From: Eledone cirrhosa
Taxonomy: Eukaryota
Assembly (NCBI GenBank): GCA_964016885.1
Contig: OZ024742.1
Coordinates: 226,362,001-226,426,000, forward strand
Direction of reading: 5' to 3'
DNA length: 64,000 nucleotides
The notes under the pieces were generated by a model. It made no database searches, was not told the DNA's origin, and worked only from the letters and a program-made list of their open reading frames with translations. Every line of letters starts with the position of its first letter. The stretch's first letter is position 1. Shown here in pieces: positions 1-64,000 of the stretch. The position numbers and the translations under genes were made by a program.

Positions 1-219
1 ATACTTAAATGTAAGTATGTATACGTACATACATATATGTATACAGATGTACAGTAGTATGTATATATATATATATACATGTACACATATATATATGCAA
101 GTATGGGTTTACCAAACATTTATTATAATGTTCGGTTTGTTTGTAAACAAACAGCCCGAATTACGCTTTACAGTGTTTGGCAACCGTCGTCGCCTTTTTG
201 TTCAACACTGACACAGGAA

Positions 220-260
220 CAATGTACTAGTTTCAAGCTTATTAGCTATCGTCAGCATCG
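220..260 (-). ncRNA. Minimal type-I hammerhead ribozyme motif (Penelope-like pLTR type)
   Basis: Minus strand reads cgatg-CTGACGA-t-agct-aata-agct-t-GAAA-ctag-TA-cattg. Stem I is cgatg/cattg, the core boxes are intact, stem II has 4 bp, stem III is the palindrome ACTAGT and the cleavage triplet is GUA. AATAAA follows downstream on the same strand (plus-strand tttatt at 119-124). Confidence 0.7.
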
Positions 261-486
261 TATACCTTTCTGTCAGATGATTGAACGTTTGAAAGTATAT
301 ACTTTCCTTATGCATATTAACGGCTGAGCAGCCTAATTTGCATATCGAGTGAGTTAGTCGGCCGGGCGAACCGAAAATGATAAATGGAAAAGGATAAAAC
401 GAAATTTCATTTCTCACTCTTAGTACGGCTGATACTTAAATATAAGTATGTACACGTATGTACTACTGACTGTAGGTTTCACTTTG

Positions 487-627
487 TACTTAGGCAAGGC
501 GGGTCTTCTGTATTACTACGTAGTGCTAAAGATCTCGGTCCAGTGACATTGTCTTGGAGAGGTGTAAGTGCGTGAGGTCGGATTTTATCAAGTCGTCCCA
601 GGTTTTTCTGGGTCTGCCTACTCCGTA
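487..627 (-). mobile_element. RTE LINE ORF2 C-terminal fragment
   Basis: Minus strand translates GVGRPRKTWDDLIKSDLTHLHLSKTMSLDRDL*HYVVIQKTR, matching the C-terminus of the RTE copy at 29575-29715 (GVGRPKMTWDEVIKADLTQLHLSKAHDRDLWRHAVIQSTR). Confidence 0.85.
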
Positions 628-1074
628 CACACACACATATATATATATATGTAATCATCGTCAAGTGACTATTATACTACATTTATCACAATACATAAAT
701 TCATCTACCCTGCTAGCACTGGTTGAAAGAATCATCACAGACCAAGTCAGTACTTAATTTGAGTTCCTGACCTCTGAATCAGGCCAGAGGTCGCCTTTTC
801 ACTTAGATATTTCCCAGTACTCTCCAGAGTGCACTGAGTGCATTTTATCATGATACCTGCACTGGAAAGTTTATGCACATGACACAACTGAAGAGTCTTC
901 TCAACCCTTATTCCAGAAAGTTTTCTATGGCTGGATGCTTTCTCTATCATCCATCTCATCACTATACCACCACTTGCCATCTCCATACCACCTCACCAGG
1001 GTCACAGCATGTGAAGAACCAGATCAAATACCTCAAGACATCTCACTTGACACTCTAATATTTCAACCAATCTA

Positions 1075-1200
1075 CCACCATGTATTTTATTGACCCTGAA
1101 AGAATGAAAGGTGAAGTTGACATTGGCAGGATTAGAACTCAGAAGGAAAAGAGCCAGGGCAAATACGGCGCAGCATTTTGTCCTACTCTCTAACAATTTA
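1075..1200 (-). mobile_element. Degenerate tRNA-derived SINE (family A)
   Basis: Diverged reverse complement of the family-A body (ttttattgaccctgaaagaatgaaaggtgaagttgac). Confidence 0.65.
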
Positions 1201-1257
1201 CAGCCTCAACTCCAAAAATATAACTTTGATATTAACTATTTTGCCTTTCATTTTCTC

Positions 1258-1355
1258 CTGGTTAGGGTGTTGGACTCATGATTATAAGGTCATGGGTTTG
1301 ATTCCTGGACTGGCATTGTATTCTTGAGCAAGATGTTTCAATTTACATTGCTTTT
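1258..1355 (+). mobile_element. tRNA-derived CORE-like SINE head (family B), degenerate
   Basis: ggttagggtgttggactcatgattataaggtcatgggtttgattcctgg...ttcttgagcaagatgtttca; homologous to 40765-40885. Confidence 0.65.
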
Positions 1356-1691
1356 CATGATAGGACTCCCATCATTAAAAAACCTGAGTAACTGCCTATG
1401 AGATGCAACATTGTAGAAAGCGAGCTAAACCTGCACAGGTGGGTGCTGCAAATTTTATGGAAAGAATAGCAAATATTATTGTAAACATTTTTAGGCCCAT
1501 GATGACAGTATTCTATGACTGGATGCCCTTCCTAATGCCAATCCAAATTATATTTTAATTTTGGTAGCAATTCCACTGACATTAGGGTGTCACTGTTTGC
1601 TTAAACAATGTCGATGAAGACGCACACACACACACACACACTAACACACACACACTCACACACACCATCATCAGCATTTAATGCCTGCTTT

Positions 1692-1992
1692 TCAGTCCAC
1701 ACTGTAAAGTGGTTGTGTAGGCATCACAACAAAAAGCACCGAGTCCACACTGTAAAGTGGTCGTGTAGGCATCACAACAAAAAACACCTAGTCCACACTG
1801 TAAAGTAGTCATGTAGGTATCACGACAAAAAACACCCAAGAGGTTGGTGATAGGAAGGGCATCCAGCTGTAGAAACCAAGCCAAAATCAGTTCTGTATGA
1901 GTAAGACATGGTCACCTGACCTAGCATTGCCCACAACAGGACAACTCATCTAACCCTAGTGTGGAAGAATGGACGTAAAATGGTGATGATGA
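1692..1992 (+). mobile_element. Orphan RTE 3'-UTR/tail with internal ~49-bp tandem repeats
   Basis: Three copies of cacactgtaaagtggt...aaaaagcacc, then ggaagggcatccagctgtagaaa...ggacgtaaaatggtgatgatg. The same sequence follows the RTE ORF2 stop at 29715-30020. Confidence 0.8.
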
Positions 1993-3015
1993 TTTTCTAT
2001 GCTGGCATGAGTTGGGTGGGCTGTTATGGTCTGAATCAGTACTTAATCAGAGCTAATTTCCTCTTTGATGGGCCAGGTTCCTGTATCCCATTTACATACC
2101 ATCACTTTACTGAATGTACTGGGTACATTTTATTATACCACCAGCACCAGGGAGGTTGTTGTTCATTGACTCAACTGAATTTATTCTCCCTCTCTACTCT
2201 ATGAAGGGAGGGGCAATAAATTCCTTGTCCCACGGCAGGGAATATAAAGAAAACAAGTATGATGTTATGGATGGTAAGAAAGGCTGACATGGGTGTGTGA
2301 CAAGTATGGTTTATTTACTAAGATGTTCAAACATTAAATTGTAGTTATACTACAGAAGATTAATCTTGTTTTGATATAGTTTAACAAAGGATTCTTCTAA
2401 CCCTTATCACCACCACTACCACCACTAACTACTACCATTACTACTGCTATCACCATCACCACCACAACTACTACCATTACCATTAACTATATTCACCACC
2501 ACCACCACCACCACCACCACCACCACCTCTACTACTACTAATACTAATACTAAAGGTCTTTTTAAACTTTCTTTTGATGGTGTATCTTTCAGTGATTAGA
2601 ACTTTTTCATTTCATTCCTGAATGAAATTGTGAGTGTGTGACAGAGAGAGAGAGAGAGAGAGAGAGACGGAGAGGGAAAGAATGTGTGTATATGTGCGTA
2701 TGTCTATGTGCGTATGTCTATGTGCGTATGTCTATGTGCGTATGTCTATGTATGTATGTCTATGTGCAGGTATGTGTGTATGTGTATGAGAGAGGGAGAG
2801 AGAGAATAGTAAATTATTGATTTCTCTCACTTCTGGAGACATATTCCAAATATAGTCACACTATATTGAATATATCTTTACTTAGTATGTGGTTGGTAGT
2901 AACATTTCATGTGACTAGTGTTAGTAACTATACTATAGAGAATAGTTTTAGTAGAAGGACTAACTGATAAGTCACTTATAAAGACATATTTCTAAATATA
3001 CAGCAAGTGTTTTAA

Positions 3016-3236
3016 CCCTTTAGCATTCACATTACTCTATATATACTATTGTATTTTCGCAGTAAAGGCTTTAGCTTACATAATTATTCACATTGAATCT
3101 ATGAGATTTTGATGATATTATTACTTACTTTGAAAAGAAGTCTTTAACATCAGTATGAGTGGCTAGTTACAGCCGGTTTGAACAGAAAGAGGTGAGAGAA
3201 TTCTGGCCGGTTATGGCCGGTTTGAATGCTAAAGGG
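3016..3236. mobile_element. piggyBac-like MITE (family P1)
   Basis: TTAA|CCCTTTAGCATT...AATGCTAAAGGG|TTAA: TTAA target duplication and TIRs starting CCC; about 220 bp; 5 copies in the window. Confidence 0.85.
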
Positions 3237-3429
3237 TTAAAGCCATTTTCCTTAATGAAAGTTCATCTCCCTGCGACAGCTTTCTGGTAGAAATCTCCCC
3301 CACCCCCTTTAATAAAAAAAACATTCAGCGGGTAACAATGTAAGGTAGAGAAGACTCTACAATTAAGTTATGACCTAACATCTTTGTTAATGTTGGTGCC
3401 ACAATAAAATGCATCCAGTACACTCTACA

Positions 3430-3600
3430 GTGGTTGGTATCATTAATATAGGCAACAAACAAAAGGGGACCAAGAACAGATCCCTGTGGTCCACCAGATG
3501 TCATCTCATAGGGCAAAGAATGCTGTCCTAGAAACGTGACTACCTCTTTTTCGACTGAGAATGAAGGACTTCAACCAATACTAATTTGGACTGCAATAAC
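3430..3600 (-). mobile_element. CR1/L2/Jockey-type LINE RT fragment
   Basis: Translates SGGPQGSVLGPLLFVAYIND, i.e. the RT motif GVPQGSVLGPLLF..YIND. Confidence 0.75.
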
Positions 3601-3906
3601 CTATCCAACCTATCCCAGCATGACAAAATGGATGTAAAATGATAATGAGTTGTATTGCAATTAAGTGAGAATTATTTTTCAGTTTCCTTTTTAATCATCA
3701 AGTATTTCAACATCATCTTTGCCATTTATAAATCCATTTCCCTTCTTCACTTAATTAAAAATCACATATCGACACATCAGTTCTATAAATTCTGGGAAAT
3801 ATTAGATTTCAATCTTAGCATTTTTGTTACAATATTTCTAATGTTGTTACAATATTTCTAATGGAAAGCACTGCATATGTTTAAAAAAAATTGAAAATAA
3901 TCAAGA

Positions 3907-4520
3907 ATTCTTCTTCTTCTTCTTCTTCTTCTTCTTTTTCTTCTTCTTCTTCTTCTTATTATTATTATTATTTTTCTTCTTCTTCTTCTTCTTCTTCTTC
4001 TTCTTCTTTGCCCACTTATTCCTGGGAGGATCATGAAGGCAGAGCCCTCAAGTACACCTTCAAGCAGATCCTCTCAGAAATAACCATCTCCAACTTATCC
4101 AGCTGGATCCCCAAGCCAGTCCAGCCGAGCCCACGGATGTCATTCAACCATCTTTCTCATGGTACCTCTAGGTCTCCTATCGGTTGGGTTTTGCTTGTAA
4201 AATCTGTCCAGCGATTCTTTCTTGAGACATTCTAACCCCATGTCCATAATATCGGAGCTGTGATCTCTCCATTTGGAGAAGTAGCTGCTCTACATGGAGT
4301 GACTTTCTGATCTCCGAGCTACACACTCTAACTAGTAACATTACTCTAAAGACTCTTTGGAGGAACCCCGTTTCCGTTGCTTGTATTCGCGATCGTATTC
4401 TTGCAGTCATTACTCAAGATTCATGGCCGTAGGTAAAAGTAGACATGAATACCAAATTGAAGATAGCGAGTTTGGCTTTTATACTCACCTCCTTTCTTCT
4501 AATTACCGAATGCTGAAGCC
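3907..4520 (-). mobile_element. RTE LINE 3' end (Expander/Rex3-like) with (GAA)n tail
   Basis: Translates FTYGHES..TARIRSRIQATETGFLQRV...SSEIRKSLHVEQLLLQMERSQLRYYGH. The (TTC)n tract at 3907-4007 is its tail. Confidence 0.8.
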
Positions 4521-4675
4521 TGTACATTACTGCAGCAACTCCTGCAAGTACCATCTTAATAATGAAATAATTGATGATTTTAGAAAATTCCTCCAAATTC
4601 TTTATTAATTCAAATAGAGAAATATATTATGAAAGGGCTTACTGAGTTTCTTCTAACACTATCAGCAATCTGTTA

Positions 4676-5114
4676 GCCCTTTTCATACCCAGTTAAAATC
4701 ACCTTTGGTTCTATGAAATACAACCACCCATTTGAAAGGTTTTCTATTCAAATTGAAATCTTCCAATATAATTTTATGTAAGAACTATATGTTAAGTTAC
4801 TATTTTAGTAAATGAAATAATTAATGCTTATAGTGAATCCTTTCAAATTCTTCATTCACTTTTAACATCCTGTACTGCATGACACCACATTAGCAAGACA
4901 TTTTTGCCAAGTACAAAACAGCACTATGGCTGCCTCACATTAAAAATTAAATCTTTACTCTAATCCTACACATTTTCACAACAATTTGTCCAATGATAAA
5001 AATACTCTAAATATTTGAATTAACAAGCGTGTTTTTAGATATTTATAGGATGTCAGGAGTTAAATTATTCAACTACATTGTATCTCATTAGAAATATGGT
5101 AACGAAAGGGTTAA
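4676..5114. mobile_element. piggyBac-like MITE family P2 (degenerate)
   Basis: Left end ccctttt.atacc and right end agaaatatggtaacgaaaggg|ttaa. Related pieces at ~6053-6877, 9587-9790, 12860-13101, 16120-16347 and 35519-35940. Confidence 0.6.
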
Positions 5115-5324
5115 TTGAGTTTCTACTAGCACAAGTTAGCAAGCCATTAAACTGTTTTTATAGCATTTTCAACGTTACCTTTCTAATTAACATCTAAGCT
5201 GATCAATGGAGGTTTTAATCTAACGAAGAGAAGAGAAACAGTCTTGGTTGATAAATTCTTCAAGTTGCCAACTTCATTAGGAGTGACAAAGGCCAGACCT
5301 ATTGATTAAATGGAGACTGGTATA

Positions 5325-5678
5325 CAGTATATACACTTACTTACATATACATACGCACATACATACCCATTTATACATACATCATCAACGTTTTACATCC
5401 GTTTTTCCATACACATACACACACACACACACAAACACATATATATACACACATATACATATATATATACACACACACATACATATATATATATACAAAC
5501 ACATACATATATACATACATACATAGATATACATATACATGTCCATATATATATATATATATATATACATATACATACATACATATATATATATATAAAT
5601 ACGCATACATATATATATATATACATGCATACATACACACATATACACATATATATATGCATACACATACATACGTAT

Positions 5679-5739
<61 letters not shown>

Positions 5740-5762
5740 TCATCATCATCATCATCATCATC
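5325..5762. repeat. Compound (CA)n/(TA)n/(CAT)n microsatellite
   Basis: Direct inspection. Confidence 0.95.
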
Positions 5763-6326
5763 TTCGTTTAACAATACATAAATAAGCAATGAAAATCTCT
5801 ATTACTGAGGGAAGAACATTAAAAACCTGGTGTTTTACACCCAATAACACCGTCCACATTAAACATGTTCAGTCTTTCACTGGAATGGAATATTCAACAT
5901 ATAACATAGTTTTGTTGTATTTTTTAAAACTAAGGTTGTATTATTTTTTATACCATGAAGAATTTTTCCCTTTGATTTATTTTATAGGGGAGAGGTTTTT
6001 ATTGATATGGAATAATCCAATGTTTAGAATGGCACCAAAATCAGTAGTTTTACCCTTTTGATACCAAACCGCCCCTGGTTCTATGATACATAGCTGTTTG
6101 TTTTAAAGTGTTTATAATTATCTAAAAAAAATAATTTCAAGCATAATTTTTATGTAAGAATCTTTATTAGTTATGTTCCAAACACCAACTTAATAATGGG
6201 AAAGTTAGTTGTATTAGCAAATCCCTCCATAATCCTCCATAACCCTCCATCCCCTTCCATAACCCTTTTGATAGCAAATTTCCTGAAACTACCCCTGATT
6301 CTACAATACAAAGCTGTTTATTTGAA

Positions 6327-6547
6327 CCCGTTAGCATTTACATTACTCTATATATACTATTATATTTTCATGGTAAAATATTTACCTCACATGATTATCA
6401 CACATAATATTGCATCTATGTTATTTTGATATTGTTTATTTTGAGAACAACACTTTAACATTAGTATGAGTGGCTGGTTACAGCTGGTTTGAACAGAAAG
6501 AGGTGAGAGAATTCTGGCCAGATAAAGCCAGTTTAAATGCTAAAGGG
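6327..6547. mobile_element. piggyBac-like MITE P1 nested in P2
   Basis: cccgttagcattt...aaatgctaaaggg; internal sequence matches 3016-3236. Confidence 0.8.
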
Positions 6548-7271
6548 TTTAAATGCTAAACTTTGTAATGCTTCAAACACATGCTAAATATTGAGACATC
6601 TCTCCAAATTCTTGATTAATTTCAAAATTATTTTAAAAAATCTAAAGCAGTGTCTTTCATGAGAAATATGGTAATGAAAGGGTTAAAGGGGTTATATTTA
6701 TCTAAAAACTTTCCATCATAATTTTATGTAAGAACTTTTGTTAAGTTATGCTTCAAACACCAACTTGATGATGAAAAAATTAGTTATATTATTAAATATC
6801 ACCAACTTTTTCTTTCAAAATTATTTGAAAATCATAGGTAGTTTCTCTCATTAGAACTTTGGTAATGAAAGGGTTAATTCAACTTCAGGTGAATATTTCT
6901 TTTTATATCTAACACACACACACATGCGCAAAATGGTTAGTTTAAAGAAAGAATCGATGGATAGGATTTTACTGATTATGGTAATTTATGGTTAATGCTA
7001 CTATAAAAATTGATTTCTTCAGATATAATCTGTGCTTTTGTTTTGCTTTTTGAATAAAAAAAATTCTAAGATGTAATTTCTATTAGGGTCTTTTTTTATT
7101 TTGCTGAGCATTTTTTAACACCCTATTATTCAATTGGGTTAACTCTTTTCTCCATTCAAGGATGAGTTGGGTATGCTGCTCATCTGGGACACTACATGCA
7201 CTACATAAATTCTCCAGTGTCAACCTTTGCACTTGGCATAATCCCAGGAGATAATATCTGTAATGCAGCAA

Positions 7272-7380
7272 AGCTTAGTGGTTAGGGGCTGGAATCATGC
7301 TTATAAAACCATGGGTTTCATTCCAGAACAGCAATGCAATGCTGTGTTCTTAAACAAAATACTTTGTTTCACATTGCTTT
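7272..7380 (+). mobile_element. CORE-like SINE head (family B), degenerate
   Basis: gcttagtggttagggg...atgggtttcattcc...gtgttcttaaacaaaatacttt. Confidence 0.6.
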
Positions 7381-8438
7381 TTATGATAAGAATGGCTCCC
7401 CCTATCATTAACCTGTTGACTGCTGCGTATATTTTACACAGCTACAGTTGCTCTGCCGGAGGTTTTTTTTTCCAGTAAAATGACTATTTTTTTAAACAAA
7501 CATTTATTAACAACACATATCTGAATGATTGACAAATGTCACATCAATAAACTAGTAACTCCATCTAGCTTTGAAGTTATGAACTGTTAGAAATGAGTTC
7601 ATAACTTTGAAGTTAAGAACTGTTGAAAAAGATTCCAAACATGTTAGGACAAGTTATTTCGTCCGTGGCACTGGAATGCATATATGTAAGGACGAGTTAT
7701 CTTATCTATGGCACTGAAGAGGTTAAAACACCTGAAAAACCTCATATATGATACAACCTCATAGTAGAGCAACTAAACCTACTTAGGTGCAAGCTGTAAC
7801 AACACCAACAGGACAGGACTGTAGCCCTTTTCATTAAAACACCCATGAGACCTCTTATGAGATAAAATCTCTTACAAGTCTAGCTAAAGCTGTATAGATG
7901 TGAGCTGTAACAACATCAATCTTATGTAAGAACCTTTATTAAGTTATGCTCCAAGCACCAACTTAATGAGAAGTTATATTACAAAATCCCTCCAAATTTG
8001 TGAATATCATCATCGCCATTTTACATCCATTCTTCTACACTAGCATGGGTTAGACGGGAGAATATATTTTAGATTATTGAAAAATTATAGACAATGTTTG
8101 TCTTTAAAAATAAGTTAATAAAAGGGTAACAGTGTTTATATTTTTCGAAAAGTCTTCCCTCATAATTTTATGTAAGAACTTTTGTTAAAATATGTTCAGA
8201 TATCTATGTTTCTTGTGGTTCTCTTGATTTAACATGTTTCTTAAATAATTAATATGATTGAAGTAAAGAAGTTTGCTTTGTAATCACATGGTTTCAGGTT
8301 CCATTCCATTATACAGCACCTTGGGCAAGTATATTCTACTATATGTATGTAGAAGGTATAACAAAAATAACAAAACAAACAGCACAGTGCATGGAAGGAA
8401 TATATTAATTTAATGCTTGAAATAGCAGGAAGAGAGTA

Positions 8439-8470
8439 TTAACGTTTTGGACACTAGTCCTTCATCAGAA
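8439..8470 (-). ncRNA. Degenerate minimal hammerhead motif (G12 lost)
   Basis: Minus strand reads tt-CTGATGA-a-ggac-tagt-gtcc-aAAA-cgtt-aa. Stem II is perfect and AACGTT is palindromic, but GAAA has become AAAA. Confidence 0.45.
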
Positions 8471-8788
8471 GATAGAGTTAGAAATAGAAGATAAATAGAA
8501 GATAAATAGAAAATGAGAAAAACATTGTGGAGAAAAAAACACACATGTGTATTCAGTCGGCCATCATCTGCTATAGGTTTGTATATGGAACATTAAAGTT
8601 TCTTACATATAATTATGATGAAAGGCTTTTAAATAAATATAAACGTGCTGTAGATATTAGGAAAAGAATCCAGCTATAGAAACCATACCAAAAATGAAAT
8701 ATATGAGCTAAATATGGTCACCTGGCCAGTCTAGCCTTAGAGCATGACAACCCGCCTAACTTATGCAGGCATGGAAAGTAGCCATTAA

Positions 8789-9009
8789 CCCTTTAGCATT
8801 TACATTACTCCATATTTACTATTATATTTTCACAGTAAAGGCTTTATCTCACATAATTATCTCACACAATATTGAATCTATGAGATTTTGATATTATTTA
8901 TTTTGAGAACAATACCTTAACGTCAGTATGGACAGCTGGTTATGACCGGTTTGAACAGAAAGGGGTGAGAAAATTCTGGCCAGATATGCACGGTTTAAAT
9001 ACTAAAGGG
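8789..9009. mobile_element. piggyBac-like MITE P1
   Basis: TTAA|CCCTTTAGCATTT...AAATACTAAAGGG|TTAA. Confidence 0.85.
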
Positions 9010-9310
9010 TTAAACAGTGATGATGACAAACACTTTAAAATAGGTTTTGTATAAGAACGAGAGGTGATTTCAGGCAGTTGAGTATCAGAAGGATAAAGTC
9101 ATCTCTACTGTCCATGCTGGACTATTTTCCAACATGTTTCTGTAGTAAGTGTGCTGTCTGTATTTACACAAACACCACATGTTACCTCTCTCATCTCTAA
9201 ACTGGACAGAAACAACACAGACCTTCCACTTTTATTTATTACAGCTCAAAATCTCTCCAATTTCCTCTACTATGTCTCCCTTTCACTCACTCTGTTCCTT
9301 TCTTCTCCCT

Positions 9311-9343
<33 letters not shown>

Positions 9344-10601
9344 AACACACACACATGTTCCTCTGCTTTCCTCATCTCTTTCTCTCCAAGTTCCTCTTAC
9401 CACTACCACCACCTTCCTCAATGCAATAACTGCACACAAACATAAAATAACTTAGTTACCATGAGTTACCAGTTGATATAAAGATATTCTACATACAAAT
9501 AACAAATAACAACACACAAAGCTTACATTTATAGAGATTTATCTTATTTTTAAAATAACTTCCAGAACATTCTATTTATTGTTTAACCCTTTCATGACCG
9601 TATTTCTAATGAAATACACACTATTCCAATTAATTAATGGGGAATTTTGAGAGATTTATTAAATTTATTAATTATTTCATCATTAAGATAGTAACTTAAC
9701 ACGTGGTTCTTATATAAAATTATGTTGGAAGATGATAATTAAAATAGAAACCCTTTAAAATGGGTTGTTTTGTTTCATAATACCAAAAGGAATATAAGTA
9801 AAATAAGGACAATGTGAGATATATCTGTATCCTCAACTCTATATTTTCTATAAACTATATTTTCTGAATAGCCTTCAAAGCTGATTTTTATTTTAACTAG
9901 TATTTTTTTTTTTCAATAATCCTTTAACTAAATAAAGATCAATATTTGGTTAAAATAGAACAAAAATAATATCTTTTATATCAGAATCTATATAGAATCT
10001 TTATATATTTTCAATAAACAGTATTTTCAATAATACAGTCTATTCTTAGATACCATATATTGATATGTATGTATGTATGAATGTATGTATGTATGTACAA
10101 GTATGTATGTATGTGTGTATGTATGTATGCATGTATCTATGTACGAGTATGTATGAATATAAGTCACATCTGCATTTTACATACATTTACAATCACCATT
10201 TCATGTCTGCTTTCCACTGTGGCATGGTTTCTACAGCTGGATGCCCTTCCTAATCCCAACTACCTTACACTTTATAGTGGCACCAACACTAAAGAGGTTG
10301 TCATGTGTTAGACCAGACTGAAATATCCTTTCAAACCCTACATGGTCTCCATTCAATTGCTAAGTTCTCTGCCCTCATCTTTTTCAATACATTTACTTTC
10401 AGTGTTACAGTGCTTGGACTGATGGACACTAAAAGTAGACGTGGTGAAAGGCTGGAGACTATTGTGTTTGTAAGAGGCAACGTACCATATATTTTGAATT
10501 GAGGTTTTATAGGTGTAATAGATATGTCACATTCTAATTTGTCACCTATTTTCTGAGAAAAAGGTGTGACTTACACACACACACATATATATATATATAT
10601 A

Positions 10602-10716
10602 AAGGGTGTCCATAAAATTATATACACACTTCAACAGCATTCTAATAAATATAGCCTGTACAGGTAATCAAAGTGTGTATACATTTTTTTTTTTGGGGGG
10701 GGGGGGAGACATCCTA
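10602..10716. mobile_element. Short Tc1/mariner-type MITE
   Basis: agggtgtcc-ataaaatt-atatacacactt ... aagtgtgtat-acatttt...gacatccta form inverted ends, in a TA context. Confidence 0.55.
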
Positions 10717-10951
10717 TATATATAATTGTATATACATATATTTATTTCAAATAGGAAATTTTTAGTTCAAAGAGGAAAAAAAAGTATCTTTCACCTAAGA
10801 ATCTGTGTGGAACTACGTTCATACAAAAAGAGTATTTTCAATAATTTGGTCTATTCTTAGCCACATATATCTACCTATATCTAGCTATATTCCGTATAGC
10901 TCAATATTAATGTTGTTAGCAACACACACACACACACACATAGAATGCAGC

Positions 10952-10987
10952 ATATATATATATATATATATAGTAACATACACACAA

Positions 10988-11025
<38 letters not shown>

Positions 11026-11211
11026 ACATACACACAAGTATATATATATATATAGTAACATACACTCAAGTATATATATATATATATATAGTAACATACA
11101 CACAAATATATATATATATATATATATAGTAACATACACACAAGTATATATATATATATATAGTAACATACACACAAGTATATATATATATATATAGTAA
11201 CATACACACAA

Positions 11212-11251
<40 letters not shown>

Positions 11252-11263
11252 ACATACACACAA
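10952..11263. repeat. VNTR: AGTAACATACACACAAG separated by variable (TA)n
   Basis: About 8 copies of the fixed core with (TA)n spacers of different lengths. Confidence 0.9.
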
Positions 11264-11361
11264 ATATGCAATATTTATCTCCCTTTTGCTATCTCAAATC
11301 CTGCTACTATTAACTAGGTCACTCAACACAGCTCTTCATCAGAAATGAATAATAATAATAG

Positions 11362-11680
11362 TAATTGTACCTATTTTAGGCACAAGGCCAGCAAATGCCC
11401 AGTGTATTACTGGTACTTTATTTTATTGACCCCGTAAGGATGAAAGGCAAAGTTAACTTCGGCGGGATTTGAACAATAATAATAATGCTTTCTGATTTGG
11501 GCACAAGATCAACAATTTGGGGGAAGGGGAAAATCGATTAAATTGACTCTTGTGTATCACTGGTACTTTATTTTATTGACTCTGTAAGAATGAAAGGCAA
11601 AGCTAAGCTTGACAGGATTTGAACTCAGAATGTAAGGAGCTATAATGAAAAACCCCAAAGGATTTTATTTGACACTTTCT
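11362..11680 (-). mobile_element. Two tandem partial family-A SINEs
   Basis: Two copies of ggcacaag...ctggtactttattttattgac...tgaaaggcaaag...ggatttgaac. Confidence 0.8.
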
Positions 11681-11699
11681 ATGATTCGTGGGTAGTAGT

Positions 11700-11995
11700 A
11701 GATAGTGGTGATGGTAGTGGTTGGGGATGGTGGTGGTGATGGTAGTGGTTGGGGATGGTGGTGGTGGTGGTGATGGTAGTGGTTGGGGATGGTGGTGGTG
11801 ATGGTAGTGGTTGGGGATGGTGGTGGTGCTGATGGTAGTGGTTGGGGATGGTGGTGGTGATGGTAGTGGTTGGGGATGGTGGTGGTGGTGATGGTAGTGG
11901 TTGGGGATGGTGGTGGTGATGGTAGTGGTTGGTGATGGTGGTGGGGGTGATGGTAGTGGTTGGTGATGGTAGTGGGGGTGGTGGTGATGATGATA
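11700..11995. repeat. G-rich minisatellite GGTGATGGTAGTGGTTGGGGAT(GGT)n
   Basis: About 9 units of ~28-34 bp. Confidence 0.9.
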
Positions 11996-12177
11996 ATAGT
12001 GATGGTGTTGATGAGGATTTTTGCCCTTCTCAAGTATATCTCCACTTCTAGACAATATAAGAAGTTTTTAGGAACATATTTCTTTAGGTAAATGTATATG
12101 TATCCACACAATACAAACACATGCATGTAGTCAAAACAGTAAATAGAAAATATATATATTATCATTATTTAATGTTT

Positions 12178-12231
<54 letters not shown>

Positions 12232-12321
12232 TTTTTAATGCTTTGTCTCCGCACCATATGTAAACTGTTTACTGTTTTGTCTGTATGTGTATATATATAT
12301 ACGTGTATGTGTGTGTGTGTG

Positions 12322-12383
<62 letters not shown>

Positions 12384-12435
12384 TATAGTTATTTTCATCT
12401 GCAGAACAAAAGCGCTGCTAAAGGTTTCAAGGCCC

Positions 12436-12500
<65 letters not shown>

Positions 12501-13404
12501 CATATATCATATATATATATATATATATATATATCATATATCATATATATATACATGTGTGTGTGGAGAGAAAGAGAGAGAGAGAGAGAGGGGGGAAGCA
12601 GGGGTGATGAAATAGAGGACAATATATATACATGCAGATGAATAAAAATCTATTCTACAGAGATGTACAAATGGTTTAAATCTGAGAATGGAAACTGGAT
12701 GATAAATATTATTATCAATGAACACAAAATAATAATGGTTCAATTTCTATGAGAAATATAGTTATTGATATGATTGATTTTTTTCAAATATAGACTAGAA
12801 GTCACTGAAAATGTGGTTGGTTATGAATATATACATACATCGCTATCTAATCTTTTTCATACTAAACCAACCCTGGTACTATAATATAAAACTGTTTGTT
12901 TTAAAGTGTTTATACTTATCTAAAAAAACTTCCGTCATCATTTTATGGAAATTTATGTTAAGTTTTGTTCCAAACACCAACTTAATAATGAGAAATTTAG
13001 TTACATTACTAAACCCTCCCCACACACACACAAAATTCTTGATACTTTTCAAAAATCATAGGTGATGTTTTTCATTAGAAATATGGAAATGAAAGAGTTA
13101 AATCTGTTTTTCAATGCTAGCATGAATTGGATAGGTTGTTACAGACCAAATCATTACTTAATCAGAGTTATTGTCTACTCAGGCAAGCTGGGAGCCTGCA
13201 TCTCCAAAACAAAGGCTCGCAAGGACTCTTCAGTTATATCAAAGACATGCCAGCTTTCCTAGTGCTAGTGCCAGGCATTCTATCAAGTGGAAGAACATAT
13301 GTAAGCAAGATGTAGCTAAAAACACTCATCTGAGCGATCAATAGCACTGATACCATCAGTGCTTGCGCATCCAACCCTTGCTAGCAGGGAAAAACAGACA
13401 TTGA

Positions 13405-13625
13405 CCCTTCAGCATTTAAACTAGCCATATTCGGCCAGAATTCTCTCACCTCTTTCTGTTCAAACCAGTTGTAACTGGCTGCTTATATTTATGTTATAAG
13501 TATTGTTCTCAAAGTAAATAATATCAAATCTTGTAGATTCAATATTATGTGAGATAATTATGTGAAATAAAGTGTTTTCCATGAACATACAATAGTATAT
13601 ATAGAGTAATGTAAATGCTAAAGGG
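13405..13625. mobile_element. piggyBac-like MITE P1 (inverted orientation)
   Basis: cccttcagcattt...aaatgctaaaggg|ttaa; internal sequence is the reverse complement of 3016-3236. Confidence 0.85.
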
Positions 13626-15662
13626 TTAAATAATAATAATGATGATATAATCATGGCTTAACTTCACTAACAAAGACTTCTGAAAGGAGTTGCCCACATA
13701 TTTTGCAAGCTCACAGGTTACTAATGAGATCAATATACAACAGGCAAACCCTGCTTGCAACTGCTACTAGGGAAATTTTGTTCTGGGTTCTGTGTTGCTG
13801 TGCCACATTTCTTCTTTCCACTCCATTTGTCCTTAATGTCTGCCCTGCATACATCATCAAAGAAGAAGACAGACAAGTGAATGATGTGTCACAAAGTCAT
13901 GTGATCAGTGGCTATATCAGACAATTTATATAATACAGCCCTCACTCCTTCCAGCTGTCACATCCTAGATGTTCCACTGGGTGAAAGTAAGGAGAATCAA
14001 GCAGGGCTGTGTCTGTGTGTGCTTGTAACTACATGGGTACCTAAAAACCCAAAGCCCTTACCAAAAGCATCTTACAAACTTCCAAGCCATCCTCAATTGC
14101 TAGTGACAACTGTAGCTTATAAATTCCACCAAGTCAAATATTTGTCACAGAAATCTAACACAACTAAAAATATGTATCTCCATATTCACCTACATACACA
14201 TATATATATATATATATATATGTATATTTGTATATATATATATATATATACACACATACATACATGCAGTGATCAATAAATATATAATTTATTGATTCTG
14301 TATATACCAAGCTAATATATATTTCAAATGAACAGTTCAATAAAAGCTCCACAGTCTCTGTCATCTTAATGAATCAATTTTACAGAGATCAGTAGTTACT
14401 ATGAGATTTCTAATGGACCATATATGTACAAGTGTGTGTGTATGTGTGTGTACGCTTGTGTGTGTGGGTGATTGGAACTATTGAGAATGTTGAACCATAA
14501 AGGGAGAGAGGAGTAGAGAAATAAACAGAAAGAGAGAAAGAGAGAAAGAGAGAAAGAAAGAGAGAGGAGGATAAAGCGGAGTGAGACAGAAAGAGAAACA
14601 CAGAGAGAGGGACAGTCAGACAGACAGAAAGAGAGAGAGTGAGTGAAAAAAGGTATATATAGAGAGAAAGAGAAGTTTACCTTTGTGAAATAAAAAAATG
14701 TACATGTATGAACGTTAGTTAAGAGAGGACTACTGTGGAAATGTAACCATAGAATTAGGTGTTAGTACAGAGAATCATTCATTTGGAAACTATTTGGCAG
14801 AATGATGCCTCACAAGTTAGAACAGAGAATAAAACTAAGTCACATTCGACCAAAATATAATCTATTTATTCACTTAGTATGTGTTTATGTGGTTAGTTAT
14901 GCAGTTAGTTAGAACTGAGAATATATTTCTTTCAAAATATATTTAGTTGTTCACTTTGTCTCTATGAGGTTAGACAGACAAGTAAGCTAATCAACTAGCA
15001 ATACAGTCAGTATCTATGAAGTTAGATAGATAATAAAAGTAAATCATCTACCAAAATCTATCTATTTCTACACTTACTGTGTCTATATAGTTAGTTATGT
15101 TGATAAAATCTTACCTCACATGTCAGACAGACAAGTAAACTAAGTCTTTTTCTACCAAAATCAATAGGTGGCACTGCTTGCATGAACTCTCTGTTGCTAT
15201 CCAATACTATTGTTTATCATATTTGGCAGATCAGGGGGATTATAGTTTATGTCATCACAAATCTGCTTGATATAGGTCTTGGCTTGTTGTCCTCTGCTAA
15301 CTCTTCCTTGTGTAGTCTCCCACAAAAAAATTGCACTAATAATTTTGTCTTTAGTTCTCCAGCACCTTTACAGGGATACAGCAAAGTTATGGAACTACAG
15401 TATGGTGGATTGTGAAGAGGCAGTGAAAGAGCTCAACTGAGCTAATGGTGCCTTTTGCATTGTTGTTGAGCTGAGGAATCCTAAAAGATCAATGGTCAGG
15501 ATCACCAAGCTCTATCAAGAGAGTTACTGCAATGCATCCATGACTGTGTGATCAGCTAATGAAAGATTCATAAGGATTTTACCAAAATGTATCTAGTTAT
15601 TCTATGCCTATGGTGTTAAACAGACAAATAAGGTAATTACCCACCATAATATAATTATTTAG

Positions 15663-15845
15663 GGCGGTGGATTGGCAGTATTGGTAGAGGGTATATTTGC
15701 AGCAAAGAGTTACGTCCCTTTATGATCTGAGTTCAAATCCCACCGAGGTTAACTTTGCCTTTCATCCTTACGGGGTCGATAAAATAAAGTACCAGTAATA
15801 CACTGGGATAATTGCTGGCCTTGTGCCAAATGTAGAAACAATAAT
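15663..15845 (+). mobile_element. tRNA-derived SINE family A
   Basis: A-box-like TGGCAGTATTGG, B-box GAGTTCAAATCCC, body AACTTTGCCTTTCATCCTTACGGGGTCGATAAAATAAAGTACCAG (resembles the Meta/MESC domain as I recall it), and an (AAT)n tail. Confidence 0.85.
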
Positions 15846-16119
15846 ATAATTATTTAGTCTATGTCTATATGGTTAGTTGAAGTGGTGAAATGCTAAGCTT
15901 CTCCATGTGTGTGTGTATCTGTATATATATATATCATGACTCATACACTATTCACTTTCCTGACATTTGTACATTAGTCAATATACTATACATGCACCTT
16001 TGATGAGTTGTAGTGCACCGGAGCACTGTACACAATAATTTTCTTTATTATCACTGAATCACTGACCAATGAAAAAAAAAGGATTAAATTGTTAGACCAA
16101 AATATGTTGTAGACTTTAA

Positions 16120-16347
16120 CCCTTTCGTGACAATATTTCTAATGAAATATACTCTATTTCAATTAATTAAGGAAGAATTTTGAGGGATTTACTTGAATTG
16201 TTTATTTCATTACTAAGATAGTAACTTAACATCGTCCTCATATAAAATTATGTTCGAAGATTTTTATTTAAATAGGAAACCTTTAAAATGGGTGGTTTTA
16301 TTTCATAGAACCAGAGCCATTTTTGGCTGGTTTGGTATCAAAAATGT
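16120..16347. mobile_element. piggyBac-like MITE P2
   Basis: ttaa|ccctttcgtgacaatatttc...ggtttggtatcaaaa; homologous to 9587-9790. Confidence 0.7.
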
Positions 16348-16367
16348 TTATCATCATTATTATCATT

Positions 16368-16545
16368 TGGCAGAATCGGTAGAGCGCCAGACACCATGCT
16401 TTCTAGCATAGTTACGTCCCTTTACAGTCTGAGTTCAAATCCCGCCGAGGTTAACTTTGCCTTTCATCCTTACGAGGTCGATAAAATAAAGTACCAGTAA
16501 TGCACTAGTATAATTGCTGGCCTTGTGCCTAAAGTAGAAACAATT
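16368..16545 (+). mobile_element. tRNA-derived SINE family A
   Basis: Near-identical to 35612-35790. Confidence 0.85.
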
Positions 16546-16957
16546 ATCATTACCATTATCGTTTTTATGTTTCTTTTCCATGTTGGCATGGTTTTCACAT
16601 GATGTTTTGATGCCCTTCCTGTTGCCAACACCTTTATGTTCCTCTTATAACTAAGGAACACAATGTACCTATTCTAAAACAATATGACTGGGTATAGGCA
16701 GTATATACCCAGAGTTAACTGAGTATATATACAGTATAACCAGCTATACCCAATTATACAGTAAAAGCAGGTATATATACAGTTAACCAAAGAGGACACT
16801 CTTAACTGGATATGGAAAGCAGACGTAAAAACGATGATAATGAAGATGATGATGAATTAAGTGGGTATATATACAGCATAACCAGGTATACACACAGTAT
16901 AACTGGATATGTATACACAGGAAAATAGTATATACACATTTTAACTGCATATATGCT

Positions 16958-17297
16958 CAGTTAACTGGGTATATATACAGTTAACTGGGTATACATACAG
17001 TTAACTGGGTATATATACAGTTAACTGGGTATATATACAGTTAACTGGGTATATATAGAGTTAGCTGGGTATATACCCAGTTAACTGGGTATATACATAC
17101 AGTTAACCGGGTATATATACAGTTAACTGGGTATATATACAGTTAACTGGGTATATATATACAATTAACTGGGTATATATACAGTTAACTGTATATATAC
17201 CCAGTTAACTGTATATATACCCAGTTAACTGTATGTATACCCACTTTACTGGGTATATATATAGTTAGCTGGGTATATACGCAGTTAACTGGGTATA
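16958..17297. repeat. 20-bp minisatellite CAGTTAACTGGGTATATATA
   Basis: About 17 copies with the palindromic core CAGTTAACTG; degenerate copies extend left to ~16690. Confidence 0.9.
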
Positions 17298-17524
17298 CTC
17301 ACAGAATAATATAACTAAAGTGAGTTTTTAAATATGATAAATGTGTAGATAAATTATAAAAGTATATATATTCCTAATCATGAAATCTATATTTGATGTC
17401 AGACTGTGGAAATATATATAATTGTATCAACTCTTTTGATTACTCAATGTTACTTACAGTAATTGAACTGTTCAAACGACAGCAGCTCTCTTGATGTTTG
17501 CTTTTATGACTTGATATTACAATG

Positions 17525-17538
17525 ACAACTACAACTAC

Positions 17539-17595
<57 letters not shown>

Positions 17596-17672
17596 CACCA
17601 CCACCACCTCCACCGTCGCCGCTGTTGTTTCTACTACTACTACCAGCACCACCACAACCACTGTTGCTGTTG

Positions 17673-17734
<62 letters not shown>

Positions 17735-17800
17735 GCTACTACTACTACAGCAGGAACAGCAACTACAAACAACAACAGTAATAAAAGCAACAACAACACC
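17525..17800. repeat. (ACT)n/(ACC)n trinucleotide tract
   Basis: Direct inspection. Confidence 0.9.
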
Positions 17801-18034
17801 GATACAGTATCACTTTTAAAATTCAGCTGCAATTAACCTGTCCTGTAAGTTACTACAATGCAACCAATAGATCTTACTAAGCCTGTTCCTCACAATTCAT
17901 TCTTTACAAACACATTAACAGCAGTGATTCTCCAACAGGAGGCACCTCGCTCCCGAGGGAAGAATCCAGACATGGAATGGATAGTGCACACTGTATATAC
18001 TGTGTGGGTGTATATAAATATATATATATATATG

Positions 18035-20465
18035 TCGTCATCATCATTTTTGTGTCCATTTTGCGACAATTGCATGGGTTGGATGGGTCCTTTTCAGCAT
18101 AACATCTCTTCACTTACTGCATTCCCTTGTCATCTCCTCTGTGAGTCTCAGTGATTTGAGATCAGCTCTCACCATGTCTGTCCAAGCCTTTCGTGGTCTA
18201 CCTCTACTGCGGCTTCCTTCCACTGGGATTTCATGTTACTTTTTCACCCAGCAATCATCATCCATCTGCATCACATGTCCATACCAATGCAGTCATCTCT
18301 CTTGCACACCACCTTGGACTCCTCTTAAACCTATTTTTCCCTCAGTTCAAGCTCTACCTTTCTCTCACATTTACATTGCACATCCAATGAAGCATGGTTA
18401 CTTCCTTTCTCTCCAGTCTATGCATGTCTTCTATAGCCACAGCCCATGTTTCACTACCATGCAGCATCACACTTCACACACAGGCATCATACAGTTGTCC
18501 TTTTTGTATATAGGGAGAAACCTTTTGTTGTCAACAGTGGGAGTAACTCTCTAAACTTTTTCCATCATATCCTTATTCTAGATATTATATTCTCAGAGCA
18601 CCCCCCACCCCTCTGCTGCTGATTAAGTCACCTGGATAGCAGAAGCTATCAACCAATTCTATGGACCCTTCCTGTGATTGGAAAAGGTTTATATCACCGA
18701 TGCTCTTCCCCTCGATTACTCCTGTGCATCTTCAACATACAAAGTCTTCCCTTCCTGTTAGTTTATCTGTTATCCCACTACATTTCTTGTGTACCCAAGA
18801 TTTACATTGTGTACATCTTATAGAATTTATACCTACTCCTTTTCTATATATTAAACAGGACCATTTCCCTGAGGGAATCACGACCCTATCTTCTTTCCTA
18901 CTTATTAGCACTTCAGACCTTCTGATTCCAAATTCTGTTTCCATACTCTAGTTCTTTTATGGATTCAGCTACAACAGGGTTTCCCAACCTTTTTTCAACC
19001 AGCGCCCCCTTTGGGTGCAAACTTTTGTCAATTGCCCCCCCCCCCCCCCCCCCTGTCAATTTAAATTTTAAATAAGATACTGAATTCATAAGACTTAACA
19101 CATTATCTGGTGTATGGCCGCAGTTCAAATGGGTACAAAACCTAAAGCAAATATGTGTGTGTGTTTGTGTGTGCGCGCACTCATGTGGTTGAGCCTTCAA
19201 TAACCAGGGGTCAATTTAAGTTCAAAGTGAAAAAAAGTGTTTTTTAAATTTTTCAAAATTCAAAAGAAAAAATGGATAAATGCCCACCTCCCACCTGAAT
19301 ATATCCCCCCCCCCCCACAAACCCACCCCCAATCCCCAATGAAATAAAAACTCCCAGTGCCCCCTTTCAACACAACAGCGGCCACGTTGGGAAACACTGA
19401 GCTATAAGGACCAGGTCATTGTGCAGAGAGGCAGTACCATAGCCAATGAGGGTTATCCAAGGCGTGGTTATTGCTAGTTGAAAACTAAATTATAAAGAAG
19501 TTTCCATAAACAACCAGTCTTAAACTGTTATGACCTGGAGAACTATGCTAAACAGGATAAGAACTGAACCCTATTGAACTCCTGCCTGTACCTTGAATTC
19601 CTCACTAAACTCACTTCTTACTCTCATTTTACTGACAGTTCCTTTGTACATGGCTTGAACTGCTCTCATAAGTCATTCTTCTATGCTTAATTTCCTTAAG
19701 GACCACCTGATAATAGATTGAGGTATTCTGTTAAAGGCTTTTTCTAGATCAATAAAAGCTAAATATAGCGGCTTATTCTTGGCTAAGAACTTCTATTGTA
19801 GTTTTCTCACTAAGAAGAGGGCATCTGGAGTACTTTTCCTAGGCATGAAACCAAACTTCATCTCACCTACTTTAACTCTTTCCCTAATTAGCTATGCTAT
19901 AACTCTTTCCATCGCTTTCATAACTTGTCAATTAGTTTTATTCCTCTATAGTTACTCCTTTCTAGAGCATCACCTTTGCCCTTGTAGCAATTTATGATTG
20001 TACTGCTGCTCCAGTCATTCCGTCCTGCATTAACCTGGTTGACTATACGGGTTACTAATTTGACTCCTACTTCTCCTAATGCTTTTATCATCTCAGCAAC
20101 TATCTCTGACAGTCTTGCAGCTTTACCATTCTTCATCTCTGATGGACACCTACCTGCACATTGAATTACTCATTAAACTCATTACCTACTCTCACATTAC
20201 TAACAGTTTCACTGTACATTGGTGCACTACTCTCATAAGTCATTCTTCTACACGTCGCTTCTTTAAGGACCATCAGATGATAGATCAAACTACTCTGCCA
20301 AAGGCATTCTCCAGATCAACAAAAGATAGACATAGTGGGTAACACTTAACTAGAAACTTCTCTCGCAGTTGTCTTACTAAGAAGAGAGCATCTATGGTAC
20401 TTCTCTCTGGCACAAAACCAAATTGCATCTCATATAATTTGACTCTTTCCCTAATTAGCTGTGCT
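18035..20465 (-). mobile_element. Decayed RTE LINE (RT + PHD-like finger + C-terminus), fragmented and interrupted
   Basis: Translates MKNGKAARLSEIVAEMIKA...CYKGKGDALERSNYRGIKL; DLVLIAESIKELE; PSGKWSCLIYRKGVGINSIRCTQCKSWVHKKCSG...FVC. It is homologous to 28093-29715, and RT segments are duplicated at ~20150-20465. Confidence 0.85.
18975..19399. mobile_element. hAT (Charlie-like) MITE
   Basis: TIRs CAGGGTTTCCCAAC / GTTGGGAAACACTG; 8-bp TSD agctacaa (18967-18974) / agctataa (19400-19407). Confidence 0.85.
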
Positions 20466-20595
20466 AAATTACTTACATTGTATATATATATAGTTTAGGG
20501 ATTATAATGTCAAGTTATTGTGGGTTACCAAAGAAAGCACTCAATGCGTAGTCTCCACTATGTACTTTGGGGTTGTACTAAGCAGAGTGTAATAA

Positions 20596-20694
20596 CAGAA
20601 GTCTGATGAGCTTGTGATTCCAGAATCAGGCCCAAATGATAGATATTGAACTTTGAGCTGATCAATCATGAAACGCGCGTCACACCTGAATAAA
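20596..20694 (+). ncRNA. Hammerhead-like motif with long stem II (PLE pLTR type)
   Basis: cagaagt-CTGATGA(20603)-gctt-gtgatt...aatcat-GAAAC(20670)-GCGC-GTC-acacctg-AATAAA. ACGCGCGT is palindromic and the triplet is GUC; stem I is imperfect. Confidence 0.55.
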
Positions 20695-20786
20695 TATAAT
20701 GAAAATTTGACACCTCGTCCATGCTTATTAATAAAGTACCAGTAATGCACTGGGTAATTGCTGGCCTTGTGCCTAACGTAGAAACA

Positions 20787-20826
<40 letters not shown>

Positions 20827-20827
20827 A

Positions 20828-21015
20828 GGCGGTGGATTGGCAGTATCGGTAGAGGGTCGGACGTCATGCTTTGCAGCATACAGTTACGGCCCTTGCCATT
20901 CTGAGTTCAAATCCCACCGAGGTTAACTTTGCCTTTCATCCTTATGGGGTCGATAAAATAAAGTACCAGTAATGCACTAGGTAATTGCTGGCCTTGTGCC
21001 AAAAGTAGAAACAAT
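20828..21015 (+). mobile_element. tRNA-derived SINE family A (preceded by a partial tail copy at 20730-20820)
   Basis: Full head, body and (ATT)n tail. Confidence 0.85.
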
Positions 21016-21041
21016 TATTATTATATATATGTATATATAAT

Positions 21042-21201
21042 GCCAATATACCTAACTATAGTGTACATTGTGTATATATCAAATGAAATACCAACATAAA
21101 CTATAGTGTACATTACATATATGTCAAAGAAAATACCAATATACTTAACTATAATGTACATTGTGTATATATCAAATGAAATACCAATATACCTAACTAT
21201 A
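21042..21201. repeat. ~46-48-bp tandem repeat (3.5 copies)
   Basis: ccaatatacctaactatagtgtacattgtgtatatatcaaatgaaata repeated. Confidence 0.85.
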
Positions 21202-21429
21202 AGGGTGACTACAAATTAACAGTTCATAAAAAAAAACTGCTGCTTCAGACTTCATCCCACTTGGGACTATACAATTATTGAGTTTTGAAAAGCTTGCTTA
21301 TGTTAATATAGTGTTGTTTTGTACTTTTTAATAATGTCTTGCTATGGTGGTTTCATGTGGTACAGGATATTAAGGGTTTAGTGCCATCAACGTGAAGACA
21401 AACACATACACATATATATATATACAATG

Positions 21430-21577
21430 GTTGGCCCCAGAGTTTCCTTGAATAAATTTCACTCACAAGGCACTGACCAGCCGAAGGCTATAGTAACAGA
21501 CACCTGCCCAAAGTACCACACTATAGGATGAAATCTAAAACCATATGGCTGCAAAGTAAATATAACTACACAGCCAT
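21430..21577 (-). mobile_element. Degenerate CORE-like SINE (family C)
   Basis: Reverse complement has tggctgtgtagtta...ttgggcaggtgtc...ctatagcc...ccttgtgagtgaaattt; related pieces at 8265-8345 and 32480-32530. Confidence 0.55.
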
Positions 21578-21591
21578 AATGTATGAATTAA

Positions 21592-22003
21592 CCCTTTAGC
21601 ATTTAAACTGGTCGTATCCGGCCAGAATTCTCTCACCTCTTTCTATTCAGACTGGCCATAACTGGCCGCTCATACTGATGTTAAGCCATTGTTCTCAAAA
21701 TAAATAACATCAAAATCTCCTAGATTCGATATTATGTGATATAATTATGTAAGCTAAAGCCTTTACCACAAAAAAAAACAATAGTATATATAGAATAATT
21801 GTTTCTACTTTTGGCACAAGGCCATAAATTACCCAGTGCATTACTGGTACTTTATTTTATCGACCCCGTAAGGATGAAAGGTAAAGTTAACCTCGGCGGG
21901 ATTTGAACTCAGATCATAAAGGGAGGTAACTCTATGCTACAAAGCATGGTGTCCGACCCTCTACCAATACTGCAAATCCAAGAATAATGTAAATGCTAAA
22001 GGG
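21592..22003. mobile_element. piggyBac-like MITE P1 interrupted by a SINE
   Basis: TTAA|CCCTTTAGCATTT...AAATGCTAAAGGG. Confidence 0.85.
21800..21980 (-). mobile_element. tRNA-derived SINE family A with 8-bp TSD
   Basis: TSD AGAATAAT at 21792-21799 and 21981-21988. Confidence 0.85.
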
Positions 22004-22468
22004 TTGAATCTCTTCCTTTTCATTTTGAATTTATGCTTCAGTTTTTCAAATAATTCTAAAAACTGAGTGGCATGCTAATGAAGTAAGAAGTGTCACTAAA
22101 CTGTAAGGAAAGGTGTATGCTACATTGGAATTGAACATAGAAGAAAATAAGTGAAGAGGAAGACCAACAAAGACATGGCTATGGATGATGGAGAAGGAAC
22201 TGAAAGCCAGAGGTTTGATGAGGTGGGATATAGACAATAGGACAAAGTGGTGGAGTTTGTTATAGGCCCACACAAAGCTAACCTCTATTCTAGCAGGTAA
22301 AATACTCTTAAAAGACTTTTTTTTTAAAATGATTATTTCATTAGAACTGTGAAGCTGCCAAAAAGGGACTGCCAGAAGTTGGGGGACATCTTACTAGAAG
22401 CAAAGGACGAGTGACGTCACATCAGGATTCAGGCGCCTACTCACTCCCTCTTTTTCATCGGGTTGTAG

Positions 22469-22558
22469 CCTAGAGTGGACATGTTTACGAAAGTGAGCGA
22501 GAGAGGTCCGGCCAGTGGACAGTGGATAATTCAGTCTGAATTTAAATGGAGTCACAAG
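22469..22558 (+). CDS. Tentative 90-bp symmetric internal exon (PRVDMFTKVSERGPASGQWIIQSEFKWSHK), product unknown
   Basis: Branch-like CTCAC at 22440-22444, pyrimidine tract ctccctctttttc, acceptor TTGTAG, donor AAG|GTAGGT, and an open phase-0 frame. No homology recognised. Confidence 0.3.
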
Positions 22559-23209
22559 GTAGGTCTGTTCGCTTTCAAACCACAAGAACCAAGAGGAACT
22601 TAATGGAATGTTGAACTGAATTCTTTCTGTACAATAATTAGAAGAAATTATTTTATCAAATTTCCCTACTTGAATTCCTTTTAAATATTGTGAGGTTGAG
22701 TGGGGTTGCCAGAAGTATAGGGGTCAATGACGTCATGTAAGTGGCTGGGAGAGGGGGGGGGTCTCAAAAGTGTTGGGATTAGTGACATCATGTAAGTAGC
22801 TGGAGAAGAGCCTTGTTGGAGCATCAGTGACACCATATAAACAAGTGGAGCGGGGGTGGGGATGGGGGGGGGGGGGGCTTGTTGGAAGTGTAGGGGTCAG
22901 TCACATCACATAAGCTGAAAACGACCTGTGTATTCCTCTTCCCCTTTGGCTGTTGTTTCCAACGGATGTAATTGCCATGTGAGCTCAGGTATATGTCACT
23001 AGGTTCTGGTCAGCGATTAGGTGGGTAGGGCTCTCACAGATATATCCCATCTGGACAAGATCAATGACAGGAGAGGACCCACAAGATAAGTGAGCTATGC
23101 TTTTTCCTTTACAACAAATATGTTACAGTCACCACTACAAAAAATCTTCAAAGACAATTTCCAATATGAAGAAATTCACAACTACAATCTCAACAGAACA
23201 TCATCCTCA

Positions 23210-23501
23210 TCATTTTTCATTTCATTTTTCCATGCTTGCATAGGTTAAATAAGTCTTCTCCAGTACAGCACCTCTCCATTCCTTTCTTTCCTGTGTCATC
23301 TCCTTTGTGTGAGCTGTAGTTTCTGGAAGTCAAATTTCACCACCTCTACCAAGTCTTTCTTGGTCTTCCTCTTCTACAGCTTCCTTCCATTTGGAACTCC
23401 CGGCACTTCTTCATCCAGTGATCATCATCCATGGGTTAAATAAGTCCTCACCAGCAGCTCGCCACTCGTCTCCCTTGTTTGTCATCGCCTTTGTGAGGTT
23501 C
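23210..23501 (-). mobile_element. RTE LINE 3' fragments
   Basis: Reverse complement encodes RRGRPRKTW-like and MLNLTKAMTNKGDEWRAA segments and ends in a (GAT) tail. Confidence 0.7.
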
Positions 23502-25131
23502 AGCATCATGAGCTCTGCTTTCACCACCTCTCTCTAGCACCATGAGCTCTGCTTTCACCACCTCTGCTTAGCATCATGAGCTCTGCTTTCACTACCTCTG
23601 CTTAGCATCATGAGCTCTGCTTTCACCACCTCTGCCTAGCACCATGAGCTCTGCTTTCACCACCTCTGCCTAGCACCATGAGCTCTGCTTTCACCACCTC
23701 TGCCTAGCACCATGAGCTCTGCTTTCACCACCTCTCTCTAGCACCATGAGCTCTGCTTTCACCACCTCTGCTTAGCATCATGAGCTCTGCTTTCACCACC
23801 TCTGCTTAGCATCATGAGCTCTGCTTTCACCACCTCTGCTTAGCACCATGAGCTCTGCTTTCACTACCTCTGCTTAGCATCATGAGCTCTGCTTTCACCA
23901 CCTCTGCCTAGCACCATGAGCTCTGCTTTCACCACCTCTGCCTAGCACCATGAGCTCTGCTTTCACCACCTCTGCCTAGCACCATGAGCTCTGCTTTCAC
24001 CACCTCTCTCTAGCACCATGAGCTCTGCTTTCACCACCTCTGCTTAGCATCATGAGCTCTGCTTTCACCACCTCTGCCTAGCACCATGAGCTCTGCTTTC
24101 ACCACCTCTGCTTAGCATCATGAGCTCTGCTTTCACCACCTCTGCTTAGCACCATGAGCTCTGCTTTCACTACCTCTGCTTAGCATCATGAGCTCTGCTT
24201 TCACCACCTCTGCTTAGCACCATGAGCTCTGCTTTCACTACCTCTGCTTAGCATCATGAGCTCTGCTTTCACCACCTCTGCTTAGCATCTTGAGCTCTGC
24301 TTTCACCACTTCTGCCTAGCATCATGAGCTCTGCTTTCACTACCTCTGCCTAGCATCTTGAGCTCTGCTTTCACTACCTCTGCTTAGCATCATGAGCTCT
24401 GCTTTCACCACTTCTGCCTAGCATCATGAGCTCTGCTTTCACTACCTCTGCTTAGCATCATGAGCTCTGCTTTCACTACCTCTGCCTAGCATCATGAGCT
24501 CTGCTTTCACTACCTCTGCTTAGCATCATGAGCTCTGCTTTCACTACCTCTGCTTAGCATCATGAGCTCTGCTTTCACTACCTCTGCCTAGCATCATGAG
24601 CTCTGCTTTCACTACCTCTGCCTAGCATCATGAGCTCTGCTTTCACTACCTCTGCTTAGCATCATGAGCTCTGCTTTCACTACCTCTGCTTAGCATCATG
24701 AGCTCTGCTTTCACTACCTCTGCCTAGCATCATGAGCTCTGCTTTCACTACCTCTGCCTAGCATCATGAGCTCTGCTTTCACTACCTCTGCTTAGCATCA
24801 TGAGCTCTGCTTTCACTACCTCTGCCTAGCATCATGAGCTCTGCTTTCACTACCTCTGCTTAGCATCATGAGCTCTGCTTTCACTACCTCTGCTTAGCAT
24901 CATGAGCTCTGCTTTCACTACCTCTGCCTAGCATCATGAGCTCTGCTTTCACTACCTCTGCTTAGCATCATGAGCTCTGCTTTCACTACCTCTGCCTAGC
25001 ATCATGAGCTCTGCTTTCACTACCTCTGCTTAGCATCATGAGCTCTGCTTTCACTACCTCTGCTTAGCATCCTGAGCTCTGCTTTCACCACTTCTGCCTA
25101 GCATCATGAGCTCTGCTTTCACCACTTCTGA
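23502..25131. repeat. 34-bp minisatellite AGCATCATGAGCTCTGCTTTCA(C/T)ACCTCTGC(C/T)T-type, ~48 copies
   Basis: Period 34 (catgag at 23541, 23575, ...); highly homogeneous. Confidence 0.97.
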
Positions 25132-25290
25132 CTAAATTTTTCTTTCACCATGTTCTCTTCAACATGGAAATCCTGGCACTCCTTCACCAAGCTATTATCA
25201 TCGCTACACATCACATGTACAAACCAGCACAATTTTCTCTCCTGCACACTACACCTCATTCTTCTTATGCTGAATATTTCTTTCAGCTAA
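25132..25290 (-). mobile_element. RTE LINE ORF2 C-terminal fragment
   Basis: Reverse complement reads SIRRMRCSVQERKLCWFVHVM..DDNSLVKEC, homologous to SIRGIKCCVQERRLRWYGYVMRMKDDSCIKRC at ~29450-29550. Confidence 0.75.
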
Positions 25291-26769
25291 TCCATAACAA
25301 CAAATGTGTTATAAAAGTGCTTATTAATTGCACGTGTATTTGAGAATATCCCTGACTACCTAACAACCAATATGTTGCTAAAATGAACTGACAAGAACAG
25401 GTGTTTTCAGCACTAATTAGCCACAGTATCAATTAGCATAACCTAATTAACAACATATGAGATTTAAAATTGTAAACTGATATGTTGCAGGAAAAAGTGG
25501 GAAAAAGGATTTAATTAATTTGGGTTTTTTCCCAGGCTTATTTTGTAATTATCTGATGGCATGACATTATCTTGTGGTTATTGTAATTGTTGTAGTATGA
25601 GTGGTTGTTGCTGTGGTGATGGTGATGATGGTGTTAGTGGTGATGGTAGTAGTGTTTTTGGTTGTAGTTGTGTTTGTGGTTGTTGTGGTTGTAGTGGTGT
25701 TTGTGGTGTTTGTAGTGTTTGTGGTGATGATGATGGTAGTAGTGGTGGTTATAGTGGTGTTTGAGGTGGTGGTGATGGTAGTAGTGGTGGTTATAGTGGT
25801 GTTTGTGGTGGTGGTTGTGGCAGTGTTGTTTGTGGGGGAGGGGAGTGTTTGTGGTTGTAGTGGTGATGGTCGTGGTGGTGGTTGTAGTTAGGGTTGTTGT
25901 AGGGGTTATTGTAGAGGTAGTTGTGGTTTTGCTGGCCTTGTATGAGGTTTATGTCATTAGGGGTTTGCTGGCTGTTTTAAAATAATTATCGAAATTGTTT
26001 TAGAAAAAACACATGTATATTCACTCAGCCATTTTAGAGAAATATATATATATAATTCGTCGAAACTGAGGGACATAATTTAATGTCTGTGACCTGTTCA
26101 CATATAATTCTTTTTCCTCCTTCTTATCTTCTCTTCCTTCGAGTCGAGTCATCTAGCCGCTGATCTCTGTCCTTTGAGGTAATATTTTACCCAATACCGC
26201 TTCGACAGCATTTTGCTGTTCTAACAGCTTCCATACACCGAGTTTTCCCATTTCCCTGAGAATGTATATATATGTCAGATCGCTCTCCAGTGCTACTGGT
26301 AACATGTAACCCAGTACAACCTGTCTCACGGCTGGGTCGTTGGCGACTAAACCGGCAACCCCACCAAGCTTGCTTGGGGAGGAGAGTGATATTTGGACAC
26401 TCTGTGGGATGAAAGACAAGACCCGGCAAAGGGCAGAGGAAGTCAGCAGAGTCAACGGCCATCCAAATAGTAGCATTTTTTTTTTTTGTCACGAGACGTT
26501 AAACTCCGAGGCATAAAAAGCTGAAGGCTGTCATATTCTCCATGGCAAACATTTGCACCGAAGATATGTGTCGTCAGTTCCAAAAAGTGTGGTTGGTCCT
26601 ACACAAGCCTTCACCACTTAAAACAAAACTTTGTGTGGGTAGTTCAACATCAGTTCACTTTCTCACATTTAAATTTTGTTGGACACTCATACATCGGATA
26701 TCGACGGGAGAGTTTATCATATATATATAAGCCAGGCTGTAACATACATCTAGTGAAGCCACCAGGCCA

Positions 26770-27140
26770 AGCCCACACTGTAAAGTGGTCATGATGGCGA
26801 CACGACAAAAAACACCCAGCCCATACTGTAATGTGGTCATGTAGGTGTCACGACAAAAAACACCCAGCCCGTACTGTAAAGTGGTTGTATAGTTGTCACA
26901 ACAAAAAGCACCAAGCCTACACTGTAAACTGGTCATGTAGATGTCATGACAAAAAGCACCCAGCCCACACTGTAAATGTGGTTGGCATTAGGAAGAGCAT
27001 CCAGCCATAGAAACCAAACCAGAAACAGTTCTGTTTGAGCAAGACATGGTCACCGGACACAACTTGCCTCAAACGGGACAACCTGTCTAACCCTTGGTAG
27101 CGTGGAAAAATGGACGTTAATTGGTGATGATGATGATGAT
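26770..27140 (+). mobile_element. Orphan RTE 3'-UTR/tail with ~5 internal tandem units
   Basis: Same architecture as 1692-1992 and 29716-30020. Confidence 0.8.
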
Positions 27141-27200
27141 GGATGATATATATCATCATCATCATCTTCGTTTAACGTCCACTTTCCACGCTGGCATGGG

Positions 27201-27238
<38 letters not shown>

Positions 27239-27240
<2 letters not shown>

Positions 27241-29715
27241 CACAAACTTTAAAAAACCCGACAACCACCTGATCACCTATAGATCAGGGGAGCACTCTAG
27301 TCAGATAGATTTTATCCTCATCAGAGGACGTGACAGATGGACGGTTGTAAACACAAAAGCCTTCCCTGATGAGGAATGTACATCCCAATATAGCTTAGTT
27401 GTCAGCGACCTCACAGTCAGAACTAGACGAACCTGGAAACAGAGGCCAACCTGGAGAAGAAAGATCTGGAAGCTGAAAGACCCCTCAACCAGTAACAGAG
27501 TTAAAGATATTTTACTCAACGCCTATGACAGTAAAGAAGAACAGATAGAGACATTCAATGTAGAAGAGAACTGGGAGTTCCTAAAAAATAACTTACTAGA
27601 GGCGACGGATGAGGTCTGTGGCTGGAGTAAGACCTCAAGCAGGAGAGTGATTTGGTGGTGGAACAATAAGGTAGATGAGGCAGTTAAGGCCAAGAGACAG
27701 GCATGGAAAGAATGGAAGAACGGGGGGAGCAGGGTACATTACATAGAGACCAAGAGGGAAGCTAGGCGACAAGTATACTTAGCTAGGAGGGAAGCAGAGG
27801 ATAGAAAATTCAAGCATGTTTTGCAACGTGAGGACCAGAAACAGGAGGTGTTCAAGATTGCGAGGCAGTGTGTCAGAGAGAGTTGTGATGTCATTGGAGA
27901 GAAGTGTATCCGGAATATAAAGGTGACCTTGCCCTCACAAGTGCTGAGAAGAAAGATGTATGGTAGAGTCATTATGATAGATTACTAAATGAGGAGAATG
28001 CATGGAAAGAAGAGACCCTACCCCAAGTAAACCCTATAGAGGGGCCAGCAGTACAAGTCAGCAGCAACGTAGTAAGTAAGGCAATCAAAGATATGAAGAT
28101 GGGGAAGGCAACCGGTCTATCGGGTATAGCTGCCGAGATGCTGAAGGCATCTGGGTCTGTAAGTCACACTATAACCACATGTATTGTTAACCAGGTAATA
28201 CTAGAAGGTGTCATACCAAAAGATTGGTGCAGTAGCATCATTGTCAACTGCTACAAAGGTAAAGGTGATGCACTAGATAGAGGAAACTATAGAGGTATAA
28301 AGCTGATGGACCAGGTCATGAAAGTAATAGAAAGAGTTATAGCACAGTTGATTAGGGACCGGGTGAAAATAGACGAGATGCAATTTGGGTTTGTACCAGG
28401 AAGAGGCACCACTGATGCCCTCTTCCTTGTGAGGCAGTTACAGGAAAAGTACCTAGCTAAAAGTAAGTCACTCTACTTGGCATTTGTCGACCTTGAGAAA
28501 GCCTTTGACAGAGTTCCACGTGCTGTAATCTGGTGGGCTCTTAGAAAACTAGGAGTAGATGAATGGCTTGTGAAAGCGGTACAAGCCATGTATAGGGGAG
28601 CAGTCAGCAAAGTTAGGATTAGCAATGAGTATAGCGAGGAATTTAGCGTACAGGTTGGGGTCCACCAGGGCTCTGTTCTTAGCCCTCTCCTGTTCATGAT
28701 AGTCCTGCAGGCAATAACGGAGGAGTTTAAGACCGGATGCCTATGGGAACTCCTGTATGCTGATGACCTTGCACTTATAGCTGAATCTATGGTAGAACTA
28801 GAGAATAAATTCCAAACTTGAAAGCAGGAACTAGAAAGAAAGGCTCTCAAAGTCAACATGACAAAGACTAAGGTCCTTGTAAGTAGACGAGAAAACAGAA
28901 CCCAGATCCCCTCAGGGAAATGACCTTGCTCAGTATGTAGGAAAGGTGTAGGTAGGAACTCCATTCTCTGCCCCAAATGCAAACAATGGGTACACAAGAG
29001 ATGTAGCGGGATCTCAGGAAGCTTAATTAAGAATGTAGGCTTCACATGCAGCAGCTGTGCTGGGATAGCAAGCAGCAAACAGCCACAGGAAACAAGTACC
29101 ACCAATCTCTGGGAGGGCTCTGTAGAAACAGTAGACAGCTTCTGCTACCTAGGTGACCGAATTAGCAGCGGAGGTGGGTGTTCAGAAAGTACAATAACTA
29201 GGGTAAGAACGGGATGGAAGAAGTTTAGGGAACTACTACCACTGCTAGCTGCAAAAGGCTTCTCCATCAGAATGAAAGGCAGACTGTATGATGCGTGTAT
29301 CCGAACAGCGATGTTGCATGGTAGTGAGACCTGGGCGCTGAAGGTGGAAGACTTACGTAGATTAGAGAGAAACGAAGCCTGCACGCTCCGATGGATGTGT
29401 AACAGTAATATACATGAACGACAAAGCATAAATGAATTGAGAGAGAGACTGAGCATAAGAGGAATCAAATGCTGTGTGCAGGAGAGGCGGTTGCGCTGGT
29501 ATGGATATGTGATGCGTATGAAGGATGACAGCTGCATAAAAAGGTGCAGAGCACTAGAAGTCAATGGAAACCGCGGAGTGGGGAGACCCAAGATGACCTG
29601 GGATGAGGTGATAAAAGCCGACCTTACCCAATTACACCTCTCAAAGGCACACGACCGTGACCTCTGGCGTCACGCAGTAATACAGAGTACCCGACCTCCC
29701 ATGGGTACAAGCTGA
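27239..29715 (+). pseudogene. RTE ORF2 pseudogene (1 frameshift near 27915; TGA stops at 28819 and 28921)
   Basis: ORFs 28093-28821 and 29272-29715 share a frame; only two TGA codons interrupt it. Confidence 0.9.
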
Positions 29716-30020
29716 AGCATATAGACAATATGCCCCCACACCCCCCACCGCAAGGTGGTCATGGAGGTGCCAGGGCAAAAAAGCACCCAGCCCACACTGT
29801 AAAGTGGACGTGTAGGCGCCACGAAAAAGCACCCAGCACTCACTGTAAATGAGGTTGGTGTTAAGAAGGGCATCCAGCTGTAGAAATCAAGCCAAATCAG
29901 TTCCTGTATGAGCAAGGCATGGTCAGCCGACCAGACACTGCCCACAACAGGACAACCCGTCTAACCCATGCTAGCATGGAAGAACGGACGTAAAACGGTG
30001 ATGATGATGATGATGATGAT
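27239..30020 (+). mobile_element. Young 5'-truncated RTE-clade LINE (APE C-terminus, RT, PHD-like finger, C-terminal domain, 3'UTR, (GAT)n tail)
   Basis: NTNFKKPDNHLITYRSG...SQIDFIL (APE end); NYRGIKL, QFGF, FVDLEKAFD, GVHQGSVLSPLLF, LLYADD (RT); FCYLG; RRLRWYGYV; GRPKMTW. Confidence 0.95.
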
Positions 30021-30459
30021 ATATATATATATATATATATATAAAAGTTATATCTGTATAAATACAGTGTGTGTAACCGTGATTGCACACATAATTTGCA
30101 TATAATTAGAGCTTGCTTTAGTAATTAATTAAGATATATAGTAAGAGGTTTGCTATCAGCTGAAGTGTATCAAGATGTCCATTTCAGAATAATCTTAAGA
30201 GCAAATGGGTATATATACTCATCAAATACATGTTTCCTTGTGGCTGATTGGATGATACACATGTCTTCTGATGAGGGTCCAATTAGATATAAAAATATTA
30301 AAGATATTGTTATGCTTTGGGAGGGTCATGTTGCCAGTAAGAAACACACGCACCAGTTGCTTTCATTCCAATTTATTATAAATTAAATTTATAAATTTAA
30401 GAATTTATAAATTTCCGGTTGGTTGGTTGGTTCCACAACCGGACGATTGTTCATATATT

Positions 30460-30502
30460 GTCAAAGTTCTTTCGTCACACATTCTGTGACCTCTTCAGTG
30501 AC
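30460..30502 (-). ncRNA. Minimal type-I hammerhead motif (left arm)
   Basis: Minus strand reads gtca-CTGAAGA-g-gtcaca-gaatg-tgtgac-GAAA-gaac-TT-tgac. Confidence 0.7.
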
Positions 30503-30947
30503 TGGGGATTCCTTTCTTTGTTTTTGTGCCTCTCCTTTGTTCTATCCTACGCCATCTTGTTTTTGTGTGTGTTGTGTGCTTAGTTTGTGCATGTGTTACA
30601 TCCGGGTGTCTGTGTGTGTTTATATTTGTTTATTTATTTGTTTATTTACATGTTACTGGTTGGTTGTTTGTTCTATGTGTGTGTGTGTTTTCATTTTGTC
30701 CTTAATTGTAAGTTGTGATGTTGCTATTCCATGAATGGAATAGCAACATCACAACTTACAATTAAGGACAAAATGAAAACACACACACACATAGAACAAA
30801 CAACCAACCAATAACATGTAAATAAACAAATAAATAAACAAATATAAACACACACAGACACCCGGATGTAACACATGCGCAAACTAAGCACACAACACAC
30901 ACAAAAACAAGATGGCGTAGACACAAAAACAAAGAAAAGAATCCCCA

Positions 30948-30990
30948 GTCACTGAAGAGGTCACATAATGTGTGACGAAAGAACTTTGAC
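30948..30990 (+). ncRNA. Minimal type-I hammerhead motif (right arm)
   Basis: gtca-CTGAAGA-g-gtcaca-taatg-tgtgac-GAAA-gaac-TT-tgac. Stem I gtca/tgac, 6-bp stem II, CUU triplet; AATAAA about 80 nt downstream. Confidence 0.7.
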
Positions 30991-31391
30991 AATATATGAA
31001 CAACCATCTGGTTGTGGAACCAACCAACCAACCGGAAATTTATAAATTCTTAAATTTATAAATTTAATTTATAATAAATTGGAATGAAAGCAACTGGTGC
31101 GTGTGTTTTTTACTGGCAACATGACCCTCCCAAAGCATAACAATATCGGTTTCAACACACGTTTTCAGATAAAGAATCTTCCTAAACAAATTCAGAAACG
31201 AAATATTAAAGATGTTTATCATTTTTTCAATTTACAAGAAAATTTGTATTTTCTGGCATGTTTGCACACATACATATTAGATATACACATTGGTGAAGTC
31301 CTGGTTACACACTCTGTATTTAGACAGATATAACTTTGTCATACACGTCAGCTACTAGCACACTTTTTACTATATATATGTATATATATAT

Positions 31392-31572
31392 ACTCAATAT
31401 AGTCTCAGGAAGATCCAGCATAACACAGTGTGTAATAAGGTTAGCCTTTGAATTACAGGTGATAAGGTTAGCCCTTTGAATTACATTTTTGCTAGCTGAG
31501 TTGACAGGAGCAATGTCAGATAAAGTGTCTTGCTCAAGGACACAATGTACTGTTGGGAACTGAACTCATGAT
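31392..31572 (-). mobile_element. CORE-like SINE family B (degenerate)
   Basis: taaagtgtcttgctcaaggacacaa...gggaactgaactcatga. Confidence 0.7.
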
Positions 31573-32282
31573 TTTCAAACATTAATAAGATGGATTGGCA
31601 GTATCTTTAGAGGGTCGGACAGCATGTTTTGAAGCGTGCAGTTATGTCCCTTTATATTCTGAGTTCAAATCGTAGGGTCGATAAAATATAGTATCAGTAA
31701 TGCATTGTGGTTGATTTATGAAACAAGAATTTTTTTCAGCACGCTGACGCGTATGTGTATATGTCTGTGCGTGTGTGTATGTGCATATACATACATTTAT
31801 ATGTATAAGTATATAAATATAAACGCATAAACACAGATACACGTACAAAAATATACAATCACAGACATACATTCACACACACATACACACATACATTTAC
31901 ACAAACACACACATACACATACACTCACACACACAGCATAGAAAATGAACCGCCAGCTGCTGTTTTGCTATAGTTTTTTACCATCCCTTTTCTTCCTTTT
32001 ACACACATATATTGAAACAAAGACATACACATACATATTGCGTGACGGACGGACGGAAGTTGCTCAAATTTATATATAGATTGTTGACCTTGTACCTAAA
32101 TCAGAAACCATTATTCAGTCAAGGAGGGAAATTACAGTGCCTATGGCCCTTTTCTGGGCCTCTGAGATTGGTGCGAAGAACGGAGGACGATATCTCAAAA
32201 CAAGACAGCTGTTTCAAATGCTTCAAACAAAGTGTACTCTGCTAAAAGCACACCAGATTCAGATGGCAGTATTAAATTGACA

Positions 32283-32470
32283 ATAATAATTGTTTCTACT
32301 TTAGGCACAAGGCCAGCAATTACCCAGTGCATTACTGGTACCTTATTTTATCGACCCCGTAAGGATGAAAGGCAAAGTCAACCTCGGCGGGATTTGAACT
32401 CAGATCGTAAAGGGACGTAACTATGCTGGAAAGCATGACGTCCGACCCTCTACCGATACTGCCAATCCAC
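32283..32470 (-). mobile_element. tRNA-derived SINE family A
   Basis: Near-identical reverse complement of 35612-35790. Confidence 0.85.
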
Positions 32471-33358
32471 AATAATGGGTATACCCAAGACTTTTGAGTG
32501 AAAGTAGGTAAACAGAAGCTGTAGAAGCCAATCAAATGAATTGCGCCTGTAATTCAAAGGTCCATGTGAATTGCATTAAGGTTACACATGTTTGAGGAAT
32601 GCTCAGACACTTACACATGAAGCTCAAGAGCTGGATGTTCTGCTGTTTATACAACTGAAACATTTGTCATCAAAACTGATGGCGGTCCAACACACACACA
32701 CACCCACACACATGTCTGAGTAAAGGTGTGTATGTTAGTGTGTGCGTGTGTGTGTGTGTACAGGTGGGTATATATATGTGCCTGCATACATCAGTGTATA
32801 TCTGTGTGTATGAGTATAGGTGGGTATATTACTGAGTGTGTGCACAGGTGTGTATATATATGTGTGGCTGCATTCATCAGTGCATATGTGTGTGTGTGAG
32901 TGTCTTTGTACAGGTGTATATGTTTGTGTGTGTATGTGTGTGTATATGCATACGGGTGTATAGGTTAGTATATATGTGTGCCAGCAATCATCAGTGTGAG
33001 TGTGTGTGAATACAGATGTGTATGTTGATGTGTGTGAGTGCCTGCATACATCTGTGTGTATCAGTATGTGTATGCAGATGTTATGTTAGTGTGTGTGTGT
33101 ATGTATATATGAGTATGTGCATCCAGGTGTTTTATATTAGAGTGTGTGTATGTATGTTTGCGTACATCTATGCAGGCGTATGTGTATAGATGTGTTTATA
33201 TTGGTGTGTGTATGTGTAAACGTATCTATCTGGTGTGTGTGTCACTGAACATCTATGTGGGTGTGTGGAGAGGTTATGTTTAGACAAAGATGAAAGCTAC
33301 TACAGCGGTGTGTAACACAGGTAATGTGTGGCACTAAAGATATAGGTAGGTTGCGTAA

Positions 33359-33973
<615 letters not shown>

Positions 33974-34231
33974 GGTGGTAATGGCAATACTAATGGATTT
34001 GCTGATGGTGGTGATAATTGCAGTGATGATGATTATGATGGTGATGGTGATAATAGTGGTGGTGGTGGTAATGCAGATGATGGCGATGATGGTGATGGCC
34101 GCCATTGTGGCAGTGGTGTCGGTGCCACATTGAAGACACAGAACTAGGATTCCTAGGAAGAATCAATAAAATATTTGCAGTTCTTTATTGATGGAAATCA
34201 GCAGTAGGGCAATTTGAAACTGGAGATTCAT

Positions 34232-34900
<669 letters not shown>

Positions 34901-35225
34901 TGGAAAATAAATGTTAAATGTATGTGGTGATAATGATGATGATGACACAAATACACACACATTTGTATATACACAGCTGTGTGTATGCATATAGTTTTTT
35001 TAAAAAACTATTGGTAAGTATAAATATACATGCATTTGAGTGAATGAGTGTATGTACATATGTATATAAATATATATATATATGTTATGTATGTATAATA
35101 TGATATATATAATCATCATCACTGCCATATACATATATACATGTATATATATATACACACACACATATATATATATATATTTATTCTTAGGTCTATATAT
35201 CATTTAGCATATTCAGATGAGCATG

Positions 35226-35262
<37 letters not shown>

Positions 35263-35396
35263 ACACATTTGCTCATGTATCAATAGATCTATACATACAT
35301 ACATACACAATTATCAATAAAGTGTACTAAGTTCGCAGATACATCTGACTGTGACTGTTACTTTGGTTACACAGTGATTCATAGACTTACAAAAAC

Positions 35397-35441
<45 letters not shown>

Positions 35442-35611
35442 GTATGATTAATTTTAGAAATAACATGAGCCAAGGGAAATAACTCAAACAGGCCAGTGGC
35501 ATGAATTTGAATGATTAATCCTTTTGACACCAAACTGCCTGAAACTGCTCCTGATTCTTTGATACAAAGTTGTTTATTTTAAGGTGTTTTATATTTATCT
35601 AAAAACCTTCC

Positions 35612-35790
35612 TGGCAGTATCGGTAGAGGGTCGGACGCCATGCTTTCCAGCATAGTTACGTCCCTTTACGATCTGAGTTCAAATCCCGCCGAGGTTGACT
35701 TTGCCTTTCATCCTTACGGGGCCGATGAAATAAAGTACCAGTAATGCACTGGGTAATTGCTGGCCTTGTGCCTAAAGTAGAAACAATTAT
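35612..35790 (+). mobile_element. tRNA-derived SINE family A inserted in MITE P2
   Basis: tggcagtatcggtagagggtcggacg...gagttcaaatcccgccgagg...gtagaaacaattat. Confidence 0.85.
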
Positions 35791-36029
35791 AACTCTATGT
35801 AAGGACCTTTGTTAAGTTATGCTCCAGACTCAAACTTAAAAATGAGAAAGTTAGTTTATATTACTAAATCCCACAAAATTCTTGATTATTTTCAAAATTA
35901 TTTGAAAATCATGAGCTAGAAATATGGTAATTGATAGGATTGAATAACAACAGAAAGAAAACTTGTTTCTCACTTTAACATGTCAAGTTGTGTTTGTAGA
36001 CAGTGTATAGACAGACTCCACAACACTAA

Positions 36030-36335
36030 AGGGTAAAGACCCCTTCAGGCATGAATGACCATGGAATTTGCACTTAGAAAGTTCCCCTCAGATACACAAG
36101 TCCGGGCAAGGTTGTTTCCAGAAAACCAGCAGTCGGCCACGCATACCAGTCTCCCCTTTCCACACCACCGGTGTTGTTCAAGAGAAAGGCAAAGGCATCA
36201 GTGACGTTGCAACTCATTTCTACAGCTGAGTGAACTGGAGCAACATGAAATAAAGTGTCTTGCTCAAGAACACAACTCAAAACCCGGTCCGAGAATCAAA
36301 CTCACAACCTTATGCCTTCAACCATGTGCCTTCAC
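36030..36335 (-). mobile_element. CORE-like SINE family B with long tail
   Basis: Reverse complement has a tRNA head and tgtgttcttgagcaagacactttatttcatgttgctccagttcactcagctgtagaaatgag. Confidence 0.75.
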
Positions 36336-37019
36336 TGAGATTATACAATTAAAGGAAGAAACACTTTCCTAGATCTTCTGTCATTTAAAACCATTTTTCC
36401 TGCCATTTCATTGACTCTTCAACATCATCATCATTGTTTCTCGCATTTGTTTTTCTATGCTGGTTTGGGTTGGATGAAACTTTTTGAGGTAGTATTCTTT
36501 GTCTTGATGCCCTTCATGGTGTCAGCTCTTACTTGTTTTTAACTAAGATGGGTGGTTGGCAACAGGAAGGACACTCTGCTGTAAAAACCATGCCTAAAAG
36601 GGTTGAGAGGACCCTTTAATTGTGTCAAGGATATGACAGCCTCCCTAGTGCTGGTGATCTACACAATAAAAGCACACAATATATACTGTATAGTGGTTGG
36701 TAACAGGAAGGGAATCCAGCCATAGAAAGCTTGCCAAACAAGGGGTTAAGAGGACCCTTCTGTTTGTGTCAAAAGACACATTAACTTTACTTCTGCACTC
36801 GATATGACCATACAGTCTTGGAGGTGAGTAGTCCTACTTCAGTACTGACTTAGTCAAAGTAGACCCATCCAACCCATGCTAGTAAGAAAAGTGGACATTA
36901 AATGATGATAATGATGATGATGATGCTATATCTTCAATAACACTGTCTTACTTGAACTCTACTATGCAAGTAAGACATGAGCTACTGTGAAGAAGGGAAA
37001 ACAGTGGTTGGTTAGGTCA

Positions 37020-37595
37020 CTAGGGCCATGGAAAGAACCATACTGGGAATATCATTGCAGGAGCATATCCAATATGAGGTAATTTGAGAATAGAACAGAG
37101 AGTAATGTATGTGATCACAGAATCCCAAAAGCATCATGTCTGCTGGACCAGACATGTCAGAAGGTTCACAAACAACAAATGGATCTGTGTAGTTGTCTAG
37201 CAGTATCCAAAAGATTAGGATAGACCATCTGAATGACTTCTGCTGGGCCAGACATTTCACAAGATTCGCAAACAACAGGTGCACCCATGGAGCTGTCGGG
37301 TGGTATCCAAGATTACAGAAGAGACTACTTACTTGGCCAGGCATGCTATAAGGTTTATATACTAGTGGATTCGTGCTGTTGTTGAGCGGCATCCAAGAGA
37401 TTGGAAGATAACACTGGGCTGGACATCCTACAAGATTCACAGACAAGTGGATCCATGCCATTATTGAATGGTATTTAAGAGATTGCAAGAGACCACTTGG
37501 AAGACATCCTAGATGATGAGATAGAGCACATAGGTAAATTATTCAGATCTAAATGGAAGAGAAGGACACAAACAAGGGAGGTGTGGAAGTGCAGT
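37020..37595 (+). mobile_element. Old RTE LINE 3' fragment with four diverged tandem WAGH..RF...W segments
   Basis: tgctggaccagacatg (37141), tgctgggccagacatt (37241), acttggccaggcatg (37331), cactgggctggacatc (37411); then agaccacttggaagac (RPLGR). Confidence 0.6.
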
Positions 37596-38260
37596 GACCA
37601 GTGATGTATAAAGACATCTGATAGTCTGGTCCATCCACTATGACCAGTGATGTATAAAGACATCTGATAGTCTGGTCCATCCACTGTGACGAGTGATGTA
37701 TAAAGACATCTGATAGTCTGGTCCATCCACTGTGACCAGTGATGTATATGGACATCTGATAGTCTGGTCAATCTATTGTGACCAGTGGTGTATAAGGACA
37801 TCTGATAATCTGGTCACCCTACTGTGACCAGTGGTGTATAAGGACATCTGATAGTCTGGTCAATCTATTGTGACCAGTGATTTATAAGGGCATCTGATAG
37901 TCTGGTCAATCTGTTATGAACAGTGGTGTATAAGGACATCTTATAGTCTAGTCAATCTGTTATGACCAGTGATATATAAGGACATCTGATAGTCTGGTCA
38001 CTCTATTGAGACCAGTATTGTATAAGGATATCTGATAGTCTGGTCACTCCCCTGTGACCAGTATTGTATAAGGACATCTGATAGTCTGGTCAATCCATTA
38101 TGACCAGTGATATATGAGGACATCTGATAGTCTGGTCAATCTATTGTAACCAGTGATGTACAAGGACATCTGTAGTCTGGTCACTCCATTTTGACCCGTG
38201 ATGTATAAGGACATCTGATAGTCTGGTCACTCCATTATGACCAGTGATATATAAGGACAT
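37594..38260. repeat. 46-bp minisatellite, ~14.5 copies
   Basis: gtgaccagtgatgtataaggacatctgatagtctggtcaatctatt; gac(c/g) starts at 37596, 37642, 37688. Confidence 0.95.
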
Positions 38261-39421
38261 GCTTCAAACAGGGAAAGGATCGCTAGATCAAATGAGAGGA
38301 GACACGAAGAGCCGACTTCAAAGATGATTAGAAATTGAATCCCACCAACTATGTAATATTTTTTGACAGACAGCGTAAAATATTGGTAAAGTAATTTATA
38401 GGTCTAGAGAAACCAGATAAATCGTGTCTGCACCAAACTTCAAGAGATTTTACCATTTTCATATTAAAACCAGAAATTCTTCTCCAAAGGAAAGAAAACA
38501 GACATTTTTCTGTTAAGTTTTTCACTTGGTTACAAAATCAATAAAGCTGACCTCAGGAAATAATTGAATTCTTACTATTGTTCTTTCTTAGCAATTGACA
38601 TTATTGGTGTTAATGTTATTGGTGGCAATGTTGTCAGTTTGGTTTTGATGTTGTTAGTGGTAGTATTGGTGTTGTTGTTAATCTGGTAGTGGTGTTATTG
38701 CTGGTGTTGTTGTTGTTGTTAATCAGATAGTGGTGTTATTGCTGGTGTTGTTGCTGTCAGTGTGATTTTAATGTTCTATGGTGATAGTAGTGGCGATGTT
38801 GTCAGTCAGGTGTTGTTGTCAGTCTGGTGTTGTTAATGGCATTGTCAGTCACCGCTTTGGTGTTGTTAGTGCTGGTGATACTGTTGTCGGTGTTATTGCT
38901 AGTGGTCTTATTATTGGTGTTGTTGCTCTTAATGTTCTTATTGGTGATAGTAGTGGTGATGGTATTGTCACTCACGTTTTAGTGTTGTTAGTGCTGCTGA
39001 TGATGATGTTGTTGGTGTTGGTGTTGGTGCTGCTGTTGATGGTGGTGGTGTTGATGTCGTTGGTGGTAGTGGTGGGCTGTTGTCAGTTTATTGTTAGTGG
39101 TACTATTTTTGTCATTGTTACTGTTTCCTTATCTGAGGTGTTGGGGTTGCCATTGTTGCCATATTGTTATTGTCATTTAGGTGTTGGTATGAGTGTCACT
39201 GGAATTTATGTTTTTATATGGTAAATCGCCTGCCTGTAAATCAATGTATGTGTGTATGTATACATCTATACTTATAAACCTTTAACTTCATATATGTATA
39301 TTTGTTAACACATACACAAAACACTAACACTCCCTCTATATGCCTTCATATATGTAAGTACAGATTCACAAACACATATATACATACACAGACACTATAC
39401 TATACTATATATATATATATA

Positions 39422-40727
39422 CAGGGTACAGCCGATATTTGTTCTCAAGATTACTGTCTAGGAAAAAATAACACAGTAGTTTTATTTTTTAAGATATATT
39501 TATCAAACTTGGGTCAGTTTGTCTTCATGGCTTGTTCTTTCGATCTCACTTGATAAACCCACCATTGGCTTTGATGACGGCCTCAAGGCGGCCTCGGAAC
39601 CGGATACAGGCCTTCGTCACTGTCCCCCAACTTAGGCCCCTAAAGGCACTTGTGATCCTGGCCTTCAGATCGTCTTTTGTATTGCAGCTAGATCTGTTGG
39701 TGTCTCATTCCACTGCGCCCCACACAAAAAAGTTGAGGGGGTTGCAGTCAGGCAAGCTGGGAGGCCAGATGTCGGGTGAAGTGTGGTCGACGAAGTTCTC
39801 TGACAGCCAGGGTTGGGTCTTTCGGCTGGTATGGCAGGGCGGTGAGTCTTGCTGCCACACGTACGGCCTACCTGCAGCTACCTGGTCGATCCAGGGCTTT
39901 ACTACCTCGCTAAGAACGCGGATGTAGCCATCGGTGTTCAGCTTGAGGCCCTCAGGGAAGAAGTGAGGTGGCATTACGTCACCTTAACTTTTGACGACAC
40001 CTAAGACCAATGTTGTCGCTGGAAACTTTGTCTGCATGACTCTGGGCACATCTTTGGATGAGACAGCGAGCCATCTGTTGTTCTGGGAGTTGATCTCCTG
40101 GTCTTGGCAGAAGTTTTTCTCGTCAGAGAAAAACCACAGCATGTCTGGCTCCAGTGGGTGTTTCAACTTGTTGATCAGCTTCTTTGTGTGCTTCAGTCGC
40201 TTTACTTGCATTGCCTTTGACAGAAATTGTCCTTTCCTCATCTTGTATGAAACGTAGCGAATGTCTTCATGTACCACCAGCCTAATGAGCTTTTCATCCA
40301 CACCTTTCTCCCTTGCAATGGCACGCTTCGACTTGCTTGGTTCATTGTTGATGATATCCTGAACTTCAGTGACAAACTCGACGTTCTGAAGGCGTCAGAT
40401 CGTCGATCATGTGTTTTGCTCTCTGATGTTGCTTCGTAGTCGAATCCTGAATCTTCCAATTCCTTTCTGACCTTTTCCACCATTATCCTGCTGACGCTGA
40501 GAAAGTCTGAAATTTCCTTATTTGTCCTCCCCGCGCGGATTCCAAGAAGAACTCTGTGTCTCTTTCACAAATTTGGAGGTTCAAAATTATTCATAATCAA
40601 TTATTCTGAAAATAAATAATGGAAATATAGTCACTGTTTTTATGAAGACAAGAGTGACAACGGAAGTAAAAAAAATTTGCATAAAATTAGCAGTTGAAAA
40701 TGGCAAACAAATATCATCCACACCCTG
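39422..40727 (-). mobile_element. Full-length decayed Tc1/mariner transposon, DD37D (maT) family
   Basis: Imperfect TIRs CAGGGT..GATATTTGTT, TA flanks, 1306 bp. Confidence 0.9.
39546..40594 (-). pseudogene. DD37D transposase pseudogene
   Basis: WFFSDEKNF, WQQDSPPCH, then 37 residues to PDCNPL(N). The third Asp has become Asn (ctcgac>ctcaac). Frameshifts and stops are present; it ends VIKANGGFIK*. Confidence 0.9.
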
Positions 40728-40764
<37 letters not shown>

Positions 40765-40765
<1 letters not shown>

Positions 40766-40885
40766 AAGGCGTGTGGCTGAGTGGTAAGACAATTGGATTG
40801 CAAACGTGAGGTTGTGAGTTCGATTCCTGGACCAGGCGATGTGTTATGTCCTTGAGCAAGACACTTTATTTCACGTTGCTCCTTC
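40765..40885 (+). mobile_element. CORE-like SINE head (family B)
   Basis: A box TGGCTGAGTGG, B box GTTCGATTCC, then tgtccttgagcaagacacttt. Confidence 0.8.
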
Positions 40886-41105
40886 TACCTGGCATTACGA
40901 CCAATAGAGAGTATTAGCAATTGGAAAGACCAACAGAAACATTGTTTCCTCAGACCAATTTGACAAAAGTCAATCGACTGTCGATATATGATGATGATGT
41001 GTGTGTGTATTTATATAATATATATATATCCTTCATTTTTGTATTTTTTTTGTAATATCCTTCATGTGAAATCATGTTGAGATAGATATACATACTTTAG
41101 GAATC

Positions 41106-41153
41106 TCATGTTGCCAATAAAAACACATGCATGTGTTTTTATTGGCAACATGA
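41106..41153. repeat. Perfect 48-bp palindrome from the same element family as 30303-31147
   Basis: tcatgttgccaataaaaacacatg|catgtgtttttattggcaacatga, continuing as cccttccaaaatataacaat. Confidence 0.9.
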
Positions 41154-41550
41154 CCCTTCCAAAATATAACAATCAATATATATACACCAACATACATACA
41201 AATACACCTACACATATATATCATCATCACCATCATTTAACAGCTGCTTTTCCATACTAGCATGGTTTGGAAAGGTCGTCACAAACCAAGTGAGTACTTA
41301 ATCGGTGTTACCAACCACTTTACAGAGTGTACTGGGTGCATGTTATCATGTCACCAACACTAGAGCGGTTGTCATGTCCTTGTCACAAATGAAGTCTTCT
41401 CAACCTTTTGACTTGTTTTCTATATGTATACATACACACACACACAGTGTCTACCATATATATACACACACGCACATGCACACACACACACACACAATAT
41501 ATATATATATATAGAGAGAGAGACACACACAAACTCACATCACATAGACA

Positions 41551-41591
<41 letters not shown>

Positions 41592-42129
41592 TCAAATTAG
41601 TAGACATGACACATACATACTATTTATCAGACCTGGCAACCTCTAAAAACCTAAACAGAGTGTACCATGAAAAAAAGTGCCTCCAAAAGGGGAGAAATGA
41701 AGTAAAATGGGAAGATTTTACATAATGAAAGCTATACCCATTTTAACAAGAGAAGATATCTTTCACCTACCCCAAAGTGAGTGAGAGGTCTACCTCCTTG
41801 GAAGGGGAGAGTTGATAGGTCTGATTTATACTATATACATACATAAGCTATCAATCCATTTATCTATATATCAATATGTACATATATAAGTATTTGTTAC
41901 CAATAACTGCTGCTCCAATTACAACAGCAACTATTACTTTCATATAAGGTTATTCTAGTTACTGGTGTTGTCTTCTTATTATTTATTGTAAGGCGGTGGA
42001 TTGGCAGTATCGGTAGAGAGTCGGACGCCATGCTTTCCAGCATAGTTACGTCACTTAATTCCAACAGTTATCTTGTTTATGTTGCAGTTATCTTCCTTAA
42101 CTAAATCAGTCTTGTCTCTTCCATCTCCA

Positions 42130-45100
42130 CCACCATCATGACAACCAACAACATCATCACGATCACCATCATGACAACCAGCACCAACTCCATCATGACA
42201 ACCAACAACAACAACAACATCACCACCACCATCATGACAACCACCACCACCAACACCATCATGACAACCACCACCAAAACAACAACACCACCAACAACAC
42301 CACCACCACAAAAACAACAACCACCAACATCACTACATCATGACAAGGGCCACCAACAACAACAACACCACCACCATCATGACAACCACCAACACCACCA
42401 CCACCAAAACAACCACCACCAACAACACCACCATCATGACAACCACCACCACCAACAACAACAACACCACCAACAACAACACCAACAACACCACCAACAA
42501 CAACAACAACACCACCATCATGACAACCACCACCACCAACAACACCACCACCACCATCATGACATCCACCACCACCACCACCACCAACAACAACACCACC
42601 ACCAACAACAACACCAACAACACCACCACCAACAACAACAGCACCACCACAAAGAACACCACCACCAACAACACCACCACCATCATGACATCCACCACCA
42701 CCAACAACAACAACAACACCACCATCATGACATCCACCACCACCACCACCAACAACAACAACACCACCACCAACAACAACACCAACAACACCACCACCAC
42801 CACAAAGAACACCACCACCAACAACACCACCACCATCATGACATCCACCACCACCTCCACCAACAACAACAACACCACCATCATGACATCCACCACCACC
42901 ACCACCAACAACAACAACACCACCACCAACAACAACACCAACAACACCACCACCAACAACAACAACACCAACAACACCACCACCAACAACAACAACACCA
43001 CCACCAACAACAACAACACCAACAACACCACCACCAACAACAACAACACCACCACAAAGAACACCACCACCAACAACACCACCACCATCATGACAACCAC
43101 CACCAACAATAACAACATCACCACAAAGAACACCACCAACAACACCAACAACAACACCAACAACATCACCACTAGCACCACCACAACCACAACCAACAAC
43201 ACTACCAACAACATCACCACCATCATGAACCCACCAACATACCACTATCACCACCACAACCACTACCAACAACAACACTACATCAAACCACAACCAACAA
43301 CACCACCACCATCATGAACCCACCAACAACATCACCACTATCACCACCACAACCACTACCAACAACAACACTACATCAAACCACAACCAACAACCATCAA
43401 CACCACCAACAACATCAACACTATCACCACCACAACCACTACCAACAACCATCAACACCACCAACAACATCACCACTATCACCACCACAACCACTACCAA
43501 CAACAACACTACATCAAACCACAACCAACAACCATCAACACCACCAACAACATCAACACTATCACCACCACAACCACTACCAACAACCATCAACACCACC
43601 AACAACATCACCACTATCACCACCACAACCACTACCAACAACAACACTACATCAAACCACAACCAACAACCATCAACACCACCAACAACATCAACACTAT
43701 CACCACCACAACCACTACCAACAACCATCAACACCACCAACAACATCACCACTATCACCACCACAACCACTACCAACAACAACACTACATCAAACCACAA
43801 CCAACAACACCACCACCATCATGAACTCACCAACAACATCACCACTATCACCACCACAACCACTACCAACAACAACACTACATCAAACCACAACCAACAA
43901 CCATCAACACCACCAACAACATCACCACTATCACCACCACAACCACTACCAACAACAACACTACATCAAACCACAACCAACAGCACCAACAACACCACCA
44001 ACAACATCACCACTAGCACCACCACAACCACAACCAACAACAACGACTCTACATCAAACCACAACCAACAACACCAACAACACCACCAACAACATCACCA
44101 CTAGCACCACCACAACCACAACCAACAACAACGACTCTACATCAAACCACAACCAACAACACCAACAACACCACCAACAACATCACCACTAGCACCACCA
44201 CAACCACAACTAACAACAACGACTCTACATCAAACCACAACCAACAACACCAACAACACCACCAACAACATCACCACTAGCACCACCACAACCACAACCA
44301 ACAACACTACCAACAACATCACCACCATCATGAACCCACCAACATACCACTATCACCACCACAACCACTACCAACAACAACACTACATCAAACCACAACC
44401 AACAACACCACCACCATCATGAACCCACCAACAACATCACCACTATCACCACCACAACCACTACCAACAACAACACTACATCAAACCACAACCAACAACC
44501 ATCAACACCACCAACAACATCAACACTATCACCACCACAACCACTACCAACAACCATCAACACCACCAACAACATCAACACTATCACCACCACAACCACT
44601 ACCAGCAACAACAACACTACATCAAACCACAACCAACAACCATCAACACCACCAACAACATCAACACTATCACCACCACAACCACTACACTACATCAAAC
44701 CACAACCAACAACACCAACAACACCACCAACAACACCACCACCATCATGAACCCACCAACAACATCACCACTATCACCACCACAACCACTACCAACAACA
44801 ACACTACATCAAACCACAACCAACAACCATCAACACCACCAACAACATCAACACTATCACCACCACAACCACTACCAACAACCATCAACACCACCAACAA
44901 CATCAACACTATCACCACCACAACCACTACCAGCAACAACAACACTACATCAAACCACAACCAACAACCATCAACACCACCAACAACATCAACACTATCA
45001 CCACCACAACCACTACACTACATCAAACCACAACCAACAACACCAACAACACCACCAACAACACCACCACCATCATGAACTCACCAACAACATCACCACT

Positions 45101-46335
45101 ATCACCACCACAACCACTACCAACAACAACAACACTACATCAAATCACAACCAACAACACCAACAACACCACCAACAACATCACCACTATCACCACCACA
45201 ACCACAACCAACAACAACACTACATCAAACCACAACCAACAACACCACCACCATCATGAACCCACCAACAACATCACCACTCTCACCACCACAACCACTA
45301 CCAACAACAACACTACATCAAACCACAACCAACAACACCACCACCATCATGAACCCACCAACAACATCACCACTCTCACCACCACAACCACTACCAACAA
45401 CAACACCACATCAAACCACAACCAACAACACCACCACCATCATGAACCCACCAACAACATCACCACTATCACCACCACAACCACTACCAACAACAACACT
45501 ACATCAAACCACAACCAACAACCATCAACACCACCAACAACATCAACACTATCACCACCACAACCACTACCAACAACCATCAACACCACCAACAACATCA
45601 ACACTATCACCACCACAACCACTACCAGCAACAACAACACTACATCAAACCACAACCAACAACCATCAACACCACCAACAACATCAACACTATCACCACC
45701 ACAACCACTACACTACATCAAACCACAACCAACAACACCAACAACACCACCAACAACACCACCACCATCATGAACTCACCAACATCACCACTATCACCAC
45801 CACAACCACTACCAACAACAACAACACTACATCAAATCACAACCAACAACACCAACAACACCACCAACAACATCACCACTATCACCACCACAACCACAAC
45901 CAACAACAACACTACATCAAACCACAACCAACAACACCACCACCATCATGAACCCACCAACAACATCACCACTCTCACCACCACAACCACTACCAACAAC
46001 AACACTACATCAAACCACAACCAACAACACCACCACCATCATGAACCCACCAACAACATCACCACTCTCACCACCACAACCACTACCAACAACAACACCA
46101 CATCAAACCACAACCAACAACACCACCACCATCATGAACCCACCAACAACATCACCACTATCACCACCACAACCACTACCAACAACAACAACACCACAAC
46201 CACCAACACCACCAAAATAACCAGCACCACCACAAAAAAACAACCACCAACCAACAACACCAGCAACAACATCACCACCACAACCACTACCAACAACACC
46301 AGCATCACATCAAGCCACAAACAACACACAACAAC
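42130..46335. repeat. C/A-rich complex satellite ((CAC/CAA)n with CATCATGA and CTACATCAAACCACAA landmarks)
   Basis: Higher-order duplications with offsets 328 (44419/44747) and 695 (45075/45770). Confidence 0.95.
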
Positions 46336-46429
46336 GCCACCATTGCTGCTTGGCTAGCTAAGTATTAAATATAGTTGTTGATGCTGTTAAAAACCAAGTC
46401 TTTGATGATGGTGCTATACTGGTTAGAAA

Positions 46430-46467
46430 TACTACTACTACTACTACGACGACGACGACGACGACTA

Positions 46468-46502
<35 letters not shown>

Positions 46503-46520
46503 ATACCATGACATCTTGTC

Positions 46521-46588
<68 letters not shown>

Positions 46589-46655
46589 CAGTAGTAGTAT
46601 TAGTAGTAGTAGTAGTAGAAGTAACGGTAACAGTAGTAGTAGCAGTAACAGTAAC

Positions 46656-46722
<67 letters not shown>

Positions 46723-47007
46723 ATAGCAGTAGTAGTAGTAGTAGTTGTAGTAGTATCACTATGACCCTAGATCTATCACATCTACTCCCACTACTACAAC
46801 TCTAAGGTTTACAATTCTACTATTAGTACTACTGCTATTACTACTGCCACAACTCTGCTACTATTACTACTATTACAGCCAGAACTCTACTACTACTACT
46901 ACTTACACCATAATCACAGACACAACTACTATCATTACTGCCACCACCATCACTACCACCACCACCACCACCACCACTACTACCAACAACACTACCACCA
47001 CCATCAA

Positions 47008-47058
<51 letters not shown>

Positions 47059-47280
47059 CACCACCACCATCACCATGACCACCTCCATCAACACTACCAC
47101 CACTACCACCACCACCAACACCACCACCACCAACACCATTACTACCACCAAAACCACCACCACCAACACCACCACCACCAACACCATTACTACCACCAAC
47201 ACCACTACCACCACCACCACCACCACCACCACCACCACCACCACCACCACCACCAACATCACCACCACCACCACCACTAG
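46430..47280. repeat. (ACT)n/(AGT)n/(ACC)n tracts
   Basis: Direct inspection. Confidence 0.9.
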
Positions 47281-47359
47281 TGTCCTGGTTGATTTTGTTT
47301 TTGTGGCTGTTTCTTCACTTGACACTGTTACTACAGCTCACACGGCTTACTGTGTAACA

Positions 47360-50300
47360 TGATGATGTTGATGGTGGTGATAGTGGTGATGGTGTCATGG
47401 TGGTGGGGGTGGTGATGATGGTGTCATGGTGGTGCTGGTGATGGTGTCATGATGGTGATGATGGTGGTGATGGTGTCATGGTGGTGGTGATGGTGTCATG
47501 GTGGTGGTGGTGATGGTGTCATGATGGTGGTGGTGGTGGTGATGGTGTCATGGTGGTAGTGGTGGTGATGGTGTCATGGTGGTGGTGGTGGTGATGGTGT
47601 CATGGTGGTGGTGGTGATGGTGTCATGATGGTGGTGGTGATGGTGTCATGGTGGTACGGGTGGTGATGGTGTCATGATGGTGGTGGTGGTGATGGTGTCA
47701 TGATGGTGGTGATGGTGTCATGGTGGTGGTGGTGGTGATGGTGGTGATGGTGCCATGATGGTGGTGGTGGTGGTGATGGTGTCATGGTGGTACGGGTGGT
47801 GATGGTGTCATGATGGTGGTGGTGGTGATGGTGTCATGATGGTGGTGGTGGTGGTGATGGTGTCATGGTGGTAGTGGTGGTGGTGATGGTGTCATGATGG
47901 TGGTGATGGTGGTGATGGTGTCATGGTGGTGGTGGTGGTGGTGGTGGTGTCATGATGGTGGTGGTGGTGATGGTGTCATGATGGTGGTGATGGTGGTGGT
48001 GGTGTCATGGTGGTGGTGGTGGTGGTGGTGATGGTGTCATGATGGTGGTGGTGGTGGTGATGGTGTCATGGTGGTGGTGGTGATGGTGTCATGATGGTGG
48101 TGGTGGTGGTGATGGTGTCATGGTGGTAGTGGTGGTGATGGTGTCATGATGGTGGTGATGGTGGTGATTGTGTCATGATGGTGGTGATGGTGGTGATGGT
48201 GTCATGGTGGTAGTGGTGGTGATGGTGTCATGATGGTGGTGATGGTGGTTATGGTGTCATGATGGTGGTGGTGGTGGTGATGGTGTCATGGTGGTAGTGG
48301 TGGTGATGGTGTCATGATGGTGGTGGTGGTGGTGGTGGTGGTGTCATGATGGTGGTGGTGGTGATGGTGTCATGGTGGTGGTGGTGGTGATGGTGTCATG
48401 ATTGTGGTGGTGGTGATGGTGTCATCGTGGTGGTAGTGGTGGTGGTGGTGATGGTGTCATCATGATGGTAGTGGTGGTGGTGGTGGTGATGGTGTCATGG
48501 TGATGGTGGTGGTGGTGGTGGTGATGGTGTCATGATGGTGGTGGTGGTGGTGATGGTGTCATGGTGGTAGTGGTGGTGATGGTGTCATGATGGTGGTGGT
48601 GGTGGTGGTGGTGGTGTCATGATGGTGGTGGTGGTGATGGTGTCATGGTGGTGGTGGTGGTGATGGTGTCATGATTGTGGTGGTGGTGATGGTGTCATCG
48701 TGGTGGTAGTGGTGGTGGTGGTGATGGTGTCATCATGATGGTAGTGGTGGTGGTGGTGGTGATGGTGTCATGGTGATGGTGGTGGTGGTGGTGGTGATGG
48801 TGTCATGGTGGTGGTGGTGGTGATGGTGTCATGGTGATGGTGGTGGTGATGGTGTCATGGTGGTGGTGGTGATGGTGTCATGGTGATGGTGGTGGTGATG
48901 GTGATGGTGTCATGGTGATGGTGGTGGTGATGGTGTCATGGTGGTGGTGGTGATGGTGTCATGATGGTGGTGGTGGTGGTGATGGTGTCATGGTGATGGT
49001 GGTGGTGATGGTGTCATGGTGGTGGTGGTGATGGTGTCATGGTGATGGTGGTGGTGATGGTGATGGTGTCATGGTGATGGTGGTGGTGATGGTGTCATGG
49101 TGGTGGTGGTGATGGTGTCATGATGGTGGTGGTGGTGGTGGTGGTGTCATGGTGGTGGTGATGGTGTCATGGTGGTGGTGGTGGTGATGGTGTCATGGTG
49201 GTGATGGTGTCATGGTGGTGGTGGTGGTGATGGTGTCATGATGGTGGTGGTGGTGGTGGTGGTGTCATGATGGTGGTGGTGGTGATGGTGTCATGGTGGT
49301 AGTGGTGGTGATGGTGTCATGATGGTGGTGGTGGTGATGGTGTCATGGTGGTGATGGTGGTGATGGTGTCATGATGGTGGTGGTGGTGATGGTATCATGG
49401 TGATGGTGGTGGTGATGGTGTCATGATGGTGGTGGTGGTGGTGGTGGTGATGGTGTCATGATGGTGATAGTGGTGATGGTGTCATGATGGTGGTGGTGGT
49501 GGTGGTGTCATCGTGATGGTGGTGGTGGTGGTGATGGTGTCATGATGGTGGTGGTGGTGGTGATGGTGTCATGATGGTGGTGGTGGTGGTGATGGTGTCA
49601 TAATGGTGCTGGTGGTGATGGTGTCATGATGGTGGTGGTGGTGGTGATGGTGTCATGATGGTGGTGGTGGTGGTGATGGTGTCATGATGGTGGTGGTGGT
49701 GATGGTGTCATGATGGTGATGGTGGTGGTGGTGTCATGATGGTGATGGTGGTGTCATGATGGTGATGGTGTCATGATGGTGATGATTGTGATGGTGGTGG
49801 TGGTGTCATCGTGATGGTGGTGATGGTGGTGATGGTGTCATGATGGTGGTGGTGGTGGTGGTGATGGCGTCATGATGGTGGTGGTGGTGGTGATGGTGTC
49901 ATGATGGTGGTGGTGGTGGTGATGGTGTCATGATGGTGGTGGTGGTGGTGGTGGTGTCATGATGGTGGTGGTGGTGATGGTGTCATGGTGGTAGTGGTGG
50001 TGATGGTGTCATGATGGTGGTGGTGGTGATGGTGTCATGATGGTGGTGGTGGTGGTGATGATGTCATGATGGTGCTGGTGGTGATGGTGTCATGATGGTG
50101 ATGGTGGTGGTTGTGTCATGATGGTGATGGTGGTGTCATGATGGTGATGGTGTCATGATGGTGATGATGGTGATGGTGGTGGTGGTGTCATGATGGTGAT
50201 GGTGGTGATGGTGTCATGGTGTCATGATGGTGGAAGTGATTATGGTGTCATGATGATGGTGTTGGTGGTGTCATGAGGATGACAGTGACGGTGGTGGTGG

Positions 50301-50610
50301 TGGTGGTGGTGGTGGTGATTATAGTGTCATGATGATGATTATAAATAGTGTTGTGATGATGGTCATAGTGATGATGATGGTGGTGGTGATGGTGTTAACA
50401 CTATTACAGCTAACACTCTACATATAATTGATGATGATGATGGTGGTGTTGGAGTGATGATGATGATGATGATGATAGTGATGACGGTGGTGGTGGTGTC
50501 ATGATGACGGTGGTGGTGATGATGATGGTGATGATAGTGATGACGGTGGTGGTGATGTCATGATGACGGTGGTGGTGGTGGTGGTGGTGGTGATGACAGA
50601 CATGATGATG
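47360..50610. repeat. Satellite GATGGTGTCAT(GGT/GAT)n
   Basis: Fixed core with a variable triplet count; 273-bp higher-order duplication (gtcatcg at 48421 and 48694). Confidence 0.95.
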
Positions 50611-50659
50611 TTAACACCACTATTACAGCTGACTACCTTTATTCAATGAAGAAGATGAT

Positions 50660-50744
50660 GATGATGGTGGTGGTGGGTAGTAGTTGTGGTAGTAGTAGTG
50701 GTGGTGGTAGTTATGGTGCTGGTGGCAGTTATGGTGCTGGTGGC

Positions 50745-50829
<85 letters not shown>

Positions 50830-50833
50830 GCGG

Positions 50834-50894
<61 letters not shown>

Positions 50895-50952
50895 GGTGGA
50901 GGTGGCGGTGGTGGTAGAAGTAGTAGTAGTAGTAGTTGTTGTCGTGGTGGTG

Positions 50953-51026
<74 letters not shown>

Positions 51027-51099
51027 CGTATTGGTAGTGGTGATGGTGGTGGTGGTGGTAGAAGTAGTAGTAGTAGTAGTTGTTGTCGTGGTGGTGGTG

Positions 51100-51143
<44 letters not shown>

Positions 51144-51171
51144 CGTATTGGTAGTGGTGATGGTGGTGGTG

Positions 51172-51224
<53 letters not shown>

Positions 51225-51243
51225 TGTTGTCGTGGTGGTGGTG

Positions 51244-51287
<44 letters not shown>

Positions 51288-51315
51288 CGTATTGGTAGTG
51301 GTGATGGTGGTGGTG

Positions 51316-51368
<53 letters not shown>

Positions 51369-51406
51369 TGTTGTCGTGGTGGTGGTGGTGGTTGGTGTTG
51401 GTGATG

Positions 51407-51453
<47 letters not shown>

Positions 51454-51520
51454 TATAGCAGCAGTAGTAGTAGAGGAAGTAGTAGTAATAGTTATAGCAG
51501 CAGCAGCAGCAGCAGTAGTA
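50660..51520. repeat. (AGT)n/(GGT)n tract with ~120-bp higher-order units
   Basis: cgtattggtagtggtgatgg recurs at ~51027, 51144 and 51288. Confidence 0.9.
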
Positions 51521-51524
51521 GTTA

Positions 51525-51715
51525 ACATTGAGCACACAGACATATGAATGAAAGGGATTCCTTCCATGACCATCCAGTTCTTATCATATATGTACAGAGA
51601 ACACAGATCCTCGTTCTCCAATGTGTCCTTTAAGTCTGCTGGGTAGGATTTGAGGGATTTGGCTGCTATTTCGGGGAGGCCGAGTAACCACATAAGAGTT
51701 CCTTTGTTGGTTCCT
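51525..51715. other. Complex-sequence islet within the satellite, probably an interspersed-repeat fragment
   Basis: Non-microsatellite sequence (gggattccttccatgacc...tttgagggatttggctgctattt); family not confirmed. Confidence 0.45.
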
Positions 51716-52289
51716 GCTGTGGTTGTAGTAGTAGATGATGGTGGTGGTGGTGGTGGTGTAGTAGTAGTAGATGGTGGTAGTGGTGGTAATGGTGGTAATG
51801 GTGGTGATGGTGGTGGTGGTGGTGGTGTAGTAGTAGTAGATGGTGGTAGTGGTGGTAATGGTGGTAATGGTGGTGATGGTGGTGGTGGTGGTGGTAATGG
51901 TGGTGGTGGTGGTGGTGGTGGTGGTGTAGTAGTAGTAGATGGTGGTAGTGGTGGTAATGGTGGTGATGGTGGGGTGGTGGTGGTGGTGGTGGTGGTAATG
52001 GTGGTGATGGTGGTGGTGGTGGTGGTGTAGTAGTAGTAGTAGATGGTGGTAGTGGTGGTAATGGTGGTGATGGTGGTCATGGTGGTGGTGGTGGTGTAGT
52101 AGTAAATGGTGGTAGTGGTGGTAATGGTGGAGATGGTGGTGGTGGTGGTGTAGTAGCAGATGGTGGTAGTAGTGGTAATGGTGGTGGTGGTGTAGTAGCA
52201 GATGGTGGTAGTGGTGGTAATGGTGGTGATGGTGTAGTAGTAGATGGTGGTAGTGGTGGTAATGGTGGTGATGGTGGTGGTGGTGGTGT

Positions 52290-55200
52290 AGTGTAGTAGT
52301 GGTAGTTGGTGGTGGTGATCTAGTGTAGTAGCGGTTGGTGATGATAGTGGTGGTGGTGGTGTAGTGTAGTGTAGTAGTGGTAGTTTGTGGTGGTGTAGTG
52401 TAGTAGTGGTAGTTGGTGGTGGTGTAGTGTGGAAGTTGTAGTTAGTGGTGGTGTATGTAGTAGTAGTAGTTGGTGGTGGTGTAGTGTAGTAGTGGTAGTT
52501 GGTGGTGGTGGTGTAGTGTAGTAGTGGTAGTTGGTGGTGGTGTAGTGTAGTAGTGGTAGTTGGTGGTGGTGGGGTAGTGTAGTAGTGGTAGTTGGTGGTG
52601 GTGGTGTAGTGTAGTAGTGGTAGTTTGTGGTGGTGTAGTGAAGTAGTGGTAGTTGGTGGTGGTGGTGTAGTGTAGTAGTGGTAGTTGGTGGTGGTGTAGT
52701 GTAGTAGTGGTAGCTGGTGGTGGTGGTGGTGTAGTGTAGTAGTGGTAGTTGGTGGTGGTGTAGTGTAGTAGTGGTAGTTGGTGGTGGTGGTGTAGTGTAG
52801 TAGTGGTAGGTGGTGGTGGGGGTGTAGTGTAGTAGTGGTAGTTGGTGGTGGTGTAGTGTAGTAGTGGTAGGTGGTGGTGGGGGTGTAGTGTAGTAGTGGT
52901 AGTTGGTGGTGGTGGTGTAGTGTGGTAGTTGGTGGTGGTGTAGTGTAGTAGTGGTAGTTGGTGGTGGTGGTGTAGTGTAGTAGTGGTAGTTGGTGGAGGT
53001 GGTGTAGTGTAGTAGTGGTAGTTGGTGGTGGTGTAGTGTAGTAGTGGTAGTTGGTGGTGGTGGTGTAGTGTAGTAGTGGTAGTGGTAGTTGGTGGAGGTG
53101 GTGTAGTGTAGTAGTGGTAGTTGGTGGTGGTGGTGTAGTGTAATAGTGGTTGTTGGTGGTGGTGGTGTAGTGTAGTAGTGGTAGTTGGTGGTGATGGTGT
53201 AGTGTAGTAGTGGTAGTTGGTGGAGGTGGTGTAGTGTAGTAGTGGTAGTTGGTGGTGGTGGTGGTGGTGTAGTGTAGTAGTTGTAGTTGGTGGTGGTGGT
53301 GTAGTGTAGTAGTGGTTGTTGGTGGTGGTGGTGTAGTAGTGGTAGTTGGTGGTGTAGTGTAGTAGTGGTTGTTGGTGGTGGTATAGTGTAGTAGTGGTAG
53401 TTGGTGGTGGTGTAGTGTAGTAGTGGTAGTTGGTGGTGGTGGTGTAGTGTAGTAGTGGTAGTTGGTGGTGGTGGTGGAGTGTAGTAGTGATAGTTGGTGG
53501 TGGTGGTGTAGTGTAGTAGTGGTAGTTGGTGGTGGTGGTATAGTGTAGTAGTGGTAGTTGGTGGTGGTGGTGGTGGTGTAGTAGTGGTAGCTGGTGGTGG
53601 TGGTGTAGTGTAGTAGTGGTAGTTGGTGGTGGTGGTGAAGTGTAGTAGTGGTACTTGGTGGTGGTGTAGTGTTGTAGTGGTAGTTGGTGGTGGTAGTGTG
53701 TTAGTGGTAGTTGGTGGTGGTGGTGTAGTAGTGGTTGTTGGTGGTGGTGTAGTGTAGTAGTGGTAGTTGGTGGTGGTGTAGTGTAGTAGTGGTTGTTGGT
53801 GGTGGTGTAGTGTAGTAATGGTAGTTGGTGGTGGTGGTGTAGTTTAGTAGTGGTAGTTGTTGGTGGTGTAATGTAGTAGTGGTAGTTGGTGGTGGTGGTG
53901 TAGTGTAGTAGTGGTAGTTGGTGGTGGTGTAGTGTATTGTAGTAGTGGTAGTTGGTGGTGGTGGTGGTGGTGTAGTGTAGTAGTTGTAGTTGGTGGTGGT
54001 GGTGTAGTGTAGTAGTGGTTGTTGGTGGTGGTGGTGTAGTAGTGGTAGTTGGTGGTGTAGTGTAGTAGTGGTTGTTGGTGGTGGTATAGTGTAGTAGTGG
54101 TAGTTGGTGGTGGTGTAGTGTAGTAGTGGTAGTTGGTGGTGGTGGTGTAGTGTAGTAGTGGTAGTTGGTGGTGGTGGTGGAGTGTAGTAGTGGTAGTTGG
54201 TGGTGGTGGTGTAGTGTAGTAGTGGTAGTTGGTGGTGGTGGTATAGTGTAGTAGTGGTAGTTGGTGGTGGTGGTGGTGGTGTAGTAGTGGTAGCTGGTGG
54301 TGGTGGTGTAGTGTAGTAGTGGTAGTTGGTGGTGGTGGTGAAGTGTAGTAGTGGTACTTGGTGGTGGTGTAGTGTTGTAGTGGTAGTTGGTGGTGGTAGT
54401 GTGTTAGTGGTAGTTGGTGGTGGTGGTGTAGTAGTGGTTGTTGGTGGTGGTGTAGTGTAGTAGTGGTAGTTGGTGGTGGTGTAGTGTAGTAGTGGTTGTT
54501 GGTGGTGGTGTAGTGTAGTAATGGTAGTTGGTGGTGGTGGTGTAGTTTAGTAGTGGTAGTTGTTGGTGGTGTAATGTAGTAGTGGTAGTTGGTGGTGGTG
54601 GTGTAGTGTAGTAGTGGTAGTTGGTGGTGGTGGTGGTGTAGTGTAGTAGTGGTAGCTGGTGGTGGTGGTGTAGTGTAGTAGTGGTAGTTGGTGGTGGTGG
54701 TGTAGTGTAGTAGTGGTAGTTGGTGGTGGTGGTGGTGTAGTGTAGTAGTGGTTGTTGGTGGTGGTGGTGTAATGTAGTAGTGGTAGTTGGTGGTGGTGTA
54801 ATGTAGTAGTGGTAGTTGGTGGTGGTGTAGTGTAGTAGTGGTAGTTGGTGGTGGTGTAGTGTAGTAGTGGTAGGTGGTGGTGGTGGTGTAGTGTAGTAGG
54901 GGTAGTTGGTGGTGGTGTAGTGTAGTAGTGGTAGTTGGTGGTGGTGTAGTTTAGTAGTGGTAGTTGTTGGTGGTGTGTAATGTAGTAGTGGTAGCTGGTG
55001 GTGGTGGTGGTGTAGTGTAGTAGTGGTAGTTGGTGGTGGTGGTGTAGTGTAGTAGTGGTAGCTGGTGGTGGTGGTGTAGTGTAGTAGTGGTAGTTGGTAG
55101 TTGGTGGTGTAGTGTAGTAGTGGTAGTTGGTGGTGGTGGTGTAATGTAGTAGTGGCAGTTGGTGGTGGTGTAGTGTAGTAGTGGTAGTTGGTGGTGGTGT

Positions 55201-58200
55201 AGTGTAGTAGTGGTAGTTGGTGGTGGTGGTGTAGTGTAGTAGTGGTAGTTGGTGGTGGTGGTGTAGTGTAGTAGTGGTAGTTGGTGGTGGTGGTGTAGTG
55301 TAGTAGTGGTAGTTGGTGGTGGTGGTGTAGTGTAGTAGTGGTAGTTGGTGGTGGTGTAGTGTAGTAGTGGTAGGTGGTGGTGGTGCTGTAGTGTAGTAGT
55401 GGTAGTTGGTGGTGGTGGTGTAGTGTAGTAGTGGTAGTTGGTGGTGGTGGTGTAGTGTAGTAGTGGTAGGTGGTGGTGGTGGTGTAGTGTAGTAGTGGTA
55501 GTTGGTGGTGGTGGTGTAGTGTAGTAGTGGTAGTTGGTGGTGGTGCTGTGTTGTAGTAGTGGTAGTTGGTGGTGGTGGTGTAGTGTAGTAGTGGTAGTTG
55601 GTGGTGGTGGTGTAATGTAGTAGTGGTAGTTGGTGGTGGTGCTGTGTTGTAGTAGTGGTAGTTGGTGGTGGTGGTGTAGTGTAGTAGTGGTTGTTGGTGG
55701 TGGTGGTGTAGTGTAGTAGTGGTAGTTGGTGGTGGTGCTGTGTTGTAGTAGTGGTAGTTGGTGGTGGTGGTGTAGTGTAGTAGTGGTAGTTGGTGGTGGT
55801 GGTGTAATGTAGTAGTGGTAGTTGGTGGTGGTGCTGTGTTGTAGTAGTGGTAGTTGGTGGTGGTGGTGTAGTGTAGTAGTGGTTGTTGGTGGTGGTGGTG
55901 TAGTGTAGTAGTGGTAGTTGGTGGTGGTGGTGTAATGTAGTAGTGGTAGTTGGTGGTGGTGCTGTGTTGTAGTAGTGGTAGTTGGTGGTGGTGGTGTAGT
56001 GTAGTAGTGGTAGTTGGTGGTGTAGTGTAGTAGTGGTAGTTGGTGGTGGTGGTGTAATGTAGTAGTGGTAGTTGGTGGTGGTGGTGTAATGTAGTAGTGG
56101 TAGTTGGTGGTGGTGTAGTGTAGTAGTGGTAGTTGGTGGTGGTGGTGTAGTGTAGTAGTTGTAGTTGGTGGTGGTGGTGTAGTGTAGTAGTTGTAGTTGG
56201 TGGTGGTGGTGTAGTGTAGTGGTGGTGGTTGTAGTTGTTGGTGGTGGTTTGTGTAGTAGTGGTAGTTGGTGGTGGTGTAGTGTTGTAGTGGTTGTTGGTG
56301 GTGGTGGTGTAGTAGTTGTAGTTGGTGGTGGTGTAGTAGTGGTAGTTGGTGGTGGTGGTGTAGTGTAGTAGTGGTATTTGGTGGTGCTGGTGGTGTAGTA
56401 GTGGTTGTTGGTGGTGTAGTGTAGTAGTGGTAGTTTGTGGTGGTGTAGTGTAGTAGTGGTAGTTGGTGGTGGTGGTGTAGTGTGGTAGTGGTAGTTGGTA
56501 GTGGTGGTGTAGTGTAGTGTAGTGTAGTAGTGGTAGTTGGTGGTGTAGTGTAGTAGTGGTTGTTGGTGGTGGTGTAGTTTAGTAGTGGTAGTTGTTGGTG
56601 GTGTAGTGTAGTAGTGGTAGTTGGTGGTGGTGTAGTGTAGTAGTGGTAGTTGGTGGAGGTGGTGTAGTGTAGTAGTGGTAGTTGGTGGTGGTGGTGTAAT
56701 GTAGTAGTGGTAGTTGGTGGTGGTGGTGTAGTGTAGTAGTGGTAGTTGGTGGTGGTGCTGTGTTGTAGTAGTGGTCGTTGGTGGTGGTGGTGTAGTGTAG
56801 TAGTGGTTGTTGGTGGTGGTGGTGTAGTGTAGTAGTGGTTGTTGGTGGTGGTGTAGTGTGGTAGTTGTAGTTGGTGGTGGTGGTGTAGTGTGGTAGTTGG
56901 TGGTGGTGTAGTGTAGTAGTGGTAGTTGGTGGTGGTGTAGTGTAGTACTGGTAGTTGATGGTGGTGTAGTGTAGTAGTGGTAGTTGGTGGTGGTGGTGTA
57001 GTGTAGTAGTGGTAGTTGGTGGTGGTGGTGTAGTTTAGTAGTGGTAGTTGGTGGTGGTGCTGTGTTGTAGTAGTGGTAGTTGGTGGTGGTGGTGTAGTGT
57101 AGTAGTGGTTGTTGGTGGTGGTGGTGTAGTGTAGTAGTGGTAGTTGGTGGTGGTGCTGTGTTGTAGTAGTGGTAGTTGGTGGTGGTGGTGTAGTGTAGTA
57201 GTGGTAGTTGGTGGTGGTGGTGTAATGTAGTAGTGGTAGTTGGTGGTGGTGCTGTGTTGTAGTAGTGGTAGTTGGTGTTGGTGGTGTAGTGTAGTAGTGG
57301 TAGTTGGTGGTGTAGTGTAGTAGTGGTAGTTGGTGGTGGTGGTGTAATGTAGTAGTGGTAGTTGGTGGTGGTGGTGTAATGTAGTAGTGGTAGTTGGTGG
57401 TGGTGTAGTGTAGTAGTGGTAGTTGGTGGTGGTGGTGTAGTGTAGTAGTTGTAGTTGGTGGTGGTGGTGTAGTGTAGTAGTTGTAGTTGGTGGTGGTGGT
57501 GTAGTGTAGTGGTGGTGGTTGTAGTTGTTGGTGGTGTTTTGTGTAGTAGTGGTAGTTGGTGGTGGTGTAGTGTTGTAGTGGTTGTTGGTGGTGGTGGTGT
57601 AGTAGTTGTAGTTGGTGGTGGTGTAGTAGTGGTAGTTGGTGGTGGTGGTGTAGTGTAGTAGTGGTTGTTGGTGGTGTAGTGTAGTAGTGGTAGTTTGTGG
57701 TGGTGTAGTGTAGTAGTGGTAGTTGGTGGTGGTGGTGTAGTGTGGTAGTGGTAGTTGGTAGTGGTGGTGTAGTGTAGTGTAGTGTAGTAGTGGTAGTTGG
57801 TGGTGTAGTGTAGTAGTGGTTGTTGGTGGTGGTGTAGTTTAGTAGTGGTAGTTGTTGGTGGTGTGTAATGTAGTAGTGGTAGTTGGTGGTGGTGGTGTAG
57901 TGTAGTAGTGGTAATTGGCTGTGGTGTAGTGTAGTAGTGGTAGTTGGTGGTGGTGTAGTGTAGTAGTGGTAGTTGGTGGTGGTGGTGTAGTGTAGTAGTG
58001 GTAGTTGGTGGTGGTGGTGTAGTGTAGTAGTGGTAGTTGGTGATGGTGTAGTGTAGTAGTGGTAGTTGGTGGTGGTGGTGTAGTGTAGTAGTGGTAGTTG
58101 GTGGTGGTGGTGTAGTGTAGTAGTGGTTGTTGGTGGAGGTGGTGTAGTGTAGTAGTGGTAGTTGGTGGTGGTGGTGTAGTGTAGTAGTGGTTGTTGGTGG

Positions 58201-61200
58201 AGGTGGTGTAGTGTAGTAGTGGTAGTTGGTGGTGGTGGTGTAGTGTAGTAGTGGTAGTTGGTGGTGATGGTGTAGTGTAGTAGTGGTAGTTGGTGGTGGT
58301 GGTGTAGTGTAGTAGTGGTTGTTGGTGGTGGTGGTGGTGTAGTGTAGTAGTGGTAGTTGGTTGTGGTGTAGTGTAGTAGTGGTAGTTGGTGGTGGTGTAG
58401 TGTAGTAGTGGTAGTTGGTGGTGGTGTAGTGTAGTAGTGGTAGTTGGTGGTGTTGTAGTGTAGTAGTGGTAGGTGGTGGTGGGGGTGTAGTGTAGTAGTG
58501 GTAGTTGGTGGTGGTGGTGTAGTGTAGTAGTGGTAGTTGGTGGTGGTGGTGGTGGTGGTGTAGTGTAGTAGTGGTAGTTGGTGTTGGTGGTGTAGTGTAG
58601 TAGTGGTTGTTGGTGGAGGTGGTGTAGTGTAGTAGTGGTAGTTGGTGGTGGTGTTGTAGTGTAGTAGTGGTTGTTGGTGGAGGTGGTGTATTGTAGTAGT
58701 GGTAGTTGGTGGTGGTGGTGTAGTGTAGTAGTGGTAGTTGGTGGTGATGGTGTAGTGTAGTAGTGGTAGTTGGTGGTGGTGGTGTAGTGTAGTAGTGGTT
58801 GTTGGTGGTGGTGGTGGTGTAGTGTAGTAGTGGTAGTTGGTTGTGGTGTAGTGTAGTAGTGGTAGTTGGTGGTGGTGGTGTAGTGTAGTAGTGGTAGTTG
58901 GTGGTGGTGGTGTAGTGTAGTAGTGGTAGTTGGTGGTGGTGTAGTGTAGTAGTGGTAGTTGGTGGTGGTGGTGTAGTGTAGTAGTGGTAGTTGGTGGTGG
59001 TGTAGTGTAGTAGTGGTAGTTGGTGGTGGTGGTGTAGTGTAGTAGTGGTTGTTGGTGGAGGTGGTGTAGTGTAGTAGTGGTAGTTGGTGGTGGTGGTGTA
59101 GTGTAGTAGTGGTTGTTGGTGGAGGTGGTGTAGTGTAGTAGTGGTAGTTGGTGGTGGTGGTGTAGTGTAGTAGTGGTAGTTGGTGGTGGTGGTGTAGTGT
59201 AGTAGTGGTAGTTGGTGGTGGTGGTGTAGTGTAGTAGTGGTTGTTGGTGGAGGTGTAGTGTAGTAGTGGTAGTTGGTGGTGGTGGTGTAGTGTAGTAGTG
59301 GTAGTTGGTGGTGATGGTGTAGTGTAGTAGTGGTAGTTGGTGGTGGTGTAGTGTAGTAGTGGTAATTGGCTGTGGTGTAGTGTAGTAGTGGTAGTTGGTG
59401 GAGGTGTAGTGTAGTAGTGGTAGTTGGTGGTGGTGGTGTAGTGTAGTAGTGGTAGTTGGTGGTGATGGTGTAGTGTAGTAGTGGTAGTTGGTGGTGGTGG
59501 TGGTGTAGTGTAGTAGTGGTAGTTGGTGGTGGTGGTGTAGTGTAGTAGTGGTAGTTGGTGGTGGTGGTGTAGTGTAGTAGTGGTAGTTGGTGGTGGTGCT
59601 GTAGTGTAGTAGTGGTAGGTGGTGGTGGTGGTGTAGTGTAGTAGTGGTAGTTGGTGGTGGTGGTGTAGTGTAGTAGTGGTTGTTGGTGGTGGTGGTGGTG
59701 TAGTGTAGTAGTGGTTGTTGGTGGTGGTGTAATGTAGTAGTGGTTGTTGGTGGTGGTGGTGTAATGTAGTAGTGGTAGTTGGTGGTGGTGTAGTGTAGTA
59801 GTGGTAGGTGGTGGTGGTGGTGTAGTGTAGTAGTGGTAGGTGGTGGTGGTGGTGTAGTGTAGTAGTGGTAGGTGGTGGTGATGGTGTAGTGTAGTAGTGG
59901 TAGGTGGTGGTGGTGGTGTAGTGTAGTAGTGGTAGTTGGTGGTGGTGGTGTAGTGTAGTAGTGGTTGTTGGTGGTGGTGGTGGTGTAGTGTAGTAGTGGT
60001 TGTTGGTGGTGGTGTAATGTAGTAGTGGTTGTTGGTGGTGGTGGTGTAATGTAGTAGTGGTAGTTGGTGGTGGTGTAGTGTAGTAGTGGTAGGTGGTGGT
60101 GGTGGTGTAGTGTAGTAGTGGTAGTTGGTGGTGGTGGTGTAGTGTAGTAGTGGTTGTTGGTGGTGGTGGTGGTGTAGTGTAGTAGTGGTTGTTGGTGGTG
60201 GTGTAATGTAGTAGTGGTTGTTGGTGGTGGTGGTGTAATGTAGTAGTGGTAGTTGGTGGTGGTGTAGTGTAGTAGTGGTAGGTGGTGGTGGTGGTGTAGT
60301 GTAGTAGTGGTAGGTGGTGGTGGTGTAGTGTAGTAGTGGTAGGTGGTGGTGGTGGTGGTGTAGTGTAGTAGTGGTAGTTGGTGGTGGTGTAATGTAGTAG
60401 TGGTTGTTGGTGGTGGTGGTGTAATGTAGTAGTGGTAGGTGGTGGTGGTGGTGTAGTGTAGTAGTGGTAGGTGGTGGTGGTGGTGTAGTGTAGTAGTGGT
60501 AGGTGGTGGTGGTGGTGGTGTAGTGTAGTAGTGGTAGGTGGTGGTGGTGGTGGTGTAGTGTAGTAGTGGTAGTTGGTGGTGGTGGTATAGTGTAGTAGTG
60601 GTAGTTGGTGGTGATGGTGTAGTGTAGTAGTGGTAGTTGGTGGTGGTGTAGTGTAGTAGTGGTAGTTGGTGGTGGTGTAGTGTAGTAGTGGTAGGTGGTG
60701 GTGGGGGTGTAGTGTAGTAGTGGTAGGTGGTGGTGGGGGTGTAGTGTAGTAGTGGTAGTTGGTGGAGGTGGTGTAGTGTAGTAGTGGTAGTTGGTGGTGG
60801 TGGTGGTGTAGTGTGGTAGTTGGTGGTGGTGGTGTAGTGTAGTAGTGGTAGTTGGTGGTGGTAGTGTAGTGTAGTAGTGGTAGTTGGTGGTGGTGGTGGT
60901 GTAGTGTAGTAGTGGTTGTTGGTGGTGGTGGTGTAGTGTAGTAGTGGTAGTTGGTGGTGGTGTAGTGTAGTAGTGGTAGTTGGTGGTGCTGTGTTGTAGT
61001 AGTGGTAGTTGGTGGTGTGTAGTGTAGTAGTGGTAGTTGGTGGTGGTGTAGTGTTGTAGTAGTGGTAGTTGGTGGTGTTGTGTTGTAGTAGTGGTAGTTG
61101 GTGGTGTGTAGTGTAGTAGTGGTAGTTGGTGGTGTGTAGTGTAGTAGTGGTAGTTGGTGGTGGTGTAGTGTAGTAGTGGTAGTTGGTGGTGTAGTGTAGT

Positions 61201-63930
61201 AGAGGTAGCTGGTGGTGGTGGTGTAGTGTAGTAGTGGTAGTTGGTGGTGTAGTGTAGTAGTGGTAGTTGGTGGTGGTGTAGTGTTGTAGTAGTGGTAGTT
61301 GGTGGTGTTGTGTTGTAGTAGTGGTAGTTGGTGGTGTGTAGTGTAGTAGTGGTAGTTGGTGGTGTAGTGTAGTAGAGGTAGCTGGTGGTGGTGGTGTAGT
61401 GTAGTAGTGGTAGTTGGTGGTGGTGGTGTAGGGTAGTAGTGGTAGTTGGTGGTGGTGGTGTAATGTAGTAGTGGTAGTTGGTGGTGGTGTAGTGTAGTAG
61501 TGGTAGTTGGTGGTGTAGTGTAGTAGAGGTAGCTGGTGGTGGTGGTGTAGTGTAGTAGTGGTAGTTGGTGGTGGTGGTGTAGTGTAGTAGTGGTAGTTGG
61601 TGGTGGTGGTGTAGGGTAGTAGTGGTAGTTGGTGGTGGTGGTGTAGTGTAGTAGTGGTTGTTGGTGGTGGTGGTGTAGTGTAGTAGTGGTTGTTGGTGGT
61701 GGTGGTGTAGTGTAGTAGTGGTAGCTGGTGGTGGTGGTGTAGTGTAGTAGTGGTAGTTGGTGGTGGTGGTGTAGTGTAGTAGTGGTTGTTGGTGGTGGTG
61801 GTGTAGTGTAGTAGTGGTAGTTGGTGGTGGTGTAGTGTAGTAGTGGTAGTTGGTGGTGGTGGTGTAGTGTAGTAGTGGTAGCTGGTGGTGGTGGTGTAGT
61901 GTAGTAGTGGTTGTTGGTGGTGGTGGTGTAGTGTAGTAGTGGTAGCTGGTGGTGGTGGTGTAGTGTAGTAGTGGTAGCTGGTGGTGGTGGTGTAGTGTAG
62001 TAGTGGTTGTTGGTGGTGGTGGTGTAGTGTAGTAGTGGTAGTTGGTGGTGGTGGTGTAGTGTAGTAGTGGTAGTTGGTGGTGGTGGTGTAGTGTAGTAGT
62101 GGTAGCTGGTGGTGGTGGTGTAGTGTAGTAGTGGTAGTTGGTGGTGGTGGTGTAGTGTAGTAGTGGTAGTTGGTGGTGGTGGTGTAGTGTAGTAGTGGTA
62201 GTTGGTGGTGGTGTAGTGTAGTAGTGGTAGTTGGTGGTGGTGGTGTAGTGTAGTAGTGGTTGTTGGTGGTGGTGGTGTAGTGTAGTAGTGGTAGCTGGTG
62301 GTGGTGGTGGTGGTGTAGTGTAGTAGTGGTAGCTGGTGGTAGTGGTGTAGCATAGTAGTGGTAGTTGGTGGTGGTGGTGTAGTGTATTAGTGGTTGTTGG
62401 TGGTGGTGGTGTAGTGTAGTAGTGGTAGCTGGTGGTGGTGGTGGTGGTGTAGTGTAGTAGTGGTTGTTGGTGGTGGTGGTGTAGTGTAGTAGTGGTAGCT
62501 GGTGGTGGTGGTGGTGGTGTAGTGTAGTAGTGGTAGCTGGTGGTGGTGGTGTAGTGTAGTAGTGGTAGTTGGTGGTGGTGGTGTAGTGTAGTAGTGGTAG
62601 TTGGTGGTGGTGGTGTAGTGTAGTAGTGGTAGTTGGTGGTGGTGGTGTAGTGTAGTAGTGGTAGTTGGTGGTGGTGGTGTAGTGTAGTAGTGGTAGTTGG
62701 TGGTGGTGGTGTAGTGTAGTAGTGGTAGTTGGTGGTGGTGGTGTAGTGTAGTAGTGGTAGCTGGTGGTGGTGGTGTAGTGTAGTAGTGGTTGTTGGTGGT
62801 GGTGGTGTAGTGTAGTAGTGGTAGCTGGTGGTGGTGGTGTAGTGTAGTAGTGGTAGCTGGTGGTGGTGGTGTAGTGTAGTAGTGGTAGTTGGTGGTGGTG
62901 GTGTAGTGTAGTAGTGGTAGTTGGTGGTGGTGGTGTTGGTGTAGTAGTGGTAGTTGGTGGTGGTGGTGTAGTGTAGTAGTGGTAGTTGGTGGTGGTGTAG
63001 CATAGTAGTGGTAGTTGGTGGTGGTGGTGTAGTGTATTAGTGGTTGTTGGTGGAGGTGGTGTAGTGTAGTAGTGGTAGTTGTTGGTGGAGTTGTAGTGTA
63101 GTAGTGGTAGTTGGTGGAGGTGGTGTAGTGTAGTAGTGGTAGTTGGTGGTGGTGTAGTGTAGTAGTGGTTGTTGGTGGTGGTGGTGTAGTGTAGTATTGG
63201 TAGTTGGTGGTGGTGTAGTGTAATAGTGGTAGTTGGTGGTGGTGTAGTGTAATATTGGTTGTTGTTGGTAGCGTTGCACTGTAGTAGTTGTAGTTGATGG
63301 TGGTGGTGGTGTAGTGTAGTAGTGATAGTTGGTGGTGGTGTAGTGTAATAGTGGTAGTTGGTGGTGGAAGTGGTGGTGTAGTAGTGGTAGTTGGTGGTGG
63401 GGGGGTGTAGTGTAGGAATGGTAGTTGGTGCTGGTGGTGGTGGTGTAGTAGTGGTAGTTGGTGGTGGGGGGGGGGGGTAGTGTAGTAGTGGTAGTTGGTG
63501 GTGGTGGTGTAGTGTAGTAGTGGTAGTTGGTGGTGGTGGTGTAGTGTAGTAGTGGTAGTTGGTGGTGGTGGTGTAGTGTAGTAGTGGTAGTTGGTGGTGG
63601 TGTAGTGTATTGTAGTAGTGGTAGTTGGTGGTGGTGTAGTGTAGTAGTGGTAGTTGGTGGTGGTGTAGTGTAGTGTAGTAGTGGTAGTTTGTGGTGGTGT
63701 AGTGTAGTAGTGGTTGATGGTGGTGCTGTAGTGTAGTAGTGGTAGTTGGTGGTGGTGTAGTGTAGTAGTGGTAGTTGGTGGTGTGTAGTGTAGTAGTGGT
63801 AGTTGGTGCTGGTGGTGTAGTGTAGTAGTGTTAGTTGGTGGTGGTGGTGGTTGTGTAGTGTAGTAGTTGTAGTTGGTGGTGGTGGTGTAGTGTAGTAGTG
63901 TTAGTTGGTGGTGGTGGTGGTGGTGGTGTT
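52290..63930. repeat. 11.6-kb G/T-rich satellite GTAGTGTAGTAGTGGTAGTT(GGT)2-6
   Basis: Hundreds of units with higher-order duplications at offsets 703 and ~1290. Confidence 0.97.
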
Positions 63931-64000
63931 AGTACTTATACAGTAGGTGGTGTTACTGCTGTAGTTGGTGGTGGTGTTAGTACTGTTACAGTAGTTGGTG

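What the first reader, a model, noticed from the sequence alone, without database searches (positions are those of the whole stretch)
30303..31147. 845-bp palindrome carrying a minimal hammerhead ribozyme in each arm
Seen: the arms (430 and 413 bp) surround a 2-nt spacer and are about 98% identical with one 17-bp indel, so a simple read chimera is unlikely. Each arm holds gtca-CTGAAGA-g-[6-bp stem II]-GAAA-gaac-TT-tgac reading outward from the centre, followed by AATAAA. Known: minimal type-I hammerheads with palindromic stem III mark Penelope-like pLTRs and are proposed to cleave as dimers, and PLEs can form inverted pLTRs. Inference: a head-to-head non-autonomous PLE or retrozyme-like unit. 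A transcript from either strand would carry one sense ribozyme plus its antisense, so it must choose between a ~410-bp dsRNA hairpin (ADAR/Dicer substrate in an animal with heavy editing) and self-cleavage. The stem III loop AGAACT is one base off a perfect palindrome.
Basis: partly seen in the sequence, partly recalled or inferred. Interest (0 to 1): 0.8.

Follow-up and report, generated by a model that had tools for sequence, protein, structure and literature searches.

The report
Back-to-back Penelope retrotransposon insertion
The palindrome is two truncated ends of a very common Penelope-like retrotransposon inserted back to back, each with that element's usual hammerhead ribozyme motif (predicted not to cut here); it is an ordinary structure for this class and is repeated many times in this genome.

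Summary
The palindrome and both hammerhead motifs are real. Each arm is the 3' end (pseudo-LTR, pLTR) of an abundant autonomous Penelope-like element (PLE): RT plus C-terminal GIY-YIG endonuclease, ORF about 1,230 aa, Neptune/Nematis-type cysteine linker. About 19,800 exact copies of the hammerhead's 3' half lie in this genome. The insertion is longer than reported: the right arm continues into the 59-nt PLE 'tail' (to 31206), the left arm lacks it, and a 4-13-nt target duplication flanks the whole. It sits inside an older repeat whose paralogues show the empty site. Head-to-head pairs with a tail at one end only are the rule (38 of 42 pairs sampled) and were described in 2013 and 2021. The junction is unique in the genome, so this is a dead truncated insertion, not a non-autonomous unit or retrozyme. 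A switch between dsRNA and self-cleavage is unsupported: read-through RNA meets the antisense arm first (hairpin -695 versus ribozyme -10 kcal/mol), and no same-strand partner exists. No covariation was found. Residual interest: these insertions could test whether both cut target strands prime on PLE RNA.

The parts
30303..30732 (-). Left arm: 5'-truncated PLE copy (pLTR) pointing outward, ending at the tail-less 3' site
30730..31147 (+). Right arm: 5'-truncated PLE copy (pLTR) pointing outward, with a 17-nt deletion
31148..31206 (+).
30730..30765 (+). Last 11 codons and stop of the GIY-YIG endonuclease domain (HEWNSNITTYN*)
30730..30737 (.). Centre junction: CAT-GA-ATG mini-palindrome of the family, 3-nt overlap of the two copies; unique in the genome
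30948..30990 (+). Minimal type-I hammerhead motif: stem I 4 bp, extra G, stem II 6-7 bp, 1-bp stem III with AA loop, CUU triplet, predicted cut after 30986
30460..30502 (-). The same hammerhead motif in the left arm
31121..31206 (+). First 28 codons of the element's ORF (MTLPK...), 9 inside the pLTR and the rest in the tail
30293..30305 (+). Left copy of the target-site duplication (13 nt at most; 4 nt if the bases shared with the element's ends are counted as element)
31201..31213 (+). Right copy of the target-site duplication
30175..30305 (+). Left part of the older host repeat that was interrupted (itself hammerhead-like)
31201..31390 (+). Right part of the host repeat (right boundary approximate)

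Best explanation
This is one dead, doubly 5'-truncated insertion of an abundant endonuclease-containing Penelope-like retrotransposon: two pLTR copies lie head to head between target duplications, each with the family's standard minimal hammerhead motif, and they likely arose when both cut strands of the target primed reverse transcription on the element's RNA. Shown: family identity, both outer ends at the family's two fixed 3' end sites (one with the tail, one without), target duplication, empty site, unique junction. Inferred (about 55%): the GIY-YIG domain nicked both strands of an AT-rich site; each 3' end paired with a few AU-rich bases of the RNA and primed at one of the two start sites 59-60 nt apart; both cDNAs stopped early and were joined through the 3-nt CAT/ATG overlap. 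Inferred (about 90%): the hammerheads are passengers here. In the full-length element they would act on tandem RNA as dimers or with the element's protein. At this locus a read-through RNA would fold into a 400-bp hairpin that buries them, and there is no same-strand partner.
For: The arm matches full length elsewhere (2,348 candidates, 40 scored). Upstream of it other copies carry RT (YVDD) and GIY-YIG frames. Eight of 16 fetched loci (10 were picked for long open frames) have pLTR-ORF-pLTR with a 1,238-1,271-aa open frame and a hammerhead in both direct repeats. The protein has C-X4-C-xx-C before the VVY...C...C...YIG...H...H motifs; Atlas scores are 0.96-0.98 to RT, HTH_animal and GIY-YIG clusters. 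In 76 loci, 38 of 42 head-to-head pairs have the tail at exactly one end (P about 3e-8 against the 50% ceiling of independent ends), and 104 of 122 ends run into TA repeats. Of the first 100 listed hammerhead hits on contig C1, 10 (CUU list) and 23 (CUA list) neighbouring pairs are head to head within 6 kb, against 1 and 0 the other way round. In 10 of 11 paralogues of the host repeat the left flank runs straight into the right flank. In 12 of 28 short pairs the tail is on the shorter arm, which one folded-back cDNA cannot make without later deletion. The same anatomy is in PMC3846280 and PMC8557442; two start sites and extension of both strands in vitro are in PMC11167929.
Against: Pfam hits are below the curated cut-offs (GIY-YIG E 0.009, RVT_1 E 0.047; none for the whole protein) and the PDB search found nothing. 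The junction is exactly what a fold-back would give. In 23 other pairs only 39 of 266 arm mismatches lie at polymorphic sites (10% expected), so most pairs come from one template or near-identical ones. PMC11167929 found initiation without homology to the cut DNA, whereas I infer short pairing. No tree was built, so the clade is not fixed. Loci were chosen by similarity to the arm, tail or N-terminus, so the counts are not a random sample. No RNA data were available.
Confidence: 0.9

Rival explanations
1. Same element and same dead insertion, but the second arm was made by self-priming: one cDNA folded back at CAT-GA-ATG and copied itself, as proposed for Penelope in PMC3846280; the arms diverged later by mutation and gene conversion.
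For: The junction is a mini-palindrome and the arms start within 3 nt of each other. The first 76 positions are identical. Five of 28 short pairs are near-symmetric, and one (L035) has 0 mismatches in 255 sites. Most other pairs look like one template.
Against: 7 of 9 arm mismatches lie at sites polymorphic in the family (44 of 430 sites; P 2e-6; 5 are not CpG; 6 if only CUU-type copies are counted), which a self-copy does not give at birth. Twelve of 28 pairs have the tail on the shorter arm, though later central deletions could explain these.
Confidence: 0.35
2. One reading: a non-autonomous PLE or retrozyme-like unit whose RNA switches between an edited or diced hairpin and self-cleavage.
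For: Both hammerheads are intact, with stems I and II at pairing probability 0.88-1.0 when folded alone. A transcribed 400-bp hairpin would be an ADAR or Dicer substrate (general knowledge).
Against: The junction is single-copy. The motif is as conserved as in thousands of dead copies. The hairpin is -694.9 kcal/mol with the motif paired into it. The monomer folds no better than shuffles (z -0.93). Minimal hammerheads showed no cleavage as monomers (PMC4209133) or without protein (PMC11167929).
Confidence: 0.04
3. Assembly artefact: a hairpin or chimeric read duplicated one arm.
For: Long palindromes in repeats are a known artefact class (recalled). No listed contig spans the centre or the whole stretch. 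Polishing with reads from paralogues could put mismatches at polymorphic sites.
Against: Target duplication and empty-site paralogues; arms differ by 9 substitutions, a deletion and the tail; the same layout in 38 other pairs; an 89-nt contig with 0 differences crosses the left junction at single-copy depth in three runs of one sample, though only 27 letters into the arm.
Confidence: 0.02
4. A MITE or foldback DNA transposon with 400-bp terminal inverted repeats.
For: Long inverted arms with a target duplication.
Against: The arms are the 3' end of an RT-EN element, the two ends are unequal, the unit is single-copy, and inverted arms vary in length between insertions.
Confidence: 0.01

Closest known systems
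EN+ Penelope-like elements with an inverted pLTR, e.g. Pen2a_Av of Adineta vaga (PMC3846280; passages and Discussion read)
   Same: Inverted pLTR next to a direct one, head to head; tail at one end only; ORF start inside the pLTR and extended by the tail; target duplication of about 8-10 bp; palindrome or overlap at the junction; asparagine-rich stretch in the ORF.
   Different: Tail 59-60 nt instead of 31; about 20,000 copies instead of a few; here both copies are cut down to little more than the pLTR.
Neptune and Nematis clades of EN+ PLEs (PMC8557442; passages and Introduction read)
   Same: RT followed by C-terminal GIY-YIG with CCHH; CX2-5CxxC linker; (TA)n targets; hammerhead in the pLTR; inverted 5'-truncated copy.
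   Different: Clade not resolved (no tree); ORF about 1,230 aa with a long low-complexity stretch.
Minimal type-I hammerheads of metazoan PLEs (PMC4209133; parts 1-2 of 4 read)
   Same: Helix I 4-5 bp, long helix II, extra base between positions 9 and 10.1, G10.1-C11.1 pair, tiny helix III; the paper also reports opposite-strand pairs about 100-700 bp apart.
   Different: Loop III is AA (GA or UA in variants), so not a perfect palindrome; CUU triplet in this subfamily, CUA in the copies with long open frames.
PAc (Poseidon of Anolis) in vitro system (PMC11167929; parts 1-2 of 4 read)
   Same: Two 3' end sites bracket the tail inside the ORF start; AT-rich targets.
   Different: Poseidon lacks the cysteine linker; its hammerhead overlaps the start codon, here the cut site lies 135 nt upstream; PAc initiates without homology to the target.
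Non-LTR retrozymes (bioRxiv 10.64898/2026.07.22.740005; part 1 of 5 read)
   Same: Type-I hammerhead and kinship with pLTRs.
   Different: Retrozymes are head-to-tail tandem units on one strand; this is a single inverted pair with coding remnants and a unique junction.

Membership tests
EN+ Penelope-like element | Single ORF with RT and C-terminal GIY-YIG endonuclease | tested here: met
   Open frames of 1,238-1,271 aa in 8 loci; motifs; Atlas 0.96-0.98; Pfam hits weak, below cut-off
EN+ Penelope-like element | CCHH motif with two cysteines between GIY and YIG | tested here: met
   Read directly in P0001; definition from PMC8557442
EN+ Penelope-like element | pLTRs formed by partial tandems, ORF start inside the pLTR | tested here: met
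   Direct pLTR copies flank the ORF in L080-L089; ATG at 31121
EN+ Penelope-like element | Inverted 5'-truncated copy and a tail at one end only | tested here: met
   38 of 42 pairs; this locus
EN+ Penelope-like element | Target-site duplication | tested here: met
   4-13 nt; empty site in 10 of 11 host paralogues
EN+ Penelope-like element | RT groups with PLEs, sister to telomerase, in a tree | not tested
   No reference PLE proteins were fetched
Neptune/Nematis clade | CX2-5CxxC linker upstream of GIY-YIG | tested here: met
   C-X4-C-xx-C in P0001; shared by both clades, so it does not separate them
Neptune/Nematis clade | Phylogenetic placement in one of the two clades | not tested
   No tree built
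Minimal type-I hammerhead | Core CUGANGA, GAAA, UH with helices I and II | tested here: met
   0 of 33 core or stem positions polymorphic against 4 of 10 free positions (P 0.002), but only P 0.06 against the rest of the pLTR
Minimal type-I hammerhead | Palindromic 15.2-16.2 plus loop III | tested here: not met
   GAAC in most copies, GGAC in a subfamily, palindromic GTAC in single copies
Minimal type-I hammerhead | Compensatory changes in stems I and II | tested here: inconclusive
   Stems almost invariant in 115 copies; 3 double changes genome-wide at one pair, 2 of them pairing; none in four runs of other organisms
Minimal type-I hammerhead | Self-cleavage as a dimer or with protein | not testable with these tools
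   No excess of 5' truncations at the cut site: 3 of 66 against 1.5 expected
Non-LTR retrozyme | Head-to-tail tandem units, each with a hammerhead, amplified as a unit | tested here: not met
   Inverted pair; junction single-copy
MITE or foldback DNA transposon | Multi-copy unit with fixed, equal terminal inverted repeats | tested here: not met

The most novel reading that the evidence does not exclude
Head-to-head PLE insertions are made by twin priming: one ribonucleoprotein dimer primes both cut target strands, one at each of the two start sites, and sometimes on two different RNA copies. This locus would be a two-template case, and the thousands of such pairs in this genome would be an in-vivo test set that decides between twin priming and self-priming for PLEs.
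Probability: 0.4. Interest if true: 0.5.

Novelty: new member of a known kind. Interest (0 to 1): 0.18.

Why it matters
As a locus it matters little: it is one of probably thousands of inverted PLE insertions (extrapolated from the first 100 listed hits of each of two patterns on one contig). The family is of some use to specialists. It has copies with long open frames, about 19,800 exact hammerhead half-motifs, two subfamilies of equal size that differ in the cleavage triplet (CUU and CUA), and a strict one-tail rule. How PLEs form inverted repeats is still called open in PMC8557442 and PMC11167929, and this genome offers the numbers to test it. If transcribed, such palindromes would add to the double-stranded RNA that an editing-rich animal must handle, but nothing here shows transcription.

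Tried and rejected
Rfam at E up to 1: no hammerhead model hit; the miRNA hits are generic hairpins below cut-off. Pfam on the whole protein and the PDB sequence search: nothing. Sequencing runs: no RNA holder listed, which is no evidence on expression; no listed contig spans the centre or the whole stretch, which proves nothing either way. Covariation: looked for in 115 copies, by a pattern forcing a double change at one stem II pair (3 hits), and in four runs of other organisms (only loop, position 7, loop III and CpG-type changes); none found. A footprint of ribozyme cleavage in truncation points: 3 of 66, not enriched. My idea that most head-to-head pairs use two different templates: not supported, 39 of 266 mismatches at polymorphic sites in 23 other pairs; only this locus stands out. 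AATAAA as a poly(A) signal: kept in 109 of 115 copies but in AT-rich sequence with three more upstream, and tailed copies need RNA that reads past it; left open. Earlier scan notes: nothing found. Literature searches for this family in cephalopods (terms Penelope+Neptune+octopus; hammerhead+ribozyme+cephalopod+retrotransposon) listed no paper on it by title or abstract start; I did not open PMC6962438, Repbase and Dfam were not available, and no supplements were read, so the family may already be catalogued.

Full report
Observation. The sequence at 30303-31147 is a near-perfect inverted repeat. A global alignment gives arms of 430 and 413 nt with 9 substitutions and one 17-nt deletion. Each arm holds the motif described; these two were the only hits of a type-I descriptor on both strands of the window. 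Rfam does not recognise them. Folded alone, the right motif forms stems I and II with probabilities 0.88-1.0, at about -10 kcal/mol, no better than shuffles (z -0.93). The surroundings are AT-rich, microsatellite-rich animal DNA with a decayed LINE at about 27.2-29.7 kb, in a 3.0-Gb assembly. That it looks like an octopus genome is my recollection from the repeat content, not a tool result.

The arm is the 3' end of an autonomous retrotransposon. It has 2,348 candidate matches in the genome; the 40 scored match over the whole arm at 88-94%. Upstream of the arm, other copies continue into a frame that ends ...RQITEAININELQPKLNRKHEWNSNITTYN*, preceded by GIY-YIG and RT motifs; the window keeps only the last 11 codons, from 30730. 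One copy runs on from the arm into an ORF starting MTLPK. Searching with that N-terminus listed 150 matches. I fetched 10 with long open frames and 6 of the closest. Eight have an open frame of 1,238-1,271 aa between two direct copies of the arm, each with the hammerhead; two more have 1,070 and 1,173 aa; none of the six closest has a frame of 600 aa. The protein shows RT motifs with YVDD, a C-X4-C-xx-C linker, VVY...C...C...YIG and two downstream histidines, the layout that PMC8557442 gives for Neptune and Nematis. Pfam hits are weak and below cut-off (none for the whole protein), the PDB search was blank, and the Atlas places it at 0.96-0.98 with RT, HTH_animal and GIY-YIG clusters. No tree was built.

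True boundaries. Copies end at one of two sites: the end of the arm or 59-60 nt further on. The extension is the continuation of the ORF start, that is the PLE 'tail'. The window's right arm has it (to 31206) and the left arm does not. A 13-nt word stands at 30293-30305 and at 31201-31213; 9 of its letters could belong to the element's ends, so the duplication is 4-13 nt. The flanks belong to an older repeat (1,153 candidates), and in 10 of 11 fetched paralogues the left flank runs straight into the right flank. The two arms therefore went in as one event. At the centre the family itself reads CAT-GA-ATG, so the 'spacer' is element sequence and the copies overlap by 3 nt. This junction occurs once in the genome.

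How common. The 3' half of the hammerhead has 9,855 exact matches with a CUU triplet (the window's type) and 9,913 with CUA; the reversed controls give 0. Among the first 100 listed hits of each on contig C1, 10 and 23 neighbouring pairs lie head to head within 6 kb, against 1 and 0 tail to tail. In 76 loci (107 held at that point, 31 dropped as self, duplicates or host-repeat loci) there were 42 head-to-head pairs: 38 with a tail at exactly one end, 3 scored tail/tail (one of them a mis-scored ORF start) and 1 unclear; 104 of 122 ends run into TA repeats. The sample was chosen by similarity, not at random. This anatomy is published: an inverted pLTR, a tail on one of the inverted pLTRs, a 9-bp duplication and the ORF start inside the pLTR in PMC3846280 (passages and Discussion); the general scheme in PMC8557442 (passages); opposite-strand minimal hammerheads about 100-700 bp apart in PMC4209133 (parts 1-2 of 4).

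The ribozyme. The motif fits the minimal consensus of PMC4209133 except that loop III is not palindromic. In 115 other copies no core or stem position is polymorphic (0 of 33) while 4 of 10 free positions are (P 0.002); against the rest of the pLTR (40 of 387) the difference is only P 0.06. In a run of another organism where the family is abundant, the common changes are position 7, loop II and loop III, with about 5% change at the CpG. This fits constraint on the master elements, but no compensatory change was established. In all 10 loci with long open frames the 3' pLTR has the CUA triplet, often with a 5-bp stem I; the window's subfamily has CUU and 4 bp. At this locus activity is unlikely. 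A transcript entering from either flank makes the antisense arm first, and the whole folds at -694.9 kcal/mol with 406 pairs that bury the motif. A transcript starting inside an arm has one monomer and no partner. Minimal monomers did not cleave in PMC4209133, and the Anolis motif needed the protein and was dispensable for insertion in PMC11167929 (parts 1-2 of 4). Truncation points show no peak at the cut site (3 of 66). No RNA run was listed.

How it formed. PMC11167929 showed two start sites that bracket the tail, extension of both target strands and a predicted dimer. The one-tail rule and the short matches between target and both ends fit priming from both strands, one at each site (inference). 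In 12 of 28 short pairs the only tail in the pair is on the shorter arm, in 11 on the longer, and 5 are near-symmetric; a single folded-back cDNA cannot give the first class without later deletion. For the fold-back rival, the junction here is just what self-priming would leave, and in 23 other pairs only 39 of 266 mismatches lie at polymorphic sites (10% expected), so their arms mostly share a template. This locus is an outlier: 7 of 9 mismatches lie at polymorphic sites (P 2e-6), 5 of them not CpG, while both arms share seven non-majority letters and are no closer to each other (2.2%) than the left arm is to its nearest other copy. Two sibling templates or later gene conversion would both explain it; I cannot separate them.

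Reality of the assembly. In three runs of one sample, which may be the source of the assembly, an 89-nt contig with no differences crosses the left junction at single-copy depth, though only 27 letters into the arm; the centre was not shown. The duplication, empty site, unequal ends and 38 parallel cases make an artefact unlikely.

Verdict. An ordinary inverted insertion of an EN+ Penelope-like element of Neptune/Nematis type: new member of a known kind. My searches listed no paper on this family, but repeat libraries and supplements were not seen. No earlier scan notes matched. Interest 0.18.

Noticed in passing
window 30175-30305 and 31201-31390; L104, L107: The interrupted host repeat carries its own type-I hammerhead-like motif (CUGAUGA core, 5-bp stem II, palindromic stem III, UA site; best kept in L104). 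The palindrome inserted into the stem III and cut-site region, which is degenerate and AT-rich in this copy; probably a second, older PLE family and a chance target.
   Followed up: partly
genome-wide; L080-L095: Two equally abundant subfamilies differ in the cleavage triplet, CUU (9,855) and CUA (9,913); the 10 loci picked for long open frames have CUA in the 3' pLTR. L083 is a mosaic with CUU in its 5' and inverted pLTRs and CUA in the 3' one.
   Followed up: partly
window 30549-30557 (-) and 30908-30916 (+): AAGATGGCG lies about 40-55 nt upstream of each hammerhead, next to the 17-nt deletion of the right arm; it resembles a YY1-type initiator element (recalled, untested) and could mark the pLTR promoter.
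   Followed up: no
L081:1322-5008 (-), residues about 250-430: The ORF has a long asparagine/threonine/histidine-rich stretch before the RT, like the N-rich inserts described for rotifer Penelope elements.
   Followed up: no
window 27176-29715: Decayed LINE with an RT frame (YADD motif) broken into three pieces, just left of the locus.
   Followed up: no
window 42198-63928: About 22 kb of low-complexity ACA and TGG/TAG repeats, including a 32-nt satellite of about 388 copies at 51746-63919 with extreme strand skew; also 34-nt (23502-25130) and 46-nt (37594-38260) arrays.
   Followed up: no
window 39984-40394 (-): A 136-aa open frame that reads like a Tc1/mariner-type transposase fragment (recalled resemblance).
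   Followed up: no
window 41092-41173: Two short matches, in opposite orientation, to the 3' end of the arm: a small degenerate head-to-head remnant of the same or a related family.
   Followed up: no
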